The position numbers and the translations under genes were made by a program. From the IMG/VR virus record IMGVR_UViG_3300009678_000068, positions 1 to 52,944 of that record: DNA of 52,944 nucleotides; one strand, written 5' to 3'. This stretch comes from a virus (Duplodnaviria > Caudoviricetes). The notes beneath the pieces were generated by a model. It was given only the letters and a program-made list of their open reading frames with translations, made no database searches and was not told the DNA's origin. Of this stretch, positions 1-52,944 are shown piece by piece; position 1 is the stretch's first letter; each line of letters opens with the position of its first letter.

Positions 1-591
1 AAGATACACCCAGCAGGCCAGGGTAAAGCTCGTATTCGCTCCGGCTGAGAGCGTCGCGTTATCGGCCACGCTAAGATACGTGCCTGCCGTGCCGTTCATG
101 GCGAGGGCGCTGCCAATTTTGCCCGCCGCATTCGTGACCTGCGCGGTGGTGCCGGTCGGCACCAGATGATTCGTCCCGATACTATCGAGGCGGTTGCCGG
201 TGGCTTCTTCGAGATCCCAATAGGCTAGCAGGCCACTCGTCAGGGTCGTGGTGGCGGAAACGGCGCGACTCCAGTAATTCGTGCCGCCGCCTGCTGCTGG
301 CGTACTCCACCCGCCGGTGCCATTGAGGTACTCGGTCGCCGTGCCGGAGAGCTTACGCAGCAGCCCATGCGCCGTCGTCGAGGCATTGAGGGTGGTCACG
401 TCCGCCAGGAGCCACTTGGCTTCGGTGATGCTAGCATCCTTGACGATACCCGTGATACTCGGCGTGGCGGCGTCATAGGTGAAATCCAGCGTGGCGCTGT
501 CGGTGAGGATGGTCCCTACCGCATCTTGCGCCTGCTCATCGGTATAACTCGATCCAGCACCGGCGACAGGGGGATACGGGTCGACGCTCAC
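1..591 (-). CDS. Tail fibre/virion protein with LamG (concanavalin A-like) domain, partial (runs off left edge)
   Basis: Not in ORF track. The GTG start overlaps the upstream TGA (GTGA). Translates MSVDPYPP...DEQAQDAVGTILTDSATLDFTYD...GLLAYWDLEEATGNRLDS...GKIGSAL...SFTLACWVY, a typical LamG N-terminus. Confidence 0.75.
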   Translation of the reverse strand, partial: MSVDPYPPVAGAGSSYTDEQAQDAVGTILTDSATLDFTYDAATPSITGIVKDASITEAKWLLADVTTLNASTTAHGLLRKLSGTATEYLNGTGGWSTPAAGGGTNYWSRAVSATTTLTSGLLAYWDLEEATGNRLDSIGTNHLVPTGTTAQVTNAAGKIGSALAMNGTAGTYLSVADNATLSAGANTSFTLACWVYL

Positions 592-2057
592 GGCGTACCT
601 CCTTCAAGGGCTTCGAGACGCAGAATCACGTCCTGAAGTGCCCCCACCACCCACGGAATCACTTTACTGTTGTCCACTTGCTGCGGGCGTACCGTACCAT
701 CGTCGTTCACGGCGTCCGGCTCACCCGTCACCGCGTCAGGAATCACCTGCTGCAGCTCGTGCGCCAGGAAACCGACGCCCAGCTCGTCGTTCGCGTTCCA
801 GCGAAACGCCACTGGCCGCAGCGCCCGCACACGTTCTAGCGCGCCGGCGAGCGTGGCGATGGCGTGCTTCAAGCGCTGATCTGAGCTGGTGTTGTACGTC
901 GTCGCTGTGGCAGTTGTGTGTATGGACCCCACAACCGTATTGGCAACATTCGCAAAGGTCACCGGGCCGAGCGGTCCCGTATCGTTCCCTGAGTGTTTGA
1001 ATTTGATGCCCCCAAACGTATCGCGAGCCACGTCAATGGAGAGCCGAAAGTTGGATTCTGGCGTGTTATATCCTGCGCCAAGCCCCACTGGCCCCGCAAA
1101 ATAATTCGGCGCGGTGCCATTGGCGTAGATGTTAAAGCGATTCGTCCCTGCGGCGATGTCACTACGCACACCGACAGCTTGCAGCAGTGTGGCTGACTGA
1201 GGTGCCACATAGAGCCCGTAAAAGGATGCCGTCGCCAACCCAGCCCCGGTTGTGGCTTCAACACGTACACCAGTGAGACCGACAGCGCCCGCAGGTGCCA
1301 CAGGCCATATCCGCGCACTGTGATACGAGTTCGCCGCATCACTCGCCACCACACTGCCCTGCACATCCAGCACGCCCGTTGGCGCATGCCCGCCAATGCT
1401 GATCGCGCCATCCGTAATCGCCACCGCACCCGCGTTCTGTGTGGCGAGCGTGCCCAGCCCCAGCGTCGTGCGCTGCGCCGCCGCGTCGGCCCCGGCCACC
1501 AGCGTGCGCCCCGCCGCCGTGAACGTCGCCAGCGCCGCGGTGCCGAGTCCGGTAAAGTACGGCAGCGTATCTGCGGCACTGACCAGGACAGCGAGCGCCG
1601 CGAGTTCAGGATCTTGCGCCACAAACTCCAGGGCCAGTTCTGCCGCGTTGACTTTGACAAACCGTGTCGCCATACCGGTGTAGGCATCAGGGGTATCGAC
1701 AAGTCCTAAGAAGGTCCCCACGCCGCCATTGGCGAGCGCCTGTTCTTCGCCCCAGACCATGACCGTCAGATTCGCATCCCCCGCATACGCCCTGAGCACG
1801 TCCGTATTGGCGAGGCATACGCCCATCGTAAAGGGCACCATCGTATTGGCCGCAATCGAGACGTCGTAGGCAAAATACTGGCCCATGGCATCTGCAGCGC
1901 CTGCTGGCGCATGGCTCAAGCGAAAGGTCGTGGCGGTCGCTCCACGGTTACACACGACAATCGTGGAGACCGCCACCTCCGCGGTCGCGGTGTAGATGGT
2001 CGTGAGCGTCGTGGCGCCAAGCGCCACGCCACAGAGTTGTTTGAGGCCTGCTGGCAT
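588..2057 (-). CDS. Tail fibre protein with C-terminal peptidase S74 intramolecular chaperone
   Basis: TSSDQRLK...RALRPVAFRWN...GFLAHELQQVIPDAV motif and terminal coiled coil. Confidence 0.85.
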   Translation of the reverse strand: MPAGLKQLCGVALGATTLTTIYTATAEVAVSTIVVCNRGATATTFRLSHAPAGAADAMGQYFAYDVSIAANTMVPFTMGVCLANTDVLRAYAGDANLTVMVWGEEQALANGGVGTFLGLVDTPDAYTGMATRFVKVNAAELALEFVAQDPELAALAVLVSAADTLPYFTGLGTAALATFTAAGRTLVAGADAAAQRTTLGLGTLATQNAGAVAITDGAISIGGHAPTGVLDVQGSVVASDAANSYHSARIWPVAPAGAVGLTGVRVEATTGAGLATASFYGLYVAPQSATLLQAVGVRSDIAAGTNRFNIYANGTAPNYFAGPVGLGAGYNTPESNFRLSIDVARDTFGGIKFKHSGNDTGPLGPVTFANVANTVVGSIHTTATATTYNTSSDQRLKHAIATLAGALERVRALRPVAFRWNANDELGVGFLAHELQQVIPDAVTGEPDAVNDDGTVRPQQVDNSKVIPWVVGALQDVILRLEALEGGTP

Positions 2058-2059
2058 CG

Positions 2060-3451
2060 TTAGCTACCCATGTGCATGAAAACGCGTTTGCGCGAACGAT
2101 CCGGGACAGTGATGGTCGTGCCACCACCGCCACTCCCGGTGGCAGAGAGGACACCGCCGGCCAGGGCCAGGCCAGCCCCCACGGTAATCTCGTGCGGTGG
2201 ACCCGCGACGCCATTCGAGCGTCCGAGCACGCGCTGGTTGGCCATGTCCTGCATCTTCGCAAACGTGACAGACCCATTGTCGATCTGTGCTGTCCCGACC
2301 GTATCGAGCAGCGCCAGGTCTTGCAGCCCGAGCTGCGTCCGCATCTCGCCCACGTTTGCCGCGCCCACAAACGTACGTGCCGCAGCGGTAAACGCCGTCG
2401 TCGCCACGGTGTCTGGGCCCGTGAAGTACGGCAGCGTATTGGCACTGGTGGTCAACGCCGCGAGCGCGGCCAGGAGGGCATCGTACTGCTGCACGTTTAC
2501 CCCTGGTACGAGTCCTAGCGCGCTCTGGGCGCCTGGGACCGTCGTGGCCCCGGTGCCGCCCTGCGTGATCGGCACCGGGACACTCAGCGCGGGACCATAC
2601 TCCAGCGCTGTCATGGCGGCATTCACGCGCAACATCGCGCCTGCCGCCCCCGCATAGGTATCCGGCGTATCGAGGAGCTGCAACCAGGTGGTCGCGCCGC
2701 CACCGCCCCCGCCGACGATAAATTCCAAGCCGTTCGCGGTCGCGTTGACCGCCACGACTTTGCCTTCCTGACCGGTGTACGTATTGGGCGTATCAAGCAA
2801 GGAAAGGAAGTTGTCGATTCCCCCGGTGCCAGGCACAAACTCAATCCCCGATTCATCGCCCTTGATGCGTAAGATCCTGTTCGCCTGCCCGACATACGTA
2901 TCCGGCGTATCGAACAACGCCAGAACCGTCTGCGGCAGCACCGCCCACTGCAGCGCCGTCTCGTCCGGCGTCACCTGTAAGACCTTGAGCGCCTGGCCCG
3001 CAAACGAATCAGGGACGTCGTCCAGTCCCAGAATCGACGTGACCAGATCGACATACTCCAGCGCGCTCATACTCGTACCAACGCGCACGCCTTTCCCGGC
3101 CTGTCCGGTATACGCCCCTGGACCGTCCACCAGCGTCACAAACGAGGCCGCTGGGGCAGGGCGCAGCGCGATCCCGGCAATCGCCAGCCCCTGCGCCTCG
3201 ATCTGCGCTTTCACGACTGCGAGCTGCTCCACCGTGGCGGCGTTCGACGGCGTCGTACTGGTGCCCACGTTGTTGATGCCGTTCTGTCCCAGATCGACGC
3301 CATTATAAAATTTGACCGGCCCGCTGAAACCATATCTATTTGATAAGTGTTGCGTTATTCTATCGAGGGTCCGGTTGATATCGTGAGACAAGCTCATGGC
3401 ATCGCTGGTAGGCAAGATCCTCAAGGGGTCAATACTGTTCGCGACAGGCAT
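2060..3451 (-). CDS. Tail fibre-like protein with internal DTPxTYxGQ repeats
   Basis: Five to six repeats of F/WxxLxDTPxxYxGQxxKxxxV...LEF, and an LPYFTG module shared with 588..2057. Confidence 0.75.
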   Translation of the reverse strand: MPVANSIDPLRILPTSDAMSLSHDINRTLDRITQHLSNRYGFSGPVKFYNGVDLGQNGINNVGTSTTPSNAATVEQLAVVKAQIEAQGLAIAGIALRPAPAASFVTLVDGPGAYTGQAGKGVRVGTSMSALEYVDLVTSILGLDDVPDSFAGQALKVLQVTPDETALQWAVLPQTVLALFDTPDTYVGQANRILRIKGDESGIEFVPGTGGIDNFLSLLDTPNTYTGQEGKVVAVNATANGLEFIVGGGGGGATTWLQLLDTPDTYAGAAGAMLRVNAAMTALEYGPALSVPVPITQGGTGATTVPGAQSALGLVPGVNVQQYDALLAALAALTTSANTLPYFTGPDTVATTAFTAAARTFVGAANVGEMRTQLGLQDLALLDTVGTAQIDNGSVTFAKMQDMANQRVLGRSNGVAGPPHEITVGAGLALAGGVLSATGSGGGGTTITVPDRSRKRVFMHMGS

Positions 3452-4080
3452 TACGCGCCTCCCCCGAGAAGCGCTTGCAAGACGATCTTGGCGAGCGCGC
3501 CAAAACTCTGGCCGCGTTCTTTATCGTGATACTCGGAGTCCTGCCCTGACAGCGCGCTCACGGTCATAAACACCACCAGGTCTTCAAACACCTCCTGAAG
3601 CGGAAACGTGCCAGCCACCACATCAGGCGGCGTCACCCACCTGAACGCGACAAGATTATTCGTGATGTCCCCGGCAATCGTCTGCGGTGGATCGTGTACC
3701 AGCGCCGAACCCGTCGTGTGCGGCACAGGAATCAGGCGTAGCGTCTCTGCAGGTTCGAGCGGGACCGTAAAGTATTGCGGATTGCCACTGGCCTGATCCC
3801 AATCCCGGCGCAAGCGCGTCAGCGCGTCTTCCTGCACCGGACGCAAGCTGCGCCCGTCGCACAGGACTTCGGCAAAATCGACCGTGTCTGTACTGAACGT
3901 GTATTCACTCTGGCCCGCAATAACCTGTTGCCAGGTCACAGCGCCCAGCAATTGTTGACGACCGATGTGCGCGATACTCTCGCGCAACTGCGCTTCGACC
4001 TGCGCCGGCGTCCAGGCATCTGCCGCCTCATCCTGGAGATAGATTTGCACGCGCGTCACCAGCGCCGCAATCGTGGCCAT
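3451..4080 (-). CDS. Head-tail adaptor/ring-like virion protein
   Basis: About 210 aa; MATxxxLVTRV..L.D...W, AGQSEY, GNPQYF..LRLIPVP pattern typical of podovirus adaptors. Confidence 0.6.
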   Translation of the reverse strand: MATIAALVTRVQIYLQDEAADAWTPAQVEAQLRESIAHIGRQQLLGAVTWQQVIAGQSEYTFSTDTVDFAEVLCDGRSLRPVQEDALTRLRRDWDQASGNPQYFTVPLEPAETLRLIPVPHTTGSALVHDPPQTIAGDITNNLVAFRWVTPPDVVAGTFPLQEVFEDLVVFMTVSALSGQDSEYHDKERGQSFGALAKIVLQALLGGGA

Positions 4081-4082
4081 AC

Positions 4083-4223
4083 TTAGCGCCCCATGGGTAA
4101 TGCCCTGAGTAATTCAATCAGGCATAAAATAATGACCGACACCCACAACGGAGCCCTGGCCATCGCTGCTGCTACAGCACAGATGAGGGCGGCAATCGCC
4201 AAAACAACGGTCACAGTCAGCAT
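4083..4223 (-). CDS. Small 2-TM membrane protein (possible holin), 46 aa
   Basis: GGAGG RBS; MLTVTVVLAIAALICAVAAAMARAPLWVSVIILCLIELLRALPMGR; below the ORF-track cutoff. Confidence 0.5.
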   Translation of the reverse strand: MLTVTVVLAIAALICAVAAAMARAPLWVSVIILCLIELLRALPMGR

Positions 4224-4232
4224 ACATACCTC

Positions 4233-4805
4233 CTAGCGCACGATCACCTCGACGCGACGATTCTTCGGTTCTGGCCGCTCTGGCGCATCGATGACCGGCT
4301 GGCGCTCGCCGCGTCCGACTGTGCGCACAAACGTAGCGGTGAGCCCGGCGTGCACCAGGAGCGCACGCACCGCCTCAGCCCTGCTCAGCGAGAGCGCATC
4401 ATTCGCCGCGTCCGTGCCGACCTGATCCGTGTGGCCGGTGATCTCCACCTCCACCACACCGCGCCGCTGCATTTCCGCCAGCAGGGCCCCGAGGGTCACC
4501 AGGCCAGCCGCATCGAGGGCCACTTTGCCCGTCGCAAAGTGAAACACAAAGTGTGCAGATGGCTCCGGCGCACTCGCAATCACCGCCCCGTAGCGCGCCT
4601 GAATCAGTTCAGGCGGCAACAGGCCCAGAGCAATCTGCCCATGCGCACCGATCACCGCCGTGCTGTCAGGGAGCGTTAACACCGCCACACCCTTCTGGGT
4701 CGTCACGGTCAACTCCTCGCCTGGCTCTGCGCCGAGCAGCACAATGCGCTCGCGTGGCCCCGCGCAGGCACTCAGCAGCAGCCAGAGGAGCGCGAGACGC
4801 CTCAC
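4233..4805 (-). CDS. OmpA-family lipoprotein
   Basis: GTG start overlapping the upstream stop; lipobox LLLSA-C; OmpA-C motifs GHTD..G....N..LS..RA and NRRVEV. Confidence 0.9.
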   Translation of the reverse strand: MRRLALLWLLLSACAGPRERIVLLGAEPGEELTVTTQKGVAVLTLPDSTAVIGAHGQIALGLLPPELIQARYGAVIASAPEPSAHFVFHFATGKVALDAAGLVTLGALLAEMQRRGVVEVEITGHTDQVGTDAANDALSLSRAEAVRALLVHAGLTATFVRTVGRGERQPVIDAPERPEPKNRRVEVIVR

Positions 4806-5191
4806 GGCTTTTTCACCTTTTCGACCGGCAGAGACACCCACCTGTAGATGGGTTCCCACGCGCCGACGTGATACCGCAGCAGCGTATCGCCCGTGCTCTG
4901 GCACAGCGTCACGCGCACAACAATGTTATGCGGCCCATCCACTTCGTAGCTACTCCCCTGCTGCAGACACGCCAAATTACGCTGCCAGAGACGATCCTGT
5001 TCCTGTGCGAGCTGCAATTCCGAGCGTGCCACGCCCAGGCGTATCGCCTTCAACTCATGCCACACCGTAGGAATACTCCCCCCAATGGACAGCGCCAGCG
5101 TCGGATACAGGATCAAATACTGCCAGATTTTCGTGGGCGGTGTCGGCGCGGGCATTGCCGCTGACACCGGCGTCGTCACGCTTTCTGCCAT
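4802..5191 (-). CDS. Single-TM membrane protein with short coiled coil
   Basis: Hydrophobic WQYLILYPTLALSIGGSI, heptad ELQLAQEQ, two Cys. Confidence 0.6.
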   Translation of the reverse strand: MAESVTTPVSAAMPAPTPPTKIWQYLILYPTLALSIGGSIPTVWHELKAIRLGVARSELQLAQEQDRLWQRNLACLQQGSSYEVDGPHNIVVRVTLCQSTGDTLLRYHVGAWEPIYRWVSLPVEKVKKP

Positions 5192-5219
5192 AGACTACTC
5201 TGTTCCACGTGCAACCCAA

Positions 5220-5912
5220 CTAGGCGCTCGCTTTCGCAGCGATGGCCTGTTCGCGATACTGCTCAGCGCGCATTTGCTTGAGGAGCTGGCGTAGTGGTTC
5301 TACTTTCAAAATCGTTTCCATTTGCTGCACGGCCTGCTGGCACTCCCCCTTGCCCTCTTTGAGCATCAGGAGATTTGCCGCCAGGTCACTGAGCACCGGA
5401 TGCCACTGCGTCGGCAGATCCGGTTCCTGCGTCAGCACACTCCAGGACAGTGCCGTAGGCACCGCGGCATAGACCAGCGTCAGCGTGACGGGCTGCGTAT
5501 GGCGTGGCCAGGTCCCGATCAAGCTCAACCCGTGCGTGTACCAGTGCGTCGGCGTCGGCGCCAGGCGTGTCATCCAGTCGCGCTGCCCGCGCAAGGACGC
5601 CAGGGATATTTTGCGCAGATCGCCTAAGCGTCCCTGCGTAGGAACGGGAACTGGCGGCGTCAGCGTCACGTCCCCGAGCGCAATCCGCTGCGGACGCCAG
5701 GCGCTTGGCGCGGCACTGCGCAGGTCAATCAGGGGCTCGTCCACGCCGCGCTGGATCAGCGTCCTGCGCGTGTAGAGATCCGGCCTGAGCAGGCACAGGA
5801 GGCGCTGGGCCGGGTTCAGCCCGTTGTCGACCGTTTCAGACTCGGTCCAGAACACCCGTTGGCCAATCCCCAATTTCTGATACGTACGATCCACCAGCTC
5901 TTGCGTATTCAT
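5220..5912 (-). CDS. Adaptor/ring-like virion protein (paralog)
   Basis: MNTQELVDR...FWT...LN.AQ, PTHWY...GTWP, PDLP.QWH.VL pattern. Confidence 0.6.
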   Translation of the reverse strand: MNTQELVDRTYQKLGIGQRVFWTESETVDNGLNPAQRLLCLLRPDLYTRRTLIQRGVDEPLIDLRSAAPSAWRPQRIALGDVTLTPPVPVPTQGRLGDLRKISLASLRGQRDWMTRLAPTPTHWYTHGLSLIGTWPRHTQPVTLTLVYAAVPTALSWSVLTQEPDLPTQWHPVLSDLAANLLMLKEGKGECQQAVQQMETILKVEPLRQLLKQMRAEQYREQAIAAKASA

Positions 5913-6286
5913 ACACCCGCCACATACACCAGGACCGTTGCTGGCTGACCATCGACGGCGCTATACGTGACACTCACCGCATTCGCCGCTGGCAACGCGC
6001 CCCCGGCAAACCCGATCACACCACCCGCCTGCACGGTTTTCGGTTGATTTGATGCCACGGCCCCAAGCGTAATACTGACCGGCTTATTCGACGTCACCCA
6101 CAACGTCGTAATGGTCACCATCCCTGGTGGCAGCGTCAGTGCCTGATTCGTCGTCCCCGACGCAATCGGCACTTCGTAGGCATCGGCACGCGTCGCGGCG
6201 AGATCATTCCGCACCTGCCAGGGCGCGCGCCAGCCCAGAGACCCCAGCAACTCTGCCTGTACCGTCGTGCGTGCCGTGAGCGGCAT
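5909..6286 (-). CDS. Virion protein, hypothetical beta-rich
   Basis: Overlapping start/stop within the structural operon; similar to the N-terminus of 6308..7375. Confidence 0.55.
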   Translation of the reverse strand: MPLTARTTVQAELLGSLGWRAPWQVRNDLAATRADAYEVPIASGTTNQALTLPPGMVTITTLWVTSNKPVSITLGAVASNQPKTVQAGGVIGFAGGALPAANAVSVTYSAVDGQPATVLVYVAGV

Positions 6287-6307
6287 CGTGATATCCTTTG
6301 CGGTGTC

Positions 6308-7375
6308 TTAACCTCGGCCTGCATTCCACACGTCAGTGCGTTCAGCCGCGGTCAGCGCCCGTGGCCAATACAGCAGTTGATCCAGGCGCCCATGGTAGTG
6401 CGCCTCCATCCTGTCCGCCGCGCTCCCGATCGCTCCCACGACGAGCGGCGCCCCGAAGGGATCGACATGCGCGCCATTCCCCGTGCTGGCAATCGGCCCG
6501 TTGTCGAGCTGGATATTGGTCGTACCACTGTCGCCGGGCGTCAGGGACGAGGCCCAGGCGATCACCAGATGCCAGGCACCCAGGCTCGGGGGCGCCACGG
6601 AACTGACCAACCCCCGAAACCCCGACCCAACACTCATCTGGAGCAGATGATCATCAGGGCGCACAATACAATAGAAAAAATACTGTCCCGCATTGAGCGT
6701 GTACCCACTCCCCACCAGACACCAGGACTGCGGCGAGGGATAGGCGTCAATCTGCATCCAGAAGGCGAGCGTAAAGGGCGGCTGGAACATCGTGCCGTCT
6801 CCCCCCGCCTGCAGCCAGTTCGTCCCGGTAAAACTCGCCGCCCGCCCCACCTTCCCTGGCACGCCGGCCGTGGGCGTGCCGCCTTCCTGGAGCGCCACGC
6901 CGCTGACGTGATCCGCGCGGGTCCCGCTCAGTTCGTCAAGGTCATAACACCGCATGAGCTGCTGGGACAGCGTCGGATGCAACGCAAAGCGCGCACACCC
7001 AGCCGTCCGGCCCAGGAACAGGACGGCGCAGGTGGCGACGGAGCCATCCCCAGGGGTATAACTCACCACACAAGCGCTGTCCGCTGGCATGTCACTGTCC
7101 AGCAGCGCGTAGACCCCCCAGGGGCGGAGCGTCAGCGGTTGATTCTGCGCCACATCTCCGCTACACACCTGCACCGTTTTATCGCTCACAAAGAGCAGGC
7201 CAGAGACCTGTCCCCCCGGCGCAGGAACGACGGCCCGGTTCAGCGTCCCATCAGGGAGCGCGATTTCCAGGACCTCGCCATACTCCCCCGACAGCGCCAG
7301 CACGCGTTCGAGCGCAATGCGGCCAGCCGCCAGCAGCAGCTCCGTGCGCAGAGACGCGCGCAAGCTCATGGGCAT
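6308..7375 (-). CDS. LamG-domain virion protein
   Basis: YDLDELSGTRAD, GKVGRAASF, FTLAFW, WHLV, GRLDQLLYWPRALT motifs. Confidence 0.8.
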   Translation of the reverse strand: MPMSLRASLRTELLLAAGRIALERVLALSGEYGEVLEIALPDGTLNRAVVPAPGGQVSGLLFVSDKTVQVCSGDVAQNQPLTLRPWGVYALLDSDMPADSACVVSYTPGDGSVATCAVLFLGRTAGCARFALHPTLSQQLMRCYDLDELSGTRADHVSGVALQEGGTPTAGVPGKVGRAASFTGTNWLQAGGDGTMFQPPFTLAFWMQIDAYPSPQSWCLVGSGYTLNAGQYFFYCIVRPDDHLLQMSVGSGFRGLVSSVAPPSLGAWHLVIAWASSLTPGDSGTTNIQLDNGPIASTGNGAHVDPFGAPLVVGAIGSAADRMEAHYHGRLDQLLYWPRALTAAERTDVWNAGRG

Positions 7376-7376
7376 G

Positions 7377-8069
7377 TCAGCGCGTCCACCGAGCCGGCCA
7401 GCGTGGGTAAAACATCTTCAGCTTTTTCCTGGCCGCGTTGTTGACCACGGCAGAGAGCAACGACGCATATTCGTCTTTGAGCGCTGCGGCCTGCGGCAGG
7501 CCCCGATCTGAGGCAATCTGATACAGCGTGCCAGCGACCAGGGCTGTTGGTTCGTCCAGAATAATCTCGTCTTGTAAGTCCAGGTCTGGCCGCTGCACAG
7601 CCGCCATGTAGACACCTTGCGCGAGATAATTGGCCCCGCCGTTGGTATCTGGCGGCGGATCAAGCACGATCTGGCGTCCCGAGAGCGTAAAATGCGACGG
7701 CTTCCCTTGCTGCAGCGTGGACTGACTCCTAAACGCAATGGCTTCCCTGAAGGCAATCGAGAACGCTTTCGTACTCCCACCAGCCAGATACAGCCCAGAA
7801 TCCCCCGTGCCGCCCACGTTGAGATACTGTTGATCAGATGTGCCAAGTAACCGGCCAAAGTCTTCCGGCAAGGGATAGCTTGTGCGCCCTGGGAGCGTCT
7901 GAAACATGCTATCGTTGTTCACCATATAGGACGGGATATCATACGTATCCACGATATTCTGAAGGACATTCCATGCGGCCAAGACCATATCAGCACTATC
8001 GTCAGGAAGCCCCAGGCGCTTGCCGCGCCCCTCTAACATGTCACTGATATCGAGCCAGCGTGTAGCCAT
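7377..8069 (-). CDS. Adaptor/ring-like virion protein (paralog)
   Basis: TLPGRTSYPLPEDF, GKPSHFT...IVLDPPPD pattern. Confidence 0.6.
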   Translation of the reverse strand: MATRWLDISDMLEGRGKRLGLPDDSADMVLAAWNVLQNIVDTYDIPSYMVNNDSMFQTLPGRTSYPLPEDFGRLLGTSDQQYLNVGGTGDSGLYLAGGSTKAFSIAFREAIAFRSQSTLQQGKPSHFTLSGRQIVLDPPPDTNGGANYLAQGVYMAAVQRPDLDLQDEIILDEPTALVAGTLYQIASDRGLPQAAALKDEYASLLSAVVNNAARKKLKMFYPRWPARWTR

Positions 8070-8077
8070 GCGTGTTC

Positions 8078-8674
8078 CTACAGCACCGTCAGATGCGACG
8101 ACGGCACGCCGTAATACTGCTGCACTTTCACGGCATCCGACCCTTCCAGGACCAGCTCGCCGCCGCCGATAAATGTCAGCGTTAACGTGGGCACCGGCTG
8201 CGGCACGGGCGCCTCGTCAGGCGCGGCTGTGAGCGTAAAATTCAGCGCGCTTGACATCGTGCTGTCGAGGTTGCGCACCAACACCGGCACGGGTCCGGCT
8301 GTCGTAGCGCTCGCCATGTCGACCTGCGTGGTGAGTTCGGTGTCGCTGACAAACGTCGTCACCTCATCACTGCCATTCCAGACAATGACCGAGCCGTCTT
8401 CAAAGTTCGACCCCTGCACGGAGAGCACAAACGACGGGTCCCCCAGCGCCGCCTCCGCCGGGACCAACGCCGTCAGGCCCGGCACGCCAACCCGTGGCGT
8501 GACGGTCTCGTCACCCAGATCCCGTGGCGCTGGCGCGAACGCGCTTTCTGGCGTGCGCGCTGGCGTGCGCGTACCCAGGGCAGCGGGCGGCGTGGGCGGC
8601 TGCACCAGCTCATAGCTCCAGTGCGCCACGGCTTGATCGTTAAACCCAATTTCAGGACAGACTTTGACAAACAT
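8078..8674 (-). CDS. Virion protein with IPT/TIG Ig-like domain
   Basis: LTALVP...LSVQGSNF..GSVIVWNG...TTFVSDTELT...V.VRN. Confidence 0.75.
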   Translation of the reverse strand: MFVKVCPEIGFNDQAVAHWSYELVQPPTPPAALGTRTPARTPESAFAPAPRDLGDETVTPRVGVPGLTALVPAEAALGDPSFVLSVQGSNFEDGSVIVWNGSDEVTTFVSDTELTTQVDMASATTAGPVPVLVRNLDSTMSSALNFTLTAAPDEAPVPQPVPTLTLTFIGGGELVLEGSDAVKVQQYYGVPSSHLTVL

Positions 8675-8683
8675 GCGTGCTCC

Positions 8684-9673
8684 TCATGCCACCCGCATCG
8701 GCGGACGGCGTCTGGCCCACTCGGCAATCGCGCCTGGCGCGCACATGGCGTGCGCCAGCACAATCACGGCTTGCGGCGCCGTGCCGGTCATGACGACTTT
8801 GAGGCCGTGTTGAAAATACCCCGCCTCTTTGCCAGGGTGATACTGGCGATCCGCGATATCGCTCGTGAGAGTCGGCGCCAGGCGTTCTTCGTTGGGATGC
8901 AGCGCCACATCTGAGTCATACAGGTCGAGCGTGTTATCCGTGTCGTGCCCCGCAATCAAATTGATGCGGGCGTAGCGCCCTGAGCCAGGAATCACCACCC
9001 CGCTACTGGTCAGCGTGATAATCTGGGGATAGCGCTCCGGGAGCCCGAAGACGCGCGCGTCGCCCACGACAACCTGATCAAACACCAGAAAGCCTTGCGT
9101 GATCCCGGCCGTCGGGGCGATCATCCCCAGGCTGAGCCCGGTCAGTCCCTCTGCCGTCAAGGGGCTCATCGGCGCCCCCACGATGCCCCCGTTCAGGAGC
9201 GGCTGCAGCGTCATGGCATCCGTCACAAACTCCATGCAGTGCCACTGGCCGAGCGCCACCCCCGTGGAGCGCGCCTGGTCGACAGCCCACGTTCCCTGAA
9301 TCGTCAGTCGCGGCGTACCGGTCGTGTTCTCCAGGATGAGCAGCGTCTGATCCGTTCCCGAATCAATCTGGGCCAGGGTGACATTGGCCGCGAGCGGCAT
9401 GACCAGGTTCGGACTCACATAGAACAGGAAGCGCGCCGCCCCGACTGCGGCTGGCGTCAGTGCTGGCGTGGTCACAAACGCGCTGTCTGCCCCAAGCGAC
9501 AGATCACAGCAATGCGCGTAGGCGCCCCGGTAGGGAATCTCCCCGACATTCATGCGCACCAGCTCGCTATAGTGCCGCACGGCCATCTGCGCCGGCGTGC
9601 CAGGGTTGGTCACGCTGGCAAACTGCGAGAAGTCGCCGGTTTCAAAATCACCCTGAAACTGATAGGGGAACAC
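8684..9673 (-). CDS. Virion protein with lectin/LamG-like beta sandwich
   Basis: DFETGDFSQF start, GQWHCMEF, FDQVVV. Confidence 0.6.
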   Translation of the reverse strand: MFPYQFQGDFETGDFSQFASVTNPGTPAQMAVRHYSELVRMNVGEIPYRGAYAHCCDLSLGADSAFVTTPALTPAAVGAARFLFYVSPNLVMPLAANVTLAQIDSGTDQTLLILENTTGTPRLTIQGTWAVDQARSTGVALGQWHCMEFVTDAMTLQPLLNGGIVGAPMSPLTAEGLTGLSLGMIAPTAGITQGFLVFDQVVVGDARVFGLPERYPQIITLTSSGVVIPGSGRYARINLIAGHDTDNTLDLYDSDVALHPNEERLAPTLTSDIADRQYHPGKEAGYFQHGLKVVMTGTAPQAVIVLAHAMCAPGAIAEWARRRPPMRVA

Positions 9674-9674
9674 G

Positions 9675-9881
9675 CTAGGACTCCTTCTTGAACACCAGGA
9701 CCGTCACAGGGACGCCGGACTGCGGCCCCACCATGCCGCCGACCTGTGTCACCGGCGTCAACCGCGTCCCCATGCTGACAAAGTGCCACCCCTGCTGCGC
9801 CTGCGCTTCGAGCAACGAGGCGAGTTCTTCGACCCAGACTGGCTCATCCACCGGATGAAAGGTCAGCACCAGGTAGCGCAT
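9675..9881 (-). CDS. DUF4177-like small protein
   Basis: Y.V...L......QGWHFVS...LVFKK pattern. Confidence 0.5.
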   Translation of the reverse strand: MRYLVLTFHPVDEPVWVEELASLLEAQAQQGWHFVSMGTRLTPVTQVGGMVGPQSGVPVTVLVFKKES

Positions 9882-9883
9882 AG

Positions 9884-10018
9884 TTACGTGCCTTTGCGCG
9901 CGCTGTGACGCGGTTGCTTGGTCTTGGTCGACGTGCTCTGGTTCTTCTCCCAGGAGCCCGCGACGGTCTTGGTCCCTGTCTTGTTACGCGGCTGCGTGCC
10001 GGTTTCTTTGTACGACAT
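9884..10018 (-). CDS. Small basic protein (44 aa)
   Basis: AGGAG RBS; MSYKETGTQPRNKTG... Confidence 0.45.
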   Translation of the reverse strand: MSYKETGTQPRNKTGTKTVAGSWEKNQSTSTKTKQPRHSARKGT

Positions 10019-10028
10019 GGCCTGTCTC

Positions 10029-10403
10029 CTAAGACGACGTTTTGGAGCCTCGCACTTTGGCCTTGGGCTTCGGCACCTTGTCTTGACGCGGCATACGCGC
10101 GCTCACAACCTGCGCCGGGCCTTTGAGCTTGCCGCTGCCGTTCGCTTGAGAACCCGTACCAGCGCCGTTGTCCCTCTTTGGCGCGGATTCCTCCGCCCGC
10201 ATGGCTGTGATGCCCCCGTGGCCGTTCGCGGTCTTGCTCAGCCTGGTCTTCATCTTCTCGAGGCGCTTTTGCACGGCCGGATGCTTGAGCACAGCCCGAC
10301 GCGCGAGGGCGGCAATATCGTAATCCAGGCCGTCGCGCTCGAAATCCATGAACACCGCGCCCACAGGGGACGAGGATTTCTTTGCTGGTTTCTTCGTCGC
10401 CAT
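10029..10403 (-). CDS. Basic hypothetical protein
   Basis: GAGG RBS, Lys-rich, co-oriented with the operon. Confidence 0.55.
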   Translation of the reverse strand: MATKKPAKKSSSPVGAVFMDFERDGLDYDIAALARRAVLKHPAVQKRLEKMKTRLSKTANGHGGITAMRAEESAPKRDNGAGTGSQANGSGKLKGPAQVVSARMPRQDKVPKPKAKVRGSKTSS

Positions 10404-10410
10404 CGCGTCC

Positions 10411-10590
10411 TCACTTCTTCGGCACGCGGGCTCCAGCCTTCCGTGCCTTGCTGAAAGCGATTGTTTTCTTCATAGCGGTTTTGCGCTCTGGCGATACCTC
10501 CGCACGCGTGACCGTGCTCGGTTCGTCCGTAAAGACCTCGCGCATCGCGGCTTCGACTTTTTGACGGCTCTTACTTTTTGCCTTTGGCAT
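10411..10590 (-). CDS. Small basic protein (DUF6496-like)
   Basis: GGAGG RBS; KVEAAMRE...AFSKARKAGARVPKK. Confidence 0.5.
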   Translation of the reverse strand: MPKAKSKSRQKVEAAMREVFTDEPSTVTRAEVSPERKTAMKKTIAFSKARKAGARVPKK

Positions 10591-10598
10591 ATACCCTC

Positions 10599-11861
10599 CT
10601 AGCCCTCTGGGCGTGAGAGCGCGACTTCCTGCGCGCGCCAACGACTGCGTTTCCAAGACCCCTCTTTCTCATACGGCCTGATCCAGGACGGGTCTTCGTC
10701 GAAGTAGGCCAGCGCCATGCCAATGCGCTTCCACTCGTCTTCGGTCAAGGCATGGCCCTTGGTGACGCGCATCTGGAAGTTCGACTCCTTGAGCCCCTCC
10801 AGGCCGATCGCCCGCGCCATGACCCGGCTGGCAATATGGCGCACTTCCAGTTGCCGGCGCAGCCAGGCGGCTTTCTGCGCCGTGGTTTTGGTCTGTGCAC
10901 CCGGCACCACCGCCATCGACGGCGTCAGATGCCCGTTAAAGATCGTCGGCACCTCCTCGCCCTCTTCCAGGGGAACCTCCTCGCCCTCTTCGTCTGTTTC
11001 GGGAGACACTGGCGTCTCGGGAGACGCTGGCGTCTCGGGAGACGCTGGCGTCTCGGGAGACGCTGGCGTCTCCCCCCCCAGCGCGAACACGTCGTCGTCT
11101 TCAATCAGCTCCGGCTCACGCTGGGAGGACCGTTCTTCGAGGAGCCTGGCCATCGCAACCTCCAGGCCAGCGCGCGTCAGTCCCAGCTCGCGCATGATTC
11201 CCTTGTCCGACCAGTCCAGGGCTTTGAGGCGCAAGAACTGGACATAGACGCTGTCGTCAATGTGCATAGCAGCGCGTTCCTGCGCATCGGTGAAGGCGAT
11301 GTTGTCCCAATTCATGCGCAGCTTGCGCAGGTCAACCATGGGAGGTGACGTGGGCCTGATGGCTTCGATGCTGGTAAAGAAGGGGCTATCGTTGGTCGGG
11401 TCGAGAATCTGCCGGACGTTCATCCAGGCGATGGCTTTTGAGGCTTTGTAGTGCTGCCAAGCCAGCTCCATGTCGACGTTGTACTCACTCGGGTCGTTCG
11501 CCATGTTGGCCGACAGCATGCCCTGCGTAATATCCTTGCGCAGCTCGTCCTCCAGCATGGCATACTTATTGCGCTGAATCGGCGTCAGGTCGCCGGGAGG
11601 CCGGGAGGCGTCCAGCGTCGCCTGGTTCTTCTCCAGGAGCGTCCGCACGTGATCCTGGTCAGGCGCACTGCCGCCGCGCAGGCGCTCGGGCATCTGATCC
11701 CCAAAGAGGCGCTCGCCGTCAAACTGGCTGCGCCCCTCTAAGGCCCAAGACAACTCTTGCTGCTCGCGCTCCAGGCGGCGTAACTCGTCGGGCTTGCCAT
11801 ACCGAAACCGGGACAACTGCTGAATACTGAGGATCTCGTTTCCTGCAGGATGCTCCATCAA
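10599..11861 (-). CDS. Hypothetical protein with acidic linker and possible C-terminal HTH
   Basis: 420-aa ORF containing TPASPE repeats. Confidence 0.65.
   Translation of the reverse strand: MMEHPAGNEILSIQQLSRFRYGKPDELRRLEREQQELSWALEGRSQFDGERLFGDQMPERLRGGSAPDQDHVRTLLEKNQATLDASRPPGDLTPIQRNKYAMLEDELRKDITQGMLSANMANDPSEYNVDMELAWQHYKASKAIAWMNVRQILDPTNDSPFFTSIEAIRPTSPPMVDLRKLRMNWDNIAFTDAQERAAMHIDDSVYVQFLRLKALDWSDKGIMRELGLTRAGLEVAMARLLEERSSQREPELIEDDDVFALGGETPASPETPASPETPASPETPVSPETDEEGEEVPLEEGEEVPTIFNGHLTPSMAVVPGAQTKTTAQKAAWLRRQLEVRHIASRVMARAIGLEGLKESNFQMRVTKGHALTEDEWKRIGMALAYFDEDPSWIRPYEKEGSWKRSRWRAQEVALSRPEG
11001..11072. repeat. 4 x 18-bp tandem repeat GGGAGAC(G/A)CTGGCGTCTC
   Basis: Directly visible; encodes ETPASP; each unit is a mini-hairpin. 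Confidence 0.95.
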
Positions 11862-11886
11862 AACCCCTTTCTGAAGACGGCCTCCT

Positions 11887-12114
11887 TCAGGCGCTCTGGC
11901 TCACCTTCTTAAACGTCATGCCAGCCTTGGCGCTGCCACCGCCCGGACTGACTCTGGTGGGTTCCCGCAGCTCCCCAGGCGCCTTGCCAGGCTTACTGCC
12001 GGAGCCATGGCCGGAGACGCTGTAGCGCTTGCCAAGCGTCGTGGTGCCGCAGTCTTTACAGACGGTCGAGCCTTTCACTTTGGTGCCGCTGTCGTCACTT
12101 AAACTTGCGTTCAT
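11887..12114 (-). CDS. Small basic hypothetical protein
   Basis: AGGAG RBS; CxxC motif. Confidence 0.5.
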   Translation of the reverse strand: MNASLSDDSGTKVKGSTVCKDCGTTTLGKRYSVSGHGSGSKPGKAPGELREPTRVSPGGGSAKAGMTFKKVSQSA

Positions 12115-12125
12115 GCCACTACTCC

Positions 12126-12155
12126 TAGCATAGGTTACAAAACACTAGGTACAAT
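12126..12155 (+). promoter_or_regulatory. Promoter, shared motif copy 1 (upstream of HNH gene)
   Basis: TAGCAT-aggttacaaaacactagg-TACAAT; near-identical to the motif before terL. Confidence 0.65.
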
Positions 12156-12273
12156 TTAGGTATACTTACGCTCGGCACAGATAGCGCTGGCCTCATGAAC
12201 TAGCGCGACAAGCCTGTCCGCACAGGTTTCTGTGCTACACACTATGCGGAAGCAACTCATGCGGAGGTTGCAC

Positions 12274-13003
12274 ATGCCACGCAAACCACTCACGCCTGAA
12301 CAACGTACCAAAGCCGCTGCCGCAACCGCAGCATGGCAAAAAGCCAATCCTGAAAGACATCGAGCCAATCAAAAACGCTGGGAAGGACTCCATCGCGAAC
12401 AAGAACGTGAACGTTCACGCATGCGCGCAGCAGCAGATCCAGAAAAAGCCCGCACCGCCTCACAATTTCCTCCGGGAAGCCCAACCTCTCGGAGGTTGGG
12501 AGGGATAGGAGGTTGGCCGCAGGCCAATTCCTTGTTGGCGTGTCGCCAATTCCCTCTGCGCAGAGCGCACATTCCCTGGCATAGGTCACAATATACGAGA
12601 TACACTTTCCCTGAGTGCTGTAGACACTCTCCTTGGAGAGCAACGGTTTCAGGGCACTCGGTTCCTTGACAAGTTGATCTAGGTGGTTGCGGGAACTCAA
12701 TCGTTTTGCCCGCGTAAAAGATCAAAACGTTTCCTGAACGTTGGAACGCGCTGGGTGTAATGCCCAGCACTAGGGGTGCTAAAGATGCTCTCCGTAAGGA
12801 GAGACGGTGTAAGCCATCCTGATTGATACGCCCCGATCTTGGTCGGGAGTGTAAAGCCCAAGGATTTATCCTTGGGTGTGCTTACTGCACTAGAAAACAA
12901 TGGACCCAATACCATCTGGAACGTTCTTGCTGCCTGTCGTATCTGCAACGCCAAAAAAGGCACTAGGCATGCCCCTGGCCCTGTACAGCCCTTGCTCTTA
13001 TGA
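12274..13003 (+). pseudogene. Free-standing HNH endonuclease disrupted by an IS200/IS605-like element
   Basis: GGAGG-ATG N-terminal part MPRKPLT...DPEKARTAS; C-terminal part ALENNGPNTIWNVLAACRICNAKKG...QPLLL*; the central CxxC/DH segment is missing. Confidence 0.75.
12464..12885 (+). mobile_element. Non-autonomous IS200/IS605-like element with omegaRNA-like RNA
   Basis: Follows TCAC; subterminal hairpins CCCAACCTC-GAGGTTGGG and CCCAAGGAT-ATCCTTGGG; ends GTGCTTAC; GNRA loops; homologous to 52237..52660. Confidence 0.7.
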
Positions 13004-14413
13004 GGGCAACATGCCTATGATCCAGCGCCATTCTGGTATAACTTGAACTGACCAGGCACCATACCCTGACCACTTCAACTGCTTCGTCTCAAAGTCTCTG
13101 CAACTGTTCATGGCGGGGCTCTTTATCCTCGCCTCCCCACTTTCGTGGGGTATCGGACTATCTCATCATCCTTAACAGGATGCCGGGCGCTCGTGGGCGG
13201 GTTATTGGGTGGCTCCTCACCGCCTAGTCTCTAGAGGTTCGCTGTACTTCCATGCCTTTCCAGCGCTTCCTACGGGATTACCCTCTGCGGCTTCCCCGTT
13301 TCACCCGGTGCACTCATCAAGATTACTCTTGCGAGGGACCAGTAGACTCGATCATTTCGTACTCTGGCTTACAGTGCTGTTATCGGCGGGGTTCTTTATC
13401 CCCGCCTTCTGCATGTCACCATGCAGCTCCGACTATCTCATCACCTCTATAGGTGTCGGGCGCTCGTGGGTGGCTTATTGCTGGGCTGCTCACCACCTAG
13501 TCTGTAGACCTTCGTGTGTACTCTCATGCCATTCCACACGCTTGGTACGGGATTGCCTCAGTGAGGGTTTCCCCGTTTCACCCGATTTATACTGGACTAG
13601 CTAGTTATTATTAATCCAGTCCCACCAGATACAGGACTCTTCGCGCAGGTTCTTGTTGACCAGGTACGACGCGTTGACGTTGGTCAAGCGGTTCCAGATA
13701 ATCAACTCCGCCGTGTCCTGCTCGGGGTTCACGTTGCCGAACGCGGTATCGAGGCCGCGAGGCGTGCGGAGAATCTCCAGAGCGCGCGGCTCATTTTCGA
13801 TAGACGTCCACAGCTCATCGCCCACGATATCGGTCAGGTCCCCGCGGTCGTTCCTGAACCGGCGCATGAGAATCCGCGCCGCGCGGTACGTGGTCGGGCC
13901 AAACGCTCCTACCAGGTAATTACTGAAGCCGCTCGCCACCGACACCCCAGGCGTGCGCGTCTGGTGCGCCGCAGAGATCAACGGCACAGGCTCCGTGGAC
14001 TCCCAGAACGTCGTGTTGATCGACGTGGCGCTGTTAAAGATCGTCGCCGCGTGCGTCTGCCGCGTGATCAACCCGGAACGGACGATTTTGCGAAACCTAT
14101 CGGCACGTTTTAATATGCCTGTTAGGTCCGATTCGTACATCCTTCTAGTTATATTCATACCCTGACTAAATTCTCTATGAGTGGCCACACTGGCATATTG
14201 CTCATAGAACCTATCGTAGTCAATAGAGCCAGTAAAGGCGCCCCACTGCTGCGCCTCACCAACGCTCGAAATCCTTTCCGTGGCGCGGTCAGAGTCGCGC
14301 ACGGTGCACAGACGCGGGATGTAATCGCGCTGATCGGATAGTTCTTTGTCAATTACCTCACGATATCTCTCATCAATAAGGGTAGCAAATGCGTTGAAAT
14401 CCATTACCGGCAT
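12998..14413 (-). CDS. Major capsid protein, spliced (exons 14413-13614, 13371-13351, 13100-12998; 307 aa)
   Basis: Mu gpT-like/HK97-fold pattern. Splicing gives ...WWDWI-KPEYEMI-RDFETKQLKWSGYGAWS...EWRWIIG, the expected C-terminus. Joined length is 924 nt, in frame. Confidence 0.85.
13101..13350 (-). ncRNA. Group I intron 2 in capsid gene (250 nt, no ORF)
   Basis: 5' exon ends in U (GAU pairs with GUC); P10 CAGAGA/UCU(A)CUG; P7 GACUA/UAGUC; terminal G. Confidence 0.85.
13372..13613 (-). ncRNA. Group I intron 1 in capsid gene (242 nt, no ORF)
   Basis: P1: exon ACUGGAU pairs with IGS GUCCAGU including the U-G wobble; P7 GACUA/UAGUC; terminal G. Confidence 0.88.
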
Positions 14414-14613
14414 AAATCATTTCCTTTCAATGACTTATACAGTTAATTATCTGTTATTTTTAGAGTCCTTTCTATTTTCAATGGCTCTAGGCCATTCCAT
14501 AGGATATAATTTACTACATGGCTGGGTAGCGGGTCGCTCCCGCTCGCAAGCCGTGGGGGCCTACATCCTCTGTGGGCCCAGCCACCCCTTAACCTATGTA
14601 GGAGGTTGCCCCG

Positions 14614-14847
14614 ATGGCCCTTATCCAACTCGAGACGTATGACGCCCTTCAGGCCGCTGGCACCCCCGAGCCCCAGGCACGCGCTGCAGCAGAGGCGGCA
14701 GCTGATATTGAGCTGCGTCATACCGTCATGGCCGAGCGCTTGAACGGGATCGACAGCAAGCTCACGATCATTTTGTGGGTAACAGGCATCGGCTTTTCTG
14801 CGATGCTCGCGGCATTCTGGCAAATTTTCCTGCGCCTGCCGCGTTAA
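14614..14847 (+). CDS. DUF1640/CCDC90-like small coiled-coil + TM protein (moron)
   Basis: GGAGG RBS; YDALQAAG.PE.QARAAAEA, C-terminal TM; TATAAT upstream at about 14505. Confidence 0.7.
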   Translation: MALIQLETYDALQAAGTPEPQARAAAEAAADIELRHTVMAERLNGIDSKLTIILWVTGIGFSAMLAAFWQIFLRLPR

Positions 14848-14860
14848 GGAGTCTCCCCCC

Positions 14861-15229
14861 ATGGACACACCCGATCCAACCTCGTCCCCGCTCGCACTGC
14901 TGCAGATGGCCCAGGCCACCCATGAACAGGCACTCCGGCTGCACCGTGACAGTCTCGACCGTCACGACGCCATCCTGAGTAGTCATCAGACCCAGATGCA
15001 CCTGCTGGTGGACATGCAGGCCTCGCAGACACGCACCCAGCAGTCGTTGCGTGATCTGCACACGCGCCTTACCGACAACCAGATTGCCTGTGCGGCAACA
15101 CTGGCGCAGCATGGCTCACGACTCAGCGCCGTGGAAGCCGCCACGCTCCAGCTGGCCGACGCCATAGGCCGGATCACCAGCACGCTTGAAGCCATCAAAG
15201 ACCTGCTTGGACGCTCGAACGGGCACTAA
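14861..15229 (+). CDS. Coiled-coil hypothetical protein (moron)
   Basis: AAGGAG RBS; heptad repeats. Confidence 0.65.
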   Translation: MDTPDPTSSPLALLQMAQATHEQALRLHRDSLDRHDAILSSHQTQMHLLVDMQASQTRTQQSLRDLHTRLTDNQIACAATLAQHGSRLSAVEAATLQLADAIGRITSTLEAIKDLLGRSNGH

Positions 15230-15248
15230 CCTCGGAAGGACGCCCCCT

Positions 15249-15383
15249 ATGCTGCTCATCCCCCTGGCGTTCCTCGTGATTGTCGCCCTGGTCTGGGTCG
15301 AAGTCCACTGCCCAGGCCTGCCCAGGGCTCTCTTGATCGTCCTCGTCCTGTGGTGGCTCTACACCACCATTGCGTACCCCTGA
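15249..15383 (+). CDS. Small 2-TM protein
   Basis: AAGGA RBS; MLLIPLAFLVIVALVW... Confidence 0.45.
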   Translation: MLLIPLAFLVIVALVWVEVHCPGLPRALLIVLVLWWLYTTIAYP

Positions 15384-15439
15384 AACGAAAAAGGCCGATT
15401 TCAGCGACTTTTTGGCCTTTTTCGTCAAGGCATCGCTTC

Positions 15440-16228
15440 CTACGTCGCGCTGAGCCAGTGGTCTGCAAACAGACAGTCCACCCACGCCGTATCGGTGGCT
15501 TCATCGATCACCACGTTCATCACCTTGAGCGCCGCGCCGGTGCCGGTGGCAATCAGGCCGTTGGCTTCGGTGAGATCCGTCGTGAGCTGCACCGTGGCGC
15601 CCGCTTTCGAGTACGGCACGCGGATAAACGTATCGCCCACCGCAATCGGATTGACAAACGCCACTTCGACGCGCTCATCAATCGGCGGGCCGGTGGTGTG
15701 CGTCACGAGCCGGCGTACCTGGCCCCCGTTCGCGCCAGTCCTGCCCTTGATGAGTCCGCCAGCCATCGATACCGCGCCGAGCCCTACGTCGGTCACAATC
15801 AGCTTCGTGGCGTCTGCCGTCGAGTTCACCAGGACGTTGGCTGGCGTCGTCGGAGACACCGGAAGCCCGGCCCCGCTCGTCGCCCCGCCAGCGATACGAA
15901 ACCGACAAATTTGCAGCGGGTGATTGACAATTCTGGCCACCGCACCCATCAGCTCATTGCCGCCCAGGAGCCCAAAGGGACTGCTCAGCCCCGCCCCCAT
16001 GGCTGGCGCGGCATTGTACTGCACGGTGTCACTGTAGAGGCCGATCGCGTCCACTGCAGCCGTCGCCGCGGCGTTCACGACCTCACCAGCGGAGTCGACT
16101 GCCGTGGAGCGCAGCGCCACCGCGCCGGCCAGACAGTTCGCGTCAAGCAGGTAATCGCTGAAAAAATCCCCACTCTGTAGCCCGAGAATCTTCAGGACAT
16201 AGGCCACGTCTGCTCCTTTCGTTGACAC
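15440..16228 (-). CDS. Probable capsid decoration/cement protein
   Basis: Ala/Gly/Thr-rich, upstream of MCP; the true start may be slightly downstream (AAGGAG then GTG). Confidence 0.55.
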   Translation of the reverse strand: MSTKGADVAYVLKILGLQSGDFFSDYLLDANCLAGAVALRSTAVDSAGEVVNAAATAAVDAIGLYSDTVQYNAAPAMGAGLSSPFGLLGGNELMGAVARIVNHPLQICRFRIAGGATSGAGLPVSPTTPANVLVNSTADATKLIVTDVGLGAVSMAGGLIKGRTGANGGQVRRLVTHTTGPPIDERVEVAFVNPIAVGDTFIRVPYSKAGATVQLTTDLTEANGLIATGTGAALKVMNVVIDEATDTAWVDCLFADHWLSAT

Positions 16229-16294
16229 GCGTCCCAGCGCAGAGAAAGCCAGCGACCCTCCCCCCGGAGGTCATCCTCTGCGCTCGGACGCGGC

Positions 16295-16636
16295 CTAGCG
16301 CACGCGACGGCGGTCTCTGACAGACACACGATCACGTTCCTGCGTTGCCGTAGCCAAGTGGTGGCTACGCTCCGTGACCTGATAAAAGCGTGTATCCGTA
16401 CACTGATACAGACTGACCAGGTCTTCCTTCCGACAGTAATCACAGCGCCCCGAGCCATGCAGCACGGTCATCTCTTGATAATGCAGTTTCTGCTGCCAGC
16501 GCCAGGGCATCTTCGTGGTCGCACAGCCCTTGCAGAGCGCAATGGTTCTTTGCAGATTCACCAGGTCCCAGAGCCAGCTGGCGTCAGACATCTTGCGGCG
16601 AATGGCCCAGGACTTGATACGCGCGGTCACCGCCAT
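16295..16636 (-). CDS. Zn-finger hypothetical protein
   Basis: Two CxxC motifs; GAGG RBS. Confidence 0.55.
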   Translation of the reverse strand: MAVTARIKSWAIRRKMSDASWLWDLVNLQRTIALCKGCATTKMPWRWQQKLHYQEMTVLHGSGRCDYCRKEDLVSLYQCTDTRFYQVTERSHHLATATQERDRVSVRDRRRVR

Positions 16637-16639
16637 ACG

Positions 16640-16933
16640 TCACCTCTTGAGCGGGCCGGCGGCGCCGTCCAGAAAACGCGGGCTAAAGCAAAATGGACAC
16701 GCAGCATACGGCGCAAGAACGCCCTCAACCGTCTTGTTGATCGCCTGCATGTCGATTTCCCCACCTGGCAACTTGGCAAAGTACACGCTGCCAGTGGTCA
16801 CATAACTGGCAGGGCACTCTTCAGGGCTCTGCGTCCGGTCCATGTCCAGATACTGCGAGCACACCTTGCAGCGCACCATCGTGCGGTCAATCGGCGGGAC
16901 GCCCCGATGGTAGACGGTCAGGCGTGAGGGCAT
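16640..16933 (-). CDS. Zn-finger hypothetical protein
   Basis: CKVC and CPFC motifs; start uncertain. Confidence 0.5.
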   Translation of the reverse strand: MPSRLTVYHRGVPPIDRTMVRCKVCSQYLDMDRTQSPEECPASYVTTGSVYFAKLPGGEIDMQAINKTVEGVLAPYAACPFCFSPRFLDGAAGPLKR

Positions 16934-17277
16934 CAGAGGGACTCCCGAGAGATGACCGGCGACTCCGGCGCGAGTGACGCCACCAGTGCTTGCAGACGCA
17001 GGTACTTTTGTTCGGTCGTGTGCCCGTCCCAATCGTTCTGTGTCTGACTGCTTGGTAAGTGGTCAAACAGCCCCAGCTCACTATCGTGGATATGCCAGGT
17101 CATTTGCCCCTGCGGGGTATGCACACACACGATCCAGCGCCAGTCCTCGTCCCACGGATCGGTCTCAGGATGGCGCATCAGATGTGCCCCGTAGCACGTC
17201 GTGAGAAACGCCACAAGCTGGTTGCGCTCGTGATACGCCGCGTCTAAAGCCGCTCGCAATTCCTGGGCATCCTTCAA
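16933..17277 (-). CDS. Conserved phage hypothetical protein (WDGH motif)
   Basis: AYHERN.LVA...P.GQMTWH...WDGHTTE.KY.RL. Confidence 0.7.
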   Translation of the reverse strand: MKDAQELRAALDAAYHERNQLVAFLTTCYGAHLMRHPETDPWDEDWRWIVCVHTPQGQMTWHIHDSELGLFDHLPSSQTQNDWDGHTTEQKYLRLQALVASLAPESPVISRESL

Positions 17278-17286
17278 AGCCGTCTC

Positions 17287-18303
17287 CTAGCCGATACGGA
17301 TCGGTTGCCCGGACCTATACATATCCAGGCGCGACTGGTATTTCTGTGGACTCGACTTTTTCCAGCGCTCGACGAACTTCTTGGCAACGCCTTCGACGGT
17401 CTTCGGCCAGTCGTCGGGGAGCGTGCGGGATTGGATTTGCTGCCGGATTTCGCGCTGTTCTTCCGCCGTGAGGAGCTGCAGCGGAGAGGTTTCGTGATCG
17501 TTTGCGGTGCTGCGGGTCGTGCCATTGCCGCCCTGTGCGGCGCCACGCCGGCGCGCTTCTTCCTTGCGCCCTTCGTTGCGCGCCAGGTCGGCCTGAATAC
17601 GCGGCGCCAGGTAGCCCACAATGCGCATGTCGACGCGCTTGCGCTCCACCCCATCGGGCGAGTACGCCTCCCGGACAGCGGTGGGATCATCGTTGGGGAA
17701 CATGAGCCTGAAACGGGGGTGCGCTGCCTCCGCTTCGTAGCGCTCGTAGAGTTGGCGGTACAACGGGCTTTTCGGGTCATTGAGTTCAGGATAATCCTGA
17801 ATGACCATATCGGAGTATTGGGCGGGTTTCACCACCGTAGACAGCGTCGACAGCACGCGTTCTTCGGCCTGCTGGTTCATCTGTTGTTCATAGCGCGCGA
17901 TGGTGGCATTGTCGCTGTTTAAGTACGCTTCCACCGCTTGCGCAAAACTGATCATCTGGCCCGACGGTGCCGGGGGTTGCCCACCTTGGGGGCCCTGGCC
18001 AGCCGAGTACCGACGCTCAAAGTCTTGCAGGCGTTGGTCGCGAGCGGCAATTTCATCACGCAGGCGCTGGGTTTCCGTATAGGACCCGCTGACCTGCTGT
18101 TTGTAGCGCGTATGGGTATTCACCAGGGCGTCTTCGCTGTCGTAGCCTAGACGCTCCCAGAGGGGTTCGGCGGTCTGTGTGGAAGAAGACGTATCAGACG
18201 ACTGGTCATCGCCTTCGTACCCGGAATCACTGGAAACGTCTGCGTTGTCCGTCGTAACGGGGGCAGCGCCCTCAGTGGACTCAACGGAGGTTTCTTCTGC
18301 CAT
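17287..18303 (-). CDS. Capsid scaffolding protein
   Basis: Acidic disordered N-terminus and coiled coil; lies between portal and capsid genes. Confidence 0.65.
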   Translation of the reverse strand: MAEETSVESTEGAAPVTTDNADVSSDSGYEGDDQSSDTSSSTQTAEPLWERLGYDSEDALVNTHTRYKQQVSGSYTETQRLRDEIAARDQRLQDFERRYSAGQGPQGGQPPAPSGQMISFAQAVEAYLNSDNATIARYEQQMNQQAEERVLSTLSTVVKPAQYSDMVIQDYPELNDPKSPLYRQLYERYEAEAAHPRFRLMFPNDDPTAVREAYSPDGVERKRVDMRIVGYLAPRIQADLARNEGRKEEARRRGAAQGGNGTTRSTANDHETSPLQLLTAEEQREIRQQIQSRTLPDDWPKTVEGVAKKFVERWKKSSPQKYQSRLDMYRSGQPIRIG

Positions 18304-18393
18304 AGCTCTATCCCAAAAAAAAGGACAAGGACTCCAAGAGTCCTCATCCATTTTTTAGGGTAGAGGGCACCCACCCAAGACAAAATAGACTTA

Positions 18394-18594
18394 TTAGCGC
18401 GTGACGCTAGCACGCGTTCCTGCACCTGTCAACGCCAAACGTATGCCGTCCACCTGCGAGGCGTGCTTCACAATGGGCATGAGGGTGATAGACGCGATAG
18501 CGTGATCGTGCACCCGCACCTGGACTTCCCCGTACCCATGCTCCAAGAGTTCGTCCAGGAGTTGTTGGACATGCGTTGCATCAAGCGCGGCCAC
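18394..18594 (-). CDS. DUF2292-like small protein
   Basis: LEHGYGEVQVRVHD motif. Confidence 0.5.
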   Translation of the reverse strand: MAALDATHVQQLLDELLEHGYGEVQVRVHDHAIASITLMPIVKHASQVDGIRLALTGAGTRASVTR

Positions 18595-18607
18595 GGCAGC
18601 CCTCCTT

Positions 18608-18934
18608 TCAGGCCAGATACGACGGACGCACCAGGGAGGGCGGTACCGGGTCCTGCCCGGCGCGCGCCCGTTCCAGGGCGCGAGCTGGCACCCGCGCCGG
18701 CGGCTCCGTCGCGTTGAGTGGCGAGGGCAGACTGAGGAGCGTGTAGGCCTGCTCAATGGCGCGCCGCAGTCCCTCTTTGAGGCCCTGATAGTAGCGGTGA
18801 TCGCCCTGCACCGTGTCCAGGGTCTGACTCACCCTGCGGTAGTCCTGGGTCAGCACCTGATCGCGGTACTCACGCCAGGCACTCGAGCGCACCAGACGCT
18901 CCAGCAGCGCCAGATCGACGTCTCGCTCAGCCAT
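18608..18934 (-). CDS. Hypothetical protein, typical portal-adjacent helical protein
   Basis: GGAGG RBS; L..S.AW...YYQG...GL. Confidence 0.6.
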   Translation of the reverse strand: MAERDVDLALLERLVRSSAWREYRDQVLTQDYRRVSQTLDTVQGDHRYYQGLKEGLRRAIEQAYTLLSLPSPLNATEPPARVPARALERARAGQDPVPPSLVRPSYLA

Positions 18935-19163
18935 AGGCGCCTCCTGCCTCCCCCTCCAGGCGTTGATACCGCACCAACGCCTGCGGTTGCGCGGCCACAA
19001 ACGCGTCTTTATGCACATCGCACATGAGGCTATAGCCCGCATTCGTCCTGTTCTGGACCCGCCAGGCGACCTGGTTCGGACAAGGCAGACCCTCACGCCA
19101 GAAGGCCCAGCACGTCGTCGGCACCGCCTCCTCCTCGGAGAGTACACGGACCTGATGTCGCAT
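18927..19163 (-). CDS. Small Cys/His hypothetical protein
   Basis: C..C..CxxH; stop overlaps the next start. Confidence 0.45.
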   Translation of the reverse strand: MRHQVRVLSEEEAVPTTCWAFWREGLPCPNQVAWRVQNRTNAGYSLMCDVHKDAFVAAQPQALVRYQRLEGEAGGAYG

Positions 19164-19237
19164 CGCTTCCCCTTCATCCTTGCGCTGGCACCGCGTCTGG
19201 CGTATCCTGCCCTGGCCGGCTCTCGGAGAGTCGGCGC

Positions 19238-19465
19238 TCATTTCGTCCCCCGGTTGGCGGTGTGCGGGATGACGCCCTCCGGGGGTGACGGAGGACACAC
19301 CGCCTGCATCTGCTGCCGTACCGCCTCTTCCACCGCCGCGAGAGTCCCAGGCGCCAGCGGCCGGGGTTCAGCATCGGCCACATCAAGGCTCACCACCGCC
19401 ATATACTCCTCCGGCGCTACCTGGCGCCAGACATACCGCGCCTGCACGAGGATTGGAAGTCCCAT
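19238..19465 (-). CDS. Hypothetical protein
   Basis: Starts 4 nt after the portal stop. Confidence 0.45.
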   Translation of the reverse strand: MGLPILVQARYVWRQVAPEEYMAVVSLDVADAEPRPLAPGTLAAVEEAVRQQMQAVCPPSPPEGVIPHTANRGTK

Positions 19466-19468
19466 GGC

Positions 19469-21754
19469 TTACTCCGCAGCGGCGCCAGCTTCGGCGTCCT
19501 GCCCGTCCATCGCCAGCTTCTGAAACGCCTGGATCGCCTGTGCGGTCGCCCTGGCGGTGCGCATTTCTTCTTGCTGGCCACGCTGCCCCACGCGGTGTTG
19601 TTCCCCGGCTTCGAGGATGGCCTGTGTCTCAGGGCCGGGTCCCTGCGGCTGCGGCGGTGGGGCGTTCGCTGCGGCCTGTATCTGCGCCTGCGCCGCCGCC
19701 TGCTGCATTTTCGCCTGCTCCATTTGCTGCTCCTGCATGGTCTGCTGGAGGAGGACCTGCGTAAAGCGCAGCTGGGTTTCCAGATGCGCGATGGCTGGCG
19801 GATAGAGCTGGTTAAAGTTCTTCTGGCCGTTGATTTCCCACATGCGCTTGAGCAGGAGCCTGGCACCAATGGGATAGCGCTCGATGAGGAGCGGCAGCAT
19901 TTGTCCCCCCAGCTGCATGACCACCTGCCGGTCAAACGGCAGCTCGGGATTCATCGTGAGGCGCAGCACGTAGGACCCTTCGAGGTCTTCTTTGCTGACT
20001 TCTTCCTCCAGGAGGTGTTCCGCTTCGGGCTCGAACAGTGATTCTGCGCCAGGGGGGAGCGGCGCCGTCCCTGCCACGTCTGGAGACACCGCGCCACCCA
20101 TGCCCGCCAAGCCGAGCGCCTCAACGCCCGGAAGCGCCGCGCCATTGCCACCCATGCCTGCCAAGCCGGCCATGTCTGGACGCGCCGCGCCACCCAGACC
20201 AGGCGATGTTCCGTTCAGCGCCAGATCCGGTGCCTGCGCAAACGGGGCTGCTTCGTCGAACAGCGGCCCATGCGCCGGCAGGGCGCGAGGCGTCTGACGA
20301 GGACGCACGCGTTTGAGTGGGACTTTCAAGCCGGGGGGAATAAAATACTGCCACAAGCGCCAATGAAAATCGAGTGGCGCAGAGTACTGTGCCCCTAAGT
20401 GGTCCACCAGGTCGCTGAACGCCTCCCGACTCTGTTGCAGGAGCAGCATGGTGCCGCCCATAGTCCGCGGCGCGTTCGGCCTGGTCGGCTGGCGCCCCAG
20501 GGAGATATCGGAGACGTGCAGGTCCGCTTCGATTTCGGCGCCCCAGCCCTGCATTTGCTCCATGAAGTGCCGGTTCAGCGAGGCACGCGGGGAAAACGTC
20601 ACCCCGCCCACATCGTTGACGGGGACACCCTGGCCAGGCATGACTTGCCGGAGATCTGGCAGCTCGCCGGTGAGCATCGCGTTGTAAAAGAAAAACGGCA
20701 GGATACTCACGTCCCCGTAGTTGATGGTTTGCTCCGCGAGCCGGTTGAGCATATCTTGCGGCGTTCTGGCCCTCTCTGGCACCGCCATGCCTCTGAGCTG
20801 GCGTGGTTGCGCCCAGACCGTGACGGAGAAAAACGGGCGCGTGGGGATCGGCTGATTCGGGAACAAATCGGTGAGAGACAGCACCCGGCCTAAGCACTCA
20901 TCGTCGTCCACATCGGGATACCACGACACCACCAGGTCGTCTTCCGGGTCTTGCTCCGGGTCATCGAGGACAAAGCGCTCATACATCTCCACCACTTTGT
21001 ATTCCTCGTGGGGCTCCGGGACTTGATGCCCCTCGCGCTCCGATTCGGTGCGCTCGCGTTCCGTGAGCGCACGGGCGACGGGCTTGAGGGTGTCTTTGTC
21101 AGGCACGCGGAAGCCCTGGGCTTTCTTGCGCACCAGATCGTCCCAGCGCACCCAGAGTTCCTGGCCAAAATACTCCGCGTTCGGGTACTGACACCCGGTC
21201 GCCCCAGGCGGAATAATCAGCGTGCCCTCATCGACGTTGTCGATCCGAATCATGGTATCGGGCTGCACGTTATTCCAGGGCAGGCGCCACGGATAGACCT
21301 TGAGAAATCCCGTGGAGTCGAGCAGGGCGTCGAACAAGGCCATTTTGCCGATATGCGCCCAGCCGCCCTGGTCGGCGTCGTTGATGGCGTGGCGCAGGGT
21401 CCAGCGCTCCAGTTGCGTGACGCGCTGGAAGCGGTCCAGGGCGGGTTCGTTGAGCGGGTCAAGGTCGAGCGATTCATAGCCGGGGAAAATCGCGCGCCAT
21501 AAGTCACCCCAGATTTTTTCCATCGTCCGGCGGGTATGGGACGTAAAGAGGCGCGGCGCGCCGGGCCACGGGCCGGCGGGACGCAGGGTCCAGTCGCTCA
21601 GGTAGCGGCGGTAATGATCATCATGGCGCGTCGGCCAGTCGCCACGCCCGGCGATGCCCTTGTCGTAGTGGTCGCGCAGCTGCTTCACCAGGCGCGTGCG
21701 CTGGCGCCGATTGAGGCGTATCGAGGTGAGCTGGCCCGCATCAGAGATCGGCAT
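19469..21754 (-). CDS. Portal protein (P22-like) with Gln-rich C-terminal barrel
   Basis: Follows terL; DALL..TGFLKV, G.AVPE....QD.LN and TMGG..LL motifs; Q/A-rich tail. Confidence 0.85.
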   Translation of the reverse strand: MPISDAGQLTSIRLNRRQRTRLVKQLRDHYDKGIAGRGDWPTRHDDHYRRYLSDWTLRPAGPWPGAPRLFTSHTRRTMEKIWGDLWRAIFPGYESLDLDPLNEPALDRFQRVTQLERWTLRHAINDADQGGWAHIGKMALFDALLDSTGFLKVYPWRLPWNNVQPDTMIRIDNVDEGTLIIPPGATGCQYPNAEYFGQELWVRWDDLVRKKAQGFRVPDKDTLKPVARALTERERTESEREGHQVPEPHEEYKVVEMYERFVLDDPEQDPEDDLVVSWYPDVDDDECLGRVLSLTDLFPNQPIPTRPFFSVTVWAQPRQLRGMAVPERARTPQDMLNRLAEQTINYGDVSILPFFFYNAMLTGELPDLRQVMPGQGVPVNDVGGVTFSPRASLNRHFMEQMQGWGAEIEADLHVSDISLGRQPTRPNAPRTMGGTMLLLQQSREAFSDLVDHLGAQYSAPLDFHWRLWQYFIPPGLKVPLKRVRPRQTPRALPAHGPLFDEAAPFAQAPDLALNGTSPGLGGAARPDMAGLAGMGGNGAALPGVEALGLAGMGGAVSPDVAGTAPLPPGAESLFEPEAEHLLEEEVSKEDLEGSYVLRLTMNPELPFDRQVVMQLGGQMLPLLIERYPIGARLLLKRMWEINGQKNFNQLYPPAIAHLETQLRFTQVLLQQTMQEQQMEQAKMQQAAAQAQIQAAANAPPPQPQGPGPETQAILEAGEQHRVGQRGQQEEMRTARATAQAIQAFQKLAMDGQDAEAGAAAE

Positions 21755-21756
21755 AC

Positions 21757-22125
21757 TCAGGCTTCCTGTGGCGCATAGGCGCAGGTGCAGCACCCCAGCC
21801 GCGCCAGGTGGTCAATGTCATCGAGCAAGTCACACACGCCGGCTTCGCCGGTCAGTGCTGCCAGCACCATACGCAGGCGGGAACACGACGCACAGGTCGG
21901 GCCAGGACGCCAGACCGTCATCATGCGGTCGCGCCAGTCATCGCCCGGTCTCCGCGCACAGAGGTAGCCATTCTCGCTGCGCTCGTGGACCGCCCGTCCG
22001 GTGCGCGGGTCGAGGGAAAAGACCGGACGCGGGCCAGACGCGGAGAGCGCTGGGGCCGGCGCAGGGGTCGGCTCCAGGTCTGGCACGCGCGCTGGCCGCG
22101 GCGCGCGCCGCTTGCGTGGGGGCAT
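21757..22125 (-). CDS. Zn-binding hypothetical protein
   Basis: AGGAG RBS; MPPRKRR..., several Cys motifs. Confidence 0.5.
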   Translation of the reverse strand: MPPRKRRAPRPARVPDLEPTPAPAPALSASGPRPVFSLDPRTGRAVHERSENGYLCARRPGDDWRDRMMTVWRPGPTCASCSRLRMVLAALTGEAGVCDLLDDIDHLARLGCCTCAYAPQEA

Positions 22126-22126
22126 A

Positions 22127-24700
22127 TCAGGCTCCTGTCCCATGCACCACCCGGAGACGGGAATCACGGTGCATCTGCGAGACTTTGCGGCGCCATTTTT
22201 CCTGCGTCGAGAGGGCCAGCTCGCGCCGGGTGAGCATGGCGCAGCCGTACGCAAAGGCTTCCCCGACGTCACTGTTGCCGGTGAGAAAGACCAGGCCATT
22301 GCGACGCGCAATCCAGGCGCCAGTCCCCGTGGTCGGACACCAGACCATTGGCACCGTCGTTTCTGTGCGTGCGCACTTGTCAATCGCCGCATAGTCCCCA
22401 CGTCTGATGAGCGTAATAAACCACTGGTCATTCCACAGAAGCCCTTGCTCCCTACGGACTTTTTCCTTACTCGCTTTGTGCACATGGCTGCGAATGCCAG
22501 CCAGGCTCGCCATATGCTGGTACGCATCGGCTTCGGCCTCAGACGAGGTCGACAGCACAAACGCACGCGGACTCTTCCACATCTGCAAGCGATCCGAAAA
22601 ATCCGTCAACACTGGCAAGATGGTGGCCCAGGCCCCATCCCCTTTTTCCGCTTCATAGAGAAAGAGGCGCATCTGTCCAGCGCTCATCTGGGCAATAAAC
22701 GCCCCTGAAGGATATTTGTTCGGCATCCATTGCCGGATAAGCAAAGCGAGTTCGCGATGCAGATACCACGTAGCCACAGGCGCCCTGGTTTTTCCGTAGG
22801 GCTCCCATCCTTTGGTCCGATGCATCCCGGTAGGAAACCACGCAGCTAACTCATCGAGTTGTCTGACATACTCGGCATTGCGCCCGGTCGATTGACCGAT
22901 AACAACACTGCCGTTAGGACGATAGTGTCCTTCCGTGGCTACCCACGCACACAGACGGATAAACTCATCAGAAAACTCGCGGTCTTTCCCATGACGCAAT
23001 GTCGACGCACGGACAGCGGCACATGCAACATAGTGGGCGGTATTGAGGTCTGCGGCTTCGACAAATTCAGGGTCACCATAGTTCGTCCATTTTTTCCCAT
23101 TCGGCCGTCTATGCACGTGTTTATGGCGCACGACACAACGATGCGTCGGCGTCACCATCATATCCAGGCTCTGGCTCTGCCAGTGGATGACCGGCGTCTC
23201 TTCGTCATACACCTGCACGTATTTCAGCACATCGGGCATGATCTTGTGGCGAAGCGCGTCATAGCCATAGACCGCCTCGCCCTCACGAAGCTGCCCCACG
23301 CGCTTCCAGCCATCATACGTCAGCATTTCCGTCTGGGAATCGACACATGCCTGGCTTTTCACCCAGCGTTCCTTGATGATACGACCCGTCGTGTCTCGAC
23401 CATAATGCCAACCACCTTGCAGCGCCTGAATCAGCACCTTGCTATGGCGCCGATCGATGCGAATCCAGGGCCGGCCGTTGTGGTAGCGATTCAGGCAGTC
23501 ATGCATCGGCAACCGGCGATCTTCGATGGAGACCGGGCCTGGCACCCACTGCTCGCCGCCCATCAGATCGATAATCACGCGCGCCGCGGACATGGCGGAA
23601 TCGCTCTGGTCTTCGTTCGTGGTATTCGGGTCTCCGGTATGGATAAACGTCACCTCATCCGGGACGTAGAGCGCCAACCAGGGCCGGATGGTCTTTTCAA
23701 TGAGCTGTTTGACGCCCATGTTGACACCCTGGAACGCCGCAATAATATCACAAAATCCGCCCGGCCGAACACGCCAGAGGATGCAGGCCGGCGAGTGTTT
23801 GGGATCCCAACTCGTAATCAGGCGCTCGCCCGCCTGCACCGGGGGGACCGCATCCACCAGGTGTTCTGGTCGGAAGTTCGAGGCCACCGGCTCGCCAATT
23901 TTGACGTTGCCGACTTTGCCCTCGACCAGGCGGGCCACCAGGTCCGCACGCCCCAGGGCCAGGAGCATATCGCGGTTGCGCTCGCGGTAGCCGGGGGTTT
24001 TGAGGTCTAAATGGTGATTTTCGCCCTTGGGAATTAAAAACACTTCGGACTGCTGGCGTATGCGCTCGATCGCGTCCTGGCGCTCACTATCCCAATCGGT
24101 CGGTTCGGCACCGGGAAGATTCCAGGTCTGCGCCGTCCAGTCCGAGCCATCCGGGGGATTTTCGGCAATGATCACCAGGGGCTGGGCGCTTTTGCGCATG
24201 GACGTGACGGCGATCGCGAGGGCGTCCCCAGGAATCCCGCCTGAGATATCTGCAGCAGGCGCCGGCTCCTCCATCCACACCCCGTCGCACTCAAACGACT
24301 GGAATTTCGAGTAGTCACGCGGGTTGTCGCAGCCAAAGAAGAAAAATTCGACCACCGGGGCCTGGTCCGGGTGCAAGCGGATCTGACAATACTCTGGCTC
24401 CAGATCCTTGCCGACCCAAAAGCTCGCCAGACCCTCCGGGAACCATTCTTTGATCGTCGCCGCGGTGGTGAGCCCGAGATTGCGTCTCGTATCACGCAGG
24501 GCAGCGAACTTGAGCGGCCAGCGCGCAGGATCTTGTTTCTGCGCGTGCGTCACGATGGTCATGAGCGATCCACTCGATTTGCCTTCGCCCCTCCCTGACA
24601 CCAGCAGTCGGAAAATAGCCTGCGAACGCATACACCGCGCAATAGTAGGCGTTGGGGTATAAATCTTGACCTGGCCAGGAACATCGACGAGATTATCCAT
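22127..24700 (-). CDS. terL: Terminase large subunit with intein
   Basis: Walker A SGRGEGKS, Walker B GVWMEE, coupling motif ENPP, nuclease WDP, GDP and SDVGEA. Confidence 0.92.
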   Translation of the reverse strand: MDNLVDVPGQVKIYTPTPTIARCMRSQAIFRLLVSGRGEGKSSGSLMTIVTHAQKQDPARWPLKFAALRDTRRNLGLTTAATIKEWFPEGLASFWVGKDLEPEYCQIRLHPDQAPVVEFFFFGCDNPRDYSKFQSFECDGVWMEEPAPAADISGGIPGDALAIAVTSMRKSAQPLVIIAENPPDGSDWTAQTWNLPGAEPTDWDSERQDAIERIRQQSEVFLIPKGENHHLDLKTPGYRERNRDMLLALGRADLVARLVEGKVGNVKIGEPVASNFRPEHLVDAVPPVQAGERLITSWDPKHSPACILWRVRPGGFCDIIAAFQGVNMGVKQLIEKTIRPWLALYVPDEVTFIHTGDPNTTNEDQSDSAMSAARVIIDLMGGEQWVPGPVSIEDRRLPMHDCLNRYHNGRPWIRIDRRHSKVLIQALQGGWHYGRDTTGRIIKERWVKSQACVDSQTEMLTYDGWKRVGQLREGEAVYGYDALRHKIMPDVLKYVQVYDEETPVIHWQSQSLDMMVTPTHRCVVRHKHVHRRPNGKKWTNYGDPEFVEAADLNTAHYVACAAVRASTLRHGKDREFSDEFIRLCAWVATEGHYRPNGSVVIGQSTGRNAEYVRQLDELAAWFPTGMHRTKGWEPYGKTRAPVATWYLHRELALLIRQWMPNKYPSGAFIAQMSAGQMRLFLYEAEKGDGAWATILPVLTDFSDRLQMWKSPRAFVLSTSSEAEADAYQHMASLAGIRSHVHKASKEKVRREQGLLWNDQWFITLIRRGDYAAIDKCARTETTVPMVWCPTTGTGAWIARRNGLVFLTGNSDVGEAFAYGCAMLTRRELALSTQEKWRRKVSQMHRDSRLRVVHGTGA
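22274..23347 (-). mobile_element. Intein (358 aa) with LAGLIDADG-like endonuclease region
   Basis: N-terminus CVDSQTEMLTYDGWK, block B VTPTH, WVATEG, C-terminus WIARRNG...TGN followed by Ser. Confidence 0.92.
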
Positions 24701-24705
24701 AACTA

Positions 24706-24735
24706 ATTGTACCTAGAGTTTTGTACCCTAAGCAA
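24706..24735 (-). promoter_or_regulatory. terL promoter (shared motif); probably a leaderless transcript
   Basis: TTGCTT-18 nt-TACAAT, 5 nt before the ATG, with no SD. Confidence 0.7.
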
Positions 24736-24811
24736 ATGAACTATGCAACAAACAGAGGGGCACGATGGGGGGAGAGCACTGAGCATACGCCAGGACTGGT
24801 TTGAGCGCAAC

Positions 24812-25075
24812 TTAGTCGGCAGAGAGGGCGTCCCACCCGAGACGCAGAAACACCCGCACAGCGGCTTCGGCGGCTGCGCGCCGGGTCAGTCCGTCCGGGT
24901 CGCCTTCGGTCGCGCCCGGCACATAGCAGGAGCAGCGGCGCTCCAGGTGCGCCACCGAGCCGATCACCTGCCTGAGCGCACAGGCGCGGTGCGCGCGCGG
25001 CCCGTTGGCGTAGGTGTAGCGGGATTCGGCAGGCAGGATGACTTCGTCACACCAGATGCAGGGGGTCTGGCGCAT
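24812..25075 (-). CDS. Small Cys/His hypothetical protein
   Basis: CIWC..HRAC..H..CSC. Confidence 0.5.
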   Translation of the reverse strand: MRQTPCIWCDEVILPAESRYTYANGPRAHRACALRQVIGSVAHLERRCSCYVPGATEGDPDGLTRRAAAEAAVRVFLRLGWDALSAD

Positions 25076-25502
25076 CGCCCTCTCCTCGCGCCGGCGCATC
25101 ATGGGTGAGCGCCAGGTAGCGCTGTTTCCAGGGCCCACAGGAGGACGTGCGGGCGCTTTCGTGCGCGGCCTGCTGCGGGGTATATTTGGTGCGCTCCTGC
25201 ACGCGCAGTTTGCGGTAGTAGAGCGCGCGGTCGGTCGTGCAGCGCACGCGCTCGCCCTGGTAGATCCCCACAAACAGACACTCCCCGTCCCGTTCCACCC
25301 AGGCGTGGGCAAAGCGGCTGGCCTCCCCTGGCATGAGACAGATGGCGTGCACGAGCTTGAGCTGCGCCGGTGGCACGTGCTCCTCCGTGAGCAGGGACAC
25401 GAGCAACTCGATGGCATCGTCAAAGCACTGCCCGGTGGGATAAATCAGCTGCTCGATCTGGCGGTCGCCCTCGAGGGGATCGCCCACAGGCAGAGACTCC
25501 AC
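25047..25502 (-). CDS. Papain/transglutaminase-like hypothetical protein
   Basis: GQCFDDA...LVHA...HAWVE. Confidence 0.5.
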   Translation of the reverse strand: MESLPVGDPLEGDRQIEQLIYPTGQCFDDAIELLVSLLTEEHVPPAQLKLVHAICLMPGEASRFAHAWVERDGECLFVGIYQGERVRCTTDRALYYRKLRVQERTKYTPQQAAHESARTSSCGPWKQRYLALTHDAPARGEGDAPDPLHLV

Positions 25503-25551
25503 GCGTCGTCCTCCCGGCATGCAGGGTGATGAGCCCTGGGCGCCCGTGCCG

Positions 25552-25773
25552 TCACTGCCGCTGGTAGCCCTTCGCCTCCATACAGGCGATATACACGCGG
25601 TCTTTCGCCCCCTGGTTGATGACGTGCATATCCGACGTCGGCGCGACGCGGCTGGCGTCCACCTCGCAGGCATAATTATCCCGCGCATACGCCTCCGGGG
25701 TCATCCCCGGTTTACTCCAGGTGACCGTACAGGCCGCGCAACCCAGGAGCACCACGAGACACCATCCACCCAT
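25552..25773 (-). CDS. Small lipoprotein
   Basis: Signal ending AAC; W.KPG...D...C...CMEAKGY. Confidence 0.6.
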   Translation of the reverse strand: MGGWCLVVLLGCAACTVTWSKPGMTPEAYARDNYACEVDASRVAPTSDMHVINQGAKDRVYIACMEAKGYQRQ

Positions 25774-25783
25774 GCGCCAACGC

Positions 25784-26086
25784 TTAGCCATGCGTGTCCT
25801 CCTGCTGCTGCTTCCACACGTCGTACATGGCAAGGTGCGCTTGCGTGGCTTCCAGGTCGATGCGCTCGTCCTCTGGCAGCTGCGCCACCTCCTGCGGGGT
25901 CAGCACGCGGTAGCCACCGATCGTCGTGAGTTCGAGCACGCTGCGGCACTGGATGCACACGCTCAGGTCGCCTGGTTCCGGCACCCCAGGTTCGACAATC
26001 CCCCCGGCCTGCGCCAGGGCATTGAGGGGATGGCCACACCGCGGACAGACCGTCTCGCTATGGCGGTAGAGAATGGGTTCAGCCAT
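25784..26086 (-). CDS. Zn-finger hypothetical protein
   Basis: CPRCG...PEPGD.SVCIQC. Confidence 0.6.
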   Translation of the reverse strand: MAEPILYRHSETVCPRCGHPLNALAQAGGIVEPGVPEPGDLSVCIQCRSVLELTTIGGYRVLTPQEVAQLPEDERIDLEATQAHLAMYDVWKQQQEDTHG

Positions 26087-26633
26087 GCGTGACCTCCGGG
26101 GGCAGCAGGCGCCGTTTCCTGCGCCGTATGGTGGACAGACGCGGGGAAGCAGGCCAGACGCGGTCTGGCGCTTCGCCCTGCCAGGGCTCTCTGAGCAGCG
26201 GATAGCGCCGCTTGTAGTCTTCGAGAATGGTCCCATCGAACTCCCAGGTCGCCTCGTCGGCACGCTCAGGACTGAACGGCACGCCCACGTAGGCCAGGCC
26301 AAGCGTCGGACGCCAGGTGACATCGATGACACGGCCCTGGGGGTCCAGGTTCCAGGCATGGTGCAGGGCGATCGCCGTCTCCCCCAGCCCCAGGAGCGCA
26401 TATCCCTCGATATAGGGCAGGTCGTAGAGGATGGCGACATGGATGGCGTTGTCAAAACAGCAGCGCGGGCGCCCCTCCCACATGCCAGGCGGGACCGGAT
26501 GCGGCGCAGACCACACCCCGTGGACGAGGACAAAGCGCTGCGGGGAACTATAGCACCAGCCCCGCTGCTGCTGCAGCCGCACCAGGTCCATGCCTTCGAG
26601 TTGCTGCCGTAGCTCGTGTTCTGCCGGCCGCAT
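26079..26633 (-). CDS. Papain/transglutaminase-like hypothetical protein
   Basis: CFDNA...YIEGYA...HAWN...VIDVTW (Cys-His-Asp). Confidence 0.6.
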   Translation of the reverse strand: MRPAEHELRQQLEGMDLVRLQQQRGWCYSSPQRFVLVHGVWSAPHPVPPGMWEGRPRCCFDNAIHVAILYDLPYIEGYALLGLGETAIALHHAWNLDPQGRVIDVTWRPTLGLAYVGVPFSPERADEATWEFDGTILEDYKRRYPLLREPWQGEAPDRVWPASPRLSTIRRRKRRLLPPEVTHG

Positions 26634-26641
26634 ACGCCTCC

Positions 26642-27235
26642 CTAGCCATGCAGCTCAGGTCCCGGCGCGCGCAGGGCAACCAGCGTGCGCAGGTACGCGC
26701 TCCAGGCGACATCGAGGGTCGAAAAATCCATCTGCATGGTCTCCCCGGCGTGCTCGATATGCCACGCCCTGGTGGCCCGCACGCGTGCCGTTTTGTCGCG
26801 CAGGATCTGACTCTGCGCAAACGCCTTGCGCCCGTCCAACGTTTTGCCCTGCACCAGCATGACTTCCTGCTTATCGTCGTACGTCTCGACCAGGCGCCCG
26901 GCCCGTGCGGCGAGTTCCTCTGGCGTAAACGCCCGCGTCCAGGCACAGGTGGCAAAGACCAGGGCGAGCACCTGCCAGCCATCCGTCGCCCATTTGACCC
27001 CTAAGTCGTGCAGCACCTGGCGCCGCACGTCCCACTCGTTAAAGTTCTCGATCTCTAGAAGCATAAGCCCTATGGCGCGCGTGCCGTCCTCCTGGAGCCA
27101 GTGCACTTCGAGGACCGGCGTCGGATCACCACGTGCGCCTCGTTTGGGCAGAAACCGCCCCAGCGCCCCTGCCTGCCAGAGGTCGAACCACTGCCGGTCC
27201 GGGAACAGCTGCTTGACCGCGTCGTCTGCATCCAC
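26642..27235 (-). CDS. Hypothetical protein
   Basis: AAGGAG RBS; coupled with neighbouring ORFs. Confidence 0.6.
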   Translation of the reverse strand: MDADDAVKQLFPDRQWFDLWQAGALGRFLPKRGARGDPTPVLEVHWLQEDGTRAIGLMLLEIENFNEWDVRRQVLHDLGVKWATDGWQVLALVFATCAWTRAFTPEELAARAGRLVETYDDKQEVMLVQGKTLDGRKAFAQSQILRDKTARVRATRAWHIEHAGETMQMDFSTLDVAWSAYLRTLVALRAPGPELHG

Positions 27236-27627
27236 TACGGCTCCTTGGGGACAGGACGTGCCACGCCGTCGTGCGCCTGCACCCCCTCCAGCCAGGAGGC
27301 ATGCCCGGCTGCGGCCTGCTCCCAGGTGTGGTAGCGCGCCAGCACCTGCGCGTGGTCACCCGTGCGGAAGAGACAGGTCTCAAACAACTCCGGCAACGCC
27401 CCCTCCTCCCTGTCGCGGGGATGGTGCACCGCGACCCCGAGAAACACGGTGGAGAGTTCCCAGGTCTCGCCGTCATCATGCGCCACGTGGCGATCCGTCT
27501 GCTCATACCAGGCCATGAAGGTCAAAAAGTCCGTCGCCTTGACCGGCGTGTGCCCGTCCAGCACATAATGCGGAAACGTCTCCGTCATGAGCTGATTGAG
27601 CTTCTCCAGGGCTTCCTCTTCAGTCAT
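27235..27627 (-). CDS. Conserved phage hypothetical protein
   Basis: STVFLG..H.......LFET..F...RY.TWE.A.AGH motif. Confidence 0.65.
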   Translation of the reverse strand: MTEEEALEKLNQLMTETFPHYVLDGHTPVKATDFLTFMAWYEQTDRHVAHDDGETWELSTVFLGVAVHHPRDREEGALPELFETCLFRTGDHAQVLARYHTWEQAAAGHASWLEGVQAHDGVARPVPKEP

Positions 27628-27896
27628 CCTCGCCTCCCCTTCGCCTCTGGTAGCGGGGACGGGGCCAGCAGGTGCGCCCGACAGACCGGCGCCAGCGGCA
27701 GATGCACCTTGCCCGACTGCGCCAGCGTAAACATGCCTGGCTTCATACTCTGCGCCTGAAACGACACCAGCATCGTCCAGTGATGCTTCGAGCGCTTGCC
27801 ACACTCGGCACAGGGCACCGCCTGCGTGTAGCGCAGAAACGTCACTAACTGCGTCATTTCCGCCGAAAACATCGTGTTGGGTTTCGCCGCCATGAA
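27624..27896 (-). CDS. Zn-binding hypothetical protein
   Basis: CAECG..VCRAH; start uncertain. Confidence 0.4.
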   Translation of the reverse strand, partial: FMAAKPNTMFSAEMTQLVTFLRYTQAVPCAECGKRSKHHWTMLVSFQAQSMKPGMFTLAQSGKVHLPLAPVCRAHLLAPSPLPEAKGRRG

Positions 27897-28135
27897 CTGC
27901 ACCATGACGGGAAGCGGGCCTTCTGCTCCCTCGACCGTTGCTTCTGGCTCAGCCACCAGCCTTCTCCTTCGCTGCCTGGCCCGCATCGTGGAGGCGGATC
28001 ACCAGCACCACGCTACACCAGGCGCGCTGCGTCTCCGGGAACAACATCGACCACGACGGATGCCACCAGGGATCGCGCACGGCACAGTACGCCTCATAGG
28101 CCATACGCGCCACAGCTTCAATGTCGCCCTCTGAC

Positions 28136-28561
28136 TCAGCCACGGCGTCGCTCCTTGCCCTGATACGCCCGGCGTTGCTCCAGGCGCTCCCCACGTCCCT
28201 TGTAGATATACTGCGAGTTGAGGCGATAGGTCGCCGGGATTTCCCCCTGCTTGACGCGGAGCACAATCCCTAACTGATCCAGGTCCCGCAACAGCCGTGA
28301 CACCGCTTGTGGCGCCATCCCCAGCGCGCCCCCAACTTCGGCTTGCCGGATCACCAGGTCCTGCGCAAACGTCACACAGCTCATCATATACGCCAGCACC
28401 CGCCAGTGCGCCCCCTTGAGCCGCCGATCACACGCCATCTGCCGCAGATGCCCCTGAAACACCCAGACCCATTCCTCCGCACGACGTGGCTTGCGTCGCC
28501 CGGATACCTGCGCTATAGTGCCAGTACTTCCTTCACCCGCCAGCGCCGTAGGCTTATTCAT
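28136..28561 (-). CDS. Winged-HTH protein (RepL/MarR-like)
   Basis: RQAEVGGALGMAPQAVSRLLRDL..GIV...YRLNSQYIYKG. Confidence 0.7.
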   Translation of the reverse strand: MNKPTALAGEGSTGTIAQVSGRRKPRRAEEWVWVFQGHLRQMACDRRLKGAHWRVLAYMMSCVTFAQDLVIRQAEVGGALGMAPQAVSRLLRDLDQLGIVLRVKQGEIPATYRLNSQYIYKGRGERLEQRRAYQGKERRRG

Positions 28562-29066
28562 CCATTTCCTTCTCTCATACTCCATTATGTCTCGTATCAT
28601 CATACACGTTAACTTTTTGCCAGACAAGCCCGCGTCAATTCTCACGCAAACACACGTCTCCTTCTTTCTCTTGCTTCATACGACCCCGTACCCCCATGCC
28701 CCGCCCCACAACAGCCTCCTGCGCCCGCGTAGACCCCCCACCCCCGCGAGGGACACCCACCGTCCCAGAGGGAAGCCTCGCGCGTAAGCCCTCCCCCGTT
28801 CCAGGACACACCCGCGTAAGCCCTCACCCGCTATATGTAGGCACGGAGTGCGCGCTGAGACGGGGCTGAGGCGCTTGCCCTCGAACCTCCCAGCCGTGGA
28901 GCCCCTATGGGGTACAAATTCCTGGTACGCGTTCCTGCGCACATGCGCAGGAACGCCAGCGAAGCGAAGCCAGATACATGCCACAAAAAGAGAAGCTTCC
29001 TAAGCATGAACCATAGCACTCAACGTGCTCAACTCCGCACGTAGAGTGCGTACACTTTTGGTTACA

Positions 29067-29094
29067 TGTTCTGATAATAGGTATTATGTTAACT
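29067..29094 (+). other. dif-like XerC/XerD recombination site
   Basis: TGTTCTGATAA-TAGGTA-TTATGTTAACT, an 11-6-11 layout with the XerD arm one mismatch from TTATGTTAAAT. Confidence 0.85.
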
Positions 29095-29738
29095 ACGTGA
29101 GAGTAAGGACAAGTCCAATAAGATAGAGTAATAACTCTGTAACTACTTGCATATCAATACATAATGGATAGTGTAGACTTGAGAGTTTGTAACCTTATTG
29201 GGCAAGACATAGGGAAAAAGTCATAAGGGGAACAATAGATTGTACCCTGTTATCAAAGTGATATGATGCGGGTTGCATATTCTAAGTGCTTGAAAACACG
29301 TTCCTACGCGCTTTTATAGTGCACATGCGTGCATGATACTTTTAGGAAACTATCTTACCAGGGAAAGAGAGCGCATGCATGTGATGCTTTGCGGAAATAT
29401 TTTCTTAAAGGAATACTTGAAGCCAAAAACTAATTTTGTCACGTCTCGAGCTACTAGCCTGTGCTCCTGTGCTTTCCTACACGTGTGCGCGCGTCATAAA
29501 AAGCCTTGAGTGTCATCGCCAAAAGCAAACATGCCCAGGCCGCACAAAATACTGTGGCGAGTCTCTGCAGCGTGTGGAACACTTATATATGCAATGTAGT
29601 GTAGTAAAGATTTAGGACACTATAGCCGATAAGGACTTGTGAGGATTCCACGCTAGAACAATGGGAAAACATGGCGCCATGTCTTCTCCACATGACGCCA
29701 TGGCCAGAACACTGCCTACCACATGAGGATACTAGGCA

Positions 29739-31106
29739 ATGCAAACAGATCTTAGCACAATAACGCAAGGCACACTGAAAACCTCGCCGGCATGGGCCCA
29801 AGCATTTAGAGATTATGCAAGTAGCAAGGGAAACATGGGCAATGTCGCTCTCATTATCTCTGGTGAAAAAGATATTAGTCGTATGCCTATTCTCTGGCGC
29901 GATTTTCTGAAAAGCGCGCCAGCTGTCGCACTACTCGAAAATCCTCCGACACCAGACACACCTTGGCATGAGGCAGAGGCAGAGGCAGAGGCAGAGGGCA
30001 ATGAGAGCTATGCTGAGCCTGTTCCCGTGCCTGTTCCCGCGCCTGAGCCTGAGCCTGAGCCTATTCCTACGCCTATTCCTACGCCTACGGTATCAAGCAA
30101 TCCTCTCATTGCGCTTATTGCCGATGGATTGCGCGAAATGGGCTATGTGCCAGAAAACACACTCAGCACGGAACATGTACGCACAATCGCAGCAGAAACA
30201 GCGCAAAACATGGTAGCCAGTGCTATAGAGCGTCTCGAAACAGAAAGCGGGCTAGCGAGTCATGCGCCTATCATGCGCATCCAGATAAACGACAGGCCAG
30301 TAAAAGAGGTAAGCGGCCGGCTACCTAAGTTTTTTCCTCAGCTGCTCAGGCTAGCACAGTGCAATGTGCCGGCGTTTCTCGTCGGGCCGGCCGGATGTGG
30401 AAAGACCACAGCTGCAGAAAAGCTTGCCGAGGTATTAGACGTATCTTTTACACGTGTTTCGCTTAGTGCTGGTGTGGACGAGGGAATTTTGCAAGGCTGG
30501 CTCCTGCCTGTAGGCGATAGCGGCAAATTTTCCTACGTGCCAGCACCGATGGTAAACGCCTATGAAAATGGTGGTGTAGTGCTGTTAGATGAACTAGATA
30601 GCGCTGACGCAAATATGCTCATTATTTTGAGTGCAGTACTGGACAATAGCAGCTGGCATATCCCATTGCGCTATGAACAACCGGCCGTAGTGAAACATCC
30701 TAAAGCCTATTTTATGGCAGCTGCTAATACGTTCGGCCATGGTGCAAACATGCAATTTGTAGGCGCTAATCAGTTAGATGAGCGTACGCTGTCACGCTTA
30801 CGGCAAGGGCAGATCTTGTGTGACTACGATGCAGAACTAGAGCAAGAAACATTTGACGCTGGCATCGTGCAATACGGCCATATGTTGCGCGAACGCTGCA
30901 GAGCAATCCCACAATTCAAGCGAGATATTTCTACCAGGGATATAGCCTTAAATAGCAACAAGGTGTCGACGTGCGATCATAACGGCCGGCCGCTCTATAC
31001 GGTAGAACAGGCATGGTTTAATCATTTTTCTGACTGGAAAGCAGATGAGTTGAGCAAGGTTCATGTGGCGTTGGATAGCGATATGCTTACAGCTGGCCTG
31101 GAATAG
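29739..31106 (+). CDS. MoxR/CbbQ/CobS-type AAA+ ATPase
   Basis: GPAGCGKT, LLDELD, AAANTFG.G, GANQLD. Confidence 0.88.
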   Translation: MQTDLSTITQGTLKTSPAWAQAFRDYASSKGNMGNVALIISGEKDISRMPILWRDFLKSAPAVALLENPPTPDTPWHEAEAEAEAEGNESYAEPVPVPVPAPEPEPEPIPTPIPTPTVSSNPLIALIADGLREMGYVPENTLSTEHVRTIAAETAQNMVASAIERLETESGLASHAPIMRIQINDRPVKEVSGRLPKFFPQLLRLAQCNVPAFLVGPAGCGKTTAAEKLAEVLDVSFTRVSLSAGVDEGILQGWLLPVGDSGKFSYVPAPMVNAYENGGVVLLDELDSADANMLIILSAVLDNSSWHIPLRYEQPAVVKHPKAYFMAAANTFGHGANMQFVGANQLDERTLSRLRQGQILCDYDAELEQETFDAGIVQYGHMLRERCRAIPQFKRDISTRDIALNSNKVSTCDHNGRPLYTVEQAWFNHFSDWKADELSKVHVALDSDMLTAGLE

Positions 31107-31118
31107 GGAGGACACCAC

Positions 31119-32015
31119 ATGATAGCGCAACCATGTACCTATTACGGGAGTCTAGCCCATGCGCTAGATACGATTGACGCATCAAGAGATGGCGATAGCT
31201 GGCTCAACTATAGAAAAAAAGATCCTTCGTATAAAAACCATGCAATCGACAATACACCTAATGAGAACTGGGCAGAGTCACTCTCAGAATTTGTGGGGTA
31301 CTGTCGGAATTTTGACGCGCCGTATTTGCAGGAAAGAATAGAGCGAGTAGCGCAATTATCAGAACAATTAGATGGCGAAGACTTAGAAGCGTCTAGCATC
31401 AAGCGCCAGCAGATCTGGACGCGTCAAGGATCTCGGATCAATCCGCATAGGGTGCTCCGCGGACAGCTCGCTACTGCCTGGCGCAGGACTGTCCGCGTGC
31501 AACGTAGTGGTGTCCATGGGCGCATTTTGATAGTGCTCCCTCTAGCCTACTCACACTATGTCACGCCAGAGCAAATAGCCTGGAATACGGCCGCAACCCT
31601 GGCGCTTGTTGCTCTTGCGAAACAGGCCGGCCGTATCGTAACGCTCTATGGTGTCGACCATACGCTAAACGCCTATGATCAATTCCAGACCGGCACAATA
31701 TGCATACCATTGCTGACGTCCGATAGTGTCTGGAGTAGTCACGATACGATTTTAACGACATCCGCTGCATTCTGTAGGCGTATCTGTTTTCGCCTCTTTG
31801 AAATAGGCCAACCTATCTATGGGCCCATTAGCCCATGCTACGGTTTCCCTGCCGATAAAAGCACGCTACGCGTATGGATTGACAATACCCTGGCACCGCA
31901 TGCCGGCATACCTGCTGCAGCCTGCTATGTGGGCCCAGTTCAAGAAGATAGCATTGTCTCGTTAGAGACTGCGCGCGCTTGGCTAGAAAGCCAGCTGGCT
32001 CAACTCAATAGCTAA
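31119..32015 (+). CDS. vWA/CobT-like partner of the AAA ATPase
   Basis: Immediately downstream; G...N..R.L.G...AW and ..F.RR..F motifs; canonical MIDAS not seen. Confidence 0.5.
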   Translation: MIAQPCTYYGSLAHALDTIDASRDGDSWLNYRKKDPSYKNHAIDNTPNENWAESLSEFVGYCRNFDAPYLQERIERVAQLSEQLDGEDLEASSIKRQQIWTRQGSRINPHRVLRGQLATAWRRTVRVQRSGVHGRILIVLPLAYSHYVTPEQIAWNTAATLALVALAKQAGRIVTLYGVDHTLNAYDQFQTGTICIPLLTSDSVWSSHDTILTTSAAFCRRICFRLFEIGQPIYGPISPCYGFPADKSTLRVWIDNTLAPHAGIPAAACYVGPVQEDSIVSLETARAWLESQLAQLNS

Positions 32016-32064
32016 TCATATGTCTATCGGGAGGGACAGCTGTCCCTCCCGATAAGGGGAAAAA

Positions 32065-32925
32065 GTGCATCTACTCAAGATATCGATTGAAAAAGAGACC
32101 TATGCGTACCGTAACCTCATTTTGGCAAGTCTCACACGCTACGGCATATGCCAAAGTGAGTCAGAGGCACAAGGCCTGTTACCGGCCGTGCGCGCAAAAA
32201 CAGATGCCTGTAGGGCCGCTGCCGCATATACCCTGCTACGCTACCAGCGATTTTACGATCAAGCCGGCCGGCTCTGTAAAGCAATCGCAAAGTCGCCAAA
32301 AAACGCCAAAAAGAAAGGTATGGACATACAAATTCACGTACAGGCTTGTGGCGATGATACTGTAGAGTATTCACAGCTGATAGCGCGATTGTACGCACCA
32401 CACGCAAGTGCTCTTCCGGAATTGATACGAGAGCAAGCGGCAAGCGAGTATGCCCATCTGTGCATCGATCTTGAGATTGCGACACTGATAGAGCAAGGAC
32501 AAGAGCGACTCTATGATAATGACCTGCGCAAGATCTGCGATCGGTTACTCGAGCCGTATACGGTAGGCCTGTGGACAGGCCTAAGTCTCGTGCTGGACGA
32601 TACTGGCCTGGAGTATGTGCAGCGCGTGCAAAAACTCTGTAACGCTGAGCTGTCCGCCGGCACAGTAACGCTCTCAACGCTGGCGCTTGACATGAGTCAC
32701 GCCAACCGGCAAGCGCTCGCGCGCGAACTCGCGCAGGAATTTGATGGCCAGCTCGCCAAGATCATAGAACGATGCGCCTATACCGCGCCTAACGTCGACG
32801 CTATTATGCAAGCATACGAGTTATTGTCTGCCAAAATATCTCAAGCTGAGACCTTGCTAGGTATCGCGATACCCTGCCAGGATAGCCAGCTAAGCGCCGA
32901 AACTGCGATCATGGCGCTTGCTTAG
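32065..32925 (+). CDS. Hypothetical helical protein
   Basis: AGGGGA RBS; C-terminus homologous to 33702..34289. Confidence 0.65.
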   Translation: MHLLKISIEKETYAYRNLILASLTRYGICQSESEAQGLLPAVRAKTDACRAAAAYTLLRYQRFYDQAGRLCKAIAKSPKNAKKKGMDIQIHVQACGDDTVEYSQLIARLYAPHASALPELIREQAASEYAHLCIDLEIATLIEQGQERLYDNDLRKICDRLLEPYTVGLWTGLSLVLDDTGLEYVQRVQKLCNAELSAGTVTLSTLALDMSHANRQALARELAQEFDGQLAKIIERCAYTAPNVDAIMQAYELLSAKISQAETLLGIAIPCQDSQLSAETAIMALA

Positions 32926-32995
32926 CACGTGTCCCAGGGACAGCTGACAGCTGTCCCTGGGCGCTATCCCTGGTACGTCTGCCTGCTCCCTGGTC

Positions 32996-33245
32996 GCTAT
33001 CCCTGGTACGATCGGGAGAACGTCTCCCTGGTACGATCGGAGGCACGTCTCCCTGGTATCCTCCCTGGCACGTCTCCCTGGTATCCTCCCTGGCACGTCT
33101 CCCTGGTACGATCGGGAGAACGTCTCCCTGGTACGATCGGAGGCACGTCTCCCTGGTATCCTCCCTGGCACGTCTCCCTGGTACGATCGGGAGAACGTCT
33201 CCCTGGTACGATCGGGAGAACGTCTCCCTGGTATCCTCCCTGCGC
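32996..33245. repeat. 25-bp-period array: core CGTCTCCCTGGTA plus three alternative 12-nt modules
   Basis: Core at 33021, 33046, 33071, 33096, 33121, 33146, 33171, 33196 and 33221. Confidence 0.95.
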
Positions 33246-33525
33246 TATGCTGGCGCCAGATCTTACGTCCCCTTTTTGTCCCCCACTTTCCCCGTCCCCG
33301 TCCCCCCTGCTCTCCCTGTCTCCCTGGCATGGCCCGGTGATCGCTGGCAACCTTCCCGAGCACTCTCCCTATGCGTACACATGAAGGACGAAGCGAGCGC
33401 AGAGCCAGGAAAAGGAAGGGCGAAGCAAAAAGGAAGGGCGAAGCACAAATAAAGTAGCGCGGGAGTTTTGTAGTGTAGTACAATATATTAGAGTACAGTA
33501 AATGTCTTCATGAGAGAGAGGCACG

Positions 33526-33705
33526 ATGGACAGGCTACAGGTATTCAACGCCTTAGCAGACTGTGTAGACGAGTTAGAGCGGCATGTGTGGGACTTGCCG
33601 CATAGTGCAACCAAGTTGGCCCTAGAGACGCTTGTGCAGCGTTTTGATGGCCTGATAGACGCGGTCTTAGCGATGCAAGAGACCGCGCAGGAGGAAGGCG
33701 TATGA
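33526..33705 (+). CDS. Small acidic protein (59 aa)
   Basis: GAGG RBS; MDRLQVFNALADC...; ATGA overlap with the next gene. Confidence 0.55.
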   Translation: MDRLQVFNALADCVDELERHVWDLPHSATKLALETLVQRFDGLIDAVLAMQETAQEEGV

Positions 33706-34289
33706 AGGCACAGGATAGCGCCAGCACAGCAGGCCTGTCTGTCACACAAGGCGACGCCGCACAGGTTGCGCGCGTCATCCGCAAGACGGATAGTCTGCCA
33801 TTGGCAAAGCTCTGCGCCCAGATCCGGAACGAAAACTATCGTGACTGGGCCCGCTGGGAAAAGAGCTTAGACTTCGCCCAGACCATGGCCGGCCGCTATG
33901 GCCTGGAGTGCCCTGACCAAGTGAGTTTTACCTTTACCCAGGTCGGCGCCAGAGCCGCGCAACAGACGCCCGTTTCAGCCTACTGGCGTCTGCGCCTGGC
34001 GCGCCGGGCCCAGGAAGCACGCGTGCCGCTGTCACCCGTCGACGATCTGCCCTTGTGGACTGCCAGTATTCCTGATGCGCAGGCGCGGGATCTGGCGCAG
34101 GATTTTAAGGCGCAGCTCTGTGCTATGCTGGCAGACTGCCAACGTCCAGACGTTTGCGCTGACGCGGTAGCCGAGCGCTATCTTGAGCTTGCCGAGGAGA
34201 TCACCAGGACAGAAACCCGGCTGGGCGTGTCGCTTCTGTGCGAAGCGCTGCAGCTACGTGTCGAACAACACTTAATGGCGATAGCCTAA
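33702..34289 (+). CDS. Hypothetical protein, partial paralog of 32065..32925
   Basis: Shared ARxLAQxF..QL...ET.LG..C...QL..E...MA.A. Confidence 0.65.
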   Translation: MKAQDSASTAGLSVTQGDAAQVARVIRKTDSLPLAKLCAQIRNENYRDWARWEKSLDFAQTMAGRYGLECPDQVSFTFTQVGARAAQQTPVSAYWRLRLARRAQEARVPLSPVDDLPLWTASIPDAQARDLAQDFKAQLCAMLADCQRPDVCADAVAERYLELAEEITRTETRLGVSLLCEALQLRVEQHLMAIA

Positions 34290-34309
34290 CGCTACAATAA
34301 GGGGAAACC

Positions 34310-34660
34310 ATGCCTGCAATCGCGCAACCCGTTGGCAGTTACCGTCTCATGAATATAGGCCGCAAAGAGCCTTTTACGCATGTCGCTGTGGTGTTTGGCC
34401 ACCTGGTACGGCTGGCACAGCCACTCATGCAGGATCATCAGTCTGACCTATTTTATGATGCGGCCTGGCTTGATGAACACGCCAGCAATGTGCAACCCGG
34501 CGAGGTGTTCGAGTTTCATTGGTACGTCTCAGATGGGCATACCAGTATCCATGCAGAGGAGACACCATACAACGCCTTCGAAGACAAGCAGCATTATGTG
34601 TTCCGTCTGTATCTAGCAGATAACGGCTGGTGGACCCTGGACATCGACGAAGAGGCGTAA
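34310..34660 (+). CDS. Hypothetical protein
   Basis: AAGGGG RBS; hairpin after the stop. Confidence 0.6.
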   Translation: MPAIAQPVGSYRLMNIGRKEPFTHVAVVFGHLVRLAQPLMQDHQSDLFYDAAWLDEHASNVQPGEVFEFHWYVSDGHTSIHAEETPYNAFEDKQHYVFRLYLADNGWWTLDIDEEA

Positions 34661-34741
34661 AAACCGGCGCCTACGTCGGAGCAACGACGTAGGCGCCTTC
34701 GCACAGCATGGCCTAGACTAACAGCAGAAGGAAAGTATAGC

Positions 34742-36739
34742 ATGACAATGTCAGCAACGTACTGCCCCACAGAGAATAAATTGCGGCTCTACAGCACTGA
34801 GCGCCTGGACGAAGACACCTATGCAAGGGCGAAGGCTCTTGGTTTTCGCTGGGCGCCGAAGCAGGCATGCTTTTTTGCCCCGGCCTGGAGCCCGGCGCGG
34901 GAAGATTTCTTGCTCGCACTCTGCGAAGACATCGACGACGAAGATACGACGCTGGTCGACCGCGCTGAGGTACGCGCTGAGCGCTTTGCAGAGTACAGCG
35001 ACAAACGTAATGACGAAGCCACGCGTGCACACGCAGAAGTCGAGCGCATTGCTGGCGGTATCCCGCTAGGCCAGCCGATTTTAGTCGGGCATAGCTCGGA
35101 AGCCCACGCCCGTAGAGACGCGAAGCGCATAGAGAACGGCATGCGCAAAGCCGTCAATCTGTGGGAGACCTCGAAGTATTGGGAACAGCGCGCCGCTGGT
35201 GCGCTCCGACACGCGAAGTACAAAGAACGTCCCGACGTCCGGGCCAGACGCATCAAGACCCTGGAAGCCGAGCTACGCAAGTGTGAAAAGACGAAGGACG
35301 AAGCCGAAAAGCGCATCAAGGCCTGGTCCCACGACAACCTGACCATGCCCTATGCCCTGACCCTGAGCAATTTTGGCTCGTATATCAGCTTCAAGTTTTC
35401 CCTGGCCGACTACCCCCGCGAGCCTCCGGCATCACAGTACGAAGGCGACATGGGCCTGTGGTCTGCCCTGGACGGCGGCATTATCACCCCAGAGCAAGCG
35501 CGGGATCTGGCGCTGCCCTGTTATGCCCAGAGCCTGGCCAGCATGGCGCGCTGGATTGCGCACCTGAACAACCGCCTGGCCTACGAGCGCGCCATGCTTG
35601 ACGACGCCGGCGGCACGGTTGCCGACCAGACACGTCCAGAAGTCGGCGGTGCCTGTCGCTGCTGGGCCTCGCACAGTGGTGGCTGGTCGTACATTGTGAA
35701 AGTCAACAAGGTCACCGTATCCGTCCTGGATAATTGGGGCAATGGGAGCAAGAACTTCACGCGCACCATTGCCTTTGACAAGCTAGGCGACGTCATGAGC
35801 AAGGCGACCGTGGAGCGCTTACGGGCAGCGGGACGCATTATTGACCACGCGGACGGTACCGGCTTTTTCCGGGCATCTGCCCCTGCCCCTGCGCCAGAAC
35901 CGGCACCAGCGCAGACGCCCACGCCTCACGCCTACGAAGCCATGAAAGCGCAGCTCAAGGCCGGCGTGCACGTGGCCGTAGTGGAGCAACTCTTTCCCAC
36001 CCCTGCCGACCTGGCTGACCGCATGGTACGGCTAGCGGACCTGCAACCCGGCGAGCGCGTGTTAGAGCCGAGCGCCGGCACGGGGGCACTCCTGGACGCC
36101 ATAGGACGCGTGCCCTTCTTCTATGACGACGAAGCCAGCAGCATCCTCGCGATTGAACACAATGACGCGCTGAGCCTGGCCTTGGCGAAGCGACGCGACC
36201 CGCGCACCACCTATACCTGTGCCGACTTCCTGAGCCTCGACCCGGCACACGTCGAGCCCTGTGACGTGGTGCTGATGAATCCGCCATTCACGGATCAGTA
36301 TAAACATGTACTGCACGCTATCGACTTCCTCAAGACCTCTGGGCGTCTCGTCGCTGTGATGTCCTCTGGCGCGACCTTTCACACCAGCAAGGAGGCTGTT
36401 GCCTTCAGAGCCCTTGTAGAGCGCTACGATGGACACATAACAGCACTCCCTGCTGACACGTTCAAGGAATCCGGTACAGGCGTACAGACCGTGCTGGTAT
36501 CCCTGACGGTTCCTTGTGCCCCAGAAGCGGCGCCAGCGCAAGAGCCAGAATCCGAGACGCAGCCTGAGCCTCTGACTATGCAAGCACTGGCCGACACCAT
36601 CGCCGTCCAGGCAGAAAAGAGTAGGGCACAGCTGGCACGAGAGCGCCTCGAACTTGCCTGGCTAAGTAAGAAGGTGTCTACCAAGCCGCAAGCGGCACCG
36701 TGCGGACTGTTTGCGCAAGAACAAGGTGCCTTGCTCTAA
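34742..36739 (+). CDS. DUF3560 domain fused to an N6-adenine DNA methyltransferase
   Basis: IPLGQPILVGHSSE..ARRD; FPTP, VLEPSAGTG, MNPPF, FKESGT. Confidence 0.88.
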   Translation: MTMSATYCPTENKLRLYSTERLDEDTYARAKALGFRWAPKQACFFAPAWSPAREDFLLALCEDIDDEDTTLVDRAEVRAERFAEYSDKRNDEATRAHAEVERIAGGIPLGQPILVGHSSEAHARRDAKRIENGMRKAVNLWETSKYWEQRAAGALRHAKYKERPDVRARRIKTLEAELRKCEKTKDEAEKRIKAWSHDNLTMPYALTLSNFGSYISFKFSLADYPREPPASQYEGDMGLWSALDGGIITPEQARDLALPCYAQSLASMARWIAHLNNRLAYERAMLDDAGGTVADQTRPEVGGACRCWASHSGGWSYIVKVNKVTVSVLDNWGNGSKNFTRTIAFDKLGDVMSKATVERLRAAGRIIDHADGTGFFRASAPAPAPEPAPAQTPTPHAYEAMKAQLKAGVHVAVVEQLFPTPADLADRMVRLADLQPGERVLEPSAGTGALLDAIGRVPFFYDDEASSILAIEHNDALSLALAKRRDPRTTYTCADFLSLDPAHVEPCDVVLMNPPFTDQYKHVLHAIDFLKTSGRLVAVMSSGATFHTSKEAVAFRALVERYDGHITALPADTFKESGTGVQTVLVSLTVPCAPEAAPAQEPESETQPEPLTMQALADTIAVQAEKSRAQLARERLELAWLSKKVSTKPQAAPCGLFAQEQGALL

Positions 36740-36791
36740 CACTACCGGGGACAGCGGGAGCTGTCCCCTTCCCCGAAAGAAAGGGACAACC

Positions 36792-37187
36792 ATGACGCCC
36801 ACGATCCCCAAGCCCATGACGCGCACGACGTTTCTGGCCAAGCTGGAGCAGGCCATTGCCACCGATAGCGCGTATCGTCTCCACTTCCTTGCAAACGACG
36901 CCATCCGTCTCTGCTCCTACGTCCCGCACCGGTCTATGTGCATCATCACGTATGTGGCCTGGCGGCACACCCTGGGCCGGTACGACATCGCAGAGTATGC
37001 CGCGGCCGGTCTGGCACTCGGCCTGCCTGAGCCCCTGAGCCGCCAGCTCGTACGCGCGGCGGACAACGAAGGCGCCCCGGTGCTGCGCCAGCAGATCCTC
37101 ACCATCTGCACGCGTAACAGGCGCGCCCCAGAACCCGAGACCGCCCCGTGTGGCCTGTTTGCCCAGACACAAGAGCCCTTAGTGTAA
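36792..37187 (+). CDS. Hypothetical protein
   Basis: AAGGGA RBS; ends APCGLFAQTQEPLV. Confidence 0.6.
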   Translation: MTPTIPKPMTRTTFLAKLEQAIATDSAYRLHFLANDAIRLCSYVPHRSMCIITYVAWRHTLGRYDIAEYAAAGLALGLPEPLSRQLVRAADNEGAPVLRQQILTICTRNRRAPEPETAPCGLFAQTQEPLV

Positions 37188-37232
37188 ACCACCTGCAGGC
37201 GCCCCCGTGGCGCCCATGGAAGGACGACGCCT

Positions 37233-37496
37233 ATGGCCGCAGAGTTGACCCCGGCTGACGCGGTACGCGCGATCCAGGCGATGACCCGCGTACTCGACAT
37301 GATGAGCGTCCGCCTCACCCGTATTGCCGATCGCATGGAGTCCTATGCGCGCTGGAACTTCTGGTTACTGGCTGTCATCCTGCTGGCAACAGGGGGCGCG
37401 TTTGTCGTAGGAATCCGTACCCACGCCGCACAAAACGACGCCCTGCGCCAGGTGATGCAGGAGAACCGGGCGATCTTTGAGCGGCTCAGCCGCTAG
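37233..37496 (+). CDS. Coiled-coil plus TM protein
   Basis: AAGGA RBS; one TM segment. Confidence 0.6.
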   Translation: MAAELTPADAVRAIQAMTRVLDMMSVRLTRIADRMESYARWNFWLLAVILLATGGAFVVGIRTHAAQNDALRQVMQENRAIFERLSR

Positions 37497-37512
37497 GAAA
37501 GGACGAAGCATT

Positions 37513-37797
37513 ATGGAGAGTGATCACGACCCGATAGGCGCCTACGTCATTGCCGTTGACGGCACGACAACGCCGCTGGCGCGCGTTCCTGGGGACGGCG
37601 CCTGGCTCAAGGCGCTGCAGACCGCTGTTGGCGGGTACCTCGAACTGGTAGGGATTCCCGGCTTGCCGCATCTCTGCCTGCTGGTCGATGAAGACGGCTT
37701 GCACAAGAACCTGGCAGAGAATCGCTCTGCCTCAAACCTGGCTGGGCAGCGACTCGTGGGGCCCGTGGTGGTGCTCCCACGCGCGCTGCTCGAGTAA
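37513..37797 (+). CDS. DUF3846-like protein
   Basis: LKALQTAVGGYLELV...VDEDG....N..AS.....LVGPVV. Confidence 0.75.
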   Translation: MESDHDPIGAYVIAVDGTTTPLARVPGDGAWLKALQTAVGGYLELVGIPGLPHLCLLVDEDGLHKNLAENRSASNLAGQRLVGPVVVLPRALLE

Positions 37798-37815
37798 CGA
37801 AGAAGGACGAAGCCT

Positions 37816-38034
37816 ATGCTTGACCGTACTTTCACGCCCGAGGAGGCCCGCCTGCTTCTGCGGGATCTCCTGGACGGCGCAGAGATCAATGCCAGCGACC
37901 TGTGGAACCTGGCAGAGGGGGTCGAAGATGCCTTGCTCCAGTTGCCTGGTATCCAGGCGCGCCTGGCGCTGCTCTGGCGGGACAAACAGGCCCGCAGCCA
38001 TCAGGAGAACATCCGATGCCATACCTCTTTATAG
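37816..38034 (+). CDS. Hypothetical protein
   Basis: AAGGACGAAGC RBS motif. Confidence 0.55.
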   Translation: MLDRTFTPEEARLLLRDLLDGAEINASDLWNLAEGVEDALLQLPGIQARLALLWRDKQARSHQENIRCHTSL

Positions 38035-38438
38035 GGGAGAAACGCTCAAAAACGGCCATCGCCAAGGGCTGGACCTGGGCCGATGGACGCCTGGCGGCGA
38101 AGACCTTACAGGAGGCCCTCGCCCAGCTGGGCCTGGAGCACGGGAAGCACTACGAGTGCGTCAATCTGTTTTACGACAACGGCACGCTTGACCCCGTGAT
38201 CTTGACACTGGCGCACAGGCGCCAGCTCCAGGGATGGGACGTCGTGGGCATGGGAGCACGGGTTGCGCAGGCCTTGCGCACGTATGGGCTGCCGCATCTG
38301 CGGATTATTCATCCCGCCGCGCGCGGGAAGATTCGCAACCGGGCCACATATCACGCCCATGTCAAAGAGCGCCTCAGCACTGTCCTCCTGTCAGGGTGCG
38401 GGATCGGGCGGCTGGTCCGGCAGGACCAGGCGTTGTAA
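38016..38438 (+). CDS. Hypothetical protein, possible minimal UDG-superfamily fold
   Basis: LFIGE, NL, VVGMG and IIHPAAR motifs. Confidence 0.45.
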   Translation: MPYLFIGEKRSKTAIAKGWTWADGRLAAKTLQEALAQLGLEHGKHYECVNLFYDNGTLDPVILTLAHRRQLQGWDVVGMGARVAQALRTYGLPHLRIIHPAARGKIRNRATYHAHVKERLSTVLLSGCGIGRLVRQDQAL

Positions 38439-38752
38439 CTGAAAGCTCACACGGATCTCCTCCCCCTCCCAGGTCAGAGCCGTGCACACGTAGGCATAGC
38501 AGGCCCCGACCACGGGCAGTTCGCCGCTCAGGGCCTCGCGTAGACGGTCTTCGGCCTGCGCCCCACTGGCCGTGAGGTGGAGCATCGTCAGCCGTGGCGC
38601 AACGACATGGAGCCCGAGCTGGAGGCGGTCCTGGTCCTCCGGCGACTCATCCGGCATCAGGCGTCTCCTCCGGCACGGGGGCCTCCAAAAGAGCGCCTCG
38701 CGCTCTCACTACGAACCGGGGAGCCTCGCGCTCCCCACGAAGGACGAAGCGT

Positions 38753-39040
38753 ATGCAAATTCACGACCACACGGGCGGCAAGAGCCGCAACACGGTGAAG
38801 AAGCTCTCCACCCTGGACGGCTCTGGCACGGCACATATCATCCACGATCTCGGGCCATCCAAGAATAACTACCCTGGAGGCCGCGAGGGCTGGACCGAGC
38901 GACGCCCACAGTATCACATGGGGCAAATCATGGACGACCTCCTGGAGGCACACGCCCGCGCCGGCGATGACATCCTCTACCGCACGGCGTCCAAGTCCAA
39001 CGTCATGCGTCTCTGGATACGGAAAGGAGGACAGCGGTGA
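38753..39040 (+). CDS. Hypothetical protein
   Basis: AAGGACGAAGC RBS motif. Confidence 0.55.
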   Translation: MQIHDHTGGKSRNTVKKLSTLDGSGTAHIIHDLGPSKNNYPGGREGWTERRPQYHMGQIMDDLLEAHARAGDDILYRTASKSNVMRLWIRKGGQR

Positions 39041-39255
39041 GTATACGGATTACTGATCTGCTCCGCCCTACAGACGAGACCGCGCCGACGCTGGAAGACG
39101 CCATGCAGGTGCTCGTCGCGCGCTATCCCGAAGCGGTGTTTAGCGATATCGACTTCGACCACGAGGCCACCATCTGGGTCTGGCCCTCCAACGCCGCCAG
39201 CCAGGAGGCGGACACGGCACGTGCCGTTGCCTGGATGCAGGAGCACACACCATGA
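39037..39255 (+). CDS. Hypothetical protein
   Basis: AAGGAGG RBS, GTGA overlap. Confidence 0.55.
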   Translation: MSIRITDLLRPTDETAPTLEDAMQVLVARYPEAVFSDIDFDHEATIWVWPSNAASQEADTARAVAWMQEHTP

Positions 39256-39464
39256 CCACGCCACGCCGCGGCAAGACGACCACGCCGCGCAAAACGATCT
39301 ATTGTCCGGCCACTCCGGATCTCTACGTCATTCTCGATACGCTCCGGCGCGCGAAGCAGCGCCAGACCGGCCAGCGGGTCACCCTCAACGCGGTGGTGCT
39401 GGAACTCGTGCGTACGCATCCGAGCGTCGCACCCAGGCTGCCCCCGCCGCTGCCGGACGAGTAA
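39252..39464 (+). CDS. Small RHH-like DNA-binding protein
   Basis: ATGA overlap; TLNAVVLELVR. Confidence 0.45.
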   Translation: MTTPRRGKTTTPRKTIYCPATPDLYVILDTLRRAKQRQTGQRVTLNAVVLELVRTHPSVAPRLPPPLPDE

Positions 39465-39510
39465 TCCTCGCGGACGCAGCGCTCGTACGCGTACAAGCGC
39501 TGCGTCCTCG

Positions 39511-39966
39511 TTAATGCTCTGCCCCGACGTTCGGACGGGGCGGCACAGGGTCAGGGCGGGTCACGCCATCCGTCGTGGACGGGTCCTCTCGCAGCAAGGT
39601 GGCATGAAGGACACGCAGAATCTTCTTGATATCTTCCCCTGTGGCCCGCAACTCCTCATGCATCACGGCCAGATCCTCCTGATGCATCGCGCAGTAATGC
39701 CCTTCGATATTCTGAATGACCGTATGATCGCCGCTGGCGTTGTTGGTCACGGTGTGCAACGGCACCGTTTCCCCCACCAGGGCGGAGAGACTCACCCCAA
39801 GCTGGATCGCCAGATCCTGGGCTTTCTCGAGGGACGGAGATTTGAGGCCGTCCTCAATCTGGGAAATCATGCCCGCATTCGCGTAGTGCACCCGCTCTGC
39901 GAGCTGCTCCTGGGTCAACCCGAGGCGTTCCCTGTACATGCGTACGTTTCTTCCCGTCCGACTCAT
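39511..39966 (-). CDS. CI-like XRE-family repressor
   Basis: RERLGLTQEQLAER...ISQIEDG..SPSL; divergent from the cro-like gene. Confidence 0.85.
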   Translation of the reverse strand: MSRTGRNVRMYRERLGLTQEQLAERVHYANAGMISQIEDGLKSPSLEKAQDLAIQLGVSLSALVGETVPLHTVTNNASGDHTVIQNIEGHYCAMHQEDLAVMHEELRATGEDIKKILRVLHATLLREDPSTTDGVTRPDPVPPRPNVGAEH

Positions 39967-40215
39967 GCGCACTCCTATAGCGTACCTCCTTCTCCTGGGT
40001 GAGTAGTACTCGCTTGTCGTGGTGGTTAATCTGACCTTAACCAGAATTATGTGCAATCTGCTTGTCTGTAAGGAGGTTACGATGACAAGTGTAGCACATA
40101 AATATAACCAGGGGTAACAAAAAAACATCGGTAACAAAAAAATAGCTTGTCATTATTGGTTAATCATGACATAACATATTTTCACTACAAGCAAAGAGCA
40201 TAGCTCGTCTCTGAG
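39967..40215. promoter_or_regulatory. Divergent cI/cro control region
   Basis: AT-rich; palindrome GGTTAAtctgaccTTAACC near 40024, a related site near 40158, GGTAACAAAAA twice, TTGTCA -35. Confidence 0.65.
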
Positions 40216-40455
40216 GTGAATATGGCCCCTGAGCGACTTATTTTACTCCGTGAGGCGCACGACATGAGTCAGCGGTCTCTGGCTGAGGCGCTTGGAGTTT
40301 CCTCCGCCTATATCTCCCAGATCGAAGCCGGGAAAAAAGTGGTCTCGTCCCGGTTGCTCGAGAAACTCTCTGTCTACTTTCGCCTGGAAAAAAGCGTGTT
40401 GTTTCAAGCCCCCAAAGGCACCTGGACGCCAGGGTGTGGGAGCAGAGCCTCATGA
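40216..40455 (+). CDS. Cro-like XRE HTH protein
   Basis: LREAHDMSQRSLAEALGVSSAYISQIEAGKK. Confidence 0.85.
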   Translation: MNMAPERLILLREAHDMSQRSLAEALGVSSAYISQIEAGKKVVSSRLLEKLSVYFRLEKSVLFQAPKGTWTPGCGSRAS

Positions 40456-40576
40456 CGCCTCTCCCCCGCCCGTTGGGTGGCAGCGTGACGGTCCCCCTCG
40501 GTGTCGTCGTCTCCCGACCCTGCCGGATCGGGAGGCCACGGCTGCGGCGCGGCTGGCGAGAGCCCGCACCAGACGC

Positions 40577-40834
40577 TCAGGACATGCGGGCCAGGTACTG
40601 GCGCATGGTAGGGCGCACCGCGTCTGCAGCCTCCCTGGTGGCGGCGCTGAGCAATGCCACCACCAGCTTTTGGAGGCTCGTGTCTTCGTCACGTGCCAGC
40701 TGCTTCAGGCCGCTGCGCAGATGCTCTGGGACATAGACTTGAATCTTGTAGGGTAAAACCACGGACTCCATCGGGTCCGCTGGGGCCACCGCTGGAACGG
40801 GGGCCACCGCTTGCTTCGTTTTGATGGGGGGCAT
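40577..40834 (-). CDS. Ribbon-helix-helix protein
   Basis: AAGGAG RBS; IQVYVPEHLRSGLKQLARDEDTSLQKLV. Confidence 0.65.
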   Translation of the reverse strand: MPPIKTKQAVAPVPAVAPADPMESVVLPYKIQVYVPEHLRSGLKQLARDEDTSLQKLVVALLSAATREAADAVRPTMRQYLARMS

Positions 40835-40988
40835 AGACACTCCTTTGGTGTACATGTTCTCTAACAATATATCCAATAAGGTGTAATGCGTCAAATTCAT
40901 ATCATGGAGTAATCAGACACAGAGACCCACGCAAACGGTCTGCATCAGATGAGCACACGGCATCCACCAACCCAGAGAGGACAAGCCC

Positions 40989-41498
40989 ATGCCAAAGCTC
41001 AGGGCCACCGCAGGCATCGACATTGACGACGGCGTGTACCCGGCAACCCTTGTTGAGATCCGCGTCGAAGACCCCACCGTGAATAGTCCGAATCAAGACC
41101 AGTGGCTCAAGTGGATTTTTATCGTGCAGGATGGCTCCGACGAGCCGCCTGAGATGTCCGTCCCGTCGTCGTATAACTTCACGCCCAAATCCAAAGCGCG
41201 CGGCTGGGTCGAATCACTGCTCGGCCGCAAGCTGGAGATCGACGAAGAAATTGACACCGATACCCTCTGTCCCACGGACTGCCAGGTGACCGTCAAGAAC
41301 GACCCGGCAAGTGGCTTTGCGCGCATCGTGGACGTGATGGGCAAACGCCGGGCGCGCCCCCAGCAGCGGCAGGCGGCACGTCCACCGGAACAGGCACCGC
41401 GTCCGGCGCACCCACGGCAGCAACCACAGGGACGACCGCCGGCGGGGCAGCAACTCGATGGGGTCGAGGTGGGGGGCGACGATGATATTCCCTTCTAG
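40989..41498 (+). CDS. ssDNA-binding protein (phage type)
   Basis: IDDGVYPA OB-like start, Q/P linker, DDDIPF tail. Confidence 0.75.
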   Translation: MPKLRATAGIDIDDGVYPATLVEIRVEDPTVNSPNQDQWLKWIFIVQDGSDEPPEMSVPSSYNFTPKSKARGWVESLLGRKLEIDEEIDTDTLCPTDCQVTVKNDPASGFARIVDVMGKRRARPQQRQAARPPEQAPRPAHPRQQPQGRPPAGQQLDGVEVGGDDDIPF

Positions 41499-41557
41499 CA
41501 CGTAAAACCTCGCTGGCGTCCGCTGGCAGGGGCGCCAGCGCAGGAGGGAGTGAGGCG

Positions 41558-42829
41558 ATGGCGGAGGAACACACGCAGGAAGACGACCCTGGCGAACCAA
41601 CTCCCCCCTGGTCCGTCGATTTACTCAGTCGCAAGTATTTACTTGAGGTCGAAGACGACAAAGATTTTATCGACCTGCTCTTTGCGATGGCACTCAATCC
41701 CAGCCACAGCCTGGCCATCCTGGCGGAGGAATGGGTCCGCCCACGCTTAGCGCTGATTGCCACGCGCAATGCCCCGGTGTTTAACAACGAGTTCCTGCGC
41801 ATCGTTGAACTGTATTTCAGGGGACAGTCCCGTGCACACCTGCTCACGATCATTGAAGACGCCAAGCAGCACCAGAACGGCCACCAGGTCCTCCAGGGCC
41901 AGACGCTGGAAGACCTGTTACAGACCTACTACCCGGAACCACAGTGGGCGGTGCAGGGGCTCCTGCCCGAGGGGTGTTTGCTCCTGGCCGGGAAACCCAA
42001 GCAAGGCAAGTCGTATCTCGCGCTGCATATGGCGCTCGCCGTGGCGAAAAAGCAGCTGTGCTTAGGAGAGTTCGTGACGACGCCAGGAGACGTCCTGTAC
42101 TTCAGCCTCGAAGACTACGCCAAGCGCGTGCAAAAACGCGTGCAGCAGCTCTACCCCGCGCCTGAGACCGGCCACACCATCGAGTTCTTCTACCAGGCCC
42201 CGAAGATGCACGACGGCTTCGCGACGGCCTTGATTCATACGCTGGAAACACGCCCGAGCGTGCGCCTGGTGGTGATCGATACGCTCCGGTGCATCCGCGA
42301 CAGCGCCAAAGAACAGTACAACCTCTATCAGGAAGACAGCGATTTCATGGGCGCCCTGAACCAGTGCGCGCAGGATGCGGGGACGACGATCCTGGTCGTG
42401 CATCACACCCGCAAGGCGAAGGGGGAGGACGTCTTTGACGAAATATCTGGGACCGGGGGCTTGCGTGGGGGGACGTCGGGGAATCTGATATTGGAGCCGA
42501 CAAAGGATGAGGCGGACGCCCTGCTGCACGTCGAGGGCAAGGACTTTGACAAGCGCCTGGTCATTGCCATGAAGCGACAACAGGATGGCAGTTGGGCCTA
42601 TGCCGGGGAGGGGGATGCCTTCAAGCTGCGCGCCACGAAGCGCACCGTCGTTCGCACCATTATGACGCTCGGTGATGATGCCACCGCCAAAGAGGTCTGG
42701 CAAAACAGCGGGGTCAAAGAATACGTCACGGTACGCAGTATTCTGTCACGCATGGTGTCGCTGGGAGAACTCGGCAGGTCCCAACGTGGTGTCTATTTCT
42801 GCATCGATGATGAAGGAGTCGAGATTTGA
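41558..42829 (+). CDS. RepA-like SF4 helicase (AAA_25)
   Basis: AGKPKQGKS, YFSLED, VVIDTL, VHHTRK, ISGT. Confidence 0.88.
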   Translation: MAEEHTQEDDPGEPTPPWSVDLLSRKYLLEVEDDKDFIDLLFAMALNPSHSLAILAEEWVRPRLALIATRNAPVFNNEFLRIVELYFRGQSRAHLLTIIEDAKQHQNGHQVLQGQTLEDLLQTYYPEPQWAVQGLLPEGCLLLAGKPKQGKSYLALHMALAVAKKQLCLGEFVTTPGDVLYFSLEDYAKRVQKRVQQLYPAPETGHTIEFFYQAPKMHDGFATALIHTLETRPSVRLVVIDTLRCIRDSAKEQYNLYQEDSDFMGALNQCAQDAGTTILVVHHTRKAKGEDVFDEISGTGGLRGGTSGNLILEPTKDEADALLHVEGKDFDKRLVIAMKRQQDGSWAYAGEGDAFKLRATKRTVVRTIMTLGDDATAKEVWQNSGVKEYVTVRSILSRMVSLGELGRSQRGVYFCIDDEGVEI

Positions 42830-42931
42830 CTGCAGGCACAGAGAGGCGTATACCAGAACAACCCCGAAGGGGGGACGGCACGTGTAACCAGCACGATACC
42901 GCCCCTCATGTCATCCCCTTCCACACAGGGC

Positions 42932-43408
42932 ATGCGCATGTCAAAAGCTATTTTAACAACCATTCGTCGTCTACCGCAACTCAAAGGTTCGCTCAAACTG
43001 ACCGCCCTCGAACTGGCACACATGGCCAGCGGCTCTGGCACGATCAGCGTCCCCTATGCCTGGTTGGCGCGCAAAACCGGGATGTGCGTGCGAACCATGC
43101 AGCGCCATATCGACAGGCTCATTGCCTTGCAGATCCTCACGAAAACGTGCGAGCGGTTTTCCCTGAGTCGCTGGGGGACCAATCGCTATACCTTCCTGGT
43201 ACGTGGCGTGCCGATACTGCACAAATGTGCGCAGGACATCTTGTCGCCCCTTTCTTCCGCAACGGAAAAAAAAGAAAAATCTGTCTCGCTCAGGGACGAA
43301 ATTGCGGCACTCGAACGCGGCATGCGTCTCTGGACGCCAGGCACAGAACCGTACGCCAGCTGCCAGGAACGCCTGACCTATTTGCAGGGGCTGCGCAGCC
43401 CTGCATGA
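42932..43408 (+). CDS. Winged-HTH replication initiator-like protein
   Basis: YAWLARKTGMCVRTMQRHIDRL...TNRY; start approximate. Confidence 0.65.
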   Translation: MRMSKAILTTIRRLPQLKGSLKLTALELAHMASGSGTISVPYAWLARKTGMCVRTMQRHIDRLIALQILTKTCERFSLSRWGTNRYTFLVRGVPILHKCAQDILSPLSSATEKKEKSVSLRDEIAALERGMRLWTPGTEPYASCQERLTYLQGLRSPA

Positions 43409-43423
43409 CCAAACCACGCGACG

Positions 43424-43526
43424 GTTTTTACAACAATCACAACAACACAAACAACCGTACTGCTCCAACAACCCCAACAGTTGTTGCAAACACACATAGG
43501 TGCAATGTTGTTTTTGTTGTAAAAAA
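43424..43526. repeat. AT-rich CAACA repeats forming an imperfect inverted repeat (candidate origin)
   Basis: TTTTACAACAA...TTGTTGTAAAA with multiple CAACA/TGTTG. Confidence 0.65.
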
Positions 43527-43620
43527 TGATGAGTCAAACTGGCAAGCCCTTTAGAAATGGACATCTTTCGCAAAAGTAGAGGTGAAAGTAGATGTGAACC
43601 AGTACCAGGAGCATCCCCCC

Positions 43621-43800
43621 ATGGCTGATGTGCAAGTCGCTGGACGCCGCATGCTACGCGAGGTGTCCGTGTTTGAACGGGATTGTCTGCAGATGATTTT
43701 CGATGAGCAGGAGAAGCTCGCGCCAGACAACGCGCTGATTGCGCTGCTCTGTGATGCGGTGCGCCTGGCACGGGAACATACGGACAGCCAGCAGGTGTAG
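43621..43800 (+). CDS. Hypothetical protein
   Basis: AGGAGCATCCCCCCATG leader, repeated before the next ORF at 43817. Confidence 0.5.
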   Translation: MADVQVAGRRMLREVSVFERDCLQMIFDEQEKLAPDNALIALLCDAVRLAREHTDSQQV

Positions 43801-44004
43801 AGAGGAGCATCCCCCCATGCCCACGATCACGCACGACCCCACGGCCATCTGGCGCGAGCGCCCTGGGCACCTGGCGCTCATGACGGCGCATCCGTATCAC
43901 CGCTGTCTACGGACCATCGACAGCGCAGGAACCGGCGCCTACGTCGTGGCGTTTGAGGCGCACTGTCCGCTGTGCCGGGAGGAACGCCGGCCCAAGGAGG
44001 CTCC

Positions 44005-44445
44005 GTGATCTACGTCGCAACCTCATGGCGCAATCCCCTGTACGAAGGCGTGCTCAGCGTCCTGCGCGTGGCCGGCCTGCCCTTCTATGACTTTAAGCAC
44101 CCCGCGCCTGGCGTCAGCGGCTTCGCCTGGTCTGAGGTTGATCCGCATTGGGTGGTCTGGACGCCCGCAGAGTATCGTGCATCCCTGGCTCATCCCCGCG
44201 TCAACGAGGCGTTTGGCCTGGACATGAACGCCCTCAAAGCCTGTGACACGCTGCTGCTCGTGCTCCCATGTGGACGCTCGGCGCACCTGGGGCTGGGGTA
44301 TGCCATTGGCACAGGCAAGACGACGATTATTTATTACCCCGGCGATATCCGGATCGAGCCCGAACTCATGTACAAGGCCGCAGACCATCTCTGCCTCACG
44401 ATGGACGAGGTACTGGCGGCACTTGGCGTCCCGAATGCGGGTTAG
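44005..44445 (+). CDS. Nucleoside 2-deoxyribosyltransferase-like protein
   Basis: IYVATSWRN, D.NAL..CD, PCGRSAHL; the usual Glu after SAHL is Gly here. Confidence 0.75.
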   Translation: MIYVATSWRNPLYEGVLSVLRVAGLPFYDFKHPAPGVSGFAWSEVDPHWVVWTPAEYRASLAHPRVNEAFGLDMNALKACDTLLLVLPCGRSAHLGLGYAIGTGKTTIIYYPGDIRIEPELMYKAADHLCLTMDEVLAALGVPNAG

Positions 44446-44883
44446 GAGCGACCGTGCCATTCGTAGGACTCCGCCTCTGGCGTCTGTCGCTGATCTGGGA
44501 GCCAAGGGACTGCTGGGTTGGCGTCTATTGGACGTGGAAAACCGGCGTGTACAGCGATCCTGAGCCCACGATCACCCGCGAACTGCACATTTTTCTGTGC
44601 CTCGTGCCCTGTCTGCCGGTGCATCTGATCTTTGGGCGCCTGGCCCGCAAGGAGGACGTCGAGTGATTACCCCGGCCTTTCGTATTCTGCGCTACCGGGA
44701 TTTTCCCTGCATCCTGTGCCTGGTGTGCAACCGGATCTCCCATCTCCCCAACGATGTCAGATACCGCTACTGCAATCACTGCCATCTGTTTCTCGAAGAT
44801 GTCCCGATGGACCTGGAACAGCCCCACACCGAAGGCGTCAGGCCGGGCCTCCTGCTCGCCGGCGCTGACCAGGAGACACGCGC

Positions 44884-46362
44884 ATGAGCCAGGTCCTGCT
44901 GCTCCAGGGCACTGCGATGCATATCCCCCTCCAGGACGCGAGTGTGCACATGGTGTGCACGAGCCCGCCGTATTGGGGGCTGCGCTCGTATGCCGGCGTC
45001 ATGCCTGGGATCTGGGGCGGCGCGCCGGCATGTGTCCATGTCTGGCCCACGCTGGAGTTGCCGCATGGACGCCGCGGCAAGCTGGGGATATCAGGGACCG
45101 GCGGGAATCTCCATCCAACGCTCGATGCGACAGGGAGCGGCGCGGGTTCCGGCACCAGCGGCAGCCTCTGTCAACACTGCGGGGCCTGGCGTGGCATGCT
45201 GGGACTCGAACCGCTCCATGACTGCCTGGGTTGGGCACGCGGGGAGGCACCATGCGCGGGGTGCTTTGTCTGTCATATGCGGAGCATTTTTCGTGAGGTC
45301 TGGCGGGTCCTGCGGCCCGATGGGTGTCTCTTCCTGAACCTGGGAGACTCCTACAGTACACAAGCCGGTCAGGGCTTTGTGCCGGGAGGGGGTGGCCAGG
45401 GCAATAGGTGGAAACGGGATCTCTGCGACACCTGGCAACCGAACCGAGCCAAGGTCCCAGGGCTCAAGCCGAAAGATCTCGTAGGAGCGCCGTGGCGGAT
45501 TGCCCTCGCGCTCCAGGCGGACGGATGGTATCTGCGCAGTGAAATCATCTGGCACAAGACCAATCCGATGCCCGAGAGTGTGACCGATCGCCCGACACGC
45601 GCGCACGAACAGGTGTTTTTGCTGAGCAAACGGGCTCAGTACTTCTACGACGCGGAAGCGATTCGAGAAACACTCGCGGTGAACTATGGAAGCGCAGAAG
45701 AATACGCCAAGCGCTGGGGCAAACCAGGTTTCTATCATGCGGACAATAGTGACCCCAAAGGCGGAGGCTTTCGTGGTCTCGGCGGGAGCCCGTCTGGGTT
45801 TAATCCGGATGGACGAAACGCGCGCACCGTTTGGACACTGCCGACTGAGCCTACAGCGATGGCCCACTTTGCCACGTTCCCTACCGCCCTTGTCGATCGG
45901 TGTCTCCGCGCAGGAACCAGCGCCTACGGCTGCTGCGCGCAGTGCGGCGCGCCCTGGCAGCGCGTGGTCAGCCGCGAGCGTCTGCTCGATGGCGCCACGC
46001 TGGTGACTGGCACGCACTCCCGCCCTGGCGAGGCGCACCGCATCACGGCCAACGGCATGGGCCACTGGCGCATCAGCACGCACACCACGGAGCACGGCTG
46101 GCAGGCAAGTTGCCCGTGTAACGCCGGCGTCACGCCAGCCATGGTGCTCGATCCGTTTGTGGGCTCAGGGACAACCCTCCTCGCCGCGCGTGCCCTTGGG
46201 CGCCATGGGGTAGGGCTCGATTTGAGCTTGAGCTACCTCCGTGGCATTGCGCGAAAGCGTCTGGGGCTCGCAGATCTCGCCGCCTGGGAGGGTCGCGAAC
46301 GCCCGCGAGAGTCAGTGGATTTTGGGGACTTACCGCTCTTTCAGGAGGCGTCCCATGGTTGA
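44884..46362 (+). CDS. DNA methyltransferase (N4-C/N6-A, beta class)
   Basis: TSPPY, HFATFP, VLDPFVGSGTT. Confidence 0.92.
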   Translation: MSQVLLLQGTAMHIPLQDASVHMVCTSPPYWGLRSYAGVMPGIWGGAPACVHVWPTLELPHGRRGKLGISGTGGNLHPTLDATGSGAGSGTSGSLCQHCGAWRGMLGLEPLHDCLGWARGEAPCAGCFVCHMRSIFREVWRVLRPDGCLFLNLGDSYSTQAGQGFVPGGGGQGNRWKRDLCDTWQPNRAKVPGLKPKDLVGAPWRIALALQADGWYLRSEIIWHKTNPMPESVTDRPTRAHEQVFLLSKRAQYFYDAEAIRETLAVNYGSAEEYAKRWGKPGFYHADNSDPKGGGFRGLGGSPSGFNPDGRNARTVWTLPTEPTAMAHFATFPTALVDRCLRAGTSAYGCCAQCGAPWQRVVSRERLLDGATLVTGTHSRPGEAHRITANGMGHWRISTHTTEHGWQASCPCNAGVTPAMVLDPFVGSGTTLLAARALGRHGVGLDLSLSYLRGIARKRLGLADLAAWEGRERPRESVDFGDLPLFQEASHG

Positions 46363-46717
46363 GCAGGCGATGCTCTGTCCCCTGTGTGGCCGCGAGACGC
46401 TGGTGCGTCCGGCACGGTGGCACCAGTGCCACTACTGCGGGGGCAAGTTCCTCGTCCCGAGCGCCGCCCCGCAGGCGCGGGAGAGCCACTGTCGCTGCGC
46501 CATCTGCGGCGATCTGGTCCGCCTTACCGCCGACCAGGATGAGGGCGACGCGGTCTGTACGCCGTGCTACGACGCGAACCTCCGCGGGGGGGTTCCGTTC
46601 GAGCGCCCGACCGTGGCGCCACTCGTCGACGCGTGGCCTGTACGCCGGCGCGCGTTGCAGGCGCGGGACGGCGAACGCTGGCCACTGACGCGAGGGAGGA
46701 CACAGGATGCCCTGTGA
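46355..46717 (+). CDS. Zn-finger hypothetical protein
   Basis: GGAGG RBS; four CxxC motifs. Confidence 0.55.
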   Translation: MVEQAMLCPLCGRETLVRPARWHQCHYCGGKFLVPSAAPQARESHCRCAICGDLVRLTADQDEGDAVCTPCYDANLRGGVPFERPTVAPLVDAWPVRRRALQARDGERWPLTRGRTQDAL

Positions 46718-48221
46718 CGTTGTCACCAACACGGACGGAGGCCTGGTCGTCGTGTGCAGCCGTGGGCCACGCATCCTACGCCGCTGTGTCGTGTGTCACC
46801 GCAGCGAACGACAGACCGCGCTGGTGCTGTGCGATGCGGTCGTGCGCCCAGACGCCACGCGCCGGCGCACGTGTGCCGCCCCCATCTGCAAGCAGCATGC
46901 AACGCATCAAGATCCGGACACGGATTTCTGCCCGGAGCATACCGCCGAAGCGGCACAGCGCGCGCCATCGCCCCCACGCATCACATCTTTTCGGGGACCG
47001 CACGCGTTTCTCTCGAACGGCTCCCCGGCACAGGTGTGGTACGAGAAGCAGTCGTACCGCAACGTGGAGGTGGCATTCCAGGCGGCAAAGACCCTGGACC
47101 CTCGCGAGCGGGCATGGCTCCGTGCGTCGACGCGTCCTGGCGAAGCGCGCCAACGGGGACAAAAGGTGACGTTGCGGGACGATTGGGACGACGTCAGGGT
47201 CGACGTCATGCGCCAGTTGCTGCGCCAGAAATTTACGCACCACGGGCATCTCAAGGCCCAGCTCCTCGCCACCGGGCACGCGGTCCTCATTGCAACCAAC
47301 CACCATGGGGACCGCTTCTGGGGCGTGTCCAACGGCCACGGGGTGAACATGCTCGGACAATTACTCATGGAGATACGCATGGAACTCCAACAAGAGCTGA
47401 ACTGGCATGCACTGAAACAGGCCTCTGCGCCTCCGCAGGACGGCGCAGGAGCCACGCAGCCCTCGCTGCCTCTCCGGACACCTTCCACGACGGGAAGTGA
47501 TCCTGACGGGGTTGTTGTGCCCGCAGAACTGTCGCCACACGAGGTGCTCCTCAAGCTCTGTGCTGACCTGCAACAGGCCGGCATCTATCTCTCCCTCTCT
47601 GCGACGGGGGCCCTTCTTGCCGGCCCAACCATCCAGGTCAAGAAACACCCGCGCCTCCTCGATGGCTTGCGCGCGCACAAGCAACACTTGCTCCACCTGA
47701 TTGAAGACTCGCTGGCCTATCAGCTCTTTGGCACGAACCAGGACGACAAACGCTTTGAGACAGAGACCTGCGCCGACTGTCAGCAAGCCGTGCACGTGGT
47801 CACGCCCCCACGGCGGCTGGCGGTGCACCGACTGCCGCACACCGAAGACGTCTGCCCTGGCTCCGCGCGGGCGCAACATGCCTGTGCCCTGCAGCTCCTG
47901 GACGCGTTCCTGGAGGACTGCGCGGTCCCCCGGCGCAGCGCGGCCCTGACCTGGACGGCGCTGAACGGCGCGTTCAGCGCGTGGTCGTTGCGATTGGGCT
48001 GGCTGCGTCCGCCGCGGCCCTATGTGATTCAAGCGATGGACTCGCGCTTTCCCCGGCTCCGGGACACCGACGAGGAGCGGCCCATCTGGTCCGGACTGAC
48101 GCTCAAGCTGGAGGAGTGGTACGGGGAGGAGGAAGCACGGCCTGTGACACCAGAGCCGGCGCAGGAACGGGCGCCAGCGCAGGTGTCAGTGCGCAACGGC
48201 AAAGTGGTGCTCAAGGCATAG
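46707..48221 (+). CDS. Multidomain protein: Zn finger + NADAR + C-terminal winged-helix-like region
   Basis: FRGPHAFLSN, E.AFQAAK, R.DWD, M..LLRQKF, LLATG, DRFWG, G.N.LG.LLMEIR. Confidence 0.85.
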   Translation: MPCDVVTNTDGGLVVVCSRGPRILRRCVVCHRSERQTALVLCDAVVRPDATRRRTCAAPICKQHATHQDPDTDFCPEHTAEAAQRAPSPPRITSFRGPHAFLSNGSPAQVWYEKQSYRNVEVAFQAAKTLDPRERAWLRASTRPGEARQRGQKVTLRDDWDDVRVDVMRQLLRQKFTHHGHLKAQLLATGHAVLIATNHHGDRFWGVSNGHGVNMLGQLLMEIRMELQQELNWHALKQASAPPQDGAGATQPSLPLRTPSTTGSDPDGVVVPAELSPHEVLLKLCADLQQAGIYLSLSATGALLAGPTIQVKKHPRLLDGLRAHKQHLLHLIEDSLAYQLFGTNQDDKRFETETCADCQQAVHVVTPPRRLAVHRLPHTEDVCPGSARAQHACALQLLDAFLEDCAVPRRSAALTWTALNGAFSAWSLRLGWLRPPRPYVIQAMDSRFPRLRDTDEERPIWSGLTLKLEEWYGEEEARPVTPEPAQERAPAQVSVRNGKVVLKA

Positions 48222-48382
48222 GAGGGGCGCGCCATGAAACGTTGGGTTGGTATCCGCCACCTACGCTACTACTGGCACAGCTTCCAGCTTGCCCGCTGGA
48301 TGGGGCTCTGGGCCCCCTACGGCTCTATCGTGCCCAGCCCGCGTGACCTGGAGTATCTCCAGCAGGTCTGGGAGGGCAAGAC

Positions 48383-48838
48383 GTGATCGTCTCCTTCACT
48401 GGCACGCGCCATGGCATGACTGGTGTGCAACTGCTCTCCCTCACCGACACCCTCCTGGAGGTCGGCGCGAGCGAGCTGCATCACGGCGACTGCGTCGGCG
48501 CCGACGCCGAAGCGGACGAGGTCTGCCAGCGAATGGGGATTCGCCGCGTCGTGCATCCCCCACGCGTCTTTCGCTACCGCAGGTTCACCGTCGCGGGTCC
48601 GCTGTGCACGGTGCTGGAACCGGCGCCGTACCTGGAGCGCAACCGCGCCATCGTCGATGCCGGGGCGATGCTCATTGCCGCGCCGCAGACCTGTGAAGAA
48701 CAGCAACGCTCTGGCACCTGGGCGACGATTCGCTATGCCCGGCGTCTCAGGCGCCTGGTGGTGCTGCTGGCACCGTCCCTGGACGCTGAAGACGAAAGGA
48801 AGCTCCATGGAAGTCGTCTCACTGGACAATCAGATTAG
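48383..48838 (+). CDS. SLOG (DprA/YspA-like) protein
   Basis: FTGTR, HHGDCVGAD, RNRAIVD, SGTWATIRYA. Confidence 0.8.
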   Translation: MIVSFTGTRHGMTGVQLLSLTDTLLEVGASELHHGDCVGADAEADEVCQRMGIRRVVHPPRVFRYRRFTVAGPLCTVLEPAPYLERNRAIVDAGAMLIAAPQTCEEQQRSGTWATIRYARRLRRLVVLLAPSLDAEDERKLHGSRLTGQSD

Positions 48839-49067
48839 CTGTGTGCGTCGCGAGCTGAGTCTCAGGCGCTCGGTCTACCCACGCCTGATTCAGAACAAAA
48901 AAATGACGCAGGCCTGGGCGGATTTTCAAATGGATGCCATGGAGGCCGTCCTCAAAACCCTGGAACAACTGCACCATACACAGGAGCAGACCGAGTTATT
49001 CGAGGACGCAGGAAAGGAAACGTGTGAAGAGAGCCTCCTGGCGCAAAGGCCCATTTCCGAAGATTGA
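48807..49067 (+). CDS. Conserved phage hypothetical protein
   Basis: QI.CV.REL..R..VYPR....KM. Confidence 0.7.
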   Translation: MEVVSLDNQISCVRRELSLRRSVYPRLIQNKKMTQAWADFQMDAMEAVLKTLEQLHHTQEQTELFEDAGKETCEESLLAQRPISED

Positions 49068-49548
49068 GAACCGCAAGCCGAAGGCCGTCCCCCCGCCGCG
49101 CCAGCCTCCCATGACGGCGACGCTGGTCCCAGGGACAGACACCACGCTCGTGATCATTGCGCCGATGCACACGGTCTCTGAGGCGAATAGTCGCGAGCCC
49201 TGGTGGGAGAAAGCCGAGCGCGCCAAGCAGCAGCGCACGACCACGTATTACTGGTTACGCACGGTCCTCAAGACGCCAGAGGGCCTCTCCTGGCCGATGA
49301 CGATTACGCTCACACGCGTGGGGGTCCAGTTGCTCGATACACACGATGCGCTCCCAGGAAGTTTCAAGGCTATTGCAGATGGGGTTGCCGATTTTCTCTT
49401 GCAGTGCCCAGGCCAGGGCCATAAGTACGACAACGATCCCCGGCTCACCTGGCGCTACGACCAGCGCGTCTGCGTCAAAGGCAGGGAGCCCAGCTACGGC
49501 GTCGAGATTCGGTTTACCCCCACACTGGACGCAGAGGCGCGGCAGTAG
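49024..49548 (+). CDS. RusA-like Holliday junction resolvase
   Basis: SEAN, ITLTR...LD.D.L..SFKAIADG..D, D.DP..W.YDQ; start uncertain. Confidence 0.7.
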   Translation: MKRASWRKGPFPKIENRKPKAVPPPRQPPMTATLVPGTDTTLVIIAPMHTVSEANSREPWWEKAERAKQQRTTTYYWLRTVLKTPEGLSWPMTITLTRVGVQLLDTHDALPGSFKAIADGVADFLLQCPGQGHKYDNDPRLTWRYDQRVCVKGREPSYGVEIRFTPTLDAEARQ

Positions 49549-49554
49549 ACGTCC

Positions 49555-50653
49555 TGCGATCGCGAGGCACGGATACGCAAGGCAGGCATGGCAACGCACA
49601 GGCACGGCGCGTCTGATCAAGGCAAGCGCGGGCTTCGCGTGGCAGGCGAGCCCTGGAGTGGGCGGTGTCGACGGCAAGCGTAGGAGATGCGAGACGGGAC
49701 AAGCCCGGACAAGGACTGCCACGGCAGGCGTGGCGTGACTGGTGCGGCGCGCATGGGCACCGCGAGGAGTGACAGGGCAGGCGTGGTTGGTCGAGGCGGG
49801 ACAAGGCCTGACAAGGACTGCCACGGCAGGCGTGGCGGGTCGAGTCTCGGAGGCGCCAGCATTGGACGGTCCCGGCATCGTTGGGAGAGGCAGGCACGGC
49901 CAGCGAAGGGCGTCAAGGCATGCGCGGCGTGGCCTAGCGGCAGGCATGGTTCGTCGTTGCGAGTCGAGACCAAGGCGGAGAGGAGCGAGGCGCGGCAGGC
50001 GCGGACGGCCTTCGCGAGACGAGGGACGGGGCGTCATGGCCCTGCGGGCCTTCGCAAGGCGAGGACGCCAAGGCAGGCGTGGCATACGTGCCATGCAGAG
50101 TCGCGGCGTCGCAAGGCGCGGGAGCCAAGGCAAGGCGTCGACGGCAGGCACGCAGGGGCTCGCCATCGCACGCATAGGTGAGGCACGGCGTGGACGGCAG
50201 CCTGGGCACGGACGCTGGCGCAAGGAAGGCATCGCGAGCACGAGAGCGGCGGTTGCGCGAGGCACGGACAGGCGCGACGCGGGAAGGCAGGGTGGCTCGG
50301 ATGGCAGGGTGGCGCACGATGAGTCTCGGACAGCTATGGCCTGGCCCGGACAGGATCGCGGGTCACGGCAGGCCAGACACGCAGCGCGGAGGAGGCGCAC
50401 CGCCCGTCTTCCCAAGGTGGCACACGACACGGCAGGCATCGCGAGGGTTCGCGAGGCGGGACAAGGCCGTGATAGTTGAGGCACGGCAGGCTGCGCGCGC
50501 GAAGGGATCGCTCGCCACGGCGTGCACAGCCCTGGCAGACGAAGTCCCCGGCTGGGTAACGCCGGGCTCGGGACGCAGTCGGTCGGCACGGCAGGCGGGG
50601 AGTGTCACGGGCGGCACGGCCTGGCGAGACAGGGCGCTACGAGGCAAGGCAAG
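49555..50653 (+). repeat. Pentamer-periodic (GGY-like+NN) array, block 1
   Basis: 14 exact GGCAGGC delimiters, mostly 49-80 nt apart; no credible ORF. Confidence 0.8.
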
Positions 50654-50687
50654 TCATTATATATAAAAGAGTTAGGGCAAGATTTGT

Positions 50688-50716
50688 TTGACTTTGGCGG
50701 GGCACAAAGGTACACT
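50688..50716 (+). promoter_or_regulatory. Sigma70-like promoter of the antirepressor
   Basis: TTGACT-17 nt-TACACT. Confidence 0.75.
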
Positions 50717-50782
50717 ATCGGGACAGACAGCGGAGTGGGTCCGCTGTCTCCCCTAAACACACGCCTCTGTAAGGAGAAGCGT

Positions 50783-51601
50783 ATGCCTGACGTGAATCGT
50801 ACCACAGATCTGTCTCTCGTCCTTGATATTCATTCCTGTGTCATTGATGGAGAATGGACACAAACGGTAGATGCCCGCACGCTCTATGCCCATCTTGGAC
50901 ATACAACACGCTTCAATGACTGGATAACTCGTAGCATTAAAGAGTATGGATTTATCGAGGGGACGGATTACTTTTACTCTCCACAGAGTAAAACTACGCA
51001 AGGACGTCCACGAGATACCTATATGTTGAGCATCGATATAGCGAAACAGCTTGCTATGGTCGAGCGCAGCGCTATTGGACGCCAAGTCCGCGAGTATTTT
51101 CTTGCGTGCGAAAAAGCCATGGGCACCGGGGCTCTCGCGCAACGACTGGAAAGCCTCGAAGCCCGTCTCGCTGCCTTTGAGATCCCACAACCAACTGCCC
51201 ATCGCTTCACCATGCCTGAAGGACGCCCTCCACGGCACATGCACGTAGTGAACCCACCAACGATTGAGCGCTATGGACTGCCAGGGGTCAAGCGCACGAT
51301 GCCTGATGTCCAGATCGCCAAACGTGTTGAGGTATCCTGGCCCATGGCACAGGTCTGGCACTTTTTGCGGACCAACGATTACTGGTTCTGCAATAGTGAG
51401 CTAGCTAACTACACCGGCGTCAAAGAGCGTACAACACGTTCGTACACCTACTACTTCTATGGCGTCGGCTTATTGGCCTGTCAGGAGATATTCCCACAAC
51501 ATCTCTACAGGATGAAAAACGATGTAGACACACAGTTTCCAGAGATCGTTAGCCATCTTGATGCATGCTACGACATCTTGAAGAAGCGTGCGGAGTTTTA
51601 A
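50783..51601 (+). CDS. AntA/AntB antirepressor family protein with C-terminal HTH
   Basis: AAGGAG RBS; VDARTLY..L...F.DWI...I.EYGF.EG.DY, AKQLAMVE, G.QVREYF..CEK. Confidence 0.88.
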   Translation: MPDVNRTTDLSLVLDIHSCVIDGEWTQTVDARTLYAHLGHTTRFNDWITRSIKEYGFIEGTDYFYSPQSKTTQGRPRDTYMLSIDIAKQLAMVERSAIGRQVREYFLACEKAMGTGALAQRLESLEARLAAFEIPQPTAHRFTMPEGRPPRHMHVVNPPTIERYGLPGVKRTMPDVQIAKRVEVSWPMAQVWHFLRTNDYWFCNSELANYTGVKERTTRSYTYYFYGVGLLACQEIFPQHLYRMKNDVDTQFPEIVSHLDACYDILKKRAEF

Positions 51602-51644
51602 GGCATAACACGAGGGGGGGAGTAGTAATCCCTCCTTCCAACAA

Positions 51645-52236
51645 GCATGGCAGGCGAGCCATCGCTTGGCTCCGCCCGACACGGCACGCAGAGGCCTGGC
51701 TGGCTCCGCTTCGCGCGTCTGGGCAAGGGCGGGAGGGCATGGATCGCCAGGGCAGGCAGCGCGCGGTTCGGCGCGCCTTCGTGCGGTGTGCCATAACTAG
51801 GATTGGATGGCAGGCGAGCCCTTGCGTGGCTGGGTATTGGTCCGGCACGGCGGCACACGACGGCGCAAGGCACGGCGATCCACGGTATCGCAGGCGAGGC
51901 TAGGCGAGCGGTCGCGAGTCGAGCTGGCACATGGTTAGGATTGGACGGCAGGCGTGGGCAGTCCCGGAGTCGATGTCTCGTCCTCGCACGACTCGTCTAG
52001 ACATCGCATGGTTCGGCAGGCGAGACGTGTCCTGGTGCGGACTCCTACGCCAAGGCATGTCAAGGATTCGCAAGGCTCGGTAGCGGCTCAGCGCACGGGA
52101 AGGCTTCCCAAGGCCAGCTATCGTTGGGCGAGGCAGGCTCGGTACATGGCGCGGCCAGGTGTGGTCGGCACGGCGTGGACGGCAGGCACGCATAGGCGTT
52201 GCAGCGACAGCCTCGTCATCGCAAGGAGAGCGGAGC
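51645..52236 (+). repeat. Pentamer-periodic array, block 2
   Basis: GGCAGGC at 51649, 51751, 51809, 51947, 52015, 52132 and 52181. Confidence 0.75.
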
Positions 52237-52660
52237 TTGACATACTCCCAAGGTCAGAGACCTTGGGATTCTGGGATGTGTACCCAAAAGGATACGCGAT
52301 GGCTGCCCCGTATGAGGTCTTACTTCCATCTCTCCACAATGGTTCGATGCCCCGACCATGGATGCATCACCCGGAGGCGATACATCGCGTGTACCACTGT
52401 TCTCTCTTACAGCGTTATACGTTTTACGCGGAAGACTGCCTTCCGCAACCGCCTACGCATAGTTTCAAAGAGCCGCACGTGACAACGGATGAGTTGTTAG
52501 GCTGCTTTCCGTTGGCGTCACGTCGTAATAGTGTAAGTATACTTAGGAATATGTAACCTATGCAACAGATTCTTGTAGGCCAGCACCGCCAGTGCCTAAA
52601 GGCTAAGGATAGTGCCTTATATCCCAAGCTTGAAAGCTTGGGGTCTACGGCACCGAGGTT
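52237..52660 (-). mobile_element. Non-autonomous IS200/IS605-like element with omegaRNA-like RNA
   Basis: Right end GAATCCCAAGGTCTCTGACCTTGGGAGTATGTCAA; left-end hairpin CCCAAGCTT-AAGCTTGGG; no ORF. Confidence 0.78.
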
Positions 52661-52823
52661 CTAGACACGGCAGGCGAGGACCGTTAACGCCCGGCCCGGA
52701 TGGCGAGGACGGCGAGGCCAGGATAGGCAGGCGTGCATAGACGAGGAAGCGCCAGCCAGGGATAGGGAGACGCGGGAGGCAAGGCAGGCAGCGCCCGACA
52801 TGGTTTACCAAGGCGTGCACGCG
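52661..52823 (+). repeat. Pentamer-periodic array, block 3
   Basis: GGCAGGC at 52669, 52726 and 52783. Confidence 0.7.
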
Positions 52824-52944
52824 TTGACATACTCCCAAGGTCAGAGACCTTGGGATTCTGGGATGTGTCCCCCGAAGGAGACGCGCCGGTTGCCACCGAA
52901 GTGGGCTTACGGTCCGACTCTCCGCACCGGTTCAATGCCCTGAC
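52824..52944 (-). mobile_element. Third IS200/IS605-like right end, partial
   Basis: About 45 bp identical to 52237 onward, then compensatory changes; runs off the window. Confidence 0.78.

Follow-up and report, generated by a model that had tools for sequence, protein, structure and literature searches.

Staphylococcus phage Twort reportedly has three group I introns in its orf142 gene and undergoes exon skipping there, a case said to have been described by Landthaler and Shub in PNAS in 1999. This gene encodes a tail tube protein, and its exon skipping is also mentioned in PMC11878797. The introns treated in that paper have an average length of 802 nt and are located in DNA-metabolism and terminase genes; phage phiNIT1 has a small internal exon with a group I intron on either side. 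Its authors ask why only nucleotide-metabolism, DNA polymerase and terminase genes have been colonised. Capsid-gene introns are found in Cluster J mycobacteriophages (PMC3706429): the capsid gene of LittleE contains an intron that carries an antisense endonuclease gene, and a related, ORF-less intron of 265 bp is found in a tail gene of BAKA and Optimus. Introns that are ORF-less or defunct can be moved by a neighbouring free-standing endonuclease through trans-homing or collaborative homing, as for mobE and I-TevIII of phage T4 (PMC2790892). The jumbo gut (Jug) phages have on average 18.5 small group I introns of about 206 nt per genome, which split essential genes, and metatranscriptome reads support splicing for 37 of 76 (PMC12880540). 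Related group I introns at several rDNA sites are regarded as circumstantial evidence for reverse splicing (PMC3984707; PMC1299323), and the review PMC3984707 describes reverse splicing to new sites as still being without direct evidence.

Here we analysed a 52,944-nt fragment (the window, meaning the whole stretch of DNA) of the genome of an uncultured tailed phage, whose IMG/VR record is about 45% complete. We put a probability of about 0.85 on the reading that its capsid gene contains two small ORF-less group I introns that arrived separately, members of an intron swarm that occupies multiple sites of the gene and spreads as DNA. As in Twort orf142, several related ORF-less group I introns are found in one virion gene, and group I ribozymes could cause an internal exon to be skipped. 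In contrast to orf142, the interrupted gene encodes the major capsid protein of an uncultured high-GC phage, the internal exon is 21 nt long, and the set of introns varies among near-identical genomes (seven sites). The small internal exon is comparable to that of phiNIT1, whereas the introns of the window (242 and 250 nt, in a capsid gene) differ in length and host gene from those characterised in the available text of PMC11878797.

The Cluster J phages share with the window and its relatives a group I intron in the major capsid gene, an antisense endonuclease gene in one intron copy with a related ORF-less copy (~265 nt there), free-standing HNH genes nearby, and intron presence that varies among close relatives; however, the excerpts of PMC3706429 describe genes with one intron each, without a micro-exon or a multi-site swarm within one gene. 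Similar to T4 mobE and I-TevIII, a free-standing HNH gene lies beside intron-bearing DNA and exon flanks are co-converted, but the HNH gene of the window has decayed. The Jug phages likewise contain many small ORF-less group I introns in essential genes and come from metagenomes, but their genomes are 360-402 kb, they infect gut Bacteroides or Phocaeicola, and the split genes named in the excerpts of that paper are terL, nrdD and DNA polymerase. Like the rDNA introns, related introns here occupy different sites of one gene, at sites that match the intron guide, but the gene is a protein-coding one in a phage, and its exons are nearly identical between haplotypes. An initial annotation of this DNA considered the arrangement unusual. 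It is less so than was stated, as publications already describe small exons between group I introns of phages, skipped exons, and introns in capsid genes; the kind of arrangement is known, and what is unusual is the density of the intron swarm in one gene. Our full-text literature search found no published description of this swarm or of a capsid-specialised group I lineage, which is not proof of absence.

Exon structure and ribozyme fold

The capsid gene is located on the minus strand and contains three exons, with both interruptions close to its 3' end. Exon 1 (13614-14413) includes codons 1-266 plus 2 nt, ends with TGGAT, and aligns throughout with the homologous proteins P0002 and P0003. 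It is followed by intron 1 (13372-13613), which is 242 nt long, ORF-less and without P2. The micro-exon (13351-13371) has 21 nt: the last base of an isoleucine codon, the codons for K-P-E-Y-E-M, and the first two bases of the next isoleucine codon. Intron 2 (13101-13350) is 250 nt long, also ORF-less, and has a P2 hairpin at 13331-13318. Exon 3 (12998-13100), matched by P0002 and P0003 in tblastn, contains the last base of the second isoleucine codon, 33 codons and the stop codon. The unspliced ORF (14413 to 13601, minus strand) encodes 270 residues and ends with WDWINNN at a stop codon inside intron 1, and the three exons joined by script encode 307 residues followed by a stop codon. Both 5' exons end with T, and both introns end with G (13372 for intron 1 and 13101 for intron 2). 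When exon 1 is joined directly to exon 3, the frame is maintained with a loss of 7 residues. This agrees with the initial annotation, which had proposed two homologous ORF-less group I introns around a 21-nt exon in the capsid gene, a stop at WDWINNN, a 307-residue protein after removal of 13613-13372 and 13350-13101, a terminal G in both introns, and an in-frame skipping product shorter by 7 residues. The stop and all coordinates were reproduced from the ORF list and the script joining, the three sequence motifs that it named are present in both introns, and the overall proposal is supported by the covariance-model search and the homolog comparison described below.

A covariance-model search, which had been suggested together with that proposal, places both introns above the cut-off of the Rfam model RF00028. 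Intron 1 scores 72 bits (E 2.2e-16, at 13642-13409; gathering score 50). Intron 2 passes narrowly with 51.2 bits (E 3.5e-10, at 13363-13134), 1.2 bits over the cut-off of 50. These two are the sole RF00028 matches in the window, even at E values up to 0.1. In intron 1, the internal guide sequence (IGS) is at 13597-13591, P3 at 13585-13579 with 13462-13456, P7 at 13502-13498 with 13435-13431, P7.1 at 13497-13469, P8 at 13455-13442, P9 at 13426-13409, and P9.1 at 13406-13385. In intron 2, the IGS (GUCCC) is at 13339-13335, P3 at 13308-13302 with 13189-13183, P7 at 13229-13225 with 13160-13156, P7.1 at 13224-13196, P8 at 13182-13167, P9 at 13150-13135, and P9.1 at 13133-13112. All of these elements are on the minus strand. 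Folded singly, each intron has an MFE structure that contains P3, P4, P5, P6a, P7.1, P8, P9, and P9.1.

Covariation was assessed on 10 aligned introns of the family, with 55 pairs in 11 helices (545 cells) and 500 shuffles. Paired bases were found in 96.5% of the cells, 30 of the 55 pairs have changed on both sides, and none of the 500 shuffles reached as high a value; when the partners were slid by 1-3 columns as a control, 34-43% of the cells were paired. The conserved core includes the P3/P7 pseudoknot. P7 is 100% paired, two of its five pairs have changed on both sides, and GACUA/UAGUC is replaced by GCAUA/UAUGC in three of the ten introns. The initial annotation had also proposed P7 for both introns. 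There is also a 5-bp hairpin with a 19-nt loop between P7 and the 3' strand of P3 in all ten introns, and three of its five pairs covary. Subgroup IA, the class of most phage group I introns, is characterised by one or more extra hairpins (P7.1/P7.2) that separate the 5' strand of P7 from the 3' strand of P3. By this hairpin, the introns of the window may be IA-like.

Five related haplotypes (L001, L002, L003, L004, and L007) are 93-100% identical over the 270 residues encoded before intron 1, and some of their introns score low with RF00028: 30.4 bits for site a of L001, 38.8 bits for site a of L003, and 21.6 bits for the endonuclease-bearing intron of L004. No RF00028 match was found for site b of L001 at E values up to 0.01, or for site 0 of L002 at E values up to 10. 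Rfam misses or under-scores the P7 variants of this family, and these introns were located by exon mapping and an nhmmer profile.

The initial annotation described a U-G pair in P1 and a plausible P10 for both introns. For intron 1, P1 is clear: exon and IGS form 7 bp (ACUGGAU/GUCCAGU) ending in U-G. Intron 2 can also form the U-G pair, but with only three exonic pairs (GAU/GUC) plus two possible pairs on the intron side, and its guide GUCC forms 4 bp with the end of exon 1 (GGAU), a better fit than with the end of the micro-exon. P10 is present but modest or weak in both introns. We note a duplex of -13.8 kcal/mol in which the guide region of intron 2 pairs with the end of exon 1; this is an out-of-register GGGAC/GUCCC pairing and not P1, and it was not used.

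The short P1 and the narrow Rfam score raise the alternative that only intron 1 is autonomous, and that intron 2 is crippled or needs help from a host or phage protein or from parts of intron 1. In that case, a large share of the transcript would be unspliced or would skip the micro-exon, little functional capsid protein would be made, and the phage would be decaying or helper-dependent. The decay of the neighbouring HNH gene would be in line with this, and the viability of the phage cannot be judged from a record about 45% complete. On the other hand, all core helices of intron 2 are intact and covary with the family, and the same intron with the same P1 is found in L004, before an intact exon 3. 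At sites a and b, the introns likewise pair over just three base pairs (GAU/GUC) and are found in several haplotypes whose reading frames are intact, and exon 3 has no amino-acid change relative to L003 despite 22 nucleotide differences. We consider a crippled intron 2 improbable and favour two functional introns.

Capsid protein and predicted splicing

The predicted spliced product has 307 residues, is probably a major head protein similar to Mu gpT, and is colinear with uninterrupted homologs of 305-309 residues. Full-length homologs have about 283-309 residues, and those of 305-309 residues that we inspected continue through the residues of the micro-exon and exon 3. The initial annotation had held that homologs ending at WDWI would speak against splicing; no such ending was found among the inspected 305-309-residue proteins, which run past this position. 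The micro-exon residues are uninterrupted in P0002, P0003, and P0006, and exon 1 is read through into the micro-exon without a break in P0004 and L004. The product of exon 1 matches phrog_371, a major head protein family (E 3.9e-5). With the Pfam model PF10124 (cut-off 20.1 bits), the exon 1 product (15.5 bits) and P0002 (19.7 bits) are below the cut-off, and P0006 (23.3 bits) and P0007 (27.2 bits) are above it. A profile of 13 homologs matches the solved Mu GpT-domain capsid chains 8rkc (E 4.9e-7) and 8rkx (E 8e-7). An AlphaFold2 model of P0002 built with 13 aligned homologs has a mean pLDDT of 53.8, too poor for fold comparison.

The coding sequences of the window and L003 differ at 93 of 924 nucleotides and at none of 308 residues. 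Downstream of site 1, 26 of 126 nucleotides and none of 42 residues differ; downstream of site 2 (exon 3), these values are 22 of 102 and none of 34. These nucleotide changes without amino-acid change indicate that the exons downstream of the introns are translated. They also bear on the alternative that the interruptions stay in the RNA and that the capsid protein has 270 residues, its C-terminal 37 residues being dispensable or made separately. Gene callers do report the 270-residue ORF as a protein (P0001), and a short ORF with its own ATG (12998-13111, minus strand) covers exon 3. However, the micro-exon lacks its own start codon, the protein encoded by exon 3 is fully conserved against 22 synonymous changes, the inspected homologs of 305-309 residues continue through both downstream exons, and the interruptions are group I ribozymes according to the covariance model and covariation. 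We regard a 270-residue capsid protein as the least probable of the readings considered here. The database entries P0001, P0004, and P0005 are truncated proteins, each stopping within an intron. Gene calling shortens this capsid gene, and therefore capsid-based annotation, clustering and taxonomy miss or mis-size such genes.

In the splicing model that we favour, each intron would fold into its P3-P9 core after transcription, and its internal guide sequence would pair with the end of the upstream exon. Guanosine would attack after the U of the U-G pair, the exons would be joined after the terminal G, and the product would be the mRNA for the 307-residue capsid protein. Some skipping of the micro-exon, with in-frame loss of 7 residues, is plausible, because the guide of intron 2 matches GGAU at the end of exon 1 (4 bp) more closely than it matches the end of the micro-exon. 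With a single 21-nt exon lying between two ribozymes, this gene offers a small system for the study of splice order and exon skipping.

A contig of 418 nt from the metatranscriptome run X24 joins exon 1, an L003-type micro-exon and exon 3 in one sequence, and represents a relative rather than the haplotype of the window. It differs from the window at 17 and 15 positions, as many as the exons of L003 do (17 over 315 of 318 nt and 15 over 81 nt), and it is continuous across site 3, where the DNA of L003 has a 255-nt intron. This is an assembled contig of an RNA library that possibly contains DNA, and it could stem from an unsampled haplotype without introns at sites 1-3. Parts of the stretch without coverage in runs X24 and X3 were left out of the evidence.

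Intron sites and mobility among related haplotypes

Introns of this family occupy seven sites of the same 924-nt capsid gene, and each haplotype has its own combination. All seven occupied sites follow GAT. TGGAT occurs three times in the spliced coding sequence of the window, exactly at sites s0, s1, and s4, and the guides of the site-1 and site-4 introns each have a 7-bp match to their own exon. Removal of all listed introns from L001, L002, and L003 gives 307 residues in each. Intron 1 is absent at the DNA level from L002, L003, and L004, and also from a contig of the DNA run X3 (joint 13370 to 13614); in L004 and X3, the absence is exactly at the predicted junction. Intron 2 is absent from L001, L002, and L003 and present at the same site in L004. 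The L004 copy has about 580 nt extra in the P5 loop, which carry an antisense ORF of 175 residues that matches the HNH endonuclease family phrog_8446 (E 2.5e-8); in Pfam, this ORF has weak helix-turn-helix matches only. No endonuclease ORF is found inside the introns of the window, whose 242 and 250 nt leave no room for one.

The two introns of the window are 69% identical to each other. Each has a closer relative elsewhere, the site-4 intron of L003 for intron 1 (87%) and the site-3 intron of L003 for intron 2 (74%), which argues for separate arrivals. The initial annotation described them as paralogs 21 nt apart; by these values they are not a local duplication.

As differing intron sets co-occur, the two-intron arrangement may alternatively be an assembly chimera, in which two haplotypes, one carrying intron 1 alone and the other intron 2 alone, were joined via the micro-exon that they share, which is just 21 nt long. 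Run X2 indeed holds the window sequence together with a low-depth contig with an L003-type junction at site 3. Against this, 12900-14500 is covered without any difference by independent Logan contigs of 21,987 and 20,146 nt, which come from two runs belonging to two studies; the record itself may derive from at least one of these runs. Logan assembly uses words of 31 letters. The shared 21-nt stretch is shorter than such a word, and ordinary reads would span the micro-exon and both intron ends. A chimera seems to us very unlikely, and we retain two introns in one genome.

A free-standing HNH gene just downstream of the capsid gene is intact in L003 and L001 (51.5 and 52.3 bits with PF01844) and decayed in the window. 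The decayed gene (12232-13003, plus strand) is convergent with the capsid gene and overlaps its stop codon. The remnant matches PF01844 with an E value of 0.003 on 12839-13003, with broken frames, and tblastn of the intact L003 and L001 proteins recovers two pieces (12274-12465 and 12854-13000), in which the DH..P..GG core is replaced. It forms part of an inserted segment of roughly 850-890 nt (about 12115-12997), which L002 and L004 lack.

The exons of L007 equal those of L003 (0-1 differences per 42 nt) except around site b, where L007 has an intron and its flanking exon shows 13-14 differences per 42 nt relative to L003. L004 is identical to L003 over nt 337-798 and window-like over nt 799-924, where L004 and the window have intron 2 in common. 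These exon mosaics show co-conversion, and therefore the introns spread between haplotypes at the DNA level. The initial annotation raised transposition by reverse splicing; for spread at the same site, the co-converted flanks point to DNA, and reverse splicing is a candidate for new sites only. At an occupied site, an intron would pass from one phage genome to another in DNA form, through double-strand-break repair or recombination. The putative drivers are the HNH endonuclease inside the L004 copy of intron 2 and the free-standing HNH endonuclease downstream of the capsid gene, whose decay in the window is as expected late in a homing cycle. Judging from gene position and the exon mosaics, it is probable that HNH endonucleases drive this movement; similar mosaics would also arise from plain homologous recombination between co-infecting phages. 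Guide-directed reverse splicing and off-target cuts by endonucleases are the candidate routes to new sites.

The six near-identical haplotypes, with seven sites in one 924-nt gene, form an unusually complete natural data set on the spread of group I introns. It spans copies that carry an endonuclease gene and copies that do not, a further endonuclease gene that has decayed, co-conversion tracts and site-matched guides.

Intron lineage in or beside other head genes

Among the loci examined, the same intron lineage adjoins or sits inside major head genes of four further PHROG families. This does not fit the picture of host genes in the available text of PMC11878797, which comprises nucleotide-metabolism, DNA polymerase and terminase genes. 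Tentatively, and with more doubt than belief, we suggest a minimal ORF-less lineage (238-276 nt) that is specialised in major capsid genes of unrelated phages, inserting by reverse splicing at guide matches (...GAU, ideally UGGAU or GGGAU) and then spreading by HNH-driven gene conversion. If this is true, the capsid gene would be a natural record of arrival, guide adaptation, homing with co-conversion, endonuclease gain and decay, and differing intron sets in co-infecting phages might act in competition between phages.

In blastn of the whole gene against 50,697 phage records, no named phage relative was found; the sole match, of 79 nt (78%), is to part of intron 2, in a Kehishuvirus record. 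A pattern scan of genome contigs gave 116 stretches, of which 5 match the intron profile; the other 111 have no profile match and were taken as chance matches in GC-rich DNA. A strong intron match (207 bits) in an Acidimicrobiales MAG (L151) was considered as a clue to the host and set aside: it interrupts an apparent membrane-protein gene, and the locus shows no relation to the window outside the intron.

Two group I introns in a probable gpT-like capsid gene

The window is an entire, linear IMG/VR virus record, estimated by CheckV as ~45% complete. The capsid gene lies on its minus strand, and the first open reading frame of the gene (14413-13601) encodes 270 residues ending in WDWINNN*. With the boundaries given in the initial annotation, the gene contains intron 1 (13613-13372, 242 nt), a micro-exon (13371-13351, 21 nt), and intron 2 (13350-13101, 250 nt), all on the minus strand, and joining its three exons gives a 307-residue product. 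A search with the 270-residue product matched 16 proteins among 596 candidates, including uninterrupted homologs of 305-309 residues. P0002 (83% identical), P0003 (74%), and others are unbroken through the residues of the micro-exon and exon 3. The spliced 307-residue protein proposed in the initial annotation is colinear with these uninterrupted homologs.

From profile comparisons, we regard the host gene as a gpT-like major capsid gene. The window product scores 15.5 bits against PF10124 (Mu-like gpT), below the cut-off of 20.1, and matches phrog_371 (major head protein) weakly, at E 3.9e-5. Two homologs, P0006 and P0007, score above the PF10124 cut-off, and a profile of 13 homologs matches the solved Mu GpT-domain capsid chains 8rkc (E 4.9e-7) and 8rkx (E 8e-7), which are of equal length. 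The quality of the AlphaFold model was too low to contribute to this identification. Once spliced, the coding sequences of the window and of L003, a contig with a related capsid gene, differ at 93 of 924 nucleotides and at none of 308 residues. Downstream of the intron 1 position, the counts are 26 of 126 nucleotides and 0 of 42 residues. The exons beyond both introns are therefore read in the frame of exon 1, for which each intron has to be removed exactly. The capsid exons are thus under selection as one gene.

The Rfam group I model gives two full-length matches on the minus strand, at 13642-13409 (72 bits, E 2.2e-16) and 13363-13134 (51.2 bits, E 3.5e-10). Both matches, from the covariance-model search proposed in the initial annotation, exceed the gathering score of 50, and there was no further match to any Rfam family in the 52,944-nt window, even at E up to 0.1. 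Each upstream exon ends in T and each intron ends in G, as the initial annotation had stated for the terminal G; the long motifs it described as shared are found in both introns, which can be aligned over their whole length. The elements read from the alignment are P1, P2 (intron 2 only), P3, P4, P5, P6/P6a, P7, P8, and P9, with further hairpins after P9 and between P7 and the P3' strand, the latter at what we presume to be the position of P7.1/P7.2 in subgroup IA introns. Most helices are recovered by folding each intron singly.

The two introns differ at the 5' splice site. Intron 1 lacks P2, and its guide GUCCAGU forms 7 bp with the last bases of exon 1 (ACUGGAU), the terminal pair being U-G. 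In intron 2, P2 is capped by a GUAA loop, and the guide GUCCC pairs with only the GAU of the micro-exon, forming one pair more with the end of exon 1 (GGAU) than with its own exon; its P1 may be extended by two intron-side pairs, and a P10 of 3 bp (CAG/CUG) is possible. The P10 called plausible for both introns in the initial annotation is modest in each.

In an alignment of ten introns of the family, standard pairs occupy 96.5% of 545 cells, and 30 of 55 pairs show changes on both sides, a large number even though the structure was derived from the same sequences and the test is somewhat favoured by this. The covariation score is 0.518, compared with 0.173 for shuffled alignments (0 of 500 shuffles as high) and 0.053-0.088 after a shift of the partners by 1-3 columns. 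Three introns keep P7 through a double compensatory change, and because of this change Rfam misses them.

A 79-nt stretch of the intron 2 core (13117-13195) is 78% identical to positions 56709-56790 of OQ198717.1, the crAss-like Kehishuvirus sp. 'tikkala'. That stretch is annotated as a hypothetical protein and could represent a group I intron that the annotation missed.

Seven intron positions in one gene

Capsid-protein scans of viral and metagenome contigs yielded seven related loci (L001-L007), and intron positions were obtained by mapping an uninterrupted homolog onto the loci and then reading the junctions. Introns of the family occupy seven positions of the capsid gene: site 0 (after codon 5), site a (within codon 13), site b (after codon 68), sites 1 and 2 (the positions of window introns 1 and 2), site 3 (7 nt after site 2), and site 4 (within codon 301). 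The window carries introns at sites 1 and 2; L001, L005, and L006 at a, b, and 1; L002 at site 0 only; L003 at a, 3, and 4; L004 at b (cut by the contig end) and 2; and L007 at a and b, beyond which the contig ends. What stands out is the presence of seven sites within 924 nt, with another intron set in each of six sampled haplotypes. No intron-free allele was found among the sampled haplotypes with full gene sequence. Removal of the listed introns leaves a 307-residue reading frame in the window, L001, L002, and L003. Searching with a profile built from the ten introns yields exactly two copies for the window; beyond the capsid gene, the available flanks of these loci (up to ~3 kb per side) contain none.

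Introns 1 and 2 share 69% identity, or 75% within the core. Intron 1 shares 87% with the site 4 intron of L003 and 79% with the site 1 intron of L001, and intron 2 shares 74% with the site 3 intron of L003. These values mark the two window introns as separate arrivals. Modules are swapped as well: in the stretches compared by eye, intron 2 of L004 is the same as that of the window except for a different P6/P6a module and an endonuclease insert.

All seven sites end in GAT in the intron-bearing alleles. The 924-nt coding sequence contains 22 GATs, and by simple arithmetic the chance that seven random positions all follow one of them is ~(22/924)^7, near 4e-12. TGGAT occurs three times, exactly at sites 0, 1, and 4. 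The P2-less introns at sites 1 and 4 each have a 7-bp guide matching their own exon; the other introns have the guide GUCCC, for which full pairing is available only at site 3 (GGGAU) and four-base pairing at site 0. GAT is absent from several empty alleles owing to synonymous changes, such as CTT ATT at site a, AGG T at site b, and AGA GAC at site 3 in the window. This pattern fits guide-directed insertion, and it would also arise if only those insertions able to splice had survived. A published review treats reverse splicing to new sites as a route still unproven (PMC3984707).

Endonuclease genes, exon mosaics, and RNA evidence

In L004, intron 2 measures 834 nt, and its extra DNA, in the P5 loop, holds a 175-residue reading frame on the opposite strand. 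This frame matches the HNH endonuclease families phrog_8446 (E 2.5e-8) and phrog_7545 (E 1.9e-4), and has only weak helix-turn-helix matches on Pfam. Intact HNH genes also follow the capsid gene directly, in convergent orientation, in L003 (4375-5076, minus strand, 233 residues, PF01844 at 51.5 bits) and L001 (4423-5007, minus strand, 194 residues, 52.3 bits). In the window, the homolog is in pieces (12274-12465 and 12854-13000), its frames broken by frameshifts and the catalytic DH..P..GG stretch replaced. It lies, on the plus strand, within an insertion of ~850-890 nt (12115-13003) that separates the capsid gene from the one that follows. The insertion is missing from L002 and L004, and the distance from the capsid stop to the next gene is ~20-50 nt in them versus ~880 nt in the window.

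Over nt 1-126 and 337-722, L007 and L003 differ by 0-1 nucleotides in every 42, versus 14 and 13 differences in the two 42-nt segments beside site b, which holds an intron in L007 and none in L003. L004 is identical to L003 over nt 337-798; over nt 799-924 it shows 2, 3, and 8 differences to the window versus 8, 12, and 9 to L003, and this window-like part accompanies intron 2, common to L004 and the window. These exon mosaics are co-conversion tracts as left by homing or recombination, and they show spread at the DNA level. The window and L003 have a synonymous divergence of ~21% over the final 126 nt (spliced nt 799-924; window 12998-13130) and ~8% in the first 798 nt (13614-14413), and the capsid gene's 3' end beside the HNH gene looks like a gene-conversion hot spot.

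RNA evidence comes from contigs of one RNA run, X24, a sediment metatranscriptome with 5% of sampled words present. A 418-nt contig joins 13611 to 13100 through 18 other letters, which correspond to the micro-exon in its L003 spelling, and its pieces show 17 and 15 differences to the window, the same counts as the L003 exons with the site 3 intron removed. The contig is unbroken across site 3, where L003 DNA carries an intron, and stops at the 5' splice site of site 4. At sites a and b, further X24 contigs read through with no intron, and intron sequence of the L003 site a type is present in one contig. These observations suggest in vivo splicing in a relative of the window haplotype. The same continuity could come from DNA in the library or from an intron-free haplotype outside those sampled, and we note that contigs conceal rare forms. 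Among DNA runs, intron 1 is missing from an X3 contig precisely where the junction was predicted, and X1 and X2 contigs contain the whole two-intron stretch without a difference; the source sample may be X1, X2, or both.

The wider intron lineage and neighbouring features

Previous reports already describe a capsid-gene intron with an antisense endonuclease gene and related ORF-less copies (PMC3706429), exon skipping in a virion gene that holds several introns (PMC11878797), many small ORF-less introns in essential genes (PMC12880540), and trans-homing by free-standing endonucleases (PMC2790892); a small exon between two introns is likewise in print. As every ingredient is in print, the window feature is of a known type. 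Our literature search found no description of such intron density or variability, or of a preference for capsid genes.

A pattern of two core motifs was found in 28 viral contigs, each matching the intron profile, and in 116 genome contigs, of which 5 match. Several loci carry tandem copies with profile envelopes 27-73 nt apart, and putative short exons between sister introns thus recur in the lineage. Arrays of five and three sister introns are present in L075, a Bacillota MAG contig (2043-3382, minus strand), and in L030 (534-1337), respectively. The exon upstream of the L075 array has a LAGLIDADG_3 domain (E 8.3e-8).

Host genes were assessed by scanning 30 flanking ORFs of 26 loci against PHROGs. 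A major head protein was matched at 10 of the 26 loci, in four families (phrog_9953 six times, 283 twice, 1357 and 1328 once each); examples are L014:2508-3173, L032:5058-5795, L037:1633-2478, L017:6638-7798, and L025:3530-4399. The phrog_9953 matches and that of L025 start or stop inside the family profile and not at its limits, which is the expectation for split genes. HNH or other homing endonucleases were matched at six loci, DNA polymerase at three, and head scaffolding and head decoration proteins at one each; the remaining ORFs match an unnamed family or none. The position of the lineage next to, or inside, head genes suggests an apparent preference for capsid genes among these 26 loci, which were chosen by one sequence pattern.

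A close relative of the introns (207 bits on the family profile) interrupts an apparent small membrane-protein gene at L151:2509-2772, in a 368-kb bacterial contig from an Acidimicrobiales MAG that has no similarity to the window apart from the intron. In the window itself, three small plus-strand ORFs of 77, 122, and 65 residues (14614-15383) resemble coiled-coil and membrane proteins and form an opposite-strand cassette in the head module, between the capsid gene and another minus-strand gene (15440-16228); one matches phrog_17481, a minor tail protein, weakly (E 9e-4). An 857-residue minus-strand ORF (22127-24700) has a weak Terminase_3 match limited to residues 30-204; it is rather long to be a large terminase. 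The G+C content is 0.51-0.53 over 28001-32000, where gene orientation turns from minus to plus, versus ~0.62 elsewhere.

Follow-up and report, generated by a model that had tools for sequence, protein, structure and literature searches.

In IS608, a member of the IS200/IS605 group from Helicobacter pylori, the TnpA code couples TTAC with AAAG at the left end and TCAA with GAAT at the right end. IS200/IS605 elements move as top-strand single-stranded DNA in a way that depends on DNA hairpins, and their TAM and TEM motifs covary with DNA guides (Meers et al. 2023, PMC10055086). TnpA depends on two end hairpins and the guides, and internal structure goes unmentioned in the portions of that paper drawn upon here. 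The same work describes PATEs from Geobacillus stearothermophilus, which are protein-less IS200/IS605 derivatives with omegaRNAs. A second point of comparison is boxA, for which a 12-nt consensus is given (UGCUCUUUAACA in E. coli, AUGAUCUUUGAAA in B. subtilis) and which in B. subtilis rrn follows a 5' hairpin, according to the relevant portions of PMC13753749. We found no literature linking boxA or Nus factors with TnpB.

We analyzed a 52,944-nt stretch of DNA from a Caudoviricetes virus (the window), the record of which is 45% complete. At 12464-12885 the initial annotation had placed a 422-bp RNA element that replaces the core of an HNH gene and is related to an element at 52.2-52.7 kb; these are called el1 and el2 below, and a third copy is called el3. 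Our analysis indicates that el1 is probably a PATE-like IS200/IS605 element in which a promoter drives a structured RNA. As in the published main-text description of PATEs, the elements are ORF-less and multi-copy, have subterminal hairpins at both ends and pair TAM/TEM motifs with internal DNA guides; the RNA would exit through the right end, and both TnpB and TnpA would be needed in trans. Unlike PATEs as described in that main text (the Extended Data may add RNA details), they possess a long 5' extension composed of a hairpin, a boxA-like motif and a two-stem module, an extension that is absent from their tnpB-bearing relatives as well. Also unlike the Geobacillus PATEs described there, copies reside in phage genomes and bear a phage-type promoter motif.

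Other known systems share some of these features. Bacterial members of the family use TTAC with AAAG and TCAA with GAAT, exactly the pairs of IS608, and the left arm of about 19 nt and right tail of about 10 nt are likewise IS608-like; unlike IS608, el1 combines TCAC/GAAG on the left with TTAC/AAAG on the right and lacks tnpA and tnpB. The RNA resembles the TnpB omegaRNA of the ISDra2 type in its 3' position within the element, in including the right-end hairpin and in the putative derivation of its guide from the 3' flank. Unlike that RNA, it does not overlap a tnpB ORF, appears to have its own promoter and matches no Rfam family, and in el1 scaffold homology is undetectable by sequence. A structured RNA beside an HNH sequence, in a mobile-element context, also recalls HEARO and the IscB omegaRNA. 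That reading was rejected, in that no Rfam match was obtained, the HNH sequence is an ordinary interrupted phage gene and not IscB, and the promoter points to the right end, so that a guide would lie at the 3' and not the 5' end.

Anatomy of el1 and the interrupted HNH gene

The features of the locus, and of the two further copies in the window, are as follows.

12128-12170, plus strand: promoter-like motif 5' of the HNH gene, GCATAGGTTACA...CTAGGTACAAT...TATACT, kept in the related phage contig L006
12274-12463, plus strand: N-terminal HNH endonuclease remnant, 63 codons, frame +1, syntenic with the HNH gene of L006
12460-12463, plus strand: TCAC, left-flank target/cleavage motif (TAM) of el1, fitting guide GAAG by the family code
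12464-12885, plus strand: el1, 422 bp, a complete TnpB-less element of the IS200/IS605 type, probably PATE-like
12476-12500, plus strand: left end of el1, with DNA guide GAAG (12476-12479) and subterminal hairpin CCCAACCTC-TCG-GAGGTTGGG (12480-12500)
12577-12606, plus strand: internal promoter-like site, TGGCAT, 18 nt, TACACT, assigned by position and motif sharing
12627-12640, plus strand: small 5' hairpin of the predicted RNA, CUCUCC-UU-GGAGAG, homologous to ACACUCCGCUUGCGGAG in L101-L103 and L107
12661-12673, plus strand: boxA-like motif GUUCCUUGACAAG, 9/12 against the E. coli boxA consensus
12674-12725, plus strand: conserved core module, within the match to model R1 (12651-12737) and covarying across 20 members
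12738-12852, plus strand: 3' structured part of the predicted RNA, four hairpins, presumed guide-RNA scaffold, from folding and compensatory changes
12853-12885, plus strand: right end of el1, with DNA guide AAAG (12853-12856), hairpin CCCAAGG-ATTTAT-CCTTGGG (12857-12876) and TTAC (12882-12885)
12886-12905, plus strand: 3' flank of el1, putative guide source TGCACTAGAAAACAATGGAC, suggested by the architecture
12887-13003, plus strand: C-terminal HNH remnant (...NTIWNVLAACRICNAKKG...), frame +2, matching PHROG HNH families
About 52237-52660, minus strand: el2, second family member, with R1 match at 52404-52483 and R2 right-end match at 52241-52277 (E 1.8e-6)
52825-52944, minus strand: el3, a third copy truncated at the window end so that its 3' part is present, with R2 right-end match at 52828-52864 (E 1.8e-6)

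All motifs named in the initial annotation were located where it had put them (GTTCCTTGACAA at 12661-12672, TAGGTGGTTGCGG...CCCGCGTAAAA at 12680-12719 and GGAGAGACGGTGTAAG near 12800), and the minus strand of 52.2-52.7 kb carries their counterparts. Close to each end the element carries a hairpin, both of them on one strand; terminal inverted repeats are absent, and its flanks (TCAC on the left, TGCA on the right) contain no repeat, that is, no target duplication. The right border reads ...GCTTAC/TGCACTAG at 12885/12886; HNH homology restarts there, and contigs from sequencing run X2 break at 12884/12885. The tail closes with TTAC, and the same AAAG...TTAC layout is present in the viral-contig relative L114. 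On the left, the TCAC that had been noticed before el1 is the motif expected from guide GAAG, and it precedes all five related left ends that were read (el1, L103, L106, L107 and a second copy in runs X1/X3). ORFs over el1 gave no Pfam or PHROG match other than the HNH remnant. Neither Y1_Tnp (TnpA) nor TnpB (PF07282) has a match in the window, as compared with 11 and 12 matches, respectively, in the bacterial genome G001 and 10 and 19 in G002; el1 was presumably mobilized by a Y1 TnpA acting in trans. No close match that might be a second target of the putative guides was found in the window or in L006 (five or fewer mismatches, a loose search in which the el3 guide was offset by one base).

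The HNH gene has become a pseudogene, and its CxxC-DH core is missing. At the matching site of the related phage contig L006, where the element is absent, there is an intact HNH ORF of 194 aa that has its upstream region and start context in common with the N-terminal remnant. When the L006 protein was compared with the window by tblastn, residues 146-194 matched 12854-13000 in frame +2 (E 5e-7), residues 3-37 weakly matched 12277-12360 in frame +1 (E 0.16), and the CxxC...DH part went unmatched. The C-terminal remnant aligns with positions 23-47 of the 47 positions of Pfam HNH, with an E value of 0.0027 that is below the cutoff; the N-terminal remnant had no homologue in the protein search, and positions 12100-13100 had no match in the phage collection by blastn in distant mode. 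Since el1 measures 422 bp (3n+2) and the remnants lie in frames +1 and +2, its exact removal leaves the frame broken. Thus, comparison with an intact homologue bears out two earlier statements, namely that el1 takes the place of the HNH core and that excision would not restore the gene. A deletion from one TCAC to another may have been the route by which the core was lost.

A family of gene-less elements and its structural covariation

The elements el1 and el2 are two diverged members of one family. Plain blastn detects no similarity between them at E <= 10 and a pairwise MAFFT alignment is uninformative; a covariance model (R1) constructed from nine sequences, all from outside the window, assigns 58.2 bits (E 5e-12) to el2 and 42 bits (E 4.5e-8) to el1, with the next-best window match at only E = 2 (filters off, both strands). 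Retrieval of the nine sequences relied on a 22-base pattern taken from el1 and el2, which makes the conserved letters of the loop circular as evidence; this circularity does not affect the two stems, the boxA-like motif or the end architecture. Covariation agrees with the R1 scores, and the earlier view that the two elements form one structured family, on the strands originally assigned, is upheld. Of the sizes first reported (422 and 424 bp), that of el1 is retained and that of el2 becomes 424-426 bp, the position of its left border being uncertain by 1-2 nt. The left hairpin of el2, CCCAAGC-TTTCA-GCTTGGG, is the counterpart of that of el1, and el3 is 82% identical to el2, both having the ends GAAT...TCAA.

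Approximately 25 relatives were collected from Ardenticatenales genomes, metagenomes and another phage contig, including nine copies in G001 (a 10.4-Mb genome), five in G002 and four in G023, as compared with three in the window. Matches to the motif pattern were true members in 3/3 cases in genomes and 4/4 in metagenomes, and model searches added more. Among viral contigs, a first pattern scan gave no matches. Relaxing the pattern yielded 17 loci; L114 alone passed the model, and the other 16 were treated as chance. Related copies are also present in metagenome runs X1, X3 and X4. Throughout the family, the tetranucleotide 5' of the hairpin foot covaries with the cleavage motif in five pairs (GAAT/TCAA, GAAG/TCAC, AAAG/TTAC, CAAG/TGAC and GAAA/TCAT). 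A second model (R2) of the 3' end was built from bacterial copies alone, three of them tnpB-linked, and its three best matches in the window are exactly the three predicted right ends; that of el1 (12854-12880, 15 bits, E 0.05) ranks third and is marginal. R2 matches left hairpins weakly (12476-12504 in el1, E 1.6) and is insensitive to other types of right end.

None of the members found contains tnpB, L094-L097 being judged from the loci and not from their whole metagenome records. When the elements were searched by tblastn, using as queries stop-to-stop ORFs no shorter than 250 aa from 16 loci (TnpB ORFs included), only noise was returned, with nothing below an E value of about 0.1. Rfam gave no match for el1 and el2 at gathering thresholds or at E <= 10, and none for L103, L074, L013 and L049 at E <= 1, with the TnpB- and IscB-associated RNA families included. 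In gene-less bacterial copies, the last ~130 nt can be aligned to the 3' ends of copies that bear tnpB (L049 with L071 and L074; L013 and L011 with L105 and L019; L048 with L067), and compensatory changes are seen in this 3' region (for instance CUGUG-GGGCGG-CACAG versus GACUG-GGGCUA-CAGUC). For el2 and el3, homology to tnpB-linked 3' ends is confined to the right-end hairpin, and for el1 to the marginal right-end match at E 0.05. The proposal of an RNA-only family, as opposed to decayed tnpB, is not upheld in that form: members lack tnpB and their interior is unlike TnpB protein by tblastn, but their ends, their promoter position and the last ~130 nt of the bacterial copies are homologous to tnpB-bearing IS200/IS605 elements of the same genomes. 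This homology identifies the family as a gene-less derivative (PATE) of the IS200/IS605 transposon lineage.

The RNA that would run out through the right end of el1 is predicted to be about 280 nt long and structured, and its 3' structured part has a fold z-score of -5.98. In the alignment of 20 related members, which was fitted to the model structure, 92.8% of cells pair as compared with 67.9% in shuffles, both sides have changed in 13 of 14 pairs, and the observed values were reached by 0 of 500 shuffles. Controls in which one partner was slid gave 34-50% pairing. The structural alignment called for at the outset thus revealed strong covariation of the two-stem module. Between el1 and L114, 12 of 68 predicted pairs are compensatory, and the small 5' hairpin of el1 also shows a compensatory change relative to L114. 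Because G-T pairs are tolerated in DNA, strand bias in covariation cannot separate RNA from DNA. The plus-strand structure could also serve a single-stranded DNA transposition intermediate.

Where el1 has its promoter-like site, the bacterial copies have near-consensus promoters of the TTGACA-17-TATACT type, at a place that corresponds by homology to the promoter of tnpB in copies with the gene. The promoter of their own originally ascribed to the phage copies was not detected by a simple sigma-70 consensus scan, which reported none in el1 or el2 and none upstream of the HNH gene. A motif in the el1/el2 spacer recurs at 12128 and at 24733 (minus strand), and also in L095, L096 and L114; this sharing with other phage genes, together with the position, suggests from sequence that the phage copies may nonetheless have a promoter, and that el1 is likely transcribed.

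The 5' module and the boxA-like motif

The part of the RNA that is peculiar to gene-less copies is its 5' portion, consisting of the small hairpin, the boxA-like motif and the strongly covarying two-stem module, where conservation of the RNA is highest. In el1 the module comprises stem A (UUGAUCU/AGAUCAA), loop AGGUGGUU, stem B (GCGGG/CCCGC) and loop GUAAA. The hairpin-plus-boxA leader is absent from L013 and L048, the two tnpB-bearing copies in which the leader was read. The two-stem module occurs in none of the tnpB loci fetched, and in G001 the TnpB match nearest to any such module is 67 kb away, which places the module outside the known tnpB-linked scaffold.

The boxA-like motif of el1 agrees with the E. 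coli consensus at 9/12 positions and with the rrn leader motif of G001 (Ardenticatenaceae) at 9/12; that of el2 agrees at 9/12 (E. coli) and 10/11 (B. subtilis) positions. At least 9/12 positions of the E. coli consensus are matched in 7 of 20 members, versus 0.43% of background windows, and both L094 copies match at 12/12. All three rrn operons of G001 have similar motifs, in leader and spacer. The description of this sequence as boxA-like is therefore supported by its conservation and by its resemblance to the E. coli and B. subtilis boxA and to the Ardenticatenaceae leader and spacer motifs. Model R1 had no match at rrn loci, so the rrn likeness is confined to the 12-nt motif and excludes the module. 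Like the boxA leaders of rRNA operons and some CRISPR arrays, as presented in the portions of PMC13753749 drawn upon here, the elements would have, in a transcript that is not translated, a 12-nt GCUCUUUAACAA-like motif directly following a small 5' hairpin; unlike those leaders, the setting is a putative transposon guide-RNA gene, and the likeness is one of motif alone. That the motif acts as a working boxA in the element RNA is, judging from sequence resemblance, possible but doubtful.

Proposed function and alternative explanations

We propose that el1 would have integrated as single-stranded DNA 3' of TCAC in the phage HNH endonuclease gene, and that it may retain everything that a host-supplied Y1 TnpA needs in cis, namely end hairpins and guides that match the cleavage motifs. 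From the internal promoter, an RNA of about 280 nt would be transcribed and remain untranslated, and in it the small hairpin, boxA-like motif, two-stem module, multi-hairpin scaffold, right-end hairpin and flank follow one another. This RNA would most likely be an omegaRNA for a TnpB encoded by the host or by the unsequenced part of the phage, although we give its putative role as a guide for TnpB in trans only even chances. A 3' guide derived from the flank would direct cutting of element-free sites, by which the element would be retained and copied through recombination. The hairpin-plus-boxA leader might recruit antitermination of the NusB/S10 type, such that an RNA unprotected by tnpB translation would still be made full-length.

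A further-reaching version is that gene-less OMEGA elements of this lineage are more than deletion remnants and represent an adapted RNA-only form, which gained an rRNA-style leader and a two-stem domain after loss of tnpB and produces a stand-alone guide RNA that is independent of translation and resistant to premature termination; phages would carry it under a promoter motif of their own and so program host TnpB during infection. We advance this only as a speculative idea that is more likely wrong than right. If true, this would give the element a homing drive and might also serve as a weapon against co-infecting phages without the insertion. Protein-less IS200/IS605 elements with a guide RNA have already been described; the present family contributes a clear instance of a gene-less form with a conserved 5' domain, boxA-like motif included, that is missing from tnpB-bearing relatives. 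Should the boxA prove to work, it would show how a formerly mRNA-embedded guide RNA stays full-length after gene loss, in parallel with what has been reported for boxA upstream of certain CRISPR arrays. In addition, the family offers a small natural collection of TAM/TEM motifs and DNA guides that covary, and whether phages exploit host TnpB could be tested with the copies that phages carry.

The conservation of the 5' module above the rest of the RNA, its absence from tnpB-bearing copies and the conserved boxA-like motif would also be expected if the hairpin, boxA and module were the functional core, in either a mobile promoter-plus-antiterminator cassette or a TnpB-independent RNA, with the right end being transposon machinery only; such a core might be a signal for processive antitermination or a small RNA that binds protein. 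In the phage, such a cassette would cause read-through into the flank, antisense to the last capsid exon; a terminator scan found no terminator-like site 3' of el1 on the plus strand, and the phage copies bear the phage's own promoter-type motif. However, the homology of the bacterial 3' ~130 nt to tnpB-linked guide-RNA regions, with compensatory changes, is unexpected if DNA ends alone mattered, and family copies occupy unrelated sites with no downstream gene in common. We consider this explanation unlikely.

It is less probable again, and in our view quite improbable, that el1 is an inert, decaying remnant whose likeness to el2 reflects common descent only, unselected in the phage. TnpA and TnpB are indeed absent from the window, the interrupted HNH gene is already destroyed, and the similarity of el1 and el2 is invisible to blastn. 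Yet both ends and the guide/cleavage pairs are intact, helices are preserved throughout the RNA by the compensatory changes relative to L114, the phage's own motif is present in the promoter region, and related copies that share these ends are found in other metagenome runs.

The possibility that the stems serve only single-stranded DNA during TnpA transposition, with no functional RNA, accords with the published top-strand, hairpin-dependent movement of IS200/IS605 elements (PMC10055086, in the portions drawn upon here), and the G-T tolerance of DNA renders the strand bias of covariation neutral on this point. Such an explanation does not account for the promoter just upstream, which is retained in all bacterial copies and replaced by a different, phage-type one in the phage copies, or for the boxA-like motif, which is an RNA signal; moreover, the cited portions of the same paper describe TnpA through end hairpins and guides, with internal structure unmentioned. 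We therefore regard it as very improbable.

A self-splicing intron or intron-like insertion in the HNH gene has virtually no likelihood, since the reading frame stays disrupted and the catalytic core absent once el1 is removed, el1 has no Rfam intron match at E <= 10 and its ends are of the IS200/IS605 type, even though it is highly structured and has introns for neighbors. These neighbors are two group I introns identified by Rfam, located 250-750 bp from el1 on the opposite (minus) strand.

Homology, ends and RNA structure of the elements

The 422-bp element el1 is a PATE-like (protein-less), TnpB-less IS200/IS605 element that disrupts a phage HNH gene, and by its sequence features it appears to encode a structured RNA with a putative promoter and a guide-RNA-type 3' end. 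Three copies are considered here.

12464-12885 (+): el1
about 52237-52660 (-): el2
52825-52944 (-): el3, a partial third copy

All of the motifs that the initial annotation had listed as shared by el1 and el2 (52.2-52.7 kb) were found at their coordinates. Ordinary blastn did not connect the two at E <= 10; it did detect el3, which is truncated and shares 82% identity with the 3' portion of el2. R1, a covariance model of the conserved two-stem module, was built from nine sequences, none of them out of the window. This model matched both el2 (58.2 bits, E 5e-12) and el1 (42 bits, E 4.5e-8), with the next match in the window at E = 2, confirming that they are diverged relatives; the loop letters are circular evidence for this homology because they stood in the search pattern, and the stems are not circular. 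Stem A differs among copies and remains paired (UUGAUCU/AGAUCAA in el1, UAUGCGU/ACGUAUA in el2, and UAUCGGU/ACCGAUA, UUCAGAU/AUCUGGA and UUGAUAU/AUAUCAA in member loci L007, L008 and L095, respectively).

Folding of both elements is much more stable than that of their shuffled versions (z = -5.98 for el1 and -4.29 for el2), and the reverse strand of el1 also folds well (z = -7.12), so strand cannot be read from folding energy alone. Across 20 members, in an alignment fitted to the model and hence biased toward the structure, 92.8% of module cells were paired versus 67.9% when shuffled, and 13 of the 14 pairs had changed on both sides, values reached by none of 500 shuffles. Sliding one partner by 1-3 columns reduced pairing to 34-50%. 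The loops GGUUG and CGUAAAA are invariant; the module matched neither an Rfam family nor rrn loci. Over the full RNA, el1 and its relative L114, from viral record G166, share 68 predicted pairs, 12 of which carry compensatory changes.

All members have a short left arm with a tetranucleotide at its end and a hairpin directly 3' of it, a structured interior of 220-300 nt lacking an ORF, and, on the right, another tetranucleotide followed by its own hairpin and a tail of roughly 9-11 nt. The guide tetranucleotides change in step with the final four bases of the left flank or of the element (GAAT-TCAA, GAAG-TCAC, AAAG-TTAC, CAAG-TGAC, GAAA-TCAT), guide base 1 being complementary to cleavage base 2 and guide base 4 to cleavage base 4. 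IS608 has the pairs TTAC/AAAG and TCAA/GAAT. This covariation is the pairing of left and right cleavage motifs (TAM/TEM) with DNA guides that defines IS200/IS605 ends (PMC10055086). The el1 code reads GAAG with TCAC on the left and AAAG with TTAC on the right; TCAC also precedes the left end in three other family loci (L103, L106, L107) and in another el1-like copy from metagenome runs X1 and X3. The right ends of el2 and el3 carry GAAT with TCAA. On the left of el2, AGAC fits CTAG at only three of four positions, and the border there is therefore uncertain by 1-2 nt. A second model, R2, built from the last 135 nt of eight bacterial copies (three of them tnpB-linked), picked out exactly the predicted right ends as its best three window matches; el2 and el3 score 33.8 bits (E 1.8e-6) and el1 scores 15 bits (E 0.05).

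Distribution and relation to tnpB transposons

A 22-base pattern of the shared motifs had no match in viral contigs, in scans of a kind that may omit the window's own record. It occurred at three places in species-representative genomes, all Ardenticatenales MAGs, and in four metagenome contigs, and all seven matches proved to be elements of the same build, complete or cut by the contig end. With BLAST and model searches the module was found nine times in G001 (10.4 Mb) and five times in G002, both Ardenticatenales genomes, and four times in genome G023; of the 151 genomes searched in the class, the remaining 149 gave no match. A looser viral scan returned 17 loci, one of which, L114, is a close relative of el1. 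Many G001 copies (L007, L020, L026, L035, L101, L102, L104, L107) are invaded, often in element hairpin loops, by REP-like G+C-rich palindromic repeats that are very abundant in that genome. In G166, a stretch at 2100-2291 (-) of locus L129 matches HgcC (29 bits, E 0.0019) and, also below the Rfam threshold, sot0042; it occupies the 3' end of an HNH-like ORF some 350 bp upstream of the el1-like element, terminates ...GAGCATGTCAA, and is possibly a further right-end remnant of TnpB type next to an HNH gene.

TnpB (PF07282) matched 12 times in G001 and 19 times in G002, and Y1 TnpA 11 and 10 times, respectively; neither had a match in the window. In both genomes, tnpB-bearing and gene-less elements are alike in left end, promoter place and right ends. 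The final ~130 nt of gene-less copies can be aligned to tnpB-bearing copies at their 3' ends (L049 with L071 and L074; L013 and L011 with L105 and L019; L048 with L067), the region in which TnpB guide RNAs (omegaRNAs) are encoded (PMC10055086). The 5' half of the RNA from gene-less copies was absent from every tnpB locus fetched; in G001 it lies at least 67 kb from any TnpB match, and in G002 it has no contig in common with one. Because of these shared ends, promoter place and 3' region, and a 5' half that does not match, the family is a gene-less derivative of the tnpB transposon lineage with its own 5' domain. Translated searches of el1 and el2 detected no leftover TnpB sequence. The earlier proposal of an RNA-only family rather than decayed tnpB is not supported in that form.

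TnpB-less IS200/IS605 elements with a guide RNA are already known as a kind; PATEs often encode omegaRNAs that need use in trans (Meers et al., PMC10055086), and the excerpted text of that paper does not mention a boxA-like leader for them. New in this family are the conserved 5' domain with such a leader and the putative phage-type promoter.

The boxA-like leader and the putative promoter

In many members a small hairpin opens the RNA (ACACUCCGCUUGCGGAG in L101-L103 and L107, ACACUCUCCUUGGAGAG in el1, a variant in L114), followed by a motif resembling boxA (GCUCUUUGAAAC in el2, GUUCCUUGACAAG in el1). Both copies at locus L094 agree with GCUCUUUAACAA at all 12 positions, and L067 agrees at 11 of 12. 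Matches of at least 9 of 12 occur in 7 of 20 members versus 0.43% of background windows, the members being related and their counts not independent. boxA is expected before the 16S gene and in the rrn spacer (PMC13753749); in all three G001 rrn operons GCACCUUGACAGUUGAAGAG stands some 80 nt upstream of the 16S gene, and GAACCUUCCCAAUUGAAGACG follows the tRNA within the spacer. For several family members these host-clade forms are the nearest match. Hairpin and leader were missing from both tnpB-bearing copies whose leaders were compared. Literature searches found no paper connecting boxA or Nus factors to TnpB.

The promoter lies about 60-120 nt inward of the left hairpin in the shared plan. 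In bacterial copies it reads TTGACA-17-TATCTT, TTGACA-17-TATACT or a close variant; in phage copies, 18 nt separate TTGCAT or TGGCAT from TAYACT. A consensus scanner reported no promoter in el1 or el2, so that of the phage copies is one we infer. Their spacer motif, AGGTTACA...CTAGG, recurs at 12128, ahead of the HNH gene, at 24733 (-), and in L006, L095, L096 and L114; L096 and L097 carry phage-like genes (Mu F-like protein, large SLT-domain protein). The ~30-nt motif GCATAGGTTACA-N6-CTAGGTACA could serve as a promoter or operator specific to the phage. Its sites are:

12128-12156 (+): HNH upstream region
24705-24733 (-): another intergenic site
12579 (+): within el1
52563 (-): within el2

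Disruption of the HNH gene and its surroundings

In locus L006, from a related phage with 93% capsid identity, the HNH ORF is intact (194 aa), points toward the capsid gene in convergent orientation and is free of the element. Against this ORF, the window retains the first ~63 and last ~38 codons in different frames and has lost the CxxC...DH part, whose absence the initial annotation had noted. The right border of el1 corresponds to L006 ...ATC ATT|CCA CTC..., and an ancestral ...ATC AC|T GCA CTA... would place an in-frame TCAC exactly at the insertion point. A plausible two-step path to the present structure would be aberrant TnpA excision with the upstream TCAC taken as left boundary, followed by re-insertion of the element at the TCAC joint so left. 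Alternative boundary choice is documented (PMC10055086).

In an independent sediment metagenome (run X2), contigs break at 12884/12885, the exact right border of el1, and a bridging piece is lower in depth, which suggests variants with only one junction side in common. In runs X1, X3 and X4 the left end and core recur in diverged form, in one copy with 223 rather than 277 letters between the ends. The DNA contigs of X1-X4 show a multi-copy, varying family and carry no evidence on excision.

The window (52,944 bp), an IMG/VR virus contig, is estimated at 45% complete. Neighboring features include:

588-3451: tail and tail-fibre genes
13601-14413 (-): Mu-gpT-like major head gene
13134-13363 (-): group I intron in the head gene (Rfam)
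13409-13642 (-): group I intron in the head gene (Rfam)

The two introns score 51.2 and 72 bits and are separated by an exon of 45 nt; the last head-gene exon runs to about 12998 and converges on the HNH remnant. The L006 head gene has one intron above threshold and an extra ~270-nt insert elsewhere in the gene. Beside the capsid region, the ORF at 10599-11861 (-) encodes a 420-aa protein with PETPAS repeats from an 18-nt tandem repeat (10996-11067). Another tandem array, at 32961-33260, has at least nine units of 25 nt (CTCCCTGGTACGATCGGGAGAACGT-like). Short GGCAGGCG-type repeats fill G+C-rich non-coding stretches at 49550-50660, 51620-52230 and 52680-52820; el2, el3 and a gene of AntA/Bro-like type (50784-51601) lie embedded among these.

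Follow-up and report, generated by a model that had tools for sequence, protein, structure and literature searches.

Degenerate pentamer blocks resembling VIPR staggered vrRNA arrays in an environmental phage contig

The 52,944-nt IMG/VR virus record analysed here (the whole stretch is called the window; the contig is estimated to be 45% complete) contains three blocks of degenerate GGYNN pentamers punctuated by the heptamer GGCAGGC. Our best explanation overall, which we consider probable, is that all three blocks belong to, or are left over from, a single vrRNA array of the VIPR 'staggered' type. Assignment to the class of VIPR arrays is well supported at the sequence level, because the pentamer register exceeds chance and the same grammar recurs in other viral contigs that encode Vipr homologues on the array strand; the class itself is already known.

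VIPR has been described in three bioRxiv preprints from 2026 (10.64898/2026.04.26.720920; 10.64898/2026.04.26.720927; 10.64898/2026.10.15.759431), cited throughout from portions of their text. The system pairs vrRNAs, in which GGY triplets alternate with NN dinucleotides, with the RAMP-like protein Vipr. Its minimal parts are vipr, encoding a minimal RAMP with a G-loop and a thumb, and an RNA region beside it; an accessory gene, vap, lies in an operon with vipr, and the setting is viral or proviral (10.64898/2026.04.26.720920). The GGY/NN code, a rule by which one nucleotide is skipped, and silencing by a Vipr filament are set out in two of the preprints (10.64898/2026.04.26.720920; 10.64898/2026.04.26.720927). 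vrRNAs are called from at least four consecutive YNNGG units; the kindred consensuses NNNGG, YNNNG and NNNNG are also accepted, and 'frequently observed internal degeneracy' is noted. Confirmation by small-RNA sequencing is stated for ribozyme-interspersed and single-vrRNA architectures only (10.64898/2026.04.26.720920). Solo vrRNAs have been reported from vipr-null phages and satellites of the SUSP1 family (10.64898/2026.10.15.759431). An initial sequence-only reading of the window had named VIPR as a possible relative, and such a system exists, being that of the first preprint (10.64898/2026.04.26.720920). The window also has a viral context, encoding a CI-like repressor, a replication initiator and helicase, methyltransferases and an Ant gene.

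Delimiters, blocks and the 5-nt register

GGCAGGC occurs 38 times in the window; 100 shuffles average 19.0 +/- 4.2, and none of them reaches 38. The sequence-only reading had counted 24 exact copies in three blocks, all on the + strand, and recounting gives the same figure: 24 of the 38 fall within 49581-52783, every one on the + strand, divided 14/7/3. Block A (49551-50657, +) holds 14 delimiters (49581-50590) among degenerate GGYNN pentamers and begins 3 nt past the stop codon of a RusA-like ORF. Block B (51640-52230, +) holds seven (51649-52181), and block C (52660-52823, +) three (52669, 52726 and 52783). The published strict rule, (YNNGG)x4, has a single match, in block B at 52145-52164 (+), and no other on either strand of the window. 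Tandem YNNGG/GGYNN pentamers are thus present in degenerate form, matching the strict rule once and giving a strong signal when the register is anchored on the delimiters.

That signal depends on how periodicity is measured. A plain Fourier test for period 5 against shuffled sequence, a check of the kind first proposed, fails in each block, with 110, 31 and 167 of 200 shuffles equalling or exceeding the observed value in blocks A, B and C. It is the wrong test, because the register restarts at each delimiter. With delimiter-anchored counting the check succeeds. Of the cells downstream of the delimiters, 150 of 233 (64%) have G at pentamer position 1 and 115 of 231 (50%) have G at position 2; 124 of 231 have C or T at position 3, and base use at positions 4-5 is near uniform. 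The corresponding chi2 is 156.7, whereas shuffles average 13.6 and never exceed 36.6 (0/1000 reach the observed value); upstream of the delimiters it is 102.1 against 12.8 shuffled (0/1000). For the other 14 GGCAGGC sites of the window, which lie outside the blocks, the anchored chi2 is only 8.9. The alternation of trinucleotides and free dinucleotides that had been claimed is therefore borne out.

All 24 boundaries read GGCA/GGC (the slash marks the boundary), where two pentamer registers share one G and the register slips by one base. Spacings of the form 5n+4 had also been claimed. The values 49, 54 and 64 do occur, but the form accounts for only 6 of 21 within-block spacings, no better than chance (binomial p 0.23), which implies that most units have an internal register shift. 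A net shift is found in 15 of the 21 units, and unit lengths run from 49 to 138 nt. The two near-duplicate units that end at 49723 and 49825 agree at all but 5 of 40 positions, and 4 of these 5 fall inside the triplet, just as the sequence-only reading had described. We count this pattern against the VIPR-array reading, as variation in the scaffold and not in the NN positions is the opposite of what a conserved scaffold would lead one to expect.

The blocks are overlapped by long ORFs, of 444 aa (49255-50589, -) and 245 aa (49742-50479, +), and could be read as a low-complexity protein-coding region with long R/A/G-rich ORFs on either strand. The period, however, is 5 and not 3, and several frames are open simultaneously. 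The period-3 signal in blocks A, B and C (0.91, 0.26 and 0.66) lies within the shuffle range, compared with 11.6 for a real gene. We therefore regard a coding origin as exceedingly improbable and agree with the sequence-only reading that the ORFs within the blocks are low-complexity and non-coding. Its description of 49555-52823 as one non-coding array holds for blocks A-C and not for the stretches between them, which are occupied by an antirepressor gene (50783-51601) and a structured element (52237-52658). At Rfam gathering thresholds the whole window contains only two group I introns, both outside the array region; at E <= 1, 49400-52944 gives zero Rfam matches on the + or - strand, and a tRNA search of the window found none.

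Related arrays and the partner gene

Searching IMG/VR for exact pairs of CACGGCAGGC spaced 40-70 nt apart gave at least 120 loci. Of the 120 listed, at least 41 carry an array built in this way, with (GGYNN)n closed by GGCA/GGC. The cleanest read (GGCNN)n GGCA/GGC..., as in locus L056, in which 7/7 spacings are of the form 5n+4. Among the matches listed, a gene of one protein family (family A) lies on the array strand in 33 of the 41 array-bearing stretches, a gene of a second (family B) in 34, and one or both in 37. The remaining 79 listed loci include 13 with family A and/or B (family A in 12); four of these 13 (L007, L061, L071 and L113) come close to the window in their low anchored G occupancy. 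A single family A sequence matches the PDB entry 36pp_D, 'SUSP1 Vipr protein', with E 9.2e-06, and an 18-sequence profile does so with E 2.9e-19, aligning positions 21-211 of 215 with residues 4-191 of 202. Judged by these matches, family A is Vipr. Family B, encoded by the gene after vipr, is putatively the accessory gene vap on the basis of its position; no relative was found in Pfam, NCBIfam or PDB. The resemblance to VIPR arrays first suggested for the window is thus strengthened, as many viral contigs have the same combination of delimiter and pentamer next to a Vipr homologue.

The association with Vipr also bears on whether the blocks might act as DNA, the G-rich periodic repeat serving as protein-binding iterons, a G-quadruplex-prone spacer or a recombination substrate. 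A GG recurring at 5-nt intervals along a single strand could give rise to other structures, no partner was found in the window, and no target of the guides scores above shuffled-guide maxima. Such a role is nevertheless hard to accept, since the identical grammar accompanies Vipr homologues, on the same strand, in those 33 of 41 independent stretches (among the matches listed), and we consider it very improbable.

Likeness among the arrays is one of grammar. A blastn search of the blocks against all loci, with a cross-locus comparison of array termini, found similarity of about 70% at the level of the grammar and zero shared units. A 32-nt word from block C has 0 matches in metagenome contigs, and searches for relatives via the NADAR protein and the RusA-like protein returned none. 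Among 120 matches listed from a scan of genome contigs for the array pattern, one (L186) is a real array and most are chance pairs in GC-rich genomes; none of the 120 has Vipr or family B within its 8-kb stretch. By the lag-5 autocorrelation ratio of G, the window (1.58) is the lowest of 49 arrays compared, in line with the original remark that its triplets are much more degenerate than those of VIPR. The lowest Vipr-linked arrays, L012/L030, have a ratio of 1.66 and 4/9 spacings of the form 5n+4; pooled over the Vipr-linked loci the form accounts for 275 of 411 spacings (6/21 in the window). Given this unusual degeneracy, part of the array may be non-functional.

No partner gene had been visible in the window at first sight, and profile searches found none. 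With hmmsearch --max, an 18-homologue profile of vipr has a best E of 0.61 in the window, and family B (putative vap) a best E of 0.036; a further search gave no match at E <= 10. The ORF directly upstream of block A (49111-49548, +; 145 aa from M60 of a 204-aa frame) was considered as a hidden Vipr, since the 204-aa frame sits at the expected position of vipr, and was rejected: it has no Vipr profile match and is RusA-like instead. It has Atlas feature matches of 0.94-0.95 to RusA-named or RusA-Pfam clusters, which serve as a lead only, and no Pfam or PHROG match. The contig end falls inside a second copy of the structured element, that is, at an assembly break in multi-copy sequence. As the contig is both 45% complete and cut within such an element, absence of vipr from the phage does not follow from its absence here. 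A variant contig from a public sequencing run (X2) carries array sequence past 52823, so more of the locus lies beyond the record.

The phage may nonetheless be truly vipr-less, its orphan ('solo') array supplying guides that are loaded on the Vipr of a co-resident prophage, satellite or superinfecting phage. The effect would be to redirect or blunt that rival element's system. Neither vipr nor family B is present in 52.9 kb, and four other array-bearing viral contigs (L051, L072, L074 and L120; 20-67 kb) are likewise without Vipr over their full length. Further, the antirepressor gene occupies the place between blocks where relatives have vipr and the accessory gene, and solo vrRNAs are published for vipr-null SUSP1-family phages and satellites (10.64898/2026.10.15.759431). 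Against this stand the incompleteness and truncation of the contig, the completeness of the other four (14-54%), and the continuation of the array in the X2 variant. The solo cases in the cited text, moreover, consist of one or two tailed vrRNAs, not of about 24 tail-less units. An orphan array is therefore a possibility that we hold to be rather unlikely, while remaining the strongest competitor of the VIPR-array reading in its plain form.

Proposed mode of action and relation to published VIPR systems

By analogy with the published systems, each unit would be a run of 5-nt repeats, each combining a GGY triplet, the scaffold, with a free NN dinucleotide. The last pentamer, GGCAG, would end in a G that doubles as the start of the next unit's first GGC. 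The array is proposed to be transcribed on the + strand, probably within an early rightward operon, and the transcript would be cut into guides of 45-80 nt. Vipr protomers would polymerise along the guide, one per GGY, while the NN bases read dsDNA with one base skipped between dinucleotides, and a competing mobile element would be silenced. The reader protein may be encoded past the contig end, or it may come in trans from a different element, the arrangement published for solo vrRNAs. When 17 guides decoded with the NN code were compared with the window and 132 loci, no score exceeded the shuffled-guide maxima. For three guides, exact scans of the collection found 0, 0 and 1 matches; the single match is probably due to chance, since it lies in a 47%-GC contig and the skipped base is off the wobble position.

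The GGCA/GGC arrays fit the 'staggered arrays' of the first preprint, an equation that rests on the legend of its Fig. S18. On that description both consist of tandem one-strand 5-nt GGY/NN units in a viral genome, both lack a long invariant tail between units, neighbours apparently overlapping by 1 nt (GGCAG + GC...), and in both the array blocks are interleaved with genes. The window differs in that its contig is without vipr and vap, its scaffold is far more degenerate, and 15/21 of its units are register-shifted. With type II VIPR, described from Escherichia phage SUSP1 and a Pseudomonas fulva prophage, with structures in 10.64898/2026.04.26.720927, it shares the pentamer code and presumably the Vipr filament and the 1-nt-skip reading of dsDNA. 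SUSP1 vrRNAs, however, are about 100 nt long, their 9-16 repeats leading into an invariant, structured 3' tail that contains a pseudoknot, whereas the units of the window (49-138 nt) stand back to back with GGCA as their only boundary. With the solo vrRNAs the window would share guides without a reader gene on the element and the possible role of redirecting a rival's Vipr. The published solo cases belong to SUSP1-family elements of Enterobacteriaceae, in which a defined vipr-vap1 deletion has left one or two tailed vrRNAs; the window, an incomplete contig from an unrelated environmental phage, has at least 24 units, all without tails. CRISPR arrays likewise have short units on one strand and differ by whole units between related genomes, but the window has no repeat-spacer alternation and no cas genes; its 'repeat' is a 3-nt scaffold per 5 nt, and the sole fixed word is 7 nt long.

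The array does not represent a novel kind of system; vipr-less phages with orphan vrRNAs, too, have already been published (10.64898/2026.10.15.759431). Figures S17-S18 and data S3-S4 of the VIPR paper may already list the grammar, the VIPR type or even these contigs. What the window and some 50 related IMG/VR loci add is a searchable grammar for the staggered architecture, together with a linked set of Vipr homologues. In the cited text, staggered arrays fall outside the architectures confirmed by small-RNA sequencing, in a system itself described only in 2026. The window is a boundary case showing how far array degeneracy can go. If the phage is truly without vipr, orphan guides reach beyond the enterobacterial SUSP1 family and into another array architecture.

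Interruptions and variation of the array

Blocks A and B are separated by antA (50783-51601, +), which encodes a 272-aa antirepressor of the AntA/AntB family (PF08346, E 4.1e-22; phrog_5817 anti-repressor Ant, E 1.2e-32) and has a period-3 power of 2.87; it is coding sequence, not array. Arrays in the Vipr-linked loci are interleaved with genes in the same manner. Ahead of antA lies a sigma-70-like promoter match, TTGACT-17-TACACT (50688-50716, +). The scan of 48800-52944 gave no second match, but shuffles average 0.9, so this one is weak on its own; none was found ahead of any array block. The sole RNA cover among assembled contigs of public runs, a contig from an RNA library (X18), spans 51184-51445 within antA and is uninformative on transcription of the array. 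Relatives of the AntA protein were found at 8 loci, all without array, Vipr or family B.

Blocks B and C are separated by a multi-copy, covarying element of about 420 nt (copy 1, 52237-52658), tentatively placed on the - strand because the reverse strand folds better. Its ends read TTGACA... and ...CTAG, with a subterminal hairpin at each. Copy 2 (52824-52944, -) follows block C, is cut by the contig end, and shares 121-123 nt at 100% identity with the copies of four further stretches (L135-L138). A 32-nt element word is found in four stretches of viral contigs, all without arrays or Vipr, and has 0 matches in genome contigs; a 27-nt core word is found in five stretches, including a third variant, L260. 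The variant contig of run X2 passes at 52823 straight into more array-like sequence with GGCAGGC and has no copy 2, which suggests that the element is an insertion. The element may insert beside CTAG and ends in ...TCAA on its best-folding strand, reminiscent of the ends of IS200/IS605 elements.

The orphan-array idea can be extended with this element. A vipr-less temperate environmental phage would keep a tail-less array of at least 24 guides and commandeer the Vipr of co-resident elements, while the array is being colonised by a non-autonomous element of about 420 nt with a large covarying RNA. Taken jointly we regard this as doubtful; if true, its scale would far exceed that of the one or two solo vrRNAs described so far.

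A relative about 90% alike, from run X3, keeps antA and the array-antA-array layout but has different units. Unit-scale changes relative to the window comprise one clean 49-nt skip (50484-50534) and two replaced stretches. Of eight listed substitutions in 50403-50447, seven are at scaffold positions; four increase conformity to GGY and none decreases it. Close relatives thus differ by the gain, loss or replacement of units, and other genes and mobile elements can break up an array.

These comparisons bear on whether the blocks are a decaying relic of a VIPR array that has lost its protein and is drifting, with most units no longer usable as guides. The window has the lowest periodicity of the 49 arrays and only 6/21 spacings of the form 5n+4, its duplicated units differ at scaffold positions, and X3 is closer to GGY at four of the eight differing sites and further at none. 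The array is, besides, broken by antA and by the multi-copy element, whose second copy is apparently a polymorphic insertion. The anchored register is nevertheless still very strong over 24 units, with 24/24 delimiters exact and on one strand, and the Vipr-linked L012/L030 are nearly as degenerate (1.66; 4/9 spacings). X3, in keeping the layout with different units, suggests turnover rather than plain decay. A relic is accordingly unlikely in our view, and a VIPR-type staggered array, though an unusually degenerate one, is preferred.

Two public runs, X1 and X2, contain the sequence of the window, and either may be its source. Run X2 also shows a weak joint from 51399 to 52823 (side 29).

Delimiter and pentamer register

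The window contains 38 copies of the motif GGCAGGC, compared with 19.0 ± 4.2 in shuffled sequence. The sequence-only reading had counted 24 exact copies in three blocks, all on the + strand, and this count is borne out: 24 of the 38 lie within 49581-52783, in + strand blocks of 14, 7, and 3. The array proper consists of these delimiter blocks, at 49551-50657, 51640-52230, and 52660-52823. A plain Fourier test gave no period-5 excess in any block, but it is blind to such a signal here, since every delimiter starts the register afresh. Stacking the 24 sites brings out a clear pentamer pattern on both sides. The downstream register begins at the motif's second GGC and reads G, G, C/T, N, N, with G at position 1 in 150 of 233 pentamers, G at position 2 in 115 of 231, and C or T at position 3 in 124 of 231. 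Its chi2 is 156.7 (shuffle mean 13.6, maximum 36.6) and that of the upstream register 102.1 (shuffle mean 12.8, maximum 42.7), values reached in 0 of 1000 shuffles on either side; the same test at the 14 other GGCAGGC sites of the window gave 8.9. The expected period-5 excess over shuffled sequence is thus absent from the plain per-block test but present once anchored on the delimiter. The two registers are offset by one base, and GGCAGGC is therefore read as a last pentamer, GGCAG, whose final G doubles as the opening G of the following unit's first GGC.

The strict four-unit rule is satisfied once in the window. Between two near-duplicate units there are 5 differences over 40 positions, and 4 of these fall in the scaffold, in agreement with the earlier remark that they diverge mostly in their trinucleotides. 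The blocks lack a period-3 signal, and their long R/A/G-rich ORFs stand open in several frames at once, consistent with the low-complexity junk they had been taken for.

Relationship to VIPR arrays

The VIPR system to which the sequence-only reading likened the array is real, recent, and published. According to the accessible part of the preprint, a Vipr filament reads the 9-16 YNNGG repeats of each vrRNA, as its guide RNAs are called, and dsDNA targets follow a 1-nt-skip rule (bioRxiv 10.64898/2026.04.26.720920; see also bioRxiv 10.64898/2026.04.26.720927). Seven types are defined in the same part, which allows for related repeat consensuses, remarks on "frequently observed internal degeneracy", and describes "staggered arrays with overlapping vrRNAs", the legend placing vrRNAs at "1 nt overlapping positions"; the sRNA-seq confirmation given there concerns ribozyme-interspersed and single-vrRNA architectures only (bioRxiv 10.64898/2026.04.26.720920). 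The GGCAG/GGC overlap in the window fits this legend, from the wording of which we infer that GGCA-bounded arrays are the published staggered arrays. It is likely, then, that this resemblance was right in kind and that the window carries a VIPR-type vrRNA array, of a kind known since 2026 and probably staggered.

An exact IMG/VR scan for two CACGGCAGGC words spaced 40-70 nt returned at least 120 stretches, and the same anchored GG register was found in at least 41 loci (41 of 120 among the matches listed); the remaining listed stretches are mostly unrelated 9-, 24-, or 27-nt repeats, or single pairs. The array of locus L056 is unambiguous, reading (GGCNN)9 GGCA, (GGCNN)12 GGCA and on, and those of L037, L011, and L045 are similarly clean. 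ORF clustering of the 41 loci yielded two tandem families on the array strand, family A (~200-260 aa) and family B (~150-180 aa). HMM searches of the 41 array stretches found family A in 33, family B in 34, and at least one in 37, with every match on the array strand. At least one family also occurs in 13 of the 79 other listed loci (family A in 12), among them L007, L061, L071, and L113, which have roughly the window's low anchored G occupancy. PDB entry 36pp_D, "SUSP1 Vipr protein", is matched by a single family A member (E 9.2e-06) and, along almost the whole of profile and protein alike, by an 18-sequence profile (E 2.9e-19); by homology, family A is assigned to Vipr. Family B has no relatives in Pfam, NCBIfam, or PDB and is vap-like (vap being the accessory gene) by position only. 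In array-oriented coordinates, vipr and the family B gene of L019, L024, and L037 are separated by an array block, so the gene pair is not always a tight operon. Among 120 genome-contig matches listed, the only genuine array of this grammar is in L186, a Gammaproteobacteria MAG contig (7 delimiters; G occupancy 0.79 and 0.88), with no Vipr within the 8-kb stretch.

A search of the window and 132 loci with seventeen guides called from the array, applying the 1-nt-skip rule, gave no score above the maximum of 20 shuffled guides and no match to the window itself. Exact scans with three guides gave 0 matches in viral contigs at 20 informative positions and 0 in metagenome contigs at 24. At 18 positions, viral contigs gave 1 match. 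It falls in a structural-looking ORF of 47% GC, where the skipped base is the first of its codon, and we read it as chance.

Degeneracy and the missing reader gene

An antirepressor gene and a structured multi-copy element interrupt the array, which is a degenerate member of its kind and for which the assembled fragment encodes no reader protein. Its lag-5 G autocorrelation ratio, 1.58, is the lowest of 49 arrays (the lowest Vipr-linked ratios being 1.66, in L012/L030, and 1.70), making it the most degenerate of the 49 compared; its triplets had rightly been called more degenerate than those of the VIPR arrays. Spacings of 49, 54, and 64 do occur, as noted earlier, but the 5n+4 rule is not significant in the window: 6 of 21 spacings follow it (p 0.23), against 275 of 411 pooled over Vipr-linked loci. 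Vipr-linked exceptions are L032 (1/19) and L071 (1/12). Both have a strong GG register, with spacings mostly 5n+3 in L032 (53, 58, 68, 73) and 5n/5n+1 in L071, which suggests that the family includes more than one boundary grammar.

A six-frame profile search of the window without filters gave best E-values of 0.61 for Vipr and 0.036 for family B, and a further search returned nothing at E ≤ 10, in keeping with the earlier view that no partner gene lies in the window. The array may be part of a complete VIPR locus running off the contig. A true orphan array is possible, though doubtful. The accessible part of a further preprint describes solo vrRNAs from satellites as well as from 346 enterobacterial phages that lack vipr (bioRxiv 10.64898/2026.10.15.759431), and four more array-bearing contigs (L051, L072, L074, and L120; 20-67 kb, 14-54% complete) lack Vipr over their whole length. 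Their arrays share this grammar, that of L051 being very clean, with 14/14 spacings 5n+4. Against an orphan stands the window itself, the complete 52,944-nt IMG/VR record of a genome rated 45% complete. Moreover, in public run X2 one contig passes 52823 into further GGCAGGC-bearing sequence and not into the element; the array therefore extends beyond the record, and the second element copy looks like a polymorphic insertion.

Evidence from public runs comes from assembled contigs only. The whole stretch is present in two DNA runs, both of which may be its source. Run X3 holds a relative ~90% alike that keeps antA; its array differs in unit-scale events: 49 nt are cleanly skipped at 50484-50534, other sequence stands in place of two stretches, and the two arrays continue differently after 51704. 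Within 50403-50447, 7 of 8 differences fall at scaffold positions; 4 of the 8 raise the relative's GGY score and 0 lower it, which hints weakly at further decay of the window's copy. A relic array, to which this hint would point, we consider improbable. The sole RNA-library contig falls inside antA and is uninformative on the array.

Genes and structured element around the array

The description of 49555-52823 as a non-coding array stands for the three blocks without period-3, but not for the span as a whole, which also takes in an AntA gene and one copy of a separate element, a second copy following directly. The gene at 50783-51601 is identified by its Pfam match (E 4.1e-22) and PHROG anti-repressor assignment as a genuine AntA-family antirepressor, and the region's only sigma-70-like promoter match precedes it. 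Upstream of the array are a candidate RusA-like ORF (a lead only), a NADAR-domain protein, and a methyltransferase, with a replication module and CI-like repressor further left; this gene content indicates the early region of a temperate-type phage.

The ~420-nt element is present at 52237-52658 (copy 1; 76-78% identical to copies at L135:1442-1866, L137:3953-4377, and L260:4790-5210) and 52824-52944 (copy 2; 100% identical over 121-123 nt to L135-L138). Its ends are sharp (TTGACA...CTAG), with subterminal hairpins at both. In run X1 its depth is 116-212 versus 16 for the phage (7-13x), and several different upstream contexts converge at 52822-52824. In L137 the copy is flanked by the major capsid gene and by head-tail genes, and in other phage contigs the element occupies unrelated intergenic contexts. 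Three diverged versions show many compensatory changes, at 28 of 115 predicted pairs on the + strand (-117.8 kcal/mol) and 31 of 119 on the reverse strand (-140.7 kcal/mol), which favours a predicted RNA from the - strand. No Rfam match was found on either strand at E ≤ 1. Indels in the relatives break the element's 85-aa ORF. On the - strand the element is preceded by CTAG and terminates in ...TCAA, ends that presumably resemble those of IS200/IS605-type elements; as a lead, the sequence could belong to the non-autonomous IS200/IS605-like kind and carry a large structured RNA.

Elsewhere in the window, two adjacent Rfam group I intron matches lie on the - strand at 13134-13363 and 13409-13642 (51.2 and 72 bits; gathering threshold 50), both in the structural-gene half of the phage. 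A low-GC island at 29000-33000 (0.45-0.53 versus ~0.62 elsewhere) contains ORFs without family matches and a 455-aa AAA-type ATPase ORF at 29739-31106 (phrog_249, E 1.6e-39).
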